Assembly: GCA_030704615.1 (NCBI GenBank) | Contig: CM060732.1 | Location: 80,600,001 to 80,664,000, forward strand | Source of the DNA: Takakia lepidozioides | Taxonomy: Eukaryota > Plantae > Bryophyta | Direction: 5' to 3' | Length of the DNA stretch: 64,000 nucleotides | In this document: piece after piece, positions 1-64,000 of the stretch | Layout of the letters: every line of letters begins with the position of its first letter | Numbering within the stretch: the first letter of the stretch is position 1 | Position numbers and translations under genes: made by a program | The notes under the pieces: generated by a model | Databases searched by the model: none | Told to the model about the DNA's origin: nothing | What the model saw: only the letters and a program-made list of their open reading frames with translations

Positions 1-690
1 CTTTGGATCCTCCATATTCTCTGGTGGAGCCCCGAATCTCTCCGAACCAACATATGTGGCCACGGACGTTGCTCGCGATAATCTGAGGAGATATTTCTCA
101 AGCTTCTTCAATAAGCATTTGTCCTTTGCAATTGTTTCAAAGGTCGGAGGGTAAATGCATGACCACGTGGGATTGACAACACACTTTGTTGGACTATCAT
201 CAACAAGGAGAGTATTGACATCATCATATCGACCTGGGTACTTCTCCCACACTTTTCTAAGAGGCTTAAGAAACATAGATGGATGATCTGTTTGATTTTG
301 TCTTGCCTTGTACTGAGGATCAGAGGATCAGTATTTGGGGGGCAGACTATGCAGTCGTTCTGAGTCATAACAAAAACAGGTTGTGGCAGACCTTCAAAAA
401 GTCTCTTAACAATAGGCATGAGGTTTCGGAGCATCATGCAACTCCAGATAGCTAGATCAAATGAACCACTTAATGAACGCCAGACTTGATCATAACGTTC
501 ACGTCGGTAGACCAATTTCTTGCCAATGACTAAAGGGCTGTTTGAAATGTTTGCTTGCACTGGAATGTTCATTCACAACAATATCCTCCTCAATTCTCTC
601 TGTGCGGCAAAGCACACCGTTCAGGTCAAATATAATCAACATTCGTTTTTGGACACTATGTATCTCGCCAAGAGGTCGCTGAGGCTCATT
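1..690 (-). pseudogene. NIF/FCP1-homology HAD phosphatase-like coding exon, frameshifted, runs off the window edge
   Basis: Manual minus-strand translation across two frameshifts: KRMLIIFDLNGVLCRT (HAD motif I-like, ~600-650), VYRRERYDQVWRSLSGSFDLAIWSCMMLRNL (ORF 108..572), NTLLVDDSPTKCVVNPTWSCIYPPTF (~135-215), LEKYLLRLSRATSVATYVGSERFG (~30-100). Putative AG acceptor at ~691. Confidence 0.75.
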
Positions 691-1119
691 CTGGTGAAAT
701 CAGAGAGTTGCAACCCCAAAACAAACGAGTTAGCAAGAAGATACACAATTATTGTAATAATCATTCAATAATACGAAGGCCACTAAGCACAATTATTTAT
801 ACCGTACATATACACACATGGTTTGGCTCCGAAATCAAAGAACCACAACATAATATAATGTTCTTGACTCATTGGGGCCAATGGACAAAGGGGTTATAGT
901 TTTGGGTCTCACTGCTATATCAAGAGTGGATAAAAGATGACACTAAAGAGTTATCCATAAGTGTACGTATTACATTGGGTCATAAGATGTAATTAGCTTT
1001 GTTATGTGTTTGAGAATTCAATACTTCGGAACATGTTTTGAAGTCCACACATCTAAAAAAATTGTAGAGTGAAGTTCATATAGTGTAGTAGCACTTTACC
1101 AGATTTAGAGATGTTTCAC

Positions 1120-3060
1120 CCTGCTCATTGCTCATCTCCTTGATCTGCTGCTGTTGAGGTTGATTTGGAATGACTGGGGGAATTCCCTGCTCCTGGAGCC
1201 TCTTTTGTCTCTTGGATCTGTGACAACATCTACAGTGCATGTGCTGCTCCAGTGCTGTGTGTCTGTAGTGACAGCGGGCTAAGGACTGCGTCGGAGCTTG
1301 ATTGGCTAACGTTGGTAATCACAGCATGATTTGTTACTTCCACTTAGGTCTGAGTTGTCCGATGTAACTCTGAGGGTGATTGCGACATAGTGATCTCCCT
1401 CGTTTCTGAGAGTTGAACCTAGAACACACAATTATATTCATGAATATTAATAGTTACAAAAGATGGATATCAAACATGTAATCAAATAGTTTACCAAGGA
1501 ATGTACTACTCAAATTTATTGCAAACATTCATATCAACGGTTTTCAACAATGTCTCATCAATCTACCCAATCATAGTGTTTCCTGATCAGAGATGTTACG
1601 TACTTCATTCACTTTCCCATTAGACAATCCTTCTCTACACCTCTTCGTGGGGATGGGAGATTGAAAATCCAGAGGCCTATCACTAGCTGCAGGAACAAAA
1701 CCCCTATGCTCAGCCTCTACATCATCCAAGGCATTTGTTTCCTCTGGACGTGGGGATATTAGACCCTTCCCAAGTACCGCACCCATTATTGACTGGACAC
1801 GATAAGTCGGAATGGCATGTGGGACAGGCTCAAGAAACTACACTGTTGGTGGGCGATCACCACCATCATTGTGAAGAGCCACATCCAAGACATCAACAAA
1901 CTCTATCATGGTATTTTCCGGGACCTGCACATCAGATGCAATTGGATCTACCAGATTCACCATATTGGCCTGATGACCTGTGGCATCGTAATCCAGCATC
2001 AGATTCATAGACCCAAGTTTCAAATTCCTCTCAAACAACGATAATTTCTCGTTATTTTCCTCGTTATGAGGACTACTAGTACCATCACCAATACCACCAG
2101 TACTTGGACCTCGGGTGGCACTGCCTTCTGTGATTTGAGGTGAGACTCTTCTGACCACATCATCTTGTGGTTCCTTACTATTAGTCCCATGTTGACTGTC
2201 TTCGTCTGACACGCTGGAATCTGAAACATCCACTATGGGATTGATTATGCTAGGGATAATAGGGTTCAGTGGTGGATCACGCCCCCATGTTGACTCCCAG
2301 CGGTGCTATGTTGGCCTTCGGTTGGACCTTTCCCTTTCTCTTGAAGGGTTAAGTGACGAAACTCTGCCTCTACCTTCTGTTTGCATACCACCTTTTGGTC
2401 GTGGGAGTTGAAGTCAAGAACGTGTACTTGAAGAGCCTGGTGATATGATGATTAATCGTGTCAGACAAAAGATACAAGCTAGAGACAGTGGAAAAATATT
2501 AAACATCCTACGCATGAATTATAAAATGACTTCGGACCTTGTTTCAAAGTCATCAACTAACAAAAATGAGATAAGTGAAAGAGAGCAAATATATAAAAAT
2601 AAAGTGAAGAGATATAAAAAAAACTATAACTCGGAATATATTGATAATGATACTAGCACTTACATGGAGATGACAAGAAAGTGCAGGTCCTCCAAAAATA
2701 TTGACCACCGCCATTCCTGCCGTAGAAAACGAAGAGGCGATGTACGCATATGCAGAGCTGCGAAGCTCATGAGTGCAGGACTTCAAATTCAGCTCGCGGT
2801 CTGTAAATTCGTCATTTGTACCCCTCAAGACAGTTTGAATTGGTTTGACTCTCAGACATCTATCAATGTGCTCCTCTGGACGCACAAACTCTGCAGATGA
2901 GACTGGAAACACATAGTCCAGACAAAGATATGGTTCCGACAATCCAAACTTGCAGAACTTGTATTCAGTCTCCATCGCCCCAGGAAAATAGAGACCTTCA
3001 ACACAAATAATTCTTTTGGCACCCTCTCCAGTTCGAATGTGGTAATTGAGATGTATCAAA
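1120..3060 (-). pseudogene. Degraded upstream coding exons, probably of the same gene as the NIF-like exon
   Basis: Chain of minus-strand ORFs (1571..1786, 1838..2233, 2553..3059) separated by AT-rich intron-like stretches; no recognisable domain. Confidence 0.35.
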
Positions 3061-3344
3061 TAATTCTTTAAGCCACCAAGATTGAACTGAAGGACTTCGA
3101 AACAGGGTCCGAAGTTGTTTCCATGTATTACAAATTGTGGGTACGAAAGTCCAACTAATGAAAGAAGAATGAAACACTGTAATAGACACAGGAGTTAGGG
3201 GAGATCAAAATTGTTATTTTGTGACATATGGAACATTTAATTCGATAATAGCATCACATACTACATTGACATGTTGAGTAAACCCTTTGCAAATGTGAAA
3301 AGGTCTTTATCACTAATGATGTACACTGGATGATGGCAACGTGG

Positions 3345-3740
3345 GTGGTGGCTATGAGTATGGACTTCGTAATAGGGTCTGAAGTCCAGCTCGTCAGAGA
3401 TCTAACAGTATAAATGTTAAGTTTAAAGTTATTGCCGATATATATGGATGATCTTCAAATCCCTGTAAATATAAAAAATACAAATACTTAAAATGAATAA
3501 GAACGAGGATTCTATAGATGTATCATCTGGTGGGGACTTCGTAACAGGGTCCGAAGTCCAGCTCGTCAGAGATCTAACAGTAAAAATGTTATGTTTAAAG
3601 TTATTGCGGATATAGATGATCTCCAAGTCCCTGTAAATATAAAAAATACAAATACTTAACATGAATAAGAATGAGGATTCAGTAGATGTATCATCTGGTG
3701 GGGACTTCGTAACAGGGTCTGAAGTCCAGACAACTCAATT
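3345..3740. repeat. Tandem repeat of ~170-bp units containing a GGACTTCG-N10-YGAAGTCC palindrome
   Basis: GGACTTCGTAAYAGGGTCYGAAGTCCAG recurs at ~3362, ~3534 and ~3702 with near-identical flanks; further copies at ~3092 and ~3998. Confidence 0.85.
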
Positions 3741-4334
3741 AACGATTGCAGGACCACTACATTTAAATATACAAGAACATTTGAATGCAATCTCTATAAT
3801 ATCTATATATAGACTTTGATATAGGGTTTGAGGTCCATCACAAAAAAAAAGACAGTTAAACATAGGATCTTAGGACCTCTATAAATAAATAAATATAAAT
3901 ATTTAGTGTGACCAAATTGCACCAACTTATATATGAGTTTGCATTATGATATGGCAACTATTAGTGATGGCAAGGTGGTGGTTCTGGTTCTCAGAATGGA
4001 CTTCGTGACAGGGTCCGAAGTCCACCGAGTCAGAGACCTGACTTGAAAATTTACTTCATTCCATATATATATATATATCACATATTATTTTAAATAGAGT
4101 AGAATATTTTATGAATTTAATATGAATAAATATTATATAATATGTACACATAAATAATATATAATGCATATATAATATATAATATACATTATATATAACA
4201 GATAATATTTTAAGAATATGTATATATATTTTTGATATTGATGTACATGATATAAGTATATATATATACTGATATATATTTATATTTATATTGTGTTTTT
4301 AATACATTTATAAATATATAATTAACATTCTATT

Positions 4335-4722
4335 TAGAACTAGTATGTGAGATCCCAATCCGAATGTTGAATGCCAATACCGATTTGATATCTATATTTG
4401 AATCTAAATTCGATATCTAGATTTGTTCATGAATTCAGGGTTTCACGGTTTCAGACCAAATTCATGCCACATGTAAATGAAACAGTGATCGTGTGCTAAA
4501 TGCCACACCGTTTCAGACCGTGTTAAGAACTAGTATGTGAGATCCCAATCCGAATGTTGAATGTGCTCCAAGAGCCATTGATATCTATGTTTCAATATAA
4601 ATTCGATATGTAGATTTGTTCATGAATTCAGGGTTTCAAGGTTTCAAACCAAATTCATGCCACAACATGTATATGAAACAGTGATCGTGTGCTAAATGCC
4701 ACACCGTTTCAGACCGTGTTAT
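4335..4722. repeat. ~190-bp tandem duplication
   Basis: AGAACTAGTATGTGAGATCCCAATCCGAATGTTGAATG...GTTTCAGACCGTGTTA occurs at ~4335 and ~4526. Confidence 0.9.
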
Positions 4723-5874
4723 GATACAGAAAGAATTAACAAACTTGAATAATGTATTTGTTCTGCAGGAGATGTTGTATTTGCTTAGACCATCCGCACT
4801 GTGTTCACAAACATAGACATCTGTGAATATTATTTGTATATGCCATCACCAAATGATGGAGAAAGAGCCTCAAGGTATTTGACAAAGAAAAAAAGATTCT
4901 GAAGAGAAAGAGGATTGAGAGAGGGAGAGAGAGAGATAGCACGAACCTAAGCTGAAAATCGTTAAAAAAAATTATAAACAGAGAATTTCTCACCTACTGG
5001 AGCTACTAGAGCCCGTCATGCTTGCGGGCTGGTCCCCGCTCCTCCCTACTCGCAGCTATGTCTGTTGGGGTTCCTGAAACCAAACTTGCCCTTCCAAATA
5101 CGTTGTAAATACCTAGTCCAAGAAACACCAAATCGTCATAGCCAAATCGTGACATCTACAAGAAAAGTCATAGCCCGCAGCTGCTTTGAGGTTGATGGCT
5201 ACGGCTGCTGGCCATGGGCTGCTGCTCTTCTAAGACCAAGTTGAACCTCTCAATACCTTGTAAACAGCAAGGAAAAACCACATCGTGATACCTATATGAA
5301 GAGCCAAAAGCCGCAACTTGCTTCCTCCGGCAAGCTGCTGGCTACAACTGCTGGTCTAATCTCCTAATACCAACTTGACCCTAACTTAGAAACACCAAGC
5401 TTGACACCGCTCCCAAATACCTTGTAAACGCCAAGCTCGTGAAACACCAAGCACGCCAAGCACGCCAAACGACACGGTCCAGCCAACTTAGAGTCATCTT
5501 TAACCCACCGCTGGCTTGCATCGTTGTTCGCAGGCTGGTTGCAGCTCGTCTTTATAACATAATGAACACTCAAACTAACACTAACAATCTCTAACAAATA
5601 AATTTCATCTGGATCATGACCTGAAACAAAATTTCTCTCTAACACTAATTCTCCACCCTACAAATCTCTCTAACACTAATACTCCATACTTGCCTTGCAA
5701 ATCTAAGGTACTCTCCTTGCTCACAAAGATTCTACGCTCACATTTCGCTCGCTCCACGCTCTCACTGTCTCCCTCACACAGCCCGATCGAGCAGCCTGGC
5801 TGAAAACAAAAACCAAAAGAGAGAGAGAGCTCTCTCTTTCACGATATAGACTTGGCAAATCGCTCATCTTCCTC

Positions 5875-5903
5875 ACCGTCGGATCTGAGTCAGATCCGAC
5901 GGT
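5875..5903. promoter_or_regulatory. Perfect 14-bp-arm palindrome near the putative promoter of the minus-strand gene
   Basis: ACCGTCGGATCTGA-G-TCAGATCCGACGGT, just upstream of a minus-strand TATA-like site (~5845) and a GA/CT-rich tract. The palindrome is certain; a regulatory role is inferred. Confidence 0.4.
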
Positions 5904-6485
5904 TGTGGCATTTTTCCTTGGATGGAAAGAATGGATGTAGGGTGGATAGTCCATCCATCCAAATCCATAACTAGCTACTTTGGGGGGCCTGCAAAATCCA
6001 TTATGGCGGGTAAGCGGCGCCTCCAAAAACACATTATGGGTCCATTAATATGAGGATAAAGTGCAGATCTTGTCCCCCCAGTGGTTTGGGGCTCAATTCC
6101 TCTTGGCATGCACTCAATGGACATTCAACAGTCGGGATCGTGCAGATTAAGAGGATAAAAAATGGACCTCCACACATCCGCGGATTTTGATTGGGCCGTC
6201 ATCTATACATGGCAGACTTCATCCATCATGACCAATATTTCATCCAGGTTATGGTGAAGTAATCACCATTTTGACCTTGAATAGTTTGATTAGTTCGATA
6301 AATTCGATCCCCATTAGGGTAGATAAATTTGATTAAATGTGGTATATGCATAAAGATCATATTCTCAAATTCATTTTATTTTCTTCTTTGAAAACAAAAA
6401 GATGAAGTGGCAGCTGAAAATTGAGGCTCTTTACAAAGGGCGGGGGAAGTAGGGGAGGGGATAAAATTGACCCTTAGTGACCGAT

Positions 6486-7140
6486 CAGGATTTGAACCTC
6501 AGATCATTGGCGTGATGTGCACCATATACTGAATTGTGTCACTTACCATTATGCGCGGGCCCCCACGAGTAGTTATGGCGGACAAGGGGGTGGCTGCGTG
6601 GCGAGCTGAAGGGCATGTGGGGTCTTTCTAAATGACTTCACACACGTGGTAGCCTCATAATGGCCCAAATATGGATTCATATCTACTTTGCATGTGTAGG
6701 CCACATCGACACCTCAAGATTTGAGCCTCGACTAGTGGCATGATGTGCACAATATATTGAATTGTGTCACTTACCATTATGGCGGGCCCTCACGAGTAGT
6801 TATGGCGGACAAGGGGGTGGTTGCGTGGTGAGCTGAAGGGCATGTGGGTCTTTCTAAATGACTGCGCACACGTGGTAGCCTCATAATGGCCCAAATATGG
6901 ATTCATATCTACTTTGCATGTGTAGGCCACATCGACACTTCAGGATTTGAGCCTCAGACCAGTGGCCTGATGTGCACAATATATTGAGTCATTTACCATT
7001 ATGGCAAGGCCCCACCAGTAATTATGGTGGACAAGGGCATGACTGCACACGTGGTAGCCTCATGTGGCCAAAATCCACATGCGCACATGTCGTAGCCTCA
7101 TAATGGCCAAAATCCACTTTGCTTTTGCATATGTAGGCTC
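6486..7140. repeat. Tandem repeat of ~229-bp units, about 2.5-3 copies
   Basis: Unit GATTTGARCCTC...GATGTGCAC...TTACCATTATG...GTAGCCTCATAATGGCC starts at ~6488, ~6718 and ~6944. Confidence 0.9.
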
Positions 7141-7511
7141 TTTCATAATGTGCTCAAGATTGATCGAGCTAAGGGAGGTTGCAAACTCTCATATGTTTGC
7201 AACCGTGCGATCATGATTCTCCAACAATCGACGGCTAACATAGGTTGATCCCTGTCATAGCGTCCCCCACCTCTCTTGAAGGAACACGTTGTGACCTACA
7301 CCAAACATCCCACATGTATAAATAAGAGGTCTCAGCTCATTTGCTTCCTTTCTTGCTCATCTTATACCTCTATGATCATCCCGGAGCGCTCTCTCTTTCC
7401 CTCTTTCTACCCCACCCCTCTTCTCTTTGGTTCTCTTCATGGTCTCGCTCACTACTAGTGAGTGCTCTTTCCACCCTACCCCTCTCTTCAGAATCGTCTC
7501 TCACTCCCCTG

Positions 7512-7750
7512 GTAGCATTTCGTAATATGTTTCAAAGTTTAGTTTGAATAAATTTGTTAGTCGATCCATCCGGAGGTATTTCGTAACATGTTTCAAAATT
7601 TGATATGAATACATTTGTTAGACGATCCATCCAGTGGTACTTCGTAACATGTTTCGAAGTTCAGTGTGAAAGACCTTGTTAGTTGACGATCCATCCGATG
7701 GTACTTTGTAACGTGTTTCGAAGTACAGTATGAATGGATTTGTTGGTCAT
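7512..7750. repeat. ~60-bp tandem repeat, 4 copies, in the 5' region of the transposase
   Basis: TAYTTCGTAAYATGTTTCRAA...TTTGTTAG..GATCCATCC repeated four times. Confidence 0.85.
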
Positions 7751-8115
7751 TGGTCATTGTTTAGACGAATCTCGAGGTAGGGCATTTGGGATTCCAATTT
7801 TCACATTAATGTGTCCAAATATACCGTCAAATAAAAATAGCTAGTTCGGGAAGTTTACAAGGTGGAAGTTCGGACTGTGTTTCGAAGTCATTGTCATCCG
7901 TGAGAAGATTCTTGGTTCAGTCGACATGTCTCTATTTAAAAGCGGAGATAGGGTGTCTCTATATCTTCAAGGGGGTGGTCAAGTTGTCGCTCTCGGTGAT
8001 TCCTTAATCTGGTAGTGGATCATGTCATGGCCTCCAGCTTACTTCATCGACAATTAGTGTCATTATTGTCAGCTGCTCAAACACAAATGATAGGACAAAT
8101 CTCCCATATCCTCAT

Positions 8116-11100
8116 ATGGGAGCAGATACGATTAAGGAGGCAATTGGAACGTCGGTTTGCTGGGATGTCCGAGATGTTAAGCTAGCCCAAGTCGACATTC
8201 AAATTGAATCTGAGTCTGGTGATGGAGTTCCTCAGAGACCTCATACGGATAAGACAGACATGGAGAAGCTTGAAGAGGCCATGGATCATCATGGGAAACA
8301 AGATAGTTCTACTCATGATTCATTTCCAAATGATCATATTTTGGGAAGAGACAAGTGGAGGAATATGATGTGTTGTCTTTTGGATAGAGAATCTGATCAT
8401 TTCTATGAAGGGAGAATTCAAGTGTCTTTTCCTGACGAAGTCATTCTCTGTGACAAATTGGGAGAGGACCATGTTGGTGTTATCATCACACGAGTTATAG
8501 GAGGGGATTCCGGAATGCTCATATCACTTGTAAAGTGGCCTCTGAATCAGACAAAGTTGGTAGAGACAGGGATTATGCTCTCTGAGGCTCTTGAGCACTT
8601 TTATAGCTCCAACATTGATTCTGCGAATGATGATGACTCTACTCCAGGAATCCAAAAAGGTCCATATCGACTTTTCACCAGAATTGCCAGAGACCCGGGA
8701 TTACAGAATTCGAGGAGTCCAAACGATTGTTGTCCCTTGAATCTGTTCGACAAGTGAGTAGTAAGCCATGTTGTAAGCTAAAGTGTTGCCAACATTTTGA
8801 TTGGAAAAGAACTCTTGCCCCAAGGACAACTTTCTGGGCGTCAACGTTTGATTCTAGGAGAGAACTTGGATTTGATATTCCAAGGCGTCTTCATATTGTT
8901 CAGGGTTGCAAACGGAGGAGCTACATAACAATTGAAGGTGTCGATATTTGCGAAAAAGCATGGCGGACCATTTTTGGGGTTGGCCGTTCAACATACATGG
9001 AGTACAAGAAGTTGAGCAAAGAGGGTGTTATTACATCATTTCATGGGAACTCGGGGATGAAAAAGCCACGATCAAATACCCTCTAGGCTGAGGGAAACAT
9101 TCTTTCAATCGTTAATGGGAATAGTGAATGCATGCCCCATAAATTGAGGAGCATTGGCAATAGGAGACGAGACACTTTGAGGCTGCTTCCGGCTGATTTG
9201 AATTGGAGGAAAATTCGTGTTTAGTCCAATGAGGTAAGTTTATTGAGCTCTCATTTGCTATCATTGACATTCTATATATACTACCACTTCGAACCTCGTT
9301 TCGATGTGACTGTCTTTCTCGATTTTCTTTCCCACACTACGTTATGTTTCGGGATAATACTTAGAAGCATGCCGGCTCTATGTGAGTCCACGAGACGTAG
9401 ACGCCGGAATTTCTGTTTACTTTCTACCCGTTGGAGTCCTTTGATTCTTCTCAATCTGTTGTGCACTATTTCGGTACCTAATTGGGTGTTTTATCTCGTG
9501 GACTTAAAGTCATTCATCATATTTTATGTATTGATTCATTACCATTTTGGATGCAGGTCAATGGTATCCTTGGTCTTGCACCTGTTTCTAATTCGACCAT
9601 AAGTCGGATTCGAAAACGAGTTTTTTCAAATGTTGAAGTACGTAAGTGTGGGAGTACTTTTGCAAAATGCACAGAGTATGAGATGTTGAAGGATCTTATC
9701 AAAAAGTCTGTGAAGGGAAGTGATGATCAACTCAGCCATAAAAAAACTTTAGACAAACATTTGAAGCATCAAGAGTCTTGTCGGAGGCTTTATCACAGCT
9801 GGAGAAATGAATCCGCTATGATGGGAAATGAATTTCTTTGCATCATCCATGATAAAATGGATCACCGAAAGACGACTCTTCCACGTCTACAAACCACAAA
9901 CAAGATGATATCAAGATTGGGTCAACTTCCAATTTCCTTGACTGGGATGGTAACTTGGACACGGAGATGGAGCATATGCCCAGTACTCGGTCGATTTGTG
10001 GCCTGGAGATCCGAATTTCACTATTGGTTCTGTTGCAAGATATCTCCGCCAACTTGAGAAACCTACTTGCAAAGAATCAAGGAATATTTTTGACCATCCA
10101 TTCCAAAATGATTTTTTTGAGTAATTAATGTGGGGAAAGTCTAGATGCGTAGATGCGTTGAAGCCGTTACATCCAGAAGCCCAAAAAGGACCACGGCCAT
10201 TGCCTCGGAGATTATATTTGCAGATGGATAATTGTGTGAAGGACAACAAGAATAGGTGGATGTTGGCATTTCTTTCTTTGTTCACAGCAAGGGGTGTATT
10301 CGAAGAAGTTCAATTGGGATTTCTGATGGTTGGTCATACGCACGAAGATATAGATGGATTTTCAGCTATCTTTCAAAAAATTTGAAAGAGAACAGCACTT
10401 ATGTCCTCTCAGATTTAATGAGACATTTCATGGTTTCTCAGGAGTTGCAGTTTATTCCACAAATCATTCAAGAAGTTCCTGACTTCAAGGAGTTTGTACA
10501 TGGTCATATTATTGATGGAAAAGAGGCTCTTGTTGGAGTTTCTGATATGCATGTTTTTCGGTTTTACATGGATTCAGAAAATTGGCCTGTCATGCAATCC
10601 AAGAAATCCGTGACCGATTCTGATTGGCTTCCAAAACAAAGTGCAGTTAAAATGTGGAAAACTCTTGACGATGGATCTCCTTCACTCCCCGTGGGTGAGC
10701 CCAAGTCAGTGCCCATGAGACCAATTTGGGGAGACAACGAAGATGCGGTGCAGAAGCAATCTATCATCAAATCCGGACTAAAAAAGTATCTGGAGTTTTG
10801 GAGAAAATGAATGAATATTGATGAGCACTATGGAACTGTCATGAAAAAGTATGATCAATACTGGACTAATATTCTAGAGGAGCTAGAGCTTCCACTTGAG
10901 GATCCAAAAAATACTGGTCTTCTAGAAGGATTTTGGCCCCCTACAAAATGGCGAGAAAGTCACATGAGAGAGGGATTTAATGCTCACTCTAATGAATCAA
11001 GTGATCATGAAGTTGAGGAAATGTTCCTTATTGTGGGCCAAGGTGTGATCGTCCAAAAGAAGGTCTAAATCCGTACAAAGACATTGAAAAAGGATTTTTT

Positions 11101-11506
11101 ATCCTTGTTCGCCCTCATGATCCTAATACATATCCAGTTTGGTTGGGAATGGCATCATCCGATGTAGTTTGTGATAGAAAGAATATCAATTACAAAAAGG
11201 TCTTTGTTGAGTGGTGGAGACCAAAGAAGGGAGGTAATCCATCTGATTTGGAAAGGTACATGGATTGTTGGACAAAAACTTGGGAATTCAACCCCGAAGA
11301 GATCTCCACAGTGGATCCATGTTGACACCGTTGTTTGGACCATGCCTGCCAGAAAGAATACTACGAGGTCAAGCACAAAGCGGATAAGTGTCAAAGAGGC
11401 AGAGAAAGCGAAAACTAATATCGATAAAGCGAATCTCCAATGCGTAATTTCGAACAATCTGAAGACATTAACCATGATGTATGATATGTTAACAATGACA
11501 CATTGA
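8116..11506 (+). mobile_element. Decayed DDE-type transposase gene (DUF7869-like, possibly Sola-related), copy 1, one intron ~9234-9556
   Basis: Motifs CCKLKC, IIHDKMD, YLQMDNCVKDNKNRWMLAFL, FLMVGHTHEDID. Several stops and frameshifts. GTAAGT...ATGCAG intron sits at the same position as in copy 2. TATAAATA at ~7318. Family name recalled from motifs, not searched. Confidence 0.75.
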
Positions 11507-13014
11507 CGTCAATTCAATCAAAGTTTGATTTTAATAATAGGATTCGTGTCACCAAATTTTTTTTTATCAGATTCAGTAGTTGTATGTTTATTTATTTTTA
11601 TCTTGATGTTGTTTTTGCTACAATGTGATAGTGATTTGAAGTGTATGACATATCATTTTGTACCTTGGAAATCTTCCTCAGGTGTTAATTAATTATTGAA
11701 ACAACTAGAAAATATTGTTTTAGGCATTATGTGCATATTAATTGTAGGAATTATGATAGGTGAACTCAACATATCATTATAGTGGGCATGATAAGATGGA
11801 CATGTTTGTATTTAACAGACGTCATTATTAGAAATGTAGGTAAGACTTCTGCCCTAGTGGATAAGTTATATATATACGTGTAAGTTGCGAATTATTTTTG
11901 TCAAGAACACACATTGGTGTAACTAATTAATTGTAGGAACGACAAGAAAACATTGTATTGGGCATTAGGTGGTTCGTGTGTGCATACGGTCTGAGCATCG
12001 GTAAATATGTATTGACAATATCTATCAATAATACACTAGTCAATTGTATGAGTTACAAACATGATTGCATTATAATGGACAATATGAGGTGGATGTCATG
12101 TTTGTATGGATGGGATGTCATTATCAGAAATTTAGGCATTGACATGGTGGATATAATGTACTAATATGCTAATAAGTGTGTGTTGACAATTATATGTATG
12201 GATTTATGTGTTAAATGTGTGTTGACAATTATCTTTTGAAGGTTTACTAATGTATATTTAAATCAATGTTTTTGTTTTTACATCAGGGTTTAGGGTTTCT
12301 AGGGTATTGGTACTATGATTAGGGCACTGTAACTTATTTCATGAAATGTTGGTTCCTTTTGAAGCTTACTAATATGTTACCTTAAATCTATTAAATTTCT
12401 CTTCACATCATATATACGGTTTAGGGTTTCTAGAATATTATTTTCAAGTGTACTATTATTAGTGCACTCTAAATAGAATGAGAAATTGAAAAGCTTACTA
12501 ATATTTACTCAAATCTGTTTTTATTCTTATTACATTATAGTTAGGGTTATGTTGACAAATGATGTCAATTCTGCATAAAAGATTTCATGAAGTTAACATC
12601 AATGAATATTCTATATTATCAAAGTTTTCAATGTGATTCACTTTGATATATTGGACTATGATATCATGCAAATATTATAGAGTCCGACGGTATGTCTTTC
12701 GTCAAGAGTCTTGACTTTTTCTCTCTCCTTGTGTGAAGGGCTTTCTAGGGGACCCATTTATCAAAGTTGAACACGTGAATTAAATTGACTTCATTGACTA
12801 AACTAAATAGCATTGTCATCAAATTTGTTCCAAAGATTTCTCATTTGTATTACAAACTTTCAAGAATTAGAATTTTTAATAGTTCAACTTCAATTTCGAA
12901 GTGAAATAATTAAATATAATTATTTCACATGTTATTTGTTAAATTAAATTAAATTAAATTAAATTGTCACGTATACTAAGTTTGGTCCGGAATTAACGAA
13001 AAAATCCGGAATTA

Positions 13015-13205
13015 GTTAAAATTGAGTTTCAGGGAAGTTTTCTGCCTAACTTCATTTTCATCAGACAATCTCATGGCAACAGACATGGCTTTGGACACTA
13101 CAGCCTCTAAGTCAGATTTATCAACCCATATTGCAGATCCGTATTCCAAGGTAGGTCTAATAATGCGACAAAACATGGTTTTCTTAACCTCAGAGTTGAC
13201 CCCTC
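13015..13205 (-). mobile_element. LINE ORF2 fragment (post-RT thumb region), same family as 15.3-17.2 kb
   Basis: IIRPTLEYGSAIW motif; DKSDLEAVVSKAMSVAMRLSDENEVRQKTSL matches the reverse complement of ~15505-15600 and ~16955-17050. Confidence 0.7.
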
Positions 13206-15325
13206 TGCAGAAAAAGTTAAAAAGAGAGAGGGAGAGGGAGACAGGGAGAGAGAGGGACAGAGAGAGGGAGACAGAGGGAGAGAGGGGGCAACAAAGAAAA
13301 AACAAAAAGGTGTGGGGGGGGGGGAGTGACTGAGCAGTTGCTATTCAGTCACCTCGCCCCCCCACTTTCCTCTTTTTCTTTTTGTTTCCTGATCTCTCCC
13401 TCTCACTCCCTCTATCTATCCCTCTCACTCCCTCTCTCCCTCTCCCTCTATAAATCTTTGGATTTCATCTGGCCTTATACTTTTGAGGTTATTTAGTTTT
13501 TCATCCCTAATTTTTTTCATCCAAATCTGGATGATTTTATTATTGGATGATGAAACTTAATATAAAGCTAGAGTTACCATCTATTTTTTTTCATCTAAAC
13601 TGGATGATCTACATAAATAATGGTTACCTATTATAAAATCCAAGAGAATAATAAAACTACCATCATAAATGATGGTAGTTATTAAACCTAAACCTATACC
13701 ATAACCCTAAGAGATACATCTCTATGGGATGTCATCCAGTGACAAAATGCCTATCTTGGTAAAATGTGATATTTCATCCAGCCTGGATGAAAAATCGGGC
13801 AGTTTTGCCCTAAGCAGGCCGACACACTCCAAGCACTGAAATCGTGCTTCAGTGAACTTTGATGATGCGCCGTATAAACCTGCTCCCCTGCTGCTACATG
13901 GTACTCGTGATTGCTGGCTCTTGGGATGCGCAGAGGTGGTTAAACAGATTCTTCTATGGCAGACGATAAAGCCGCGATTGCTCTGATCAGGAACTCATGG
14001 TTCTTTATTTTGCAACGGCGCTTTTACTCCTTGTTGGGAAGTACTCTATCCCTATTTATCTACAGATTACTTGTTGCTCTCTCTTTGTGTATGAGCCACT
14101 CTCTAGCTGTGAACGCTTCTACTCTGACTGCGTTCTGTTGGAGACAATCTGTTGGAAGCCATGGCGCAAGGCATACCACAAACACTCAAGGTTTTTTTTG
14201 AGTTTACCATTGCTTGAACTGTGATCTGTACTTGCTTTAGAATTCAACACTGACATGGATAGCAACTGTGAAGACCTGCCACTTACCTGCTGCATCCTCA
14301 CTAACACACATCGCTATGTGGTGGTTTTTGGGACGGGCACAGGTGAGGGTCTTCACTTGTCTTGATTTCTTGAAGCTTGCAGTTCCCGTTCTTGCAAGTG
14401 TGGATACTGCCGCTGCCTAAGCTGCTGATGCCATCTGCTGTTTCGAACTACCACCATGCCACTTCAGACCTGCGCCAAGATTGCTCCAATGAGGATCTGT
14501 TTCTCTCCTTACCCCTGTTTATGGTTTTTTACAGCCACATTTGCATGTGTAGGAGTTTAGCTATGAAGGATACAAGGATACAAAAAAGCAGTTATTACTA
14601 TGACTGCCTTGATACTTGGCAAATGAGAACTCTTGGTATGACTCTGATGGATCAAAAGGATAGGCTTTGATAGATAACACACATTCTTCAAGGCCCTCGT
14701 ATCATTTTGGTTTCATGGCTTGATAACAAACTGGGGTTTCTGAGCTGCTCTTTCACCTTGGCAGAACCACCTTATGTGGCCTTAAAATACCATTTTAGGC
14801 CTATACATGCTTAAGGGGGCTCTACACTGATGTTTCTTCTTCCTTTTTAAGAATCTTGCTTATATCTTGGTTCTAAAACATCATCTTCAAACCAAACCTG
14901 CAATCTGGTTTTTGAAATGAGTTTATAATGGATTCTTGAGACGATGATGTGTACTTTGGTGCTTTCATGATATGATTGACCTGGAATCCCACCCTCCCGC
15001 CCTGTTTTTTCAGAGACCCTGAAATGTAATTGGGTATTCAAATGAGATTGTAAACATGAAAGAGAATGTTAGATGGTGCCCTGTAAAGGGCTGTTTTGTC
15101 TTTCAATGACAATGACCTTAGCAGTCTTGTCCATGTCTTGACATGACATGTATATCTTCCCTCTCTTTCGTGCTGCTCACCAAAAAAAAAAACCACAGAG
15201 GGAAAGAGGGGGTAGAAAAAGTTAATAAGAGAGAGGGAGAGAGTGGGAGAGAAAGGGAGAGGGAGAGAGGGAGAGAGAGAGAGAGGGGGGCAACAATGAA
15301 AAAAAATGGGTTGGGGGGGGGGGGG

Positions 15326-17198
15326 GGTCAGATGGTGGGGTCAGCTGCAGCATATGTCCAATATCAGATATCCTAAGTTAATCGACTCTATATCTTGGAA
15401 ACAGGACCGCCCACCGACCTGTCAAACAGGCTAAGTCCTAGGAGAAGACAGTAGAAGAGATTCTCAAGGACGTGGACTTGGAACCGCAAGTCTTCACCCT
15501 GCTGGATAAATGTGACTTAGAGGCTGTAGTGTCCAACCATGTCTATTGCCATGAGATTGTCTGATAAAAATGAAGTTAGGCAAAAAACTTCCCTGAACTT
15601 GTTTCCAGTCAGTGACATGGGGGAGGACATCTTGGATGACCTCAAGGGTCTACCCACTCGGCACTAGACTGAAATTTAAACTCAGGGCAGGAAGCCTACC
15701 TTTGAACACCAAACAGAAGCAGAGAGGAAAGGGAGAGTGCAATTGCTCGTTGTGTGGGCAATCTGAAGACAGTATTCATTTTCTGATACACTGTCCGGGG
15801 TTCTCTCACCAAAGAGACACTCTCTTCAAATCTATCAAGGGAATTGTGCATGTACCTCTGTTTACTAACTTTGAAAAAGTCGAGGCTAAGCCAAAAGCCC
15901 AGCCCCTTCTGAGGCCTAGTTTTTTGGGCATCTCACACGCAGCAGATTGATGCTTGTGTGAAGGGATTTGTAGAGGATATACGGAAAACCCGGATTAATT
16001 CTATATGTGAAGGTAAGTCTTACTACCAACGTCAGCCCTTGACAGAGGTAGGATCTGTCCCTTTTGTTTCCCCAAGAGAGCGGGCAACAAAGAAAAACAA
16101 AGAATGTGGGGCGGAGGGAGTGACTGAGCAGCAACAGCTCCTTCTGTGCTGCTCTCTTTTAAGCTCCCGACGAGATAAATTCAAGGTCAGATGGTGGGTT
16201 CAGCTGCAACATATGTCCAACACCAGATATCTTAAATTAATCAACTCTATATCTTGGAAACAGGACCGCCCACCGACCTGTCAAACAGGCTAAGTCCTGG
16301 TAGAAGACAGTAGAAGAGATTCTCAAGGACCTAGACCTGGAACCGCAAGTCTTCACCCTGCTAGATAAATCTGACTTAGAGGCTGTAGTGTCCAACCATG
16401 TTTGTGGGCAACATGAAGACATTATTCATTTTCTGTTCACTGTCCGAGGTTCTCTCACCAAAGAGACGCTCTCTTCAAATCTATCAAGGGAATTGTACAT
16501 GTACATCTGTTTACTAACTTTGAAAAAGTCGAGGCTGAGCCAAAAGCCCAGCCCCTTCTGAGGCCTAGTTTTTGGGCAACTCACACACAACAGATTGATG
16601 CTTGTGTGAAGGGATTTGTAGAGGATATCTGGAAAACCTGGATTAATTCTACATGTGAAGGTAAGTCTTACTACCAATGTCAGCCCCTGATAGAGGTAGG
16701 ATCTGTCCCTTTTGTTTCCCCAAGAGAGGGGGTAACAAAAAAAAACAGAGAATGTGGGGGGGGGGAGCGACTGAGCAGCATGGTCACATGGTGGGTTCAG
16801 CTGCAACATATGTCCAACACCAGATATCCTAAGTTAATCGACTCTATATCTTGGAAATAGGACCGCCCTGACAAACCTGGTGAGCCCTGGGAGAAGAGAG
16901 TAAAAGAGATTCTCAAGGATCAGAATCTGGACCCGCAAGTCTTGACCTTGCGGGATAAACCTGACTTAGAGAGTGTAGTGTCCAAAGCCATGTCTGTTAC
17001 CAAAAAATTGTCCGATGAAAATGAAGTTAGGAAGAAAACTTCCCTGAACCTGTTTCCAGTCTGTGACATGGGGGAGGACATCATGGATGCGCTCAAGGGT
17101 CTATCCCACTCTTGGCACCAGACCTAAATTTCAAGTCAGGGCAGGAAGACTACATTTGAACAGTAAACAGAAGCAGAGAGGAAAGGGAGAGTGCAATT
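15326..17198 (+). mobile_element. Three tandem copies of a LINE 3' fragment (C-terminal CCHC region)
   Basis: Units start GGTCASATGGTGGGKTCAGCTGCA at ~15326, ~16185 and ~16782. Encodes KFKLRAGSLPLN...CSLCGQSEDSIHFLIHC. Copy 2 is internally deleted; copy 3 is truncated at ~17198. Confidence 0.75.
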
Positions 17199-18625
17199 TC
17201 CCAGACGTACCTCTGCTGCTGTTGGTGCTTGAAGCGAGCTGGCGCGGCGAGCTGCTGTGGTGCTGTCGCGGCTGCCAGCAGCGCGGGTCCCCGCCGCTGC
17301 AAGGCGTCTCTCCCCCGCTCACCACGGCTCTCTCTCCCTTCAGCTCGTTAGGTCGCGCCTCTGCGCGGCGTTCCTACCACACAGGGGAGAGAGACATCAG
17401 CCCGTGCTTAGGGCAAGAAAGAAAGACAGAAAGTGAGGGAGGAGGCGGTGCTTACCTTGGGCGTTGGAGCGGCGTTGGGGCAAACTTCTTGGTGCCTTGC
17501 GACCACCTCAGGCTCAGCAGCAGGTGCGTTTCTCCTCCACCCTAAACCCCACTCTCTGAACTACCTCTCTCCCAAAGAACAAACAAAAATGGGAGGGGAA
17601 GAGATGCTTGAAGCACTTAGGAAAAAAAGGCGCGGCGCCCACGTGCGACGCCCGGCCGTCGCACGCCTGCGCCCGCCCTTTTTTGAAATGTAAAAATGAA
17701 TATTCCGACGGCTGGCCGTCGTTTCTTGCGACCCCCGGCCCCATAAATAAAAAAACACGTCGCCCCCCGCGACGGCTGTCTGTCGCGAGGTGCGACCCCT
17801 AGTTAAAAAAAAAAAAAAAAAAAAACGCGTCGTCCAATGCAATGCCAGGGTGTCGCAGGAGGCGACGGCCGGCCTTTCTGGATTTAGGGTTTGGGGCCTT
17901 TTGGGTTTCTTAGTTTTTATTTTATTTTATTTATTTATTCATATGGTACTGGGTTAGGGTGTTTGCTTTTCTTTATGGTGCTGGGTTTTGGATTGGCGGT
18001 TTTGGTTTTGGGTCTTGGGGTTAAAAGGATAAACGGTGTAATTAGGATCACATACCCAAATGTGGTTCAATCTGATAATCGCAAAGCGCTAGGTCTCAAC
18101 AAATTTTTCCATAGTGTGAGCATCCTGAAGATAGAACGAGAGGAAGGATTTATTGTCTTGGGCTCTAGCACCATAGGGATGCTTCGCCTTTGGTTACCAA
18201 TTTTGAAAGCCCCGAGGCTGAGGCATAGGGTTTTTTTGCCAACGGGTTTTGAGAAATGAAAGTGTTGGTGGTGTGTGTTAATTAGGATGGAATGGTGAGG
18301 AAACATCGACCCGTCTCCCTCGAGGATGGGGAAGTAGTACCACATATCGATTGTGGCCTAGAGTGACCATTTTTCGTGGTGAGGAGACACCCATTGCACC
18401 TGATCCAATACAGGCTGCCGGGCACAATCATAGAAGGGACCGGTGATTCGGAGGATGTTGACACTCCGGGATCGAGTCGGGCACGCGCGGGTTGCCCCCT
18501 CGCGGCCACCCCGTCCAAACACGTCCACCTTTGACCCCCCCCCCCCGACAGGATTGAGTGTTGGTGCACTAAGTGTTGGGAACGGATACCGCCGGGCGGC
18601 ACCAGACCACCGAGGCGGCGACCGC

Positions 18626-19932
18626 ATGTTGTCGAAAAACATTACAAGAAGAACAGATTGCGGATGCGGCAAATGTGAGTGTTTTTCCCACCCCTCTCGT
18701 TAACATTCATTCAAGGTACATGTAGGTTTATCTAATAATATAAATATGATTGGTAAGCATACATGAATCAAATTTACGACATAAGTATTGATGCGTCGTT
18801 CACTACGCACATTGCAGCCACGACTTGATGCCCACTCGCAATCACATTGCACATGAGGCATTCGCGCCGTCTACTTGTAGAATTTGTGCAGAGCATGTGC
18901 CCGATGTGACCAGTTGGTTCCCCAGCAACACGTAGATGAGATGCGTAGGGTCGAGAGGTATTGTAGGTGTCGTAGGCGTTATGGCCGGCGACAAGCAGGC
19001 CCACCCCCCCCCCCCCCCCCCCCCCGCGTCTGTTTCTTTGCCTGATCCACATCCGGTTGTACCTGATCCGGACGTTGTACCCCCGGCTGCACCTCCGACA
19101 TTACATCCCCAACCACCTCCACCTCCACCTCCACGTGCATGTGCCCCCGAACTCCTAGGAGGGTCGGCTTCGCCCTAGGTTTCCTCCCCTTCTGCTTGGG
19201 CGGCATGAGCCGGATCCTCGCCCCCGATGGGAAGCGCATAGGACTATGTTACTGAGGACCATCCAGGCTCGTTGTTGGAAGAATCATCTCGACCCTCCCA
19301 CCCCCATCCGAGAAAATGTGGAGTTCGAGTATTTGGGGAGACGGTATGTTGTGAGAGCCGCTACAGACCCTGCTAGGGTCGGGGTTTATTCAACGTTCAA
19401 TGATATTGTGGTTCATCCTCGGAGAAACAACATGTGGACTTGTTTCCCTACTACAGTCACTACACCTCCGCAGAGTTCCGTACATTACGCCTCGAAGCCC
19501 CATACATCCTACCATACATTTTGTGTGTCAACGGACAGGATGTACGTAGACGGAGGTTGTCTCCCATTGAGATCAGATTTTGTGATGGTGACCCCGACAT
19601 CTTCGGCAATGTTGCTGGGCTGGTCCTAGTTCTTTTGGTCATCCTAGGAAAACCAATGTAGTATGGGACGAGCAAAGCGATGGGCATGAGAGCTTTTGTG
19701 GTCATACATCAGTATAGTGTGAGGGGATGCACATGTTGTGTATGACATGTGCTAGTAGGACTATTAGGGCTGGCAGCGAACTATTTGCATCATACGAGTT
19801 CTCCCGGGATGATTGGGACCTCCGATTACAGCGTGAGTGGGATGTGTATGATAGAAATAGGGTTTCTTTGAGACAGGGATCACGTAGAGGGGCATGTAGA
19901 TATTCTCATGATGACTTTGTATCATCCGATTA
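18626..19932 (+). pseudogene. CACTA-borne gene: Cys/His N-terminus, Pro-rich linker, SET-domain-like C-terminus (frameshifted)
   Basis: Stitched frames give ARVGVYSTFNDIV...DLFPYY...YIL...DGDPDIFGNVAGLV.SSFGHPRKTNVVW...ASRTIRAGSELFASY, following the SET consensus order GxGVFA..DI / EY.G / DA...GN.ARFINHS..PN / A.RDI..GEEL..DY. Confidence 0.6.
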
Positions 19933-20512
19933 ATCGATTGATGTAAATTTTTTCTTGTGTGCTCGTGTGGGTTGCAACTTTGCATATGTGATCTAAACAT
20001 ACTTATGCACATGTGGACCAATATGAGCTTGAACCAAGTTGATTCAATGGGTCCTTCTAAGTGTTTGAATGCACTACTTTTCATAGAGACGGAAAATTTG
20101 TTAAACACAAGTCATTTGGACCCATACAGATTTTGTTCTTTTTTTTGCATTAAGTTCTTCAACTTCATGAATGAACCAGATTTTGTTCTCCGTTCTCTCA
20201 TTTGCATTTCCAAGTTGAATTATCTTCAACTTCATGCACTCTTCATAGAAGTTATGCAAAAAGGACCCTAGAAACACACTTAATTTTTTTTCCATTTTTC
20301 TTTTGTCCCATTGTTTGCATGGATGTATGGGGCAAAGCCCCAATGTCACAGAACAAAATAGAGCTAAGAAAATAATCATAGAGCTAAGAAAATAATCATT
20401 TACACCCCTCAAAACCGCATCATATATTTTTCTAAATGCAAATATTTATTTTTAAATTCATTTAAATTCGATTTAATTCAAAATTGTTGCAAGGGTGAGT
20501 GCGTCGTTGGGG

Positions 20513-20553
<41 letters not shown>

Positions 20554-22256
20554 GATCTTTTACAGGTGTTGCACAAATATTTAAGCACATGTAGGAAAAA
20601 ATGAAGCTTGAGCCACATCCATTTGTTGGGTACAATGGCATGAGAAGATTTTCTTTCACATTAATAAACAAAAATTGGTTGATAGAGGTGAATGCGTCAT
20701 TGGGGGGGAAATGATTTTGTTTGGGTTTGAAACTTTGCATGCGTGTACGGTTGCGCACATACATGTAATTATTGAATGACATATTTGATGCACACACACA
20801 TTGAAGGTTGTTGTTTGCATTTCGCTTTATAATGAAGTGTATGATTGCAAGGACACATTATACATTATAATATATGTCCCTATGTTCATTTGTTCGTATC
20901 AGGACTTTGTCCATCCCTTCCCGGTCTTTTCTCTTGGCACCCCATCCGAAAACAACCCAAGTACATCAGGGCGGGAGCCGTGGGCGAGACGCCGCCCCAC
21001 GGTACCGGACGATGATGACGATGACAGTGATAGTGACAGTGACAACAACAATGAGCATGGAATTAACCAGGAGGATGTGCAAGCCATGGAGGATCTCTTA
21101 ATGCATCATGTGGGCACTGATGCATCCCATGAAGAGGGAACCCGGCCAATCGATGATCCTGAAATGGCCCCCTCAAATGACATGGAGAGGGAGGCGAGAA
21201 CTCCCTTGTACGAAGGGGCGAAAGTGAGTCGACTTTCAACAATCTTACTTTTGCTCAATCTTCAAATTCGATTTGGCATAAGTAATGTTGGGATGTCTGC
21301 CATAATGCGAACTATTGCAGACTATATCCTTGCTCCACACTTGAAACCCAAGATGCCACGGTCGCGGAAAGAGGCGCGCGAAGTCTTGGACTCTGTGGGG
21401 ATGGGCTATAAGATTTTTCATGCATGTCCATGTGATAAAACCCTATACTATGGAGAGGATGAGGATGAGAGACATCTTGCTTTGGACAATGCATGATTAT
21501 CCAGGTATATTTTGTTCCCCTATGAACAACCGCGTACATTCACTTGTCAATGCCGGATGAGGATGAGGATTGGGTTTGATTGAAGTAGCGGCGACAGTCT
21601 TGTGCACCGTAATGGGGTAGATGATATTATGGGCCATGCACATGACAACTTTTGTTTTTGCTAATGTGGCGGACTAACTATTTGCTCGGGGCTAAGCACC
21701 AAAGGGTACCATGCATGCTTGCATTGTTGCATGATCTGATGCACATAGCTCCCGCCATCTTCACAAGATGGTGTATCCCAACTACCGTAAATTTCTTCCT
21801 ATGAGCCATCGATGGAGAAGAAGAGAGAAACACTTGTTTGATGGCAAAGAGGAAGTACGTCCCCCCCTATGACATCGTCCGGGAAGTTTTGGGAGGACCG
21901 ATGGAAGGAGGCCCATGCGGGCACGGACGGTGAAGTGGACGTGCCCGGCATGAAACGACTTTCAATCTTCTACGAGTTGTCATATTGGGCGGTACATATT
22001 CCACAAAAACACCGTCAATATCCCTATACATGAATGTGATATTGTACATTTGGTATGCGTTGCATTGTCACTTTCACGTAAAAAAATTTGTGTAAGTCTT
22101 TGTGGGTGGGGATATATGTATGACCTGAAGATTCGCCATCTTCTAGATCCCATGCATATTGAGAACAATGTCTGCTCGTCTTTTTTTTTGGTTCTTCATG
22201 GCACGCCGGCAAAGAAGGGAGTGGCTGCAAAAGGAGATTATCTCGGTGTTAGAAAG

Positions 22257-22982
22257 TGTCGCGCACCTCACTTTCGTAAGCTCCCCTTCAAGTCATAGTT
22301 ACTCGCTTTGATGCGCGCGCCTAACTCCCAACCTGGCCGCCAGGCCAACTTGGAGCTTCGGCTGCTCACCGGGGCATAACGGTCCCCCTTTGATCTCCCA
22401 AAGAACCCTCCACCGATTTGGGCCCAACGGGAATTCCCTTTGGTAGTTGGCAGTCCGGAACAGCTCCCCACTCTTTGGTCGCTTTCCGGCTCGCTCGCTT
22501 ACTCACTAGTTTTTGTCACCAACGGGCTTGCACCGTTCTCGGGGTTACTACTCCCTATATATACTTCTGTAGCTGTCCGCGGGGGTTTCACAACCAGCCA
22601 TGCCATTTTTATGGCGAACCACCACAAAAACCTCGACTCCCGGTGATGAGTTGCGGTGAGTCTTGGCCCACTCACCACGGCCCCTATGGACCGTGATGAG
22701 TCCCAAGACTCCCCACGACTCCCACCACGAGGTCTCCGCCCCCATGGTGATCCTATGCCACCCCCACTAAGTCCCGCTAAGCTACCACCACCCCTTTGTG
22801 AAGCCACCCCCACCGCATCCCGGTGTGCGGGCTCCACCTAGTGAGCACCTCCGCCTCCTTGAGTGCTTTGGGCACTCAAGGGTGCTTCAGCCCCCCGTAC
22901 CTATCGCTGCCACTGCCCCCACCACAGGGGCAGCCCCTCATGTGTCCCGACCCCCCTGCCCTCAAGGCAAAGGGCAGCGACA
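22257..22982 (-). repeat. 3' LTR of the chromovirus (~726 bp)
   Basis: Near-identical direct repeat of 28204-28932. Confidence 0.95.
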
Positions 22983-23888
22983 CACACCCCTACCAACAGG
23001 GAGTCGATGTCCTCATCGACTTGTCCATTTTGTAGAAACGAACATCCAAGTTGTGGCGTCCCACATCAAGGAGTTTGTTTCCGTACCATGGCGTTCCATG
23101 GCGAAGAACCAAACCCCACACTTGACTCTACTCTCCACTAGCTAGTTCGGCCGACTTCCTCCAAGTCCTGGCCAGGGGTGGAGCCTCTCAAGCTCCTCCC
23201 AGTGCACTCTTCTTGGCCTACTTCAAGGCCAATGAACGATCCTCCCCGAGGATCGAATCGCCTTACTGCAACAACATTGCTTGCGATCACTCATGATGCC
23301 GCCTTTGGCATCACATTGCGCAAGGGTTCACCTCAAACCCCCTTTGACTAGGAAGATAACCTTGAACCAACCGTGCGCCCCAATCACTACAATTGGTTCC
23401 GTCTTGGAATGCTGGCCTGAGGTACGGGAACACGTCGAAGCCGCACTACGACTTCGTCCCGAGGCTACACGATTATAGTACGTGAACGGAAGCACGTAGC
23501 TTCCGCGTTAGCCCGCACTACAAGGCAACCACCTCGGTAGCGCAGTTATAGTACGCGCACGCGCCAGGTGCGCACTAGCACGTGAACTCCCAAAGAAGGC
23601 GCATGTTTCCTTGCCCCTTGGATGGGAGTCACCCGATTTCGGCATTGCGCAAACACACGATTAACCCAATTTACCTCTCCCACTTTTGTAAGCTAGCATG
23701 CATTCTACACACTAGCCAACCACACCATGCATCACCATTCCAAACAAAATAGGACGCACAACATTTCGAACCCATTTCCTTTATAACAAATTTTTGTACA
23801 ATACAAGTTTTTGCAATCGGATTCCTGAGCTAGCTAAGCCGGGCTAAGCATGCATTTCCTCCCCCACGCTCCAAGGTTGATGTCCCCA

Positions 23889-26456
23889 TCAACGCTTCTT
23901 CCGCTTTTGAGGTCGCCCTTCGAAAACTGCAACCGCCTCGGATGCGTTTCCCATTTCTGAGGCACGCACCCAAGATGCCTCCACATGATGATAGCCCTTC
24001 CATTTGACGAGATACTCCGTTTCTCGGTTCTTGAACCTCCTCAACTTAAGTACTGCCTCCACCTCGTACTCAGGTTCATTTTCATGATCCAACAGCACAG
24101 GTGGCGGACGCAACACTTGATGCCGATTCGGACGCGCTTCATCTTTGAAGTAAGGCTTCAAAAGGGAGACGTGGAATACTGGATGCACCTTGTTGTTTTC
24201 CGGCAGCTCCAATTCATACAGATCCTCATTCATAACCTTCCGGATGCGAAAGGGTCCCGCATACGGAGGTACGAACTTTGGACTCACTTCCGGAAGTAGT
24301 CGAAAATTCTTGATGTTAACCAGACCTCCGTGCTTGCCTCAAACTTCACTTCCCTCCACTTCCGATTTGCCTGCCTTTCATACCGTTTCCTAGCTTTGCC
24401 AATGTTGTACTTTGCGAGCTTCAACAAACGCTCGCGAAGTGCCCTCCAAAATTTACTCGTAAACTTTGGATCGCGGTCCGAGACAATATCCTTCGGGACT
24501 CCATGATGCTTTAAGACGTGGACGAAGTAAAGTCGCTCTGTTTCCTGCGCCGTTGTCGTGTCCTTGGTGGGGATGAAATGACCCATTTTACTGAACCTAT
24601 CCACCACCACCATGATTGCATCGAATCCTTTTGACAGCGGTATAGCAGTCATGAAATCCATCGAGAAGCTTTCCCAAGTCCCCTCTGGAATCGGCAAGGG
24701 TTGTAACAGCCCCGCTTGCTTTTTGTACTCGCTCCGATTTTGTTGGCATGTGGAGCATGTCTTGACATACTCCTCTGCCTCCTCCCTCAGTTTGGGCCAG
24801 AAATACTCTTTCTTCAAGAGTGCCGCAGTACGCTTGGCCCCGCCGTGGCCCGCAAGCGGGCTATCATGGCATTCTCTCAAGAGGCTATCTCTGATCCCTC
24901 CCTTCGGCACGTAGAGACGCTTTTGCTTATACCGGAGCAGTCCATTTTGCAAGTGGAACTGCGATTTAACCCCCATCCTCAAGTCCTGCATCACGGACTT
25001 CGCCAGCTCATCCTTCCGGCAAGCCTTCCGGATCTTCCTTTGGAGCGCCGTCTCGCCCTTGTACACCAACAAGAGCTGCTGCTTTCTACTTAAAGCATCG
25101 GCCACCACGTTGTCTCGTCCCGGTTTGTACTGGATATCCACGTCGAACACTGCCAAAGTATCTTGCCACCTAAGTTGTTTTGGGGACAACTTGGGCTGCG
25201 TGGCAAAATACTTCACCGTGACATTGTCCGTGAACACCTTCACTGGGTTGGCACCAACATAGTGGCGCCAAAGCTCAAGACAGTGCACCACCACCTTCAT
25301 CTCTTTCTCGTGCGTCGGCCACCGTCGTTCCACTTCATTTAGTTTCTTACTTTCGTAAGCCACTGGACGTCCATCTTGCATCAGTACACCCCCAATTGCG
25401 AAGTCCGACGCATCTGTATGTATCTCGAACAGACGATCGAACTCCGGGATTTTCAAGACTGGAGCTTCCGCCATCCGCTGCTTCAATTTAGCAAAAGCTT
25501 GGCCACAAAAGGTGTTCCATGCCCAGACTTTGGATTTACACAGAAGGTCTGACACCGGCCCCGCGATCTTGGCGAAATTTCTCACATACTTCCGGTAATA
25601 GGAGGCGAGTCCTAGGAAGGATCGCACTCCCGGGACCGAAGTCGGAGGCTCCCAGTCCAAGATTGCCCCCACCTTCCTGTCATCCATTCTGATCCCATCC
25701 TGTGTAATCACATGCCCCATGAACTCCACTTTTGTGACCCCGAATTCGCACTTTGAAGCTTTGGCATACAACTTCTCTTCTCGCAATTTTTGGAACACCC
25801 TTTTTCAGGTGTTCCAGGTGCTCCTCCTTTGTTTTCGAGTACACCAAGATGTCGTCGATGTACACGATCACAAAGTCATCCAACCACTCCTGAAAAATGT
25901 TGTTCATCAGCGTGCTAAATGTCGCTTGTGAGCCCAAAAGGCATCACCAAGAACTCATATGAACCATACCTTGTCCTACACGCGGTCTTCTCCTCATCTC
26001 CTTCCGCCACCCGAATTTGATGATAGCCGGAGCGCAAGTCGATCCGGCTGAAATATTTCTCTCCTGCCAACCGATCGAAGAGGTCGTCGATCCTTGGCAA
26101 ATGGTACCGGTTTTTTATAGTCACCTTATTCAGAGCCCTGTAATCGACACACATCCGCACCGTCCCATCCTTTTTATCTGCAAATAGCACCGGGGCTCCG
26201 TAAGGTGACTTACTCGGCCGGATGTACCCCTTTGACATTAGATCTTTGAGCTGAGTCTTCAGCTCGACCAACTCTCTGTGGCTCAACCGGTAGGGCGCCT
26301 TGGCAGGCGGTTCCGATCCCGGTATCACCTCAATCTTGTGGTCAACTCCTCTTCGCGGTGGCAAACCGCTTGGTAAATCCTCCGGCATCACATCCTGGTA
26401 TTTCTCCAAAATCCCCTTGATCCAATCTGAGCTCGGCTCCCCATCGCCTTCTCCCT
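23889..26456 (-). pseudogene. pol: Gypsy Pol (RT, RNase H, integrase, chromodomain), frameshifted, with an integrase deletion
   Basis: [59 protein letters not shown]...YLVKWKGY...SWV, spread over four ORFs. Confidence 0.9.
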
Positions 26457-28148
26457 TCACTTCTCTAATGAGAGCAAAAACTGGGGCTCGTGTGCCTCCT
26501 CCACGGCCCACTCCCTTGCTGACAGAAGGTTTATTCGCCCTCCCACGGGTTTGGGCATTTCCGACACTCGTAAGACCTCGCCACCATTCCCACATGGCAG
26601 CGTGACTACTCTCTTGCGGCCATCTATGACCGCTCCGGATTTGCTCAAAAATGTCATCCCCAAAATGAGATCCACTCCATCGATCTCGCAGATGGTGAAG
26701 TTCTCACGTCCCTCCCAACTCCCCAGTGGAAGAGGAACATCAAATGCCAACCTTGTCGCCAATTGCGGTTCTCCTTTGGCAGAACGCACCTCAATAGAGG
26801 CCCCCACGTCACTTGTCGGGAGTCCCAGCTTTTGTGCCGTTGCCGGTGTCATGAAGGAGTGCGACGCTCCTGTGTCCACCAATAACGACACGTTAGTTCC
26901 GGATATTATCCCATCCACGAACAATAACTGACTCCCTTTACGTAAGGCGCCAGTTTCCTGATACAACTCACAAGAAAATTTGCCTACCTTGCAAGTCCTG
27001 GCGACCACCGCTTCCACCAAGCGACTGATGGTATCTTCCGATAGCTCTGTGGTCGCCCGAGTCATGTTCAATTGCCGGGGCTTCGTGCACTTCTTGGCCA
27101 TGTGCCCGGGCTCCCCGCAATTGAAACACACTCCATCAAAGGTTGCCTTCTGTCCGCCATAGGCCGCTCCACCCACTTTTCCTTTCGAAGCACCGGGTGC
27201 CGCCTTGACTTGTGATGGCCCTCCCTTCGATTTCCACGTGCCATTGTCGCCGCGTGGCCTATCCCACTTCTTTTCCGGTCGGAAGGAGTCACCTTCCCGC
27301 CGGGTCTTCTTGTGGTTCAGCTCCGTACGACCTTGTCTTTCACCCCTAGGGACATCCGAGAAACATTCAGCCCTCTCAATTGCCTCGTTCAAAGTCTTAG
27401 GTGGCTTCTCCTCCAACTTCCGCCTGGCCCATGGGGCCAGTCCTGGCACAAAGTTGAAGACCATTTCCGGTTCTGCCATGTCCGCGACTTCGAGCAAAAG
27501 CACATTGAAAGCCTGGACATATCCCCGAGTGTCATCTGTTTGCTTCAAATTCCTCATCTTGTCCCGGGCAAGCCAGGACGCGTTGAGGGGCACAAACTGT
27601 CTCTTCATCAATTCCTTGACCCCACTCCAGTTCCAGGTTTCCGGGCTTGGACCTCGGTTGTGAAGGCGTTTCTGCCACCATTGTTGAGCATAGCCCCTCA
27701 AATAGGTGGGAGCCACTTCCACCCGATCCTCGTCACTCAACTTGGCCGCCCAGAAGTACTGCTTTAGCTCCAGGAGCCAGGTGTTGAGTGCCTTCCGATT
27801 TCGGACACCCTCGAAGGTGCCGGGTTCCTTAGGCTTCACCTTAAACTTTGCCTTAGTGGAAGTGGCATTAGCCGCCTTCAACACGTCTTTCAGCGTCCCG
27901 CCAAACTGCGCCAACAACCCTTCCCAAAAGGCTGCCAGCATGGGAGGCATCTGTTGGTCGGTCGGAGCTCTCAGGGATTCCTCGGGCTCTGACTCCTCGG
28001 ATTCCTCTCGCTCTTGAGCGGCCCCGTTTTCGGAAACCTGCATCGCTTCCTCAAACGGCCGCCTCGGTGACACGTCGCCCCTATCGGGCTCACCAGGATC
28101 ATCATTTTTTGGGCCGTTCCGCTGTCGCTTTGGCTTGCCCGACCCCAT
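26457..28148 (-). CDS. gag: Gypsy Gag (CCHC knuckle) plus aspartic protease
   Basis: ORF 26457..28202 with likely start MGSGKPKR; [14 protein letters not shown] and [10 protein letters not shown]. Confidence 0.9.
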
Positions 28149-28203
28149 GATGAGGCCAATCCCAAGGACGATCACGTACTGAACTCTAAGCTCTGATACC
28201 AAG

Positions 28204-28932
28204 TCTCGCGCACCTCACTTCGGTAAGCTCCCCTTCAAGTCATAGTTACTCGCTTTGATGCGCGCGCCTAACTCCCAACCTGGCCGCCGGGCCAACTTGG
28301 AGCTTCGGCTGCTCACCGGGGCATAACGGTCCCCCTTTGATCTCCCAAAGAACCCTCCACCGATTTGGGCCCAGCGGGAATTCCCTTTGGTAGTTGGCAG
28401 TCCGGAACAGCTCCCCACTCTTTGGTCGCTTTCCGGCTCGCTCGCTTACTCACTAGTTTTTGGTCACCAACGGGCTTGCACCGTTCTCGGGGTTACTACT
28501 CCCTATATATACTTCTGTAGCTGTCCGCGGGGGTTTCACAACCAGCCATGCCATTTTATGGCGAACCACCACAAAAACCCTCGACTCCCGGTGATGAGTT
28601 GCGGTGAGTCTTGGCCCACTCACCACGGCCCCTATGGACCGTGATGAGTCCCAAGACTCCCCACGACTCCCACCACGAGGTCTCCGCCCCCATGGTGAGT
28701 CCTATGCCACCCCCACTAAGTCCCGCTAAGCTACCACCACCCCTTTGTGAAGCCACCCCCACCGCATCCCGGTGTGCGGGGCTCCACCTAGTGAGCACCT
28801 CCGCCTCCTTGAGTGCTTTGGGCACTCAAGGGTGCTTCAGCCCCCCGTACCTATTGCTGCCACTGCCCCCACCACAGGGGCAGCCCCTCATGTGTCCCGA
28901 CCCCCCTGCCCTCAAGGCAAAGGGCCGCGACA
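28204..28932 (-). repeat. 5' LTR of the chromovirus (~729 bp)
   Basis: Direct repeat of 22257-22982. The inner terminal CA has become GA; the PBS follows after 2 nt. Confidence 0.95.
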
Positions 28933-31900
28933 GAAAGGAGCTTGAGGAGCAGGGTCGCATGCGCCATCTATGGGCCGAACAAAATGGTGTGGACCCAAAG
29001 GGTATTGTATGGTGAAAGTATAGGCGCGCACCTTGGCAAACAAAGGAGGAATACAAGAAAATGATAGCCACCATAAGTGCTGTCCGAACACCAACTGGTT
29101 ATGGGTCATCCCTCCGTACGAATTTCAGCCAAGAAGACGGGGTCCATGGTTTGAAGTCTCATGACTACCACAATCTATTGCAAGACATCTTACCCGCTAC
29201 AGTACGTGGAACATTGACTCCCGAGGTTCGTGAGACAATCTATAGATTGGGAGGCTTGTTCCGGTGGATTTGCTCCAAAAAGTTGGAAGAAGCAGATTTT
29301 CCACGCATGAAGAAGGAAGCGGCGGAGGTAATGTGTATGTTGGAGATGCACCTTCCTCCCTCCTTCTTTGACATCCAAGTGCACTTGGTAGTGCACTTAG
29401 TGGAAGAGGCTTCGATTGCCGGCCCCGTTCATTCTTAGTGGATGTACTTCCTTGAGCGTTATATGAAGACTTTGAAAGGATTTGTAAGACAAATGGCGCA
29501 CCCGGAGGGTAGCATGGCGGAGGGGTATACGTTGAAGAAGCTATGTTCTATTTCACGGAGTACATGGCAAGGGTGGATGAGGAATCCCCTTGGATTTGGA
29601 AGGAAGAGGAGGATACACGAACCAAGAACATCATTTTGCCCAAAAAAATCAAAGAGGGTAAAATTGCCGACCTTAGTGATTGAGCAAGCGCATGACTTAC
29701 TGAAGAACACCCCATCCATACATGAGTGAGAGACAAGATACACTAATCTTGTTCAGCAACGAGAGGAGGAGACGCTTGCATGGAGGCGGAACCATCCAAG
29801 GCCGGTACTAGACGCCCACGACGAGGAGCGGGCCGCCGGAATGTTCCTTCACAAAATTTGCCCATGGAATTGCAGCCTCTAAGTTTATTCCAACAGTGGC
29901 TTTAGATTTCAGTTTATGACGCCGTTGCTCAAGGAGAGGTGGTTTCAGATTTGGTGCAAGACATTACAAGGGCCCCTCTCAATTCGCGACCTCATACACG
30001 GCGGTTTGGGTTCACGGTCGGCATGTTCAGCCATCTCCACATTGCCATGGATTCTGCAGGCACCAAGCAAGGTCTTCATTTTGCAAACATGTCGAGCTCT
30101 TTCCAGATTTCAATATGCATATCAGGCCTGAGTCTGATAAGAGGGCAAAACATGCTGAAATAGGTTGAAGAATAAAGTGCCCTCACGGCCTGCTAATGGC
30201 AGGATAACAAGATAGTTAATAATCTTGCACGAGTTTGAATTCGAAGTTGCCCCTGCCCAAACTCAGCCCGATCCTCCTCGTCATCAGAATCAGCATGTCC
30301 CTGCATCTCGTGTTTCCCACGGTTCATTCACATTATATGTAGATTCGTGCTCTTGACATGAAGCGCAAAACAACCTTTGATTCTGGCTTGTGTGCCACAT
30401 ATTGGCAAGACTCCGTGTGGGGCAAGGGAGATACACGACTTGCTATGAGCAAACTTGAGTACATTGGAGAGCTTGAGAGCATACTCCAACTTCAGTATAC
30501 AAGGTACCGGCCTCTTCTCTTCAAGGGAAGGTGGTTCCAGCCACATCTTGGCCCTCCGCAACATTAGTGCAAGATGATTGTGGTTTCATGCGTGTCAATG
30601 CAGATAGGCTCAACCCTACTCAACGTCTCTCCGATGAGCCTTTTTCACAGCCTTCAGACATGGAGCAAGTTTTCTTCTCCGATGACAAAACAAGAGGGGG
30701 GAATTGGAAGGTGGTTGTGCATGCTCAGCCAAGAGGAAGACGTATCTATCATGGTCTCGGATCTCCATGGGGTGAGGCAATTGCGGTGGACGGAGAGACT
30801 GGTCATAATGATGCTGATGATGGAGGTTGGGTAGAGGGGGTAGAAGATGATGATGACGCCCCGGACAATGCATCTTGGACCCTATATGATGAAGCCTTAG
30901 AAGATACGGATGTTGGAGAAGGAGACGAAGACACGGCCATTGACAACGAGGTGGAGGATGATTCGGAGGTGCCTTTTGAGAGCCGGACCATTTATGACGA
31001 AGAAGACTTGCAGCTTGATGAGGATGAAGAGGCTCCGGATGATGATGTTCAAGTTGATTAGACACAAAATCAAAGCTACATAACAATTCCCGCACCGAAC
31101 TGGACCCATCCCTTCGATTGATTGTACATATACATGCATATTGTACTTTATTTCTATGATTCATCAAATATGGCTGTGGCTGGTAGTCTTTCAAGAAAGA
31201 AGGCAGAGACAATGAATATGTTGGAGCAACACATACAGATGTGGTATCAAGAGAATTATCAAAATGAATGTCACAATCTACAAGAAGGTCCACAACAACA
31301 AACTAAACCATAAAGAAAAACAAACACCCTATCCCAGTACCATATGAAAAAAAAAAAAAAAAACTAAGAACCCCAAAGGCCCTAAACCTATAAAGCCCTG
31401 CCGTCGCCGCCTGCGACCCCCACGCGTCGCAAACTGCGACGCGTTTTTTTTGGATTTATGAGGCCGGGGGTCGCAAACGGTGACGGCCAGCCGTCGCAAA
31501 ATGTAACATGTTTTTTTGTTTTGAAAGAATAGGGCAGCCGGGTAGTTTGCGACGCCCGGCCGTCGCAGGGGCCATTTGCCCTTCATGCCACCATGCGACG
31601 GCCGGGCCTTGCAAGAAAGGGCTGCAATGAAAGAAAATGGAAGAAATGGTTTTTTTTTTTCCGGCGTGCGACGACTGGCCGTCGCCAGAAAGGGCTGCCT
31701 TCTGCCCTTCGCTGGGGGCGACGTTTGGGCGTCGCACGGAAGGGCTGCCATTTTCCCTTCATCACTCCGTGCGACGGCCAGGCGTCGTCGCCTGGCCCCG
31801 GCGCCAGGTTTCACTCTCGTGGGGTTTGGCTGCGACGGCCCGGCGTCGCAACTACGCTCCGCGGGGTTGGCGTCGCACGCTCGGCGCCGCACGGGGCGTG

Positions 31901-31944
31901 GGGGCGCGGCTAGCATCGCAAACCCCCCCCCATTTGCTGTAGTG

Positions 31945-32654
31945 TTGAGAGGGATCCCTCGGATTGAACTCCCAAGTTTTAGACCAACAGTCTGTGTATC
32001 TTTCCACATCCGTTGGATTACCCCCTTTCTTCGGTCTCCACTAATCTACAAAAACTTTTTTGTAATTGGGATCCCCACTATCTCGTACAACATCCGATAT
32101 TGTCATTCCCATCCAAACAGGAAATTTTTTCGTATTATTTGGGCGAACAAGGACAAAGAAACAATTTTCAATATCCTTGAATGGATTCAATGGTACCTTT
32201 GGTCGGCCACACCTCGGACCACAGTAGGGGTTCGACATTTTTCCTCATCAGGCAACACGTCACGAGATTGCATATAAATGCCGTATCTCCTATGGTACTC
32301 TGCCAATTTTGTTGCTGGCCAAACTCCCTCGAGAAGTTTGTCATTTGATTCTTCCAAATGAAGATTGAGTTCTTCAAGAATATTTGTCCAATATTGATCG
32401 TATTGTTTCATGACATTTCCATAGTGATCATCCATAACCATCCCTTTTATCCAAAAATCCATGTATTTTTTAATACCAGACTTGATGCAAGATTGCTTCC
32501 CTGAGGAATCCTCATCATCTCCCCAAATAGGCTTCTTAGATACTGCTTTTGGCTCTCCAACTGGGAGCATCGAAGAACCATCATCTTTTGCTTTCCATAT
32601 CTTAACATTGTCATTTTTTGGAAGCCAATGTGAATCTGTCGTTGAAGATGTGTA
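31945..32654 (-). mobile_element. C-terminal part of DUF7869-like transposase copy 2
   Basis: TDSHWLPK...LPVGEPK...PIWGD...QYDQYWTNILEEL and PFKDIE..FVLVRP...PVWMGM align with copy 1 (~10610-11300). Truncated by the CACTA right end. Confidence 0.85.
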
Positions 32655-32910
32655 GAACTCTTTGTTGAACTGGGCACCTGATCTTTTTGGATTGGAAGTC
32701 GCAGCCGAGCGACTCCTGTGGCAGTAGCTGCTCATTGTCCACTAACACTTTAATCGATATAGCTTTAACGTGTCCTGAGCCTGATGACAACATCCCATTG
32801 TCCACAACGGTGTGGAGACGATTTGACACATCTTTATTGTCTCCCAGGTGAGCTAGGTGATCCTGATCATGACAAAATCACATTTTCCAGTTCGGTGTGG
32901 AGGCGATTCA

Positions 32911-34202
32911 TTAGCGATTCATCCGACCCATTTTAAATTGTGTCCCAGCCCCCGACAACCTCGAAAATGTCGATGTCTCTTGTGACCAAATTTCATTGTC
33001 AACAAACAATTTCTCTTCCGACAATTTGAGTGATGCAGTGGGGGTTACATTGTTGCCGGATGGACTGGGACCAGAAGGTGAAACCCCTGCTGTTGTCACT
33101 GCCAAGTTCTCCGTTGCTACTACATTTTTCAAAGATGCACTGGAGGTTACACTGCTGCCGGATGGACTGAGCCCAGAAGGTGAAACCCCTGCTATTGTCA
33201 CAGTTGTCGATTTCCCCGTTGCTATTACACTTTTGTATGATGCACTGGGGGTTAACTGTTGCCGGATGGACTGGGCCCAGAAGGTGAAACTCCTGCTGTT
33301 GTCACTGCCAATTTCTCCGTCACTACATTTTTCAAAGATGCACTGGACGTTACACTGTTGCCTGATGGACTGGGCCCAGAAGGTGAAACCCCTGCTATTG
33401 TCACTGCCAATTTCTCCGTTACTAGTACACTTTTGAATGATGCACTGGGGGTTAAACTGTTGCCGGATGGACTGGGCCCAGAAGGTGCTGTTGTCACTGC
33501 CAATTTCTCCATTGCTACTACATTTTTCAATGATGCGCTGGGGGCTACACTGTTGCCGGATGGACTGGGCCCAGAAGGTGTAACCCCTGCTGTTGTCACT
33601 GCCAAGTTCTCCGTTGCTACTACACTGTTCCCAGATGGACTTGGCCCTGAAGACGGCACAGATGTCTTTCGATCCGACGATGAATTGGTAGACTGACTGC
33701 TCTGGGCCAAATGTTTTGAGAATGCAGTGGAGGTAAGATTGTTGCCTGATGAGCTGGGTCCAGAAGATGGCACTCCGGCTCCCTTCAGTGCCAAATTCTC
33801 CACCGGTGTTACCTTGCTCCCAGGTATTTTTGGTCCTTCAGACGGGACCTCCGTTGTCCTTACTGACTCCTTAAGTCTCAAGGATGAAGCTTCTCCATCT
33901 GACGATGACTGCATAGACTCCACATCTTCCCTTAGCTTTTGAGAAATAACATTGCTGACTGGGCTTCTTGGGGGATTGAAATTTCTGCTGAGCTGATTCA
34001 TCGCCACACCAAAGCTAAAGCTACCACCGCTGAAATCTGTCCTCTCATTGCAAAGAGTCTCGCTAGGTAGCCGAAGATCTCTGGCACATAGTGTGGTGGG
34101 AGCTTGGAAAAGAATCAGAGCCAGGACACTCAGGAGGTGAAATATGGTGAGGCCAAAGGGCGTCCTTTTGCAGGTACTGATATGGGTGGATATAACGTCC
34201 AT
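32911..34202 (-). CDS. Secreted multi-repeat peptide precursor (~430 aa if a 1-nt deletion is repaired) with ~8 xPSGPSPSGN-type motifs
   Basis: ATG at 34202 (MDVIS...), hydrophobic segment TIFHLLSVLALILFQAPTTLCA|RDLR, then ~35-aa repeats. The stop at 33252 comes from GTTAACTGTT, whereas the sister repeat at ~33451 reads GTTAAACTGTT; reading continues into ORF 32911..33201. Confidence 0.7.
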
Positions 34203-34917
34203 GTGAACTCGAACCTGTGACAGGTTTGGCGGGGCGTTGAACCGTTCATCTCGGTTCAACAACTGTCTGGCGAGAAGAATGGGGCTGTCATGTGATGAAG
34301 CAGGAGGTGGCAGGCTCTATGTGATCATGGCTACATGTGAATAGGATGTGATATAGAAAAGATTAGGGATTCTCTCTCTCTCTCTCTCCCTGGCGTGAAA
34401 AGTCGTAGATATGAGCTGTGAACAGGGATAGAGAAACAGGGATAGAGAAACAAGGATAGAGAAAAAGGCATCGAGAAAGTGCCGTGAGATTGAAGAACAG
34501 AGCTGGAATGGGGGAGAATCGTGCATGGTGTGGAGGCTAGGAGGACTAGATATGTTCTAGTACCATGTGCCATCGTTGTGAATTCATACTGTACCTGTCC
34601 AGTGAGTTTTAGATTGCTGGGACTCGAGCGGATGTTTGGCGTGAGTTACTATCGTGTAATTGTACATGACTGGAATGAAGAAAGGTATTGTGAGCACTAA
34701 GCGTGTGACAGGAATGTGGCAAGAGCCACTGTAGGCTCTACTTGGCACTGTGTGATAATCTCCCTAAAGTAGAGGAGCTTTTGCATTGTTGATTGGGCCA
34801 AGAATTAGTTGGATACAGACGGTGTGCAAAGAAGAAGAAAAGAAAAATCAAATAGACCTGAACTACGAAGGGCTATTTGAGCCTGTAGGAATTGAAAGAC
34901 TGAGGAATGTGAGATCT

Positions 34918-36820
34918 TGGTATCAGAGCAGATTTCGACCTTTTGGGATTTGTGGTTTATGAGCCAATTGACATTCGGCTTTGGAAGCTCGTTGCTTCAG
35001 TGGAATATAATCTCTAAAGGTAGGTGTAGCATATCTCCAGAGTCGATGGAAGGAGAGACAAGCCATACTCAGGCTGCAGTTGAGAAAACACAAGAAATTG
35101 TTGTACCAGAAGAATTTATCACTATGAAAGCGGGAGATCTAGCTCAGGTCATTCGCGAGGCGGTGGCTAGTGGAGTGAAGGAGGGCATAGCCGCTGTTGG
35201 CAAGAGACCTAAAGCAAATCCAACTACACTGGCGGTGCCACCCAACCAGCAAGCAGTAGACCAACCAGTAAGTGCTCCCCATAATGATCTGCATGCAAGA
35301 ACTAGGACAAAAAGGCTAGAGGTGGTTCTGCATCTGGTGCATCCTCAGTTGACAAGGAAATTAGGAAGATGACGCATCTTCCTGAATTCCATGGTCGCCC
35401 AAATGTGTCTTGCACTGAGGTGCTGTTTTTTCTGGAGACTCTGGAAGAGTTCTTCAGTGAGGACTATACGGATGCAGATAAGATCCGCACAGCCTCATTG
35501 CAAATGAGAGGCAAATCTAAAGAATGGTGGATTAGAATGAAAGAGAAGCCGGGTCTGGAAGGGAGAGTGGACCCGATCACCACATAGGCTAAGTTCAAAC
35601 GGGTCTTCAAAGAACAGTACCTGCCAGAGGACTATGCGCACATGATGAAAATGGGTTTGATGGAACTTAGCCAGGGAAGAATGAGTGTGGCAGACTACAA
35701 GGTGAAGTTTGACGAACACGCTTCATACTTCTATTCCTTGAAGGAGTCTGACAGGGTGGATTTCTTCCTGACTGGGCTAGACAAAGCAATCAGATTTTTG
35801 GTTCAGGCATATGAGCCGAAGACAGAGGCTGATGCATATAGACTAGCTATCAATTTTGAGAGCTAGCACAGAGCACATCTGGGCGCAAGTGCACCTACTG
35901 ATAGGGATTTCAAGCCGAAGTCATTCCCTTTTGGTGAAGGTCAGAAAAGAAAGAACTGGAAAAGGTTCAATAAGAAGACAACAAGGACTGAGCCTCGGGG
36001 TAATCAGAAGTTTGGAGCCTCAGCGACCAAACGCCTATCAGAGAAGGAATAGGAAGAACACCGACGGTTGGGTCATCAATCTCTTGGGGATCGAAAATGT
36101 CAACTTCTTCTATGCACAAACTTCTAGCCCCAGTAAATGGGGATTTTCTGCCATCGGGCGTTCGAGTGTCCCAAACGCGTACAACGCGGAGCTGCAGCTG
36201 TGATTGTGCAAGAGATTGAGGATAAGATAGATGTGGATGCACTTGGGACAAGCAAAGGTAAACAGCTGAGGATCTCAGCGGCTGTGATGGGTGAAGAGAT
36301 AGACCATAATCCCACAGTCATACGATTAAATGGTCAAGTGGGAAGAGAAACCACGACTGTTTTGATTGACCCAGGAAGCAACCATAACTTCTTGTTTCAA
36401 AATTTTGCAAACAAGTGCAAGCTGCAGTTGAAGGAGGTTGGCACCAGTACCATTTTTTTTCCCAATGGAGATGCAGGATCTACCAACAACAGAAGCTTGG
36501 AGATCCCTGTCACAATGCAAGGGATCACCACTGAGGTAGATTTTGAGGTCTGGGATGGCGCAAGGTACGACATCATCTTGGGAATGCAGTGGCTGGCAGC
36601 TGTGGACACTCAAGTGGCATGCCAAAATTGCTTAGTGGAGGGGGTATTGCCTGGTGGTAAGCGATTCAAGCTTACAGGTACGAGAGCCCTACCCAATGTT
36701 CCTTTGTTGTCAGCCCTTCAAATGAAACGATACATACGGAAGACAGCTGATCAGCTGTTCTTCGTAAGCATTCATGATAATGATGACGAAGGCATTGAAG
36801 TGGAGTTGAACAATCTCAAC
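34918..36820 (+). mobile_element. Truncated Ty3/gypsy (PBS, gag, protease); LTR limits not defined
   Basis: TGGTATCAGAGC at 34918; gag-like ASLQMRGKSKEWW and LSQGRMSVADY; GHRAFECP-like knuckle end; protease VLIDPGSNHNF...YDIILGMQWL. Ends abruptly at ~36820. Confidence 0.8.
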
Positions 36821-36823
36821 AGA

Positions 36824-38284
36824 GCAGAAGGCGTGGTGAACAATTCATGGAATTGGAAGGTCAACTTACATGACATACAAGAGGTTGAGCAAAGAAGGAG
36901 TTGGAAACAGTGATTCATGCCACATAAAACGAGATGTATTGGTGAAGGGCGTCGGGATACATTACGTGTGTTACCTCCTGAGATAAATTGGAAAAGAGTT
37001 CGAGAGAAGTCAAACGAGGTGAACATTCTCTCATCTCTTCTATTAATTTTAAAATTATTTTATAATGAAGATCACAATGCGAATTACATTATCTGATATG
37101 ACATAGTGAACTTGTTAAAACTAAACATTTGTCAGATGTATTTACAAAGTAATTCCACGTTAGTTTTAGGCGGAGAGCCATTTTATACAACGTCGGATTG
37201 CATGTCCATGATCTGACAGCTATGCATATGGCAGGCTAATCAGGTTCTGGGCTTAGGGCCTATTTCAATCTCAGCTGTGAGTCGCATTCGTGAAATTTTT
37301 TTTTTTGAACATCGAGGTTAGAAAAAATAGAGGGACTTTCGCAAAGTGCACAGAATGTGAGATGCTAAAGGATCTCATCAAGAAGTCAGTAAAGAGAAGT
37401 GCAGAGCAGATGTGTCATAAAAAAACTCTTGACAAGCATCTGAAGCATCAGGAGTCCTGCCGAAGACTCTATCATAGCTGGAGGAACGAGTCCGTGATGA
37501 TGCCAATAGAATTCTTGTGCATCATTCACGATAAAATTGATCACCGAAAAACCGTTATACCAAGTTTGCAGACAACGAACAAAATGATATCTGGATTGGG
37601 GCAGCTTCTAGTGTTCTTAACGGGTATGGTTACCCACGGTCATGGAGATGACGTATATGCCCAATACTCAATTGATTTTTGGCCAGGAGATCCGAATTTC
37701 ACTATTGGATCTTTGGCAAGATGTTTGAGATCACAATTGGAGAAACCAACGTGTCGAGAATCAATGAATATTTTTTATTATCCTATGCAAACGATTTCTT
37801 TGAAGTTCTCGTGAGAGGGAAGTCTAGGTGCTTGGATGTTTTGAAGTCTTATTCCGAAGATGATAAAAGAGGACCGGTTCCATTGCTTAGAAGATTGTAT
37901 CTACAAATGGACAATTGTGTTAAAGACAACAAGAACAGGTGGATGTTGACATTCCTGTCATTGCTCACTTCGAGAGGGGTGTTTGAAGAAATTCAACTTG
38001 GTTTTCTCATGGTTGGTTATACGCATGAGGACATTGATGCTTACTTCAGTTATCTTTCCAAGAAATTGAAGGAGAACAGTACCTATGTCTTATCTGATCT
38101 CATGAAAAATTTCATGGTATCTCAGGAGCTCCAGTTCATTCCATAGATCATTCAAGAAGTTCAAGACTTCAAGGATTTTATTGATGGTTTTATTTTGGAT
38201 GGGGATGAGGCATTGGTTGGAACGACAGAAATGCATGTATTCCGTTTTGTTGTCGATTCAAATGGATGGCCCGTAATGCAATAC
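36824..38284 (+). mobile_element. N-terminal/central part of DUF7869-like transposase copy 2, intron ~37019-37234
   Basis: GRSTYMTYKRLSKEGV, FAKCTECEMLKDLIKKS, IIHDKID, YLQMDNCVKDNKNRW, GYTHEDID; ends at GWPVMQY (38284). Confidence 0.85.
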
Positions 38285-40026
38285 TAGATTAGTTGCAGTA
38301 CTACGTATGGACGTCTACAAATGAAACTCAGTAGTAGTCGGTTGATTAGGAAAGAAAGGATCAATGGTGTATCAGGTTCCATTGCTACGGGAAAGAATTA
38401 AAAAGGAAGGAACGTTCACATGTGTTGGCATCATACTAAAATTGTTGGGATCCAGAAGTTACTGAAGTTACTTGATACTGCATAATGTTTTCATAACATT
38501 GATCAATACGTTAACTAGTTGTGCATTGCGAGTGCCTGTTCAGAGATCTGACGTGTGAACTAATCCCACCATTTCATTAAGATCAGCCCGCACTAACCAG
38601 CAACTGACTCCCCAACAAGACCAAATGTATTAGAAGAGTAACTGGGGACCTCATATACTTGAAGTAAGAGTGTCATAGTTTCAGGAGACACTGTCTTCCC
38701 TCAGATCGTATAGATCATGTGCCCGGTGTGGAATTGAGTTGGCCTTCTTTGGTTCATGCTACTGCGCGATCGGGCCTGGGCATTTAGGTGCTTTTCGCAA
38801 TTCGCACTCGGTTGGGGGACTGGTGGAACCTTTCCGAACTAAGTACACGACCATGAACCTGGCAGACACATGAATCACTTCCCCTGATTGCGACATCAAC
38901 TGATGCAAGCTCGGTATAACTCAGCTCGACGTCGATTTCGTCTGTGGAACCCCTCGTTCTCATGCTATTGCGAGATTTAATCCGTTCTAAATCACCGCCC
39001 TAATTGTCAAGATTGCCGCTGTATAGTCGGACCCCAGGTGGTGACGAAATTCGCTAATTGATCACTCTGAAATCCCCTGAAATCCCCTTTCATGACTCCA
39101 ATGTTGCTGTTACAACATTGCCTCTAATCTTCGAAGTTGAATGTTTGTTGACCTCGTATCTAAATCTGTAAAAGTTATTAACAAATCGAGGCAGCAGGTC
39201 CCATGGTCTGGATTCAATCGGAGATAATATGAAGTTCTAGCAAATTGTCAAGCTGATTCACTCGACTCTGTCATCTAGTTCAATCGTACGTCGAGCTGAG
39301 AGCTTAAATTTTCTGGATCTGTGGGGAAAGTTTACCGTTGGGAAAGTTTGCTGTGGGCAAGCAATCGAACGAGAAGGGAGACGTGGTCAGCCGAGGGTCA
39401 GCCCGGATAACCTACTAGTAAAGTACATTCTCAAGAACGATTGTTGGTTGCACTATCCACATGAAGACCGGAGAAAGTCGTCAGAGGCTTACTGAATGCA
39501 GACTTCGGAAACTGCCTGCTTATTCAGAAACCTACTGTGCTAACACGGTTCCTCGTCACGGAATGTGCTTTGTGGTCGTTTGAACTAGTTCACTTTAACG
39601 AATCCGACAGGCTCTATAATCAGCCAATATTTTCGTGCTCTCTCTATCGACTGACTGTTACCAGAGAGCCCAGAATAGGTGGACGTCTGCTTCTAAAACT
39701 TCAGTGCTCAACTGATGAAGTCGACAACAATTCTCTATGTATGTTACAGCATAAAACCTTGTAGTTCTTCATCTGCCTGGTCGGGAGAAATTTTATTAGG
39801 TCTGGCAACCAATTTTGTTTGGTATGCCAGCCAAAAGAATTTTGCAGGATGATAAAAATTTTGTACAAGAGAGTGGGTCATGACTTGATGGATTCCCATG
39901 AGATCCCTGCTGATCATCCTTGATTTCCTTTATCGTCTTGGGCGAACATGTTGTGTTGAGCTAGACCCAGGTGCTTGTGTCAAAAACCTAGTTGTACAAA
40001 CTAATTGCCGTTATACTTCGGATGGC

Positions 40027-41323
40027 TCAAAGTGGCATCACTACGAGGCCATCTGCGGAATGGTACGGATTCTCCCTCCATGTGTTTTGCAAAATCTTCA
40101 GGAGATCAGAAGCCTTTCCCTTAGAGCGAGGGCTGTAGTCACTCTGGATCAATACAAGAAGTTTAGTGTACATCCCTGCCTGGACAGCTCTGAGATGGAT
40201 CTCGACATCCGGGGCAGATCGACAAATTGCCCACAAAGCTGCAAGTGCATGCTCTGTGGCGAGATCTGACTTCCTCAACATGATTTTCACAAGGGCGGGA
40301 ATCGCCAGAGCGTGATCGCACACTGCAGCCCGCGCTTCAGCACATGTACAGAGAAGGTCAATGACTGAAACTGCTAGCTCAAGGATCTGTCGATCGGCAT
40401 CCTCGACTAGAAGGTCCACGATTAGTGCGACCATTCCAGCTTCCACTGCCTTCACTCTCGTTCTTCTCAATGAGAAAATGGCTTCAAAACATTTCAGGCT
40501 AGCTAGAACACCTCTTGGATTAAACTTCCCTTGTTTGAGGAGATCGATCAGTCCGTCCATGGCTCCATCAAGGGATGCTATGTTTGACTTCAATTCATCA
40601 TGTTCTACTGCCATACTTCCCAGAAGAATGGCTGCGTTGATTCTCGCATCAGGCGTTCCGCCGGAGAGAAACCAGCATATAGCCGCCAGCTGTTTAGGAC
40701 CCGCCAGCATTTTCGCTGTTTTCTCATTCAGCGAGACCAGAGCTAGTGTACCAAGGGCTTCTTCACATGCACCGGCACTTTCACGCGCATTCTCAACCTC
40801 TCGGACTTCTATTTCTAAGCAATTATGGGAGCCAAGCACCGCGGCTAGAACAGGAACTGCTCCGGCCATTGACACACACAGCCGGTTTTTCTCGCTTTCC
40901 ATTGTCAAGCAACGGAGCCTCTGCAACGTGTCCTCTCGCATAACCCCGTTGGTGATGTCTCCTAGCATATGTTGCACTTGCACAGGCTCTGCCGGTTGCT
41001 TTGGTGTGGGAATCCGCTCAACCCCCCGGGAGCGATTCCTCACGCACCATTCCTGTATGAGACGCCGGAGGGTGTGGTTCGGTGTAAGGTCATGTCTCTT
41101 GAGGACCTGCATTGTGGCAGGGCATGTATTGTTTCCTGCTTCCAGCCATCTTTCTATGCTGGCCCGGTCGTAGGTCACGCCTGTGCTTAGACTGACGGGT
41201 CGGCATCATCAGATTGAGCGAAATAGGACATCTGAAATACGGTGGTATAGTAGTAATCTCAAGTCTCTCCGGAGACAGTCGGTCGTCTGGGCCGGCTATG
41301 GATGTCTCCGTGTTGCCGGTCAA
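40027..41323 (-). CDS. U-box/ARM E3 ubiquitin ligase, PUB25/PUB26-like; frameshift at ~41200 (pseudogene or sequence error)
   Basis: IPPYFRCPISLNLM / SLSTGVTYDRASIERW...TCPAT...TPNHTLRRLIQEWCVRNRSRGVERIPTPKQPAEP, then ARM repeats ending KASDLLKIL. No in-frame ATG in this exon; AG acceptor-like site at ~41348. Confidence 0.85.
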
Positions 41324-44300
41324 GGCTCTCTCGTCTGAACAAATTCCTGTAGATATGATTGGAAAAACAACTCTGCGTTATGCCGAGTGGAGTGACTATC
41401 TAGAGGGGAAGTTCTTAACATGTATGTAGACAGAAAGCACCACGACTACGACCCAGAGGAAAAAGAGTACAGACTGCTTCACATACAATTCACGGCTAAG
41501 ATAAATAGGACCTACACAACGACAGGAATTCTATTCACAAAGGGAACGAAGAGATTATGAGGGCTAAGAGAGCATGAGACAGACACAAACAAGCAATTGG
41601 TAGAAGAGGAAAGCCACGCCTTGGTAACTGACCTGAGTAGATCGAGAAGAAAACCACGCATTCAGGAAGATCTCCTCAGCTTTTCGAATAGGGCATGGGA
41701 GATGGAAAAGCGCGAACACACACGGCTCAGAGCTCGACAGATGATTAGTGGGCTCGCAGCAGGTAGTGATCAGCTCATCCGTAAAAGGATGCAGATGATC
41801 AGCTGTTGGATCGCACTGACACAATCACAGGCGGAAGCACATACAGACAACTCAGAGCTGGACATCGTCAGAGACTTAAAGGAAAGAAAATGATGGTGTG
41901 AGCAGCAAGCAGGCGGGATGTAATGGGCAGTAGTCCAAGGCCAGTCCAGTCAAAGACCCAAGCGCGTCAGTCGTGTTGGCGAGCCGGCAATGTAAACCAA
42001 TGTGTGAAAGCGAGGCTCACTCTGTAACTTACACGGTTTGCTGCCTGTCGATCCGTGTGTTGGCGATTGCTCAAATAGAGCCCTCCTCCTTTCCACCTCG
42101 CAAGTTCCAAATTCCTCCTCCTCCTCCTCTCAAGGACTCTTACACCCCCAATTCTCTCCGGGAATGCCTGACATAGTTCACAAATGGGTTGTTTCCACTG
42201 GTAATTCTCTTGCAGTTGTACTGATTTTGAGGGAAAATTATGTAGCTAGGTACAAGATCTAGTGTTACTGCTGAAAGTTGAGGGTCTTTGTTCCCGGGCC
42301 CAGTTGTGTTTATTGTCTTCCACAAATTTTGGCCTTTTAAGGTTTTGGGGGCTGGGCAGTGCAGTAGGGTCACTTGTGACTATTGTTTTCCCTCTGGACA
42401 CAAATTAATTTTGCATCACATTTTTGGATCACACAGTGGCAAGTTTTAGGGCAGTGGGAGCATTAAAAAATAAAAATGATGATAATAATTCTGTGTTCAA
42501 TGTCCTGTACACACTTGGTGGGTCCTCTCTTGGACATCATTTGACATTTAAAACGAGCCTCCTTATGCATTTTCAATGAGTGGGGTCCCATGTTGCATTT
42601 ATGTGTTTGAAGGGGGACCACTCAAATGTATGATAAAGGAGGCCAGATCATCAAGGGATTGTTGGGTCACAAGTCATAAAGCCTGATGAGTGCGTTGAAG
42701 CAAAATTCCATCAGTTGACAATCTTTGCTATTGACAATTTGACAATTGCAGATTTCAAACACACGAGCTTCAACTCTCCTGAGTCCTGTCGGGACGAACT
42801 GGGAGAGAATTGTACCAAGTCCCGAAGCTACCCACTTGGTTTCTTTATTGTTTTCATTGGCTTGTGTAGAGTGAAGACCATCATGCTGGGGCGTTGACGT
42901 TAGATAATAAGCCTCGTCCACTTGGTAGCACATATAATACATGTTATGGGACAAAGGGAGGAAGCAGGGCCGAAGAAGCAAGCTTTTCAAAAGGAGGACC
43001 AAGATACAATTTCATGAGCGTAAAGAACTGGGCTGATTTATCCTTGATAATATAGTTTCGTTACAGCGTAATAGCCGGCCACGAGTACGAGGGCAATACA
43101 AAAAAAAGTATAATGCACAGTGCAGATTACACTATGTGTAATGCACACCTCCGACATTTCCTTATCTCTTACCTCCAAGATTTTTTCTTTCACTAGTCCC
43201 ATTTCTCAAAGAAAAAAGAAATAGTCCCATTTCTTTACACACAGGAAGACCCTCGTGTGGGGCGTCCCTTGAATTTTACGCTCTAGGGCCTCGACATACG
43301 GCCCGCGGCCCTGGGCATAAAATACCTCCACTGGGGCCTTCCTCTATACATAATTTTGTGGGGATTTGTTTTGGGAGACCGCAAGGATTGGATTTTACAA
43401 GATGGCATTACTGTATACTTTTGTGGGCTTTTCATGTATATGAATGAATGAAAGGATTTTTTAATATTCTATCTAGATTCTACATTTTAGAGAACTAATT
43501 TTGAGAATTCACTCACCGAGTCAATGACTTAATGTTTTTAGCACTAATCCCAATTGATGTACTCCAATTCTTATGTTTTTGTTTGTCAAGTAGTTGGTGT
43601 GCAACTAATTCCACATTGACTTTTGCAGCATCACGGGCTCAGTGATACATTACCTTACTATAAAATAATAATAGTATATACATACGTGTCTTCTGGAATC
43701 TAGAGTTTCCAATAGAGACAAAAGAAAATCTTCAAGCTTTTTTGCATACACCTAGGATGATAACAAACCTTTTATATGGGCCCACATACCTAAAGCTTGC
43801 CCCTCCGTCTTTTAAATCATATGGCCCTTTGACTCCGTTGGGATTGTGGTCCCACAAACCAGGGTAGAGATTTACCTTTCATGGCGCACCAAGTTGGATA
43901 AATGTGATAACTTTATGTACTTTTAACCTATGAGGTCATGTAATACCTTAATAGAAAGCTATTTTTAGAAGACAAATTTCTCTAGTTGAAAGTTAAATGA
44001 AAATTTTCCTTTATTTGATAGTAGATAGAAATAGACGATGTCAATGTTAGCATGTGGCGCACATTGTTGCTATCATGGCTCGGTCCTATCTTTTCTACCT
44101 GGGTTTATAACCGTTTTAATTTTTGTAAACATTAGGAAACGCTTAATGTGGGCCACTTTTTTGTAGTTGGAGCAATTTTTAGAGTTCATCTACCTACAAC
44201 AATTTTTATTTTTTTTTGGTGGTAAGAGAAAACCTAGAAGCGACAACCCACAAATCAGGCCCTTGAGGAGGGGGAAGAATAACCCATTCTCATTTATGGG

Positions 44301-45869
44301 CCATGGAGGCAGTACACATGACGAACAACATTTAGACAGAACACCACAAACAATCCACACACAGGGCAGGGCATCAGGTTTGAACCCCGAACCACCAAGG
44401 CAACCCATTGTGTACTTACCAGCTCAGCTGCCAGCAGATGTGCACAACAATAAAACAAGGATAAAACAAGAGGCCCATCATGGCGCACAAGATATATGGC
44501 TCTTTTTAGTACCTTGGATTCTCACCATTTTAACCATTTTTGAAAATAAAGATACCATCGGAAAGCTCTTATGTGCCCCATTATTTTGTAGTTGGAACAA
44601 TTTTCAGAAAGTTCATCTACCTAGGATAATTTGGGTATTGTGGTTCATTCTTCTTTGGGTAAGCTTATTGGCCTATCATGGCTCACCTAGATTGACACGC
44701 TCCAAAAATGGGTATACTTTTTTGCACCATGGGCCTACTATTCCATGAAAGGTGCTTTTTCGACCCTCTTTCTACCCTATAATATCCATGCTTTTACTAT
44801 ATAGAGCCTTCCCGGACAGGGGCAATAGCTGCAAGGTGAAGGGGCTCTTACTTAGCTTTGGCAATAGTCCACTGCCCGATAAGGTAAAGTGATTCTTCAT
44901 TATGAGGCTTTGGTAGGGCGAGTCGTAACATGAAAACAAGCTTGCGAGACTAGTCTACAGGTAAAGAAATCAAAGACATATATAAAATAAAAGATAGTGT
45001 CCAGTGTAAAAGAAATAATTGAAGATGGGAAAATATTGGATGAAATTTTGATAATTTAATCCCAAAGCTGAATTAATCGTCATTTAGTATGTCAGGGGCC
45101 CACATGGTACCAAGTGCCATGAATTAAGGGGGCGGATGGGATGGTCTCCATGGAACCACCCCTACTCTTTCTTGGAGGCGGTTGTTTGGGGGGGGTTTGG
45201 GAGTGCCCATGGAACTTGGCACTAAAGAGCTGAGAAGTTTAATTGATATATGTCATGATGTCATGACTTGTAGATCAAAGAGTTGTCTTGTTATGCATTT
45301 GAAGAAAATTAATATTTATTAAGGGTCATTTAGTGGAAAAAGGAGTTAAAATACATCTTAAAACAGAACTCTTCATACTTGCTTTGTTGACAACCAGCAT
45401 GAAGCCCAGTGGTAATGGGCACATGCCACGTTGGATGTGGTTGTGGGTTTAAGCCAGGGTCTGGTGTGTCATGAAGGTGTCCACCTTTCAGCAGCAGTAG
45501 CCCTTCTGGTGAAGTGACACCATAAGTTACGCTCCCTACGGGAGGCGTCATACTTTACTTTTTTTTACTTGCTTTGTAAAACATTTGGGAGTTAAGAAAA
45601 AAATAGATTAAGAGGCTTAACAAATATGGAGGGAACATTTATGGAGGGTAGACTCCACATCCCGAATATGGTTGATTTTTTGTCAAAGGTAAGAGGACGA
45701 AATAAAGATTGTTTAAGACATCATTGTGAGGCCTAGGGTTCCATCAGACGATAGCATTGTTGATAATAATACATGCCCAGTAATAGAAAAAGGCCCGGAA
45801 CCCCGCCCGGAACGCCTACATGGCCCGTCGCCTACCCCCTAGTCTGGCGCCTCACATCTCCGCCGTCAC

Positions 45870-47245
45870 AGCGCCCATGCGGTCTTAAGTCCATTTTTGG
45901 GTATAAGTAACATCATAATCAGCACGCCATATCCTAGCCGCATCATAACCAGGCCACACATGACGGATGCAAAGCCTCAACACAGTTCCCATAACGTAGG
46001 ACCTTGGCGCGCAGCGGTGTCAGGCCGTTCCTAAACGCCCAGCGGGGGCGTCCGCTCGACGTAGTTTTGTAACGCAGGAGAACCTGCGTTATGCAGATGG
46101 AAGTGCGTTCCTTGACAGCTGCAACCTGTAGTAGGGCGCCACCAATGTGGGAAGGCACTGTGAGAGGGAAAAATAAAATAAAATAACGTTATATTGAGGT
46201 TGACTTGTTGGATCTTAGCAACCAATCCCTGCTGTTGAAACTGGGTCCACCAAGGAGCCAACAAGGAAGGATGGGCCTTGTGTGGGGCTCCCCTTGCAAC
46301 GTTGGGAAGACGCCGTTCTGTGACGTGCGTCCTGCCAAAGGAGGCAAATGGTATGTGTGGCCGGGCTATCATAATCAGCACGCCTAAGTAGCCCGCCGCC
46401 GACCCGCAGCCGCCCCAGTCTGGCGCCTCACATCTCGGGGTTCACCGCTAGGACGCCGGGTCTGAATTTTGTGTGGCCTCGAAGTAATGAGGCGATAATG
46501 AGGTGGTAATGAGGCCCTGCGCTGCAGAGGGGACAAGGACCTGACCGCGGGGCCCTATGACCACGGCTCCTACTACATTTAAATGGTCCCCATTCAAAAA
46601 AGGTGGACGCGTTGCCGGAGCCTAACTTATGGTGTTACTTGACCCCATAGGGCTACTGCCGGTGGGAAGGTGGTCCCATTACCATGTTTCTCTTATATAT
46701 TGAAAAAAAACAATTGTTTTGGTGGAGGTTGTGGTCTGGTGGTAGGTCAATGGTGATGTAGTGAAGTAGGTTTGAGGTTCCATTCCCTGACTACGGTTTC
46801 GGTGGATGGTTCTGACTATAACTTCCTCCATGGAGGTAGTTTGTAACTACTCTCATGCAGGTAGTTCAGCTTGGTTTTCCAACTCTCTTTTTTTTCTTTT
46901 TTTTTCTTGCAATTACCTTAATGTAGAAAATCCTAAAACTACCTGCATGGAGGTAGTTGTATATTTCATAAGCCAAAAAAAATCGAAGTCCTGGAGGCAT
47001 GAAGGTAGTTTGCTCCTATGTTAATGAGACGGTACGAGGCCACACAAAGTTCGCAGCCCCCGCCCATGTGTTGGTGGGCTGCATGCGGTCTTAAGTCCAT
47101 TTTTTGGGTACAAGTAACATCATGATCAGCAGCCCGCCGCACACCCGCAGCTGCTCCCCTAGTCCCCCGCCCATGTATTGGTGGGCCGCATGCGGTCTTA
47201 AGTCCATTTTGGGTATAAGTAACATCATAATCAGCACGCCATATT
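45870..47245. repeat. Dispersed modular repeat
   Basis: CATGCGGTCTTAAGTCCATTTTTGGGTAYAAGTAACATCATRATCAGCA at ~45876, ~47082 and ~47188; AGTCTGGCGCCTCACATCTC at ~45841 and ~46417. Confidence 0.75.
46464..47052. mobile_element. MITE-like element with 18-bp TIRs
   Basis: GAATTTTGTGTGGCCTCG (46464-46481) and CGAGGCCACACAAAGTTC (47035-47052), 1 mismatch. A related left end occurs at 63445. No clear TSD. Confidence 0.55.
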
Positions 47246-50200
47246 GGTAATCAGCACACGTTGTCTGTTGTAGACAACACCAAAAAAAACAAAAAACAAA
47301 AAAAGTACATGTAAAACAAGTGTTGTAGACAATACTGTGCATGATCTTCCGGTGAAATGATCTTTTTGGTTTTGTCTGTATCAGGTGGGTATTACTGTTG
47401 TATCCCTCGAGGCTTCCCAAGGTTATTTTCCCTTTGCTTCCTCAATTGATTTAAAGCTAGAAGCATACAAGTCCATGCGGCCTTGCACTTCAATTTTCCA
47501 GGCAATAGTCCCTGGAAACCCACTACCCTGTACAGGGAGAGATTCCACATAAGCAAGAGGTCACTTTTCTTTCTCATTGCCTTTCCTCCTTGTGGTGGGT
47601 GAGGTTGTGGGTTCACCCATCACTTTGCGCGATTGCATCCATTGTGGCAGTGATAGCGCCCTTATAACTTCAACTGCCCATGTACCCTCGATCATAACGG
47701 AATCCAACCGCTTCATTGGGAGGAGATTTGACCCGGGTTGTTGTTTTCTCCTATTAAGTTATCAGGTCGGTATGTAGGTTGTTAGCTGAGAGTGGCGGCC
47801 ATGAGCAAAAGAGCAAGGGCTTGTGGGAGTTGGGGTGGGGTTTCTAGCAGTTCCGAGACGGGTCACTTCCCCCTCCAGTCAATTTTTTTTAATTCATGTT
47901 TCAACATTGTGATAGTAGAACAAAACAAATACGGTACCCATGACATGCTTATTTTCATTCAATCCAAATGATGATTTCCATTGGTTATGATGTCTCCCCA
48001 GGTCATTTACAACAAAATTGACCCAGCAATCTATCTTTCTAAAAATCTAACCATCCTTGAATTATTCCTTCCATATTATTGGAGGGTCTAAATATGGAAG
48101 GCTGGAATTGAACGTTGAGTGATAAAATGGCATCTTGCGGAAAGAATAATTCAAAATGCCGCAAAACAATGTGGCAAGCATCAGGGGATAGTGCAAGTTG
48201 AGCAAACTGACCTGATTGTAGGTGAGTGTGACTCCGTCAAGAACCAAACATCTATTTATAATAAACCGTGACGTCGAGAAAATCTTTTTATCCTCAAAAT
48301 GTGTTTCTACTCACTGACATATATATGTGTCTGTGTGTCTGTGTGTTTTGTTTCTGAAAAAAGGTGCCTGGATCCGATTGCGGTAAGATGGCAACGAAAA
48401 AATAACCTTGCGGCTTACAGAGGGAATACCACCCTTTGACCAGGGAACAACAAGACAACTAAAAAAACAGGCCCAACACAGCCAACTTGGAGAGACAGAC
48501 ACAGAAACAGAGCAGGAAAAAAGGCAATCACCCTGGAGAAAAGTTAGGGACCCAAAGACCAAAGACCACCGGCAGAATAAGTTAGGATGACTTGGCACCC
48601 ATGAATACTTGAGCTGAGTCTTGAATTTGGAGTAGCGAGCTGGACTATGATCTACAAATCAATTAGCCGCTTTTTTAATGCAATCCATATCTTGGTATAT
48701 GGTAGTAGTAGTATACTTAACACTTGCAGTGAACTTAAGTGACAAAATGAACTTCCTTTGTATCGTTGTGTGTCAATATATTATAAATATTGAGGTGAAG
48801 TGGCACCCACAACTTATGGTCAGTTCAGTGTCATTCTGCAAGATTTACAAATCCTGAATTTCTATTATATCTACCTGTAAAGTTGGCACTAAGATTCTCC
48901 AAACTTACCCGAGATTGTTTGTTTAAAAATAGGTCAACCATCATTTTTCCACTGCGTCCCAGGATTGGAAATCTTGAAAATATATTTATTTATTTATTTA
49001 TATTTGAAACACTCAGGTTTAGAATCTTTCAGGAGATATATATGTACAAAACTGTTTTGAGAGAGTTTTGGGAAGCCATTAATCCTAGGTCTTCTAAGAC
49101 AAAACAAAGAGCTAAAACCGTGCCAAATCTTCAATGCCCCCAAAAACAGTTTCAAATGGCTTGAATCTGAAAGACAAATGTTGTGTATGATCCCAAAATA
49201 TTCACAACCCTCTTCCGTTAGAATACAACAGTGTGTTACAAATGTGACAAACAAGCTGATTGTAGTCTGGCCCCCCATCAAACCTTGAGCCAAATGTAGG
49301 TCAAATGTACAGCCCTAATATTCTGTTTGTATGTTTTAACCTTATTTCTCAAACTTGTTTGTTGTGAATATGGATTGAGAATCCAAGCTGTGGATAGGAT
49401 TCTTGTGGTGACTCATAAAATTCCATGAAGATTGGAGTTCCTGTGGAACTCTTCAGGACCATTTTTTTTTTCATTTCATTAAACTGGGCTAATTCAAAAT
49501 TCAGCATCATAATAAGCATGATCAGACCGGCAGTGCAAATGAACAGTGACTAAATTATTCAGTATGATCCTGAAGGCTTTAAATAAAAATAAGTTAAGTA
49601 TAAGGTATGAAGGTATGAGTGACCCTCTGACTTTGAGTGCTGAGTTTGTTATTTATATGTCTTGCATAGCACTGCAAGAAATTGGAGGCGCAGTTGACAT
49701 TTGCAACAACTCTGCTGTTACCTTGTTCCCACCAGTATAAAAAACTTCTCCGCCAAGCCTTGACGTTGGCGGTCCAGGGATGGCTACTGGGTTTCTAAGC
49801 TTTGAACTTTGGAGATCTCCTCCGTCCCTTCGCATGCACGTTGACATTCATCAGTTCCCCACTTCAGTCAGAACCCAAAGCTCTCCCGACCACGAAGCTG
49901 CAGCTGAGTATGTTTGAATGTCTGCACCGGTTTTGGGGGGGTCGTCGTTGAGAAGGAGGAGCTCACCCAGTACGGATGCGCAGTATAAGTAACGAAATGA
50001 ATCCTCACTTCCAGCCATTATCAACTCCATACCGGTTTGTGGGATCTATAATATCTCTGAGCTTCCAGCGCTTCTAAGACCAGCATACATACTCATTGCA
50101 GCATCCCGTGAAGTACAGGAGTTCTCATTCCTTTTGGCTGATCTCCATCGACCTCAAACAACAGACTGTGCCTTGTACATCTCTCTCTCACCCGCTTTCT

Positions 50201-50246
50201 GGACAACTCCAACACTCTTTCATCTGAGAAGCTATAATCTCCACTA

Positions 50247-50612
50247 ATGGCGTACATTCTGTCACTGACGGGAATGCTCCTGCTAGCCCTTCTGATAGCA
50301 GTGCAACACGTTGATGGAGTTAGAGACTTGCGATGTACTGGAAGAACGGGCTGCCGCACTCAACTTTCTGAGACTCCACGCGACCTCCCTGCAGACGTGA
50401 ACACCAAGCTCATTGCAATGGAGACGGACCTCCCACACGCATACAGTACCGATCAATCTATTCAGAGTAGTGCTGTGCCGGCCACCACGATCAACGCAAC
50501 AAAAGTGAGTGCCGGCTCCAAGAGGAATGCAAAGCGCAAGTTCCGCGCCCAGCGCGCTTCTAAGAGCCCCAGTGGTTGTATTTCAGGCTGTAACAGTCAA
50601 AATGGAAACTAG
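50247..50612 (+). CDS. Small secreted peptide precursor (121 aa) with C-terminal SPSGCISGCNSQNGN
   Basis: Intronless ORF; signal-peptide-like MAYILSLTGMLLLALLIAVQHVDG|VRDLR; basic stretch KRNAKRKFRAQR before the C-terminal motif; TATA-like CTATAATA at ~50046. Confidence 0.7.
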   Translation: MAYILSLTGMLLLALLIAVQHVDGVRDLRCTGRTGCRTQLSETPRDLPADVNTKLIAMETDLPHAYSTDQSIQSSAVPATTINATKVSAGSKRNAKRKFRAQRASKSPSGCISGCNSQNGN

Positions 50613-51786
50613 TTGTTGCCACGATTTCGTACCATTTCCGTTCACTGACAGTACTTAAGTTGAACAATATCTCCACCCGGCCCCTTGCAGAAGTTAGTAC
50701 TGGCCGCAACATGGTTCCAGGGTAGTAACTTTCCCTGGACATCAATTGTACTTATCAGGATGATACTCAGAACAGGTCCAAGTCTGGATCAGCGGATCCT
50801 TGACGTGGAACGACTGGTGTTAGTACTACACTGATTGCACTTGCGGATTTGCAACTCCAGCCTCGCAGTGTTTTGGATCCCCCATGTAGAAATCGATTTC
50901 GAGTATTACATCCACAGCTCCAAGTTCAGTGACAGACTCGAGCTCTTTCAAATTGAAGGGTGCGCCATGAGTTTCGGTAATGCAAGCACTTATCACCGTC
51001 AAGAAAAAGGGTAAATGAACAGGCCTCATGGAGATACTATACACTTCACGTGAAAGAACGTGAATCGTCCAAGACCGAATTGGTTTCATATCATCTTCAG
51101 CGTGAGGAGCTTCGATCATAAATTGAGCTAGAATAGCTAGACTGTACAGACGATCCAGTAGAGCTCTACAACCTTACACGATAGCCAAAACCTTTCCGTC
51201 AGCTGTTGACACCACCCTAGGCTTCTTAAAATTTATGGAGCCAGTATACTCCACTGGCACCAGTGAGACATAGGACTGCCATTTACAGTGCAGGTGAGTA
51301 GATTTAATAGCAGCAGGAGTCAGGAATGGGAATCCATAAAGTCCCTTGATTGTATCACACGCCCAACAATGTGTAAATTCAGAACAGCCGCCAACTCTCA
51401 ACTGAGTCTTAGAAACAAAGTTTGTTGATGTTGTCCTCAATGTCTTATCAGTAAACTTGGGTTTCTGAAATCGTGGAGATTCAGTGCCACCTGTCGTTGA
51501 TGAGTCCCAGCTTCAATATTCTATTGAGGGACTATGATGGTTTGAGTGCAAGTTTCGATGCACAAAGAATGTCATCTTCAATGCAAGATTAGCGGGGGGT
51601 CTTTCATTCTTGGAATTCGAAGTTTGGTAAAATTTTAAGAGCTTCACCCGTTGGCTGCCAATTAAAATCTATGTAGTTAGCACAGGAGCACTGGTGCTCC
51701 TAGTGGAAGGCTAGTGGGGCCACTTTGTATCTTACTATATAAACTCTGTAAACTCGTTGCCATTTCCAGGGGCAATTTGATTGGTG

Positions 51787-54700
51787 TGTTGGAGATGGAG
51801 ATCCACAACATGGTCATGTAGGATTAACTCTTAGATGCTACTCTTAGATGCTACTACTAGGTTTAATATTTAGCACGTAAGTTAGCAGTTACATAGAGAA
51901 GCCACCCTGCGTAGTGGTGAGCCCAGTTAAGCTTAGCGATCTATGATGACCACCACACTTAGTTGCTGCCCCACTCTCCGAAGGCTTGACCATCCAAGGG
52001 AGAACTTGGACTTCCCTGCAGAGCTGTTTAGAGCTTCAGTATGTAGTGGGCTCTTAGAAAGTTGGAAGTTAGACCTTTTTGCAGTAAGCTTTCCTTACCT
52101 GATCCACTTTATGGTATCAGAGCAGGTTAGTAGTGGGACCCTTTGCTGAACATTAGGACTTCGGATAGCACTTTTGCTAGGTGACAGTAACAACAGCGTG
52201 TATCAGAGGTCTCAAAGCTAGGTGGACTTTCCAACTACAATACTTGGAAGTTCCGTGTTTCCAGCTTGTTACAAAGGGGGGAAGGAGAGTCTGCCGCTGA
52301 CTACGAACGTAGGCGGAAGAAAGCATTGGCGATAATCAGTCTCTCTGTGCGAACGTAGGCGGAAGAAAGCATTGGCGATAATCAGTCTCTCTGTGCGAGA
52401 TGAAATTATTCCACACATCGCAAGGATCACAGATCCAGCGCTCATGTGGCAGACTTTGAAGGACCTGTATGAGCAGAAAAGCGGAGCACGTCGTCTATTG
52501 CTCAAGAGCCGCCTCACCAACATTCGATTGGAGAATGGCGGATCGGTGATAGAGTTCATCAAGCAGCTCAAAGAGATTATCAACCAGCTAGCCAACATCG
52601 GAGAACCTGTCCGTGAAGAGGACCTGGTGGAGCAGATTCTGAATTCTCTACCTGAGAGCTTGGAATCACTGGCATGCACCTTGACCTACCGACCTGAACT
52701 TCCAACGCTCAATGAATTGATTGGTATTCTTCTATTGGACGAAGCCAAGCGAGAAATTCGGGAGGCTCGTGGAAAAAAAACTGACCCTGAGGCTTTGCTG
52801 ATCAAGTCTAAATATAAAAGCCAGCCCACCGACAATAAATATCGGAAGGGGGCCACTGTCAAGCGTGAGGGGAGCTGTAACTTTTGCGGTAAACCTGATC
52901 ATTGGATGCGCAATTGCACTGAATTGTCAAATGAGATCAAGCGTCGTGCTGCAGAACGTCTCAAAAATTCTGTCAACATCATTGAAGACAGTAGCGATGA
53001 GGAGATCGATAATTTTCAGGAGTGCAATGATACTCCCACTAACAATCTAGCTGCAGATATCCTCGAGCTCAACGTAGCTCAGTACCGCGATGCATCTGAT
53101 TGATATGTGGATAGCGGGGCCACTAAGCATGTCTCGGGCAATGACAGTCTTCTATCCAATATCAAAAAGGGAGAAGAAAAATCCAAGGTCAAAACCGCCG
53201 GAGACCTGTACCACCAAGTAGCCGGGAAAGGCAATATTGTGATTCCTGTCAATAATGATGCAATAAAGGAAGAAGTTTTGTATGTCCAGGGTGTATGCAA
53301 GAATTTGCTATTTGTTGGTACCTTGACTGACAAAGGATTTAGACTTCTCTTTGACGACAAGAATGTTTTCTTGCTGAATGCTGGCCTTGAGGTACTCGGT
53401 AAAGGAATTCGTGATCTATCGAATGGCCTTTACAAACTATCAGTGTTGAATGAATCATTCGCAGGCACAGTGGAAAGTAGCACGGACCTCACACGGATCT
53501 GGCATCACCGGTTGGGCCACTTGAATTACAGGAGTTTGAATTTCTTATCACAGAAAGGTCTTGCCGTCAATCTTCCTCAAAATCTATCCATGAGCCATGA
53601 TGTCTGTCATGCATGTGCGCTTGGAAAGCAAAGTCGGGAGAAAGCTCCAAAGAAGATTCTTCACAGAAGTTCATCGCCTCTTGATATGATCCACACTGAT
53701 CTCTGTGGACCATTGTCCACACCCTCTCTCTTTGGAGCTTTGTATGTTCTTACATTTACAGACGTCTATAGTCGGTACTGTTGGGTTTTCTTCCTTCGGA
53801 AGAAAAGTGACACCTTCATCTTGTTCAAGCAATTTAAGTCCAGAGTTGAGAAATAGTTTGGACGTACTATCAAAGTGTTGCGATCAGACAAAGGTGGGGA
53901 GTACTGCTCGACTGCATTCTCAAATTTTTGTGCAGATCATGGCATAACACGACAGTTCACCCAATCTTACAACCCGCATCAAAATGGGATCGCAGAGAGG
54001 AAGAACCGAACTCTGATAGAGCGAGCCAGGAGCTTGGCCTTCGGGGCCCATCTTCCAGCACGTCTTTGGGCAGAGACTGTCAGCACGCCAAATTACCTTG
54101 TCAATATGTCTCCTACCAGGGCGAACAATGGCATCACACCACACCAAAAATTGTTTGGAGCCCCGCCTGATGTCAAACATTTGCGAGTGTTCGGCTGTGT
54201 ATGCTTTGTCCACATCAACTCTCACCGGACCAAATGGTCACCAAAATCCATGAGGTGTGTACTTTTGGCTTATGACACTAGCACCAAGGGCTATAGATGC
54301 TTTTGTCCAGGGATGAGCAAGATAATCATCTCTAAGGATGTTGTTTTTGATGAGGATCACATGCACTATGTCCTAGCTGCTGCTGATAGACAACCACTTG
54401 AAGATCGCAGCATTCATTTCTCATGCCCAACCGATAGCCAACCGGACGGACCACGGCGGGAGCTCCCACAACAAGAGTCTCTTGATTTTTTGGAGCCTTC
54501 TCCAGTCCAAGAACCACCTGAAGGTACTGATGACAACTTGTTCAAAGGATTGCATGACCCAAACTCAGATACTCTTCATGAATCCTTGCCTTCTATGTCA
54601 TCATCTACAGGTCAATCAAGTGCAGACTTAGAGGGTAGTTCTGCTTCGACCTCCAGTATGCACGGGCAACTAGAGGCAGTTCCACCAATACAGGGAGGTG

Positions 54701-56722
54701 TATATACGCGCACTGGCCGAGCCATTCACCCTCCAAGACGATTCCATGATTTCGTGGTGGGTTTGTCTGAAGCTGTCCTAGAACCCACCACTTATGCCGA
54801 AGCATCTCGACACCCAGGATGGGTCGACGCCATGGAAGAGGAAATGGCCTCAATTCACAAGAACAAGCATGGACTCTTGAAGATCTGCCCCCAAGTAGAC
54901 AACCCATTACCACCAAATGGATCTATAAAGTCAAAACACACGCTGATGGAACCACTGCCAAATTGAAGGCGCGTTTGGTGGCTCGTGGTTTCCAACAACG
55001 AGCAAGGGAGGATTTTGATGAGACCTACGCGCCGGTGGCCAAATACAACACCTTGCGAGTTGTTACAGCACTATCAGGTCAGAATGGTTGGCCTATATTT
55101 CACTTAGATGACAAAACTGCCTTCTTAAACGGTGAATTGACAGAGGAAGTGTTTATCCAGCAACATGAAGGCTTCGAGGCTAAGGGGAAAGAGAGCAAGG
55201 TTTGCAAGTTACGTAAGGCCTTGTATGGTCTTCGTCAGGCACCGCGTGCCTAGTACACCAAAATAGACAATTACCTTCAAGAACAAGGATTGAAGCGCAC
55301 GAACTCGGATGGAAACTTATATTACTTCAGAGAAGGAGACAAAATTGTCCTACTCATGCTGTATGTAGATGATGTTTATCTTACTGGTAACCATGACAAC
55401 AAGCTACAATGGATACGATCAGAGATCAAGAAACGTTTTGAGATGACAGACATGGGTCTAATCAAGCACTCTCTTGGGCTTGAGTATTTCTTTCAACTTG
55501 AAGGGATCATTGTGACTGAAAGGGGCTACGCGGCCCAAATGCTGGAAGAATTTGGATATGGGCAATGCAACGCAGCAGTCACGCCCATGCTCCCCGGGCT
55601 CAAACTCAAGATCGACATGGGAGCACCAGCGGTGGACACCCAACTCTATCAACGAATGGTTGGGAAGTTAAACTTTCTTACTCAAACACGGCCGGACGTC
55701 TCTTTCGCCGTGAACATGGTGAGCAGATTCTCCAACCAGCCTCAAACCCCACACATGGACGTCATCGAACATCTATTTAGATATATCAAAGGTATTGTGG
55801 ATTTGGGGATTTGTTACCAGCGAGGGGAGGCAAGCATCCTCACTGGATACTCAGATGCAGACTGGGCCGACGACCTCAACGATCGGAAGTCCACCACAGG
55901 ATATCTGCTCAGACTAGGTTCAAGTCCCATCTCTTGGGGAAGCAGGAAACAGCCATGCACGGCTCTGTCTTCGACAGAAGCTGAGTACATGGCTATGACT
56001 AGTGGTGCTAAGGAGGCGGTGTGGTTAAGGAAGGCTTCTTTCACAACTATAATTCCTTGATGAGAAAGAACCCACGCAAATGATATGTGACAATCAAAGT
56101 GCAATCAAGCTGTCAGAAAATCTAGTTTTTCACGACAGAACGAAGCACATAGAAACATTGACCGCGTCATCGACGTTGTTGACTCAATCAAGCATGGGAA
56201 TGAAGTGCAAACGTCTAAACTAGACCCGGCGAGGGTGAAGGAAGAAAAACTTGCGGCGGAGAGGGCAAGAAAAGGGAAGGACCCCATAGTGAAAACTGGG
56301 GAATGTTCAGTCGTACAAATTATATCGGCCCAGGAACAGGAATTAGAGCAGCTTGTGGGGGAACACGAGCAAGCTAGGGCTGTTGCATATCGGTACTCAA
56401 ATGCCATGCAAATCCGATCGTGACCATGGTTGAAGGGGAATTGGGTGACATGGGCGGGCCATCTAACATCGCGGGAAACACAGATAAAAGAAGCGTTGTC
56501 ATCTTTCCAACGTGCAACACGTTTGTCGAATCGAACCATTTTATTAGGGAAAAAATCACAAGATGAGAGTTGAAAATCAATCACATTCCATCCAGAGATC
56601 AACGGGCAAACATGCTTACTAAGCCATCGGGTCGGACCCTCTTCAACGAGCTTCGAGATGAACTTAGCTTGGTGCGAACAATTGATTTCTGAGAGTAAGC
56701 TTTCCGTACCTGATCCACTTTA
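51787..56722 (+). mobile_element. Ty1/copia LTR retrotransposon, decayed; 3' LTR mostly deleted
   Basis: 5' LTR 51787-52111 (TGTTGG...CCACTTTA); PBS TGGTATCAGAGC at 52112; CNFCGKPDHWMRNC, DSGATKH, WHHRLGH, RSDKGGEY, QNGIAERKNRT, YVDD, YSDADWA; TSD TGGTG at 51782-51786 and 56723-56727. Confidence 0.92.
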
Positions 56723-56870
56723 TGGTGCACCGCATGCACACTCGGTGCACGACCTGGCGGACCATTGGAATCATTTGCATGCAGTCCCTACCACAGATTT
56801 GACAGGAACATAACAATTATGTAGTGCGGATTGCATGTGCAACGGAGCATGCACTAAAGTATGCACTAAA

Positions 56871-57165
56871 ACCATAGCTTCTCTGCCACCACACCATAGC
56901 ATGTATTTTGCTACGCCAAGGCAAATTGCACAACACCCTAGCCCAAATCAAGTGGGGCCATCACAACCAAGAGGAAATGTGGACATTGGTCAAGCACCTC
57001 GGCGGCAGTTGAGGGCTCTTGTAACATTAGAGTATACACTAGAACCATAGCTTCTCTACCACCGCACCATAGCATGTATTTTGCTACGCCAACGCAAATT
57101 GCACAACACCCTAGCTCAAATCAAGAGGGGCCATCACAACCAAGAGGAAATGGTCAAGCACCTCG
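56871..57165. repeat. ~174-bp tandem duplication
   Basis: ACCATAGCTTCTCTRCCACCRCACCATAGCATGTATTTTGCTACGCCAA at ~56871 and ~57044. Confidence 0.85.
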
Positions 57166-57580
57166 AGTGGCCTTTTATAGTCCTATGGTCCAGATAGCCA
57201 AGGGCTCTTGTAACACGTGGTCTCCACCTTATGAATTCAACTCTATTGATGACCCCCACCTTATGAATTCAACTCTGTTGATGACCCTGAGTTGTCTGAG
57301 CTTTGCAATATGTAAGCTTTGCCATCACCGATGATAGTGTAAAGATCATGATCAATCTTGTGTCACATCACGCAGACCTCACTGAAGAAAGAACAACAAA
57401 CCGAAATTCACTCACCCAGTCGGAGATGGAGTCGGACTTAGTCTTCCCTTTGCATGGAAACCATTTGTACTCATTGGCCATAAGCTTGCATCAGCCTTTG
57501 ACAATAGACCTCGCTCCCTGTTTTGATGAAGCCGAAGAGCTGAGAGAAGCAAAACACAGGGAGAGTGCCATTCCTAACTA

Positions 57581-60500
57581 CTACAGGTAAAAAGGCTTGG
57601 AGACATCAAATGCATTTGATGCAGTGAGCTGTGGTTCCTGCAATGTCCACACGCAACGGAAGGCATTAGTCTGCTTCCAAATGATCACTCCACCCTTACT
57701 ATGATGTGTTCCAAACAGTCTCACCAGTTCCAAGACTCAAAAAAAATTGCAGGAGGGGACGTACTTCTACGACAGTGCCAGAGATGTACTAATTAGAACT
57801 ACCTGTGACGTTCGCTATGATCCAGCTTAGAGAGCCCACAGTATCCCTTTCAGAGCTCATCATGGGGTTTTCACCCACAAGGGTATCAAACTTGGTCTGT
57901 GCTCATTCATAACGAAGGAACATCCAGTAACAGGGTTGATTGAGTGTGCATTAAGGGTGACCATGGATACTAAAAGATCATACTAATAAGAGTTGTGGCG
58001 ATTTCAAGACCGCTAATGGAGCCTCTGCCTGACAGACATCTGGCAATGCACTCTGCCAGAGAACAAGGCAAGACCATGGATATTTCGTCTATAGGCTTCT
58101 GTTGTCAATCAAAGACAGCCAGGCAGAACTACCTAAATTACCGACTTGGAGCTCTGTTCCAGAAGCCCGCTCATCAGTTCAGACCCACTCAGTGTTGGGA
58201 ACTAACCTGAGTCTGGCTACCACTGTAGCTCCCACCTTCCAAGAGCATATCCACAAGAGAAGTGGCTGCCTGGTGTTCAGCTTCGTGAATTGCTGAGCGC
58301 ATGGCATTTAAAAGACTGCCATATGTGTTGCCATGGCCACGCTCAATTGCTTGTATGAAACAATATGTCATCTCCCCAGTCGATGTAACTCCTTCTAGAT
58401 CCTGCAAAGAGCCAAGAACTTCTGGCTGAGTGTCTTTCCTGGTCTACCCTAAAGGGGAAGTAACTCTTAAATGTCTAGAGTTCCAGCTCTTGTCATATCA
58501 ACATTAAAGCTTAAAACGACGTCAGCTACTCAATCACTAAGTCACGCCACTGGGTTTGTCACTCATCCAGTCGAGTGATTAGTCCAGGTCCACATAAGCG
58601 CAGAACTTGTCCCAAGACTCTGACTTTGTGAGGGTCCTTGCATGTTGAGCCAATCTCTGATTAGTTGCACAGGGAAACTAATTCGTTACTGTTGAAAGAA
58701 GAGGGAGGTGCTGCCTCATAGGTTCCGATAGAGTCATGCAGAAGCCACAATAATCCTCATAACTACATACTCCACAATGAAAAGAGAAGTATTATTGAGC
58801 TCAATTTTCTGTTCCAATCTTGTGACTGACCTTGAAAGCCACATAACTGTGACTAGGGACTGTGCGCCATACAATATCTGCAACAGCAGATAAATTGAAG
58901 ACAGAAAACTTACGGACGTGTCAATCACACTTTGGTGGTCATCGCACCCACTGAATGAGTAGACTTCCCCGCCTGCTGTTCCCTTCCAAGTTCCGGATGA
59001 TGGACGATGATCTTCCCAGTCAAACTGCCCACACCTGAAACATACATTAAGAAAGGTTGATAGGCAAAATGGAACTTGTAAAAATAGGTGTTAGGCCACA
59101 TGATTCAGTTAAGTGGTTCCAATCACACAGTTCTAACAAAAACACATGGAAAAATGCAAATGCTTGAGCCTTTCATTCTTCTTTCTTCACTGTCACCATA
59201 AAGTTTGGGCTTTACTTGAGAGTTGAAATCTGATTAGATCAGCAGGGAGAGTGAAAGTAGTTTGTCACAGGCCTAAAGGAGGAGACGGTGGAAGGCACTT
59301 CCCTTATTGCCCAAACCTAGGAAGACAATCAGAGGGGTCGGTTAGGGTGTAGTCCTCACCCATTGCATCTGTAGAGAAAGGGCAAATCCAGAACAGTGCC
59401 ACTGTGGCAGGCATCCACAATTGCATGCAGGCGAACACCAGTTGGCAAGGGCCTCACAATTGTTGCATTGATGACATCATCTATGATGGGGCCTGCTGTC
59501 CTGAAGTCAACAGGAACCAGTATCTCATCAAATCCATCAAGCTCTTCTCCATTCAAATTCTTCATTTGGGATCCATGGCCAGAGAAGTGGAAGACAAGAG
59601 AGTCCCCAGATTGACAACCTTGCACCAGCCACTGTAGGGCATTCATTATATTTACCTTCGTTGGTTGTCTAGCAGGGTGTCGCTGCTCCTCTGCACATAC
59701 AAGATGTCCCATAAGTTAGATTACGCTACAAATTTTCTTCCTTTCTTTAATAAAGTGCCATTGCCTTTCTTGTCCCCCCAACCCAAGGACACTTGCAGGC
59801 AGCAGCCAATAGCAAGACGATGAGACTCAGTTAGTAAGAACTGTGGTAATAAAGGACCTGAATCCTATGACAGATAGACTGATGAGACCTAAGATTCGCG
59901 ACTCACAACATATAGGACTTTGTCCAACCCAGACTAATGAAATTGAGAATGTACTCATGAGACATTGTTTGCCATAGCCTTGTGGCCTAAGATCCCGTGC
60001 CCAGTTTTGGCGGAACAAGAGGGAACATACTACCTTTGTGAGAGGCTCACTCCAGTAGTGGGACTGAAATCCCTTCACACAAGCATCAATCTGCTGTGTG
60101 TGAGCTGCCCAGCAATTAGACCCAGCAGGCCCAGGGCTTTGGTCTCAGCCTCGAGATTTTGAAAGTTGGTGGACGAGGGACTGTTCCTGAAGAGGGTCGG
60201 TTTCTGATGAGATACCTTGGACATTGTATCAGAAACTGGATATCGTTCTATGTCAGGCTGTAGTGTGTTTCAAAGGTTTTCACAATCTCAATCATAGAGC
60301 TCGCCACTGCACCCTCATTATTCCTCAAAGCGCGTGCCATATTTTGGGAATTACAAATGCTGTAATTCCAACCAGAATCTGAGGTGGTTCAAGTTTATCC
60401 CATGGTACAATTCTTCCCAATACATTTTCTTCTGAGCCTTTACTAGCTGATGTACATCTTTTCACAGCTGGTAATATGTAGACCACAGCTCGCTGTCATC

Positions 60501-62222
60501 TTTGATGTTACAGGAGTCCCTATAGAGCCCAACTACTGGCAATCTTAAGCTTGATCTCCTTGATCCACCAATTCACTACAGTTAGTTTCCTTCCAATGAT
60601 TGGACATACTATCTTGACCTCTTTCCTCTGGAATTTTGCTATGCGCCACTTTCAAATTCAACATTCCACAGATCTCTTAGTGTTGAGAATACACTTTTTG
60701 ATCTCAGTCCACACCAGAAAGTGGTCAGAAGTACCAACATCGGTTCTATCAACAAACACTTCAGCACACTGAGGAAACAATTCCTTATCCACCATGATAC
60801 GAATCACAATGGACAGTTCCCCAGTTGGGATTTCTTAAGAGTCCACTGCAAAGGGTCTTCTTTTGACCTATTGTTCAAGGTCAAATGCTGAAGCTCTGCC
60901 AGGCAATTGATAAGCAGCTTGCTGTTGGGTCATACTCCCCCAGAAAGCCCAACGACGTTGTCCTGTCGAAGACCCTTGCCCACCCGGGCATTAAAGTCTC
61001 CTAACAAGACCACGTGGCCTTTGGCAAGGAACTTAGCCCAAAAATACGTGAGAGAGAGAGAGAGACAGAACTGACCCTAGAAAATTTTGGCTATTCATAT
61101 CACACTGCACCCATGATACCGAGAGTTTAGGTCAAAAGTAATACATCCAGAAATCTATCCTGGTAGCCTTGTTGCCATAGACACCATGACCAACTTGAAG
61201 ATGGGCAGATCACAAGTAATAAGGGTACACGCGGAAGGGGCGGCACACAAAGAAAGCAGTAAATTAGTTTTATCCTCTTGGAAACCCCATCTAGTGAACA
61301 ACGTACCTGTCAGCATGAGAATAGAGGATTCAGGAAAGTGGAACTTGGTAGTGAGCATGTACTTCATGCAGTTAGCATCATTCAAGCATCCCTTGAGCTC
61401 CACGGGTGTGTTGCGGTATGTGATGCCACAAACCACCGCCCTCTTGGTACCCTGTGAGTTTACTGGCAGCGGTGAATACTGCAAGGGATTTGGAGTTGAA
61501 AGGTGTCGATACAAATGGACACCATTTGTGGGGATTGGAACCAAGGGTTCATGGGGAAGAGTAAGAAAAGGATTTTTTCCTTTGTGACCATGTGAGGAAG
61601 GCTGAGGAGGATGGATAGTGTTTTCCCCTTTGGGCAAAGAAGGGGAGGTGGTCTGAGACTCAGGGGAGGGACAGGGGTCCACCGATGAAGACGGAAGAGA
61701 TGATTGTCCAATGGTTAAAGAGTCGGATGCAGGATGCTCTTTGATGACTGAAGCAGGGGTGCCCAGGTTGAAAGACAGAGAGTGTTTATAGGTTAAAGAG
61801 AAGGGGGGTAAACGCTGGACTCTTCGTGAGAGAGAGTGTTCATATGGAAAATACTGGTGAGGGGTGTGATGTCCACTCAGCAGTGAAGGGGAGCTTGAGG
61901 AATACACATTTAAACCAGAATGGGAGGATGAATCCTTGTGAATCCGAGAATTAGATAAGAAGGACATACTAGTGCAAGAACTACATGATATAAGTTGATG
62001 AACCGCAGCTGAGCATTGACCACTGGATGAAGACAGCAGATATGTTTCGTGTCCACTTGGCAAAGTGTTAGAGGAGGAAGGTTTCGGGGACCGAGGAGCC
62101 TCCAATGAGCAAGTGGCTATGGAAATCACTTCCAAGCAGCTCTCACATACAAAAGCAGGAGCATCTGGGAGTAGTTCCAGTGATTGTCCCCTGTGGCAAT
62201 TGCTACAAATCATATGGCCCAT
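57581..62222 (-). CDS. Type I metacaspase with LSD1-type Zn finger; exons 62222-61307, 59690-59360, 59034-58914, 58401-58207, 57637-57581
   Basis: CSNC...CESC finger, KRAVVCGITY...LKGCLND, catalytic HFSGHG and DACHSG, SGCDDHQ, EPQLTAS...FYL*. All four introns are GT-AG and keep the frame when spliced by hand. Confidence 0.92.
60040..61040 (-). mobile_element. Internally deleted LINE remnant in metacaspase intron 1
   Basis: APE endonuclease motif GHVVLLGDFNARVG at ~60980-61020; ~60040-60170 is the reverse complement of the 15.9/16.5-kb LINE tail (GCAGATTGATGCTTGTGTGAAGGGATTT). Confidence 0.7.
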
Positions 62223-64000
62223 TGAACTCCTCTTCAGCTTTCAGTGTTTAACAACATTCGTTGCTCACTCCAAATTCAATTGTAGATTGTCCATCGGGCT
62301 GCATCTCATTCCACTGGATTCCCACATGTGTCTGTATCTTTTCTAGTACACCTGCAGTCAATACAGCAATAACAAACCATTATCTTAAACGATCATTAAC
62401 AAACAAACAATCGATTCATGACATCAAATGTGGCAGAAAGATCTCTATAAAAATTCTTCCCCCTTCTGCGTCAACCTATCCTACAATACTGCAGTCAAAT
62501 ATGTCGCGTGCCAGGAAAAAATCTTTCATTAACTTATCTGGCTGCATTTTCATGTAGAGATCTTCGTAATCAATCAAGACCAAGCTCTCACCTAATTACT
62601 GCAAGAGATTCGTTGCTCAAGTAATGATAAACACTTATTATGCAATAATACCGCTTCTGCATTCGACACCGCCAGCTACTTCAGGCATCCTCGCTCTCTC
62701 TCTTAACTTGCCCCTGGCAGAGAAGTACTGTGTTCATGCTTGTTCTACCATGTCAGTGTCCATCAAACGATCTGTCTCTCTGCATCTCTCTTCCACCTCG
62801 TAAATTTCCATTTCATCCTTCAACAGCACTACAAAGATGCGATTCCACCTTCATTATGGTCCATCATCCACACCAGAGAGAGATGCTGTAGAAATGCTAA
62901 GCTAAAAGCAAGTACTCACAGGTGAATCAAATGCGCGAGCACTGCTCCCCATCTTTTCGTTTGAATGAAGTTTTCTCGTGAATTGCAGCTACAACAAACA
63001 TCCAGTCTCCTTCATGTGTCTCTTTGTTACCAGTCTGTGAAGGATTGATTCCCACACGCAATTCGATGACGAGACAATGGCTGCGAGTGTAACCTTGACC
63101 GGGGCCTCTTCCCCACACTACAACTCCAATCTTTCACCATGGCCACAGAGGATGGAACTGTCAGTTTCTTCACTCAGGACAACTCTGTTTTGTCTCTTCT
63201 CATCCGCTTCTTCACGGAAAAAATTCATACGCCATAGCTGGCCTGTCCCTAACTTACACCATCGCTACAAATGCAAAGCTGCACCATAACTTCACCAACG
63301 CAGCACGTTCATGCTCGCAGAATCAGCTCCAAACAATGATACCTCCGTCCCGCACATATACAGCAGCTTCAAGTTGCTTCTTGCTTCAAGTTGCACAATT
63401 CTGGTCATTCTCCACAAGCTCCCCCTCCTATCAACTGTGCCTTAGAATTTTGTGTGGCCTCGTTGGAAGGAGGCTGTCGGGCGCAGAGGGGACTATGCTC
63501 TGACATCGGGCCCACCACATTCAGATGCATTCCTTCCGTCACCTCCTTCAGTGAGTGAGCCTGCACCACAGCCAGCCTTTACCAGAATCACCTAAAGTCC
63601 ACCTCCAGTCTATATATAGACGCAGCTTGCGATGTCTTGAGCTTGTTTTGCAGGGCTTCGGTGCTAAAGGTCAACTGGAACAAATCTGCGGCCATCCTAT
63701 CCAGTAACGAAGTAAGATTCCAATCGGAAAATAAAAATCGCGTTAAACCTATGAGCACAAATCAGCTCCGCTTTTCGTGACCATCGGATAACAGGTTAAA
63801 GTTACAGTAGTACTGAAGCAGGGTTATGACCTTCACAGATACGATCTCCAGGGCTTGTTGGCTCTTTGCGAGTCGGAGAGTACTGATTCGTGTCCTCTTA
63901 CATTGTCCAGACCAGTTGTAACCTACCGAAAGAGACACCTTCGTGGCTCGGTCCAGTAAACCCCGACTCTCTTGACAGGCGCCTCAAATCCAGGAAAGTC

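Follow-up and report, generated by a model that had tools for sequence, protein, structure and literature searches.

Does the Takakia lepidozioides locus at 32911–34202 (minus strand) of the 64-kb window, the whole stretch of DNA analysed here, encode a secreted precursor that would release several copies of a peptide ligand, or a repeat protein of another kind? A sequence-only reading of this locus had described a signal-peptide-like start, a variable region, and about eight tandem (V)SPSGPSPSGN motifs, and had interpreted them as a possible distinct ligand family related to the CLE, IDA, and PIP peptides. Here we evaluated the gene structure, the constraint on the repeats, their resemblance to known ligands, and the alternative explanations.

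As assembled, the repeat gene is an intron-free ORF on the minus strand (33252–34202) of 316 codons, closed by a TAA stop at 33252–33254. Its start codon is the ATG at 34202, the first in frame, with no in-frame ATG further 5′. The first 141 codons, which form the unique part of the gene, contained no stop in this frame, compared with eight and six stops in the other two. In the Kyte-Doolittle profile, residues 1–40 (34083–34202, minus strand) formed a signal-peptide-like segment consisting of an n-region with K12-R13, an h-region at residues 18–32, and a c-region ending in TTLCA before RDL. The h-region was the sole strong hydrophobic peak of the protein, the top windows starting at residues 20–24, and at approximately 15 residues it is too short to span a membrane. 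This is the signal-peptide-like segment ending at CA-RDL that had been described earlier. The segment is followed by a unique pro-region of approximately 80 amino acids (residues 41–118; 33849–34082, minus strand) with no repeats, no family match, and an AlphaFold pLDDT below 50.

Putative promoter elements, read from the sequence, were located upstream of the gene at 34348–34388 (minus strand), namely a TATA-like CTATAT at approximately 34351–34356 and (GA)9 at 34371–34388. Between the TATA-like box and the start codon there were four upstream ATGs (34336, 34328, 34291, and 34249), which count against reading the gene as a ligand precursor. Still further upstream on the same strand, three tandem copies of an 11–14-nt unit (TTTCTCTATCCCTG-like) occupy 34420–34465, ahead of the (GA)9 run and the TATA-like box. 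A CT-rich run was also found approximately 60 nt upstream of the ATG of an ORF at 50247.

Behind the signal-like segment and the unique region, TRF and a second repeat search both detected a minus-strand array consisting of a degenerate copy of (V)SPSGPSPSGN and eight good ones. Nowhere else in the six-frame translation of the 64-kb window did the pattern GP[SN]P..[NH] occur. The degenerate core VPSEGPKIPGS starts at 33848, and the first codons of the good copies (units 1–8) lie at 33773, 33659, 33584, 33491, 33389, 33290, 33186, and 33084, the first good core being at residue 144. The good units are 114, 75, 93, 102, 99, 104, 102, and 99 nt long, and the degenerate unit is 75 nt long. Units of 75–114 nt (25–38 amino acids) leave spacers of 14–27 amino acids, so the uniform spacers of approximately 22 amino acids claimed earlier were not found. 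On the other hand, every motif on the earlier list was present on the minus strand in the listed order.

The units differ in age and preservation. Unit 0 (33774–33848, minus strand) combines the degenerate core with a spacer akin to the later spacers. The old units 1 and 2 (33585–33773, minus strand) carry several synonymous changes and have retained their cores (SSGPSSSGN in unit 1, SSGPSPSGN in unit 2); unit 1 has a spacer unrelated to any other. In the young units 3–6 (33255–33584, minus strand), all four cores are PSGPSPSGN, and unit 6 closes the ORF with SGNS and then the stop. The array continues in the next frame (32911–33251, minus strand) with the remainder of unit 6, units 7 and 8, a non-hydrophobic tail of 35 amino acids, and a stop at 32911–32913. 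The core of unit 7, PSGLSPSGS, is the only young core with amino acid changes (P to L and N to S), while that of unit 8 is intact; the terminal Asn is invariant in the seven good units other than unit 7. The spacers of units 2 and 7 were identical at 39/39 nt, indicating that the amplified block was spacer-core-spacer.

DNA alignment of the units placed a frame break at 33254–33255 (minus strand), where 1 nt is missing after AGT, giving AGT-TAA. Unit 6 is 104 nt long, compared with 99 and 102 nt for its neighbours, the base is missing directly after the SGNS codons, and a T3 run in unit 4, the most similar unit, corresponds to T2 in unit 6. The assembled ORF consequently holds six good cores and the degenerate one, and units 7 and 8 are readable only in the next frame. 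Eight good motifs do exist, as proposed, but the assembled ORF stops after the sixth owing to a 1-nt deletion that had been missed; the earlier observation was thus correct in its motifs and its signal-like start, but not in presenting the array as one ORF. Splicing around the stop is unlikely, since the sole GT...AG spanning it is 12 nt long. The deletion reflects either a real truncation after core 6 or an assembly error hiding an eight-core protein.

Other 1-nt indels in the same window, in a neighbouring U-box/ARM (PUB) gene and in an LTR pair, point to a possible assembly error behind the frame break. Alignment of the PUB gene (40030–41278, minus strand) with its homologue in Sphagnum requires two frames, the frame being broken at 41200–41206 within the U-box, and the aligned N-terminus lacks an ATG; the gene either is a pseudogene or carries an assembly indel. 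A young Ty3-type LTR retrotransposon (22247–28932, minus strand) has LTRs of approximately 730 nt at approximately 22.2 and 28.2 kb. The two LTRs differ by five 1-nt indels, most of them at short single-base runs, and approximately six substitutions, and the gag-pol of the element is split into at least three ORFs. The LTR indels and the split gag-pol hint at homopolymer indel errors in the assembly.

The repeat gene is set in a transposon-rich stretch, and lies outside the neighbouring LTR retrotransposon. Capture by a transposon was rejected, as the gene falls outside the LTR pair at 22.2 and 28.2 kb and is not flanked by inverted repeats. A lone Ty3 protease fragment (36137–36913, plus strand) and a series of copia-type gag/integrase ORFs (52372–54966, plus strand) are also present in the window. 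A 182-amino acid ORF (32187–32735, minus strand) lies immediately 3′ of the repeat gene in the same orientation; it gave no Pfam match, is not in the protein collection, and may be a transposon fragment.

We then compared nucleotide changes in the core with those in the spacers. Among the translated units 1–6, pairwise pN/pS was 0.14 in the core and approximately 1.0 in the spacers. The ratio of synonymous to non-synonymous distinct variants in these units was 7:2 in the core and 6:19 in the spacers (Fisher p = 0.013). In the young units 3–6 alone, it was 1:0 in the nine codons of the core and 5:15 in the 25 codons of the spacers; 5.4 non-synonymous changes were expected in the core and none was observed (Poisson P = 0.0045). 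Third codon positions accounted for 8/10 of the core changes (binomial p = 0.003), whereas the spacer changes were distributed 10:9:11 across the three positions. The core of unit 2 differs from the young cores by four synonymous differences, and both of the older units 1 and 2 retain S-G-P-S...S-G-N. These results indicate that purifying selection is limited to the nine-residue core, while the spacers drift. The changes in unit 7, past the stop, are compatible with relaxed constraint, in numbers too small to weigh. Since a glycosylation module would be conserved as well, this constraint does not separate a ligand from a wall protein.

To place the core among known ligands, the 12-mer GVSPSGPSPSGN, with its final Asn as position 12, was compared by hand count with the mature peptides in Table 1 of PMC8462819. 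It was identical to MpIDA1 (EVPPQGPSPIHN) at 7/12 positions in an ungapped alignment, among them those of the central GPSP and the terminal Asn, to TDIF/CLE41 (HEVPSGPNPISN) and MpCLE1 (HKNPAGPNPIGN) at 6/12 each, and to MpCLE2, CLV3, and IDA at 5/12 each. P4, G6, P7, P9, and N12 of the 12-mer were all common to MpIDA1, MpCLE1, TDIF, and MpCLE2. CLV3 has P4, G6, P7, and P9 but His at position 12, and Arabidopsis IDA shares only P4, P7, and N12. A random order of the same 12 residues gives P4-G6-P7-P9-N12 with an arithmetical probability of approximately 1/5300. Judged by these alignments, the 12-mer fits the CLE/IDA skeleton gap-free and in register. The SGN ending had been regarded as the feature setting the motif apart; it is less new than claimed, as MpCLE1 ends in ...IGN and TDIF in ...ISN (PMC8462819). 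The G-N ending is thus common to MpCLE1, and TDIF likewise lacks the penultimate His. However, the 12-mer lacks two features typical of TDIF, an N-terminal His and a central Asn (GPNP), and the precursors of H-type CLE/TDIF peptides carry a single motif.

Membership of the CLE family was assessed by the motif R/H-x-V-P-S-G-P-N/D-P-x-H-N over 12–13 residues or by a match to a curated CLE profile. By eye, P4, S5, G6, P7, P9, and N12 of the motif were present, and R/H1, N/D8, and H11 were absent. Even at E ≤ 10, the Pfam CLE profile matched neither the whole ORF nor the repeat region nor any single unit, so that both the full motif and a profile match were lacking. Across Pfam, the ORF, the post-frameshift piece, the repeat region, and the single units gave only a sub-threshold match to Lsm_C, which we took as chance. 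SGPS is the defining core of IDA/IDL and PIP/PIPL (PMC4526919), and the IDA/IDL core S(G/A/V)PS occurs as SGPS in all good units except unit 7 (SGLS). The order of signal peptide, variable region, and motif also resembles that of IDA/IDL precursors. IDA/IDL peptides, in contrast, continue with (R/K)(R/K)HN and occur as one motif per precursor, whereas the repeat gene has P-S-G-N at this place, with no basic residue and no His, in many copies. The start of the core resembles the SGPSP of PIP/PIPL (SGPSPxGxGH), but despite the SGPS core the GxGH ending, which is shared by PIP and CEP, was found in no unit, the ending being SGN instead. PIP and CEP have been reported only from seed plants or angiosperms (PMC8462819, PMC13091385), while the host of the repeat gene is a bryophyte. 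Additionally, no basic or otherwise recognisable cleavage site was found beside the cores. The missing penultimate His and basic residues, which help define IDA and most CLE peptides, count against reading the gene as a ligand precursor.

The layout of the gene was closer to known systems. With near-identical cores and less constrained linkers, it has the architecture of a multi-copy precursor, a class that is not a homology family. Multi-domain CLE and CEP precursors had been cited as precedents, and the literature agrees: multi-domain CLE precursors carry 2–6 motifs approximately 30 amino acids apart with spacers that are alike, and a single exon has been shown for two rice genes (PMC2254619); the motif count is five in CEP9 and two in each of PIP2, PIP3, and PIPL1 (PMC4526919), so that multiple motifs are a likeness to these precursors too. 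The closest parallels were rice CLE75 and CLE76, Medicago CLE68, and wheat CLE30 and CLE31, in which near-identical motifs of 12–13 residues with a (P/S)-(S/T)-G-P-x-P core are repeated approximately 29–37 amino acids apart (PMC2254619). In multi-domain CLEs, however, the first motif lies 50–75 amino acids into the protein, whereas the first good core of the repeat gene comes later and the protein is longer. The CLE motifs also have a basic residue in first place and mostly an HN or HH ending (PITS in rice CLE76), in contrast to the repeat gene, which has no basic residue and ends in SGN. Among the best matches of an Atlas feature search were a multi-CLE cluster and 'Precursor of CEP9', with scores of only 0.78–0.80, which we treat as a lead and not as evidence. 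Hydroxyproline-rich systemin precursors of Solanaceae and Convolvulaceae are single secreted proteins that yield several Hyp-glycopeptides of 15–20 amino acids; their sequences are unrelated to the repeat gene, and the systemin peptides are longer. On paper, the gene resembles multi-copy ligand precursors and is a demonstrable member of none of CLE, IDA, and PIP. The proposed fit to this superfamily accordingly held for the skeleton in register, the layout, and the core-limited constraint, but not for a Pfam CLE match, a homologue, or an unbroken frame.

Searches for relatives of the repeat gene were negative. A word-indexed search of 5.8 billion proteins returned nothing for the full ORF at E ≤ 1e-3 and nothing for the 140-amino acid repeat region at E ≤ 10; an exhaustive HMMER search of 1.84 billion representatives gave 0 matches; none of five ORFs of the window was present in the protein collection by exact look-up; and a protein-based scan of metagenome contigs revealed no relative. 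A degenerate DNA pattern encoding PSGPSPSGN matched at 120 metagenome loci, which we attribute to chance because each had one match only and most of the matches lay in GC-rich contigs, in frames that do not code. A literature search for the motif returned only a scorpion-toxin linker. The neighbouring PUB gene had its best match in Sphagnum fallax at 60% identity, followed by liverworts at approximately 50%. As the nearest sampled relative of even this gene is only 60% identical, the absence of a homologue is weak evidence, and with no close relative of this bryophyte in the databases, a fast-evolving precursor would escape detection. Elsewhere in the window, a 121-amino acid ORF (50247–50612, plus strand) has the layout of a small secreted peptide precursor, with a clearly hydrophobic N-terminus, a stretch of basic residues, and SPSGCISGC...NGN at the C-terminus, immediately ahead of the stop. 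Paralogy between this ORF and the repeat gene was rejected (BLASTP E = 13).

The product may instead be a secreted structural repeat protein that stays intact, such as a Hyp-/Ser-O-glycosylated wall or mucilage protein of AGP/HRGP-like and possibly beta-rich character, in which SPSGPSPSG would serve as glycosylation modules or exposed loops and the V/T-rich spacers as scaffold. Ser/Pro-rich tandem secreted proteins are common in plants, and the composition of the mature part is suggestive, with 22.5% Ser, 47% P+A+S+T, and 8 SP, 7 GP, 3 TP, and 2 AP dipeptides; the 47% is close to the range used for flagging arabinogalactan proteins. Pro, however, makes up only 9.8%, well under classical AGPs or extensins, the 13 A/S/T-P dipeptides in 276 residues are confined to the cores, SPPP and long (SP)n runs are absent, and neither reading frame ends in a hydrophobic C-terminal GPI signal. 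AlphaFold, run on the single sequence, predicted the spacers as strands (pLDDT 55–86) with the cores in loops, and such strands, which would not be required of a mere linker, count against the ligand reading as far as the model goes; the model as a whole was of low confidence (mean pLDDT 52.8, pTM 0.41). Replacements in the spacers mostly exchange V, I, L, A, T, and M for one another, thereby keeping beta propensity, and unit 0 has kept its spacer and lost its core. Against a folded repeat, the spacers show no coding constraint, with pN/pS near 1 and changes spread evenly over codon positions, and the spacer of unit 1 is unrelated to the rest. A glycomodule also does not explain why the Gly and the terminal Asn are invariant in the exact CLE/IDA register. 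We consider an intact wall protein unlikely, though a real contender.

A non-functional locus, either a one-time precursor gene now decaying as a pseudogene or a never-expressed ORF in this transposon-rich stretch, would account for the premature stop, the position of the sole amino acid changes in young cores past that stop, the neutral-looking spacers, the upstream ATGs, and the absence of homologues in protein and metagenome searches; the neighbouring PUB gene is likewise frame-broken and without a start codon at its aligned N-terminus, and LTR-retrotransposon sequence lies on the flanks. Yet 316 codons are open, including the 141 unique ones without a stop where the other frames have 6–8, the cores before the stop show almost only synonymous changes, and the shortened product keeps the signal segment and six cores. 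The break itself may be an error of the assembly, as the LTR indels and the similarly broken conserved PUB gene suggest. Taken together, we regard a dead locus as quite improbable. We also considered the plus strand as the true coding strand, with ORFs at 32996–33436, 33259–33696, and 33727–33942 that encode ...LLPDGLGPEGETPAVV... repeats and are open across the array over 71–146 amino acids. These ORFs are fragments in different frames without the signal segment or the unique N-terminal part. Read on the plus strand, most of the changes that leave the minus-strand protein untouched would alter codons, and the constraint accordingly favours the minus frame. Plus-strand coding was therefore rejected as highly improbable.

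Among these explanations we favour, tentatively and at slightly less than even chances, a multi-copy precursor of CLE/IDA-like ligands. The intron-free bryophyte gene would then encode a secreted pre-pro-protein containing 12-residue peptides of the form (G)V-S-P-S-G-P-S-P-S-G-N. The signal peptide would carry the protein into the ER, and the prolines of the SGP/SP sites would be hydroxylated and perhaps arabinosylated. Subtilase-type endoproteases and carboxypeptidase trimming could free several identical peptides, each with a free C-terminal Asn, and the peptides may be ligands of an HSL/TDR-type LRR receptor kinase of subfamily XI, in which paired arginines would hold the C-terminal Asn. 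The earlier interpretation as a multi-copy ligand precursor is supported in part, by the architecture, the single exon, the match in register, and the constraint on the core; the lack of a homologue, of a Pfam CLE match, and of processing sites, together with the broken frame, speaks against it.

In Physcomitrium patens, HSL-clade receptors are present and IDA was not found (Furumizu et al., PMC8462819). The core of the repeat gene stands between IDA (GPSP) and TDIF/MpCLE1 (...GN), which makes the gene a candidate source of ligand for such orphan receptors. In its most specific form, which we hold to be doubtful, the proposal is that the gene belongs to a putative local cluster of polyprotein genes encoding a bryophyte-lineage CLE/IDA branch with a GN terminus, its peptides being released in many copies and acting on moss HSL/TDR-type receptors that lack a known IDA ligand. 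The peptide is short enough for direct synthesis and testing. If the product is a wall glycoprotein, the finding is an ordinary one. If the ligand reading is true, the gene would provide a concrete candidate ligand for these orphan HSL-clade receptors and would bear on the divergence of CLE and IDA. Signal amplification has been proposed for multi-domain CLE precursors (Oelkers et al. 2008, PMC2254619), and if an early land-plant lineage had a precursor with six to eight copies, amplification through polyproteins would be shown to be old.
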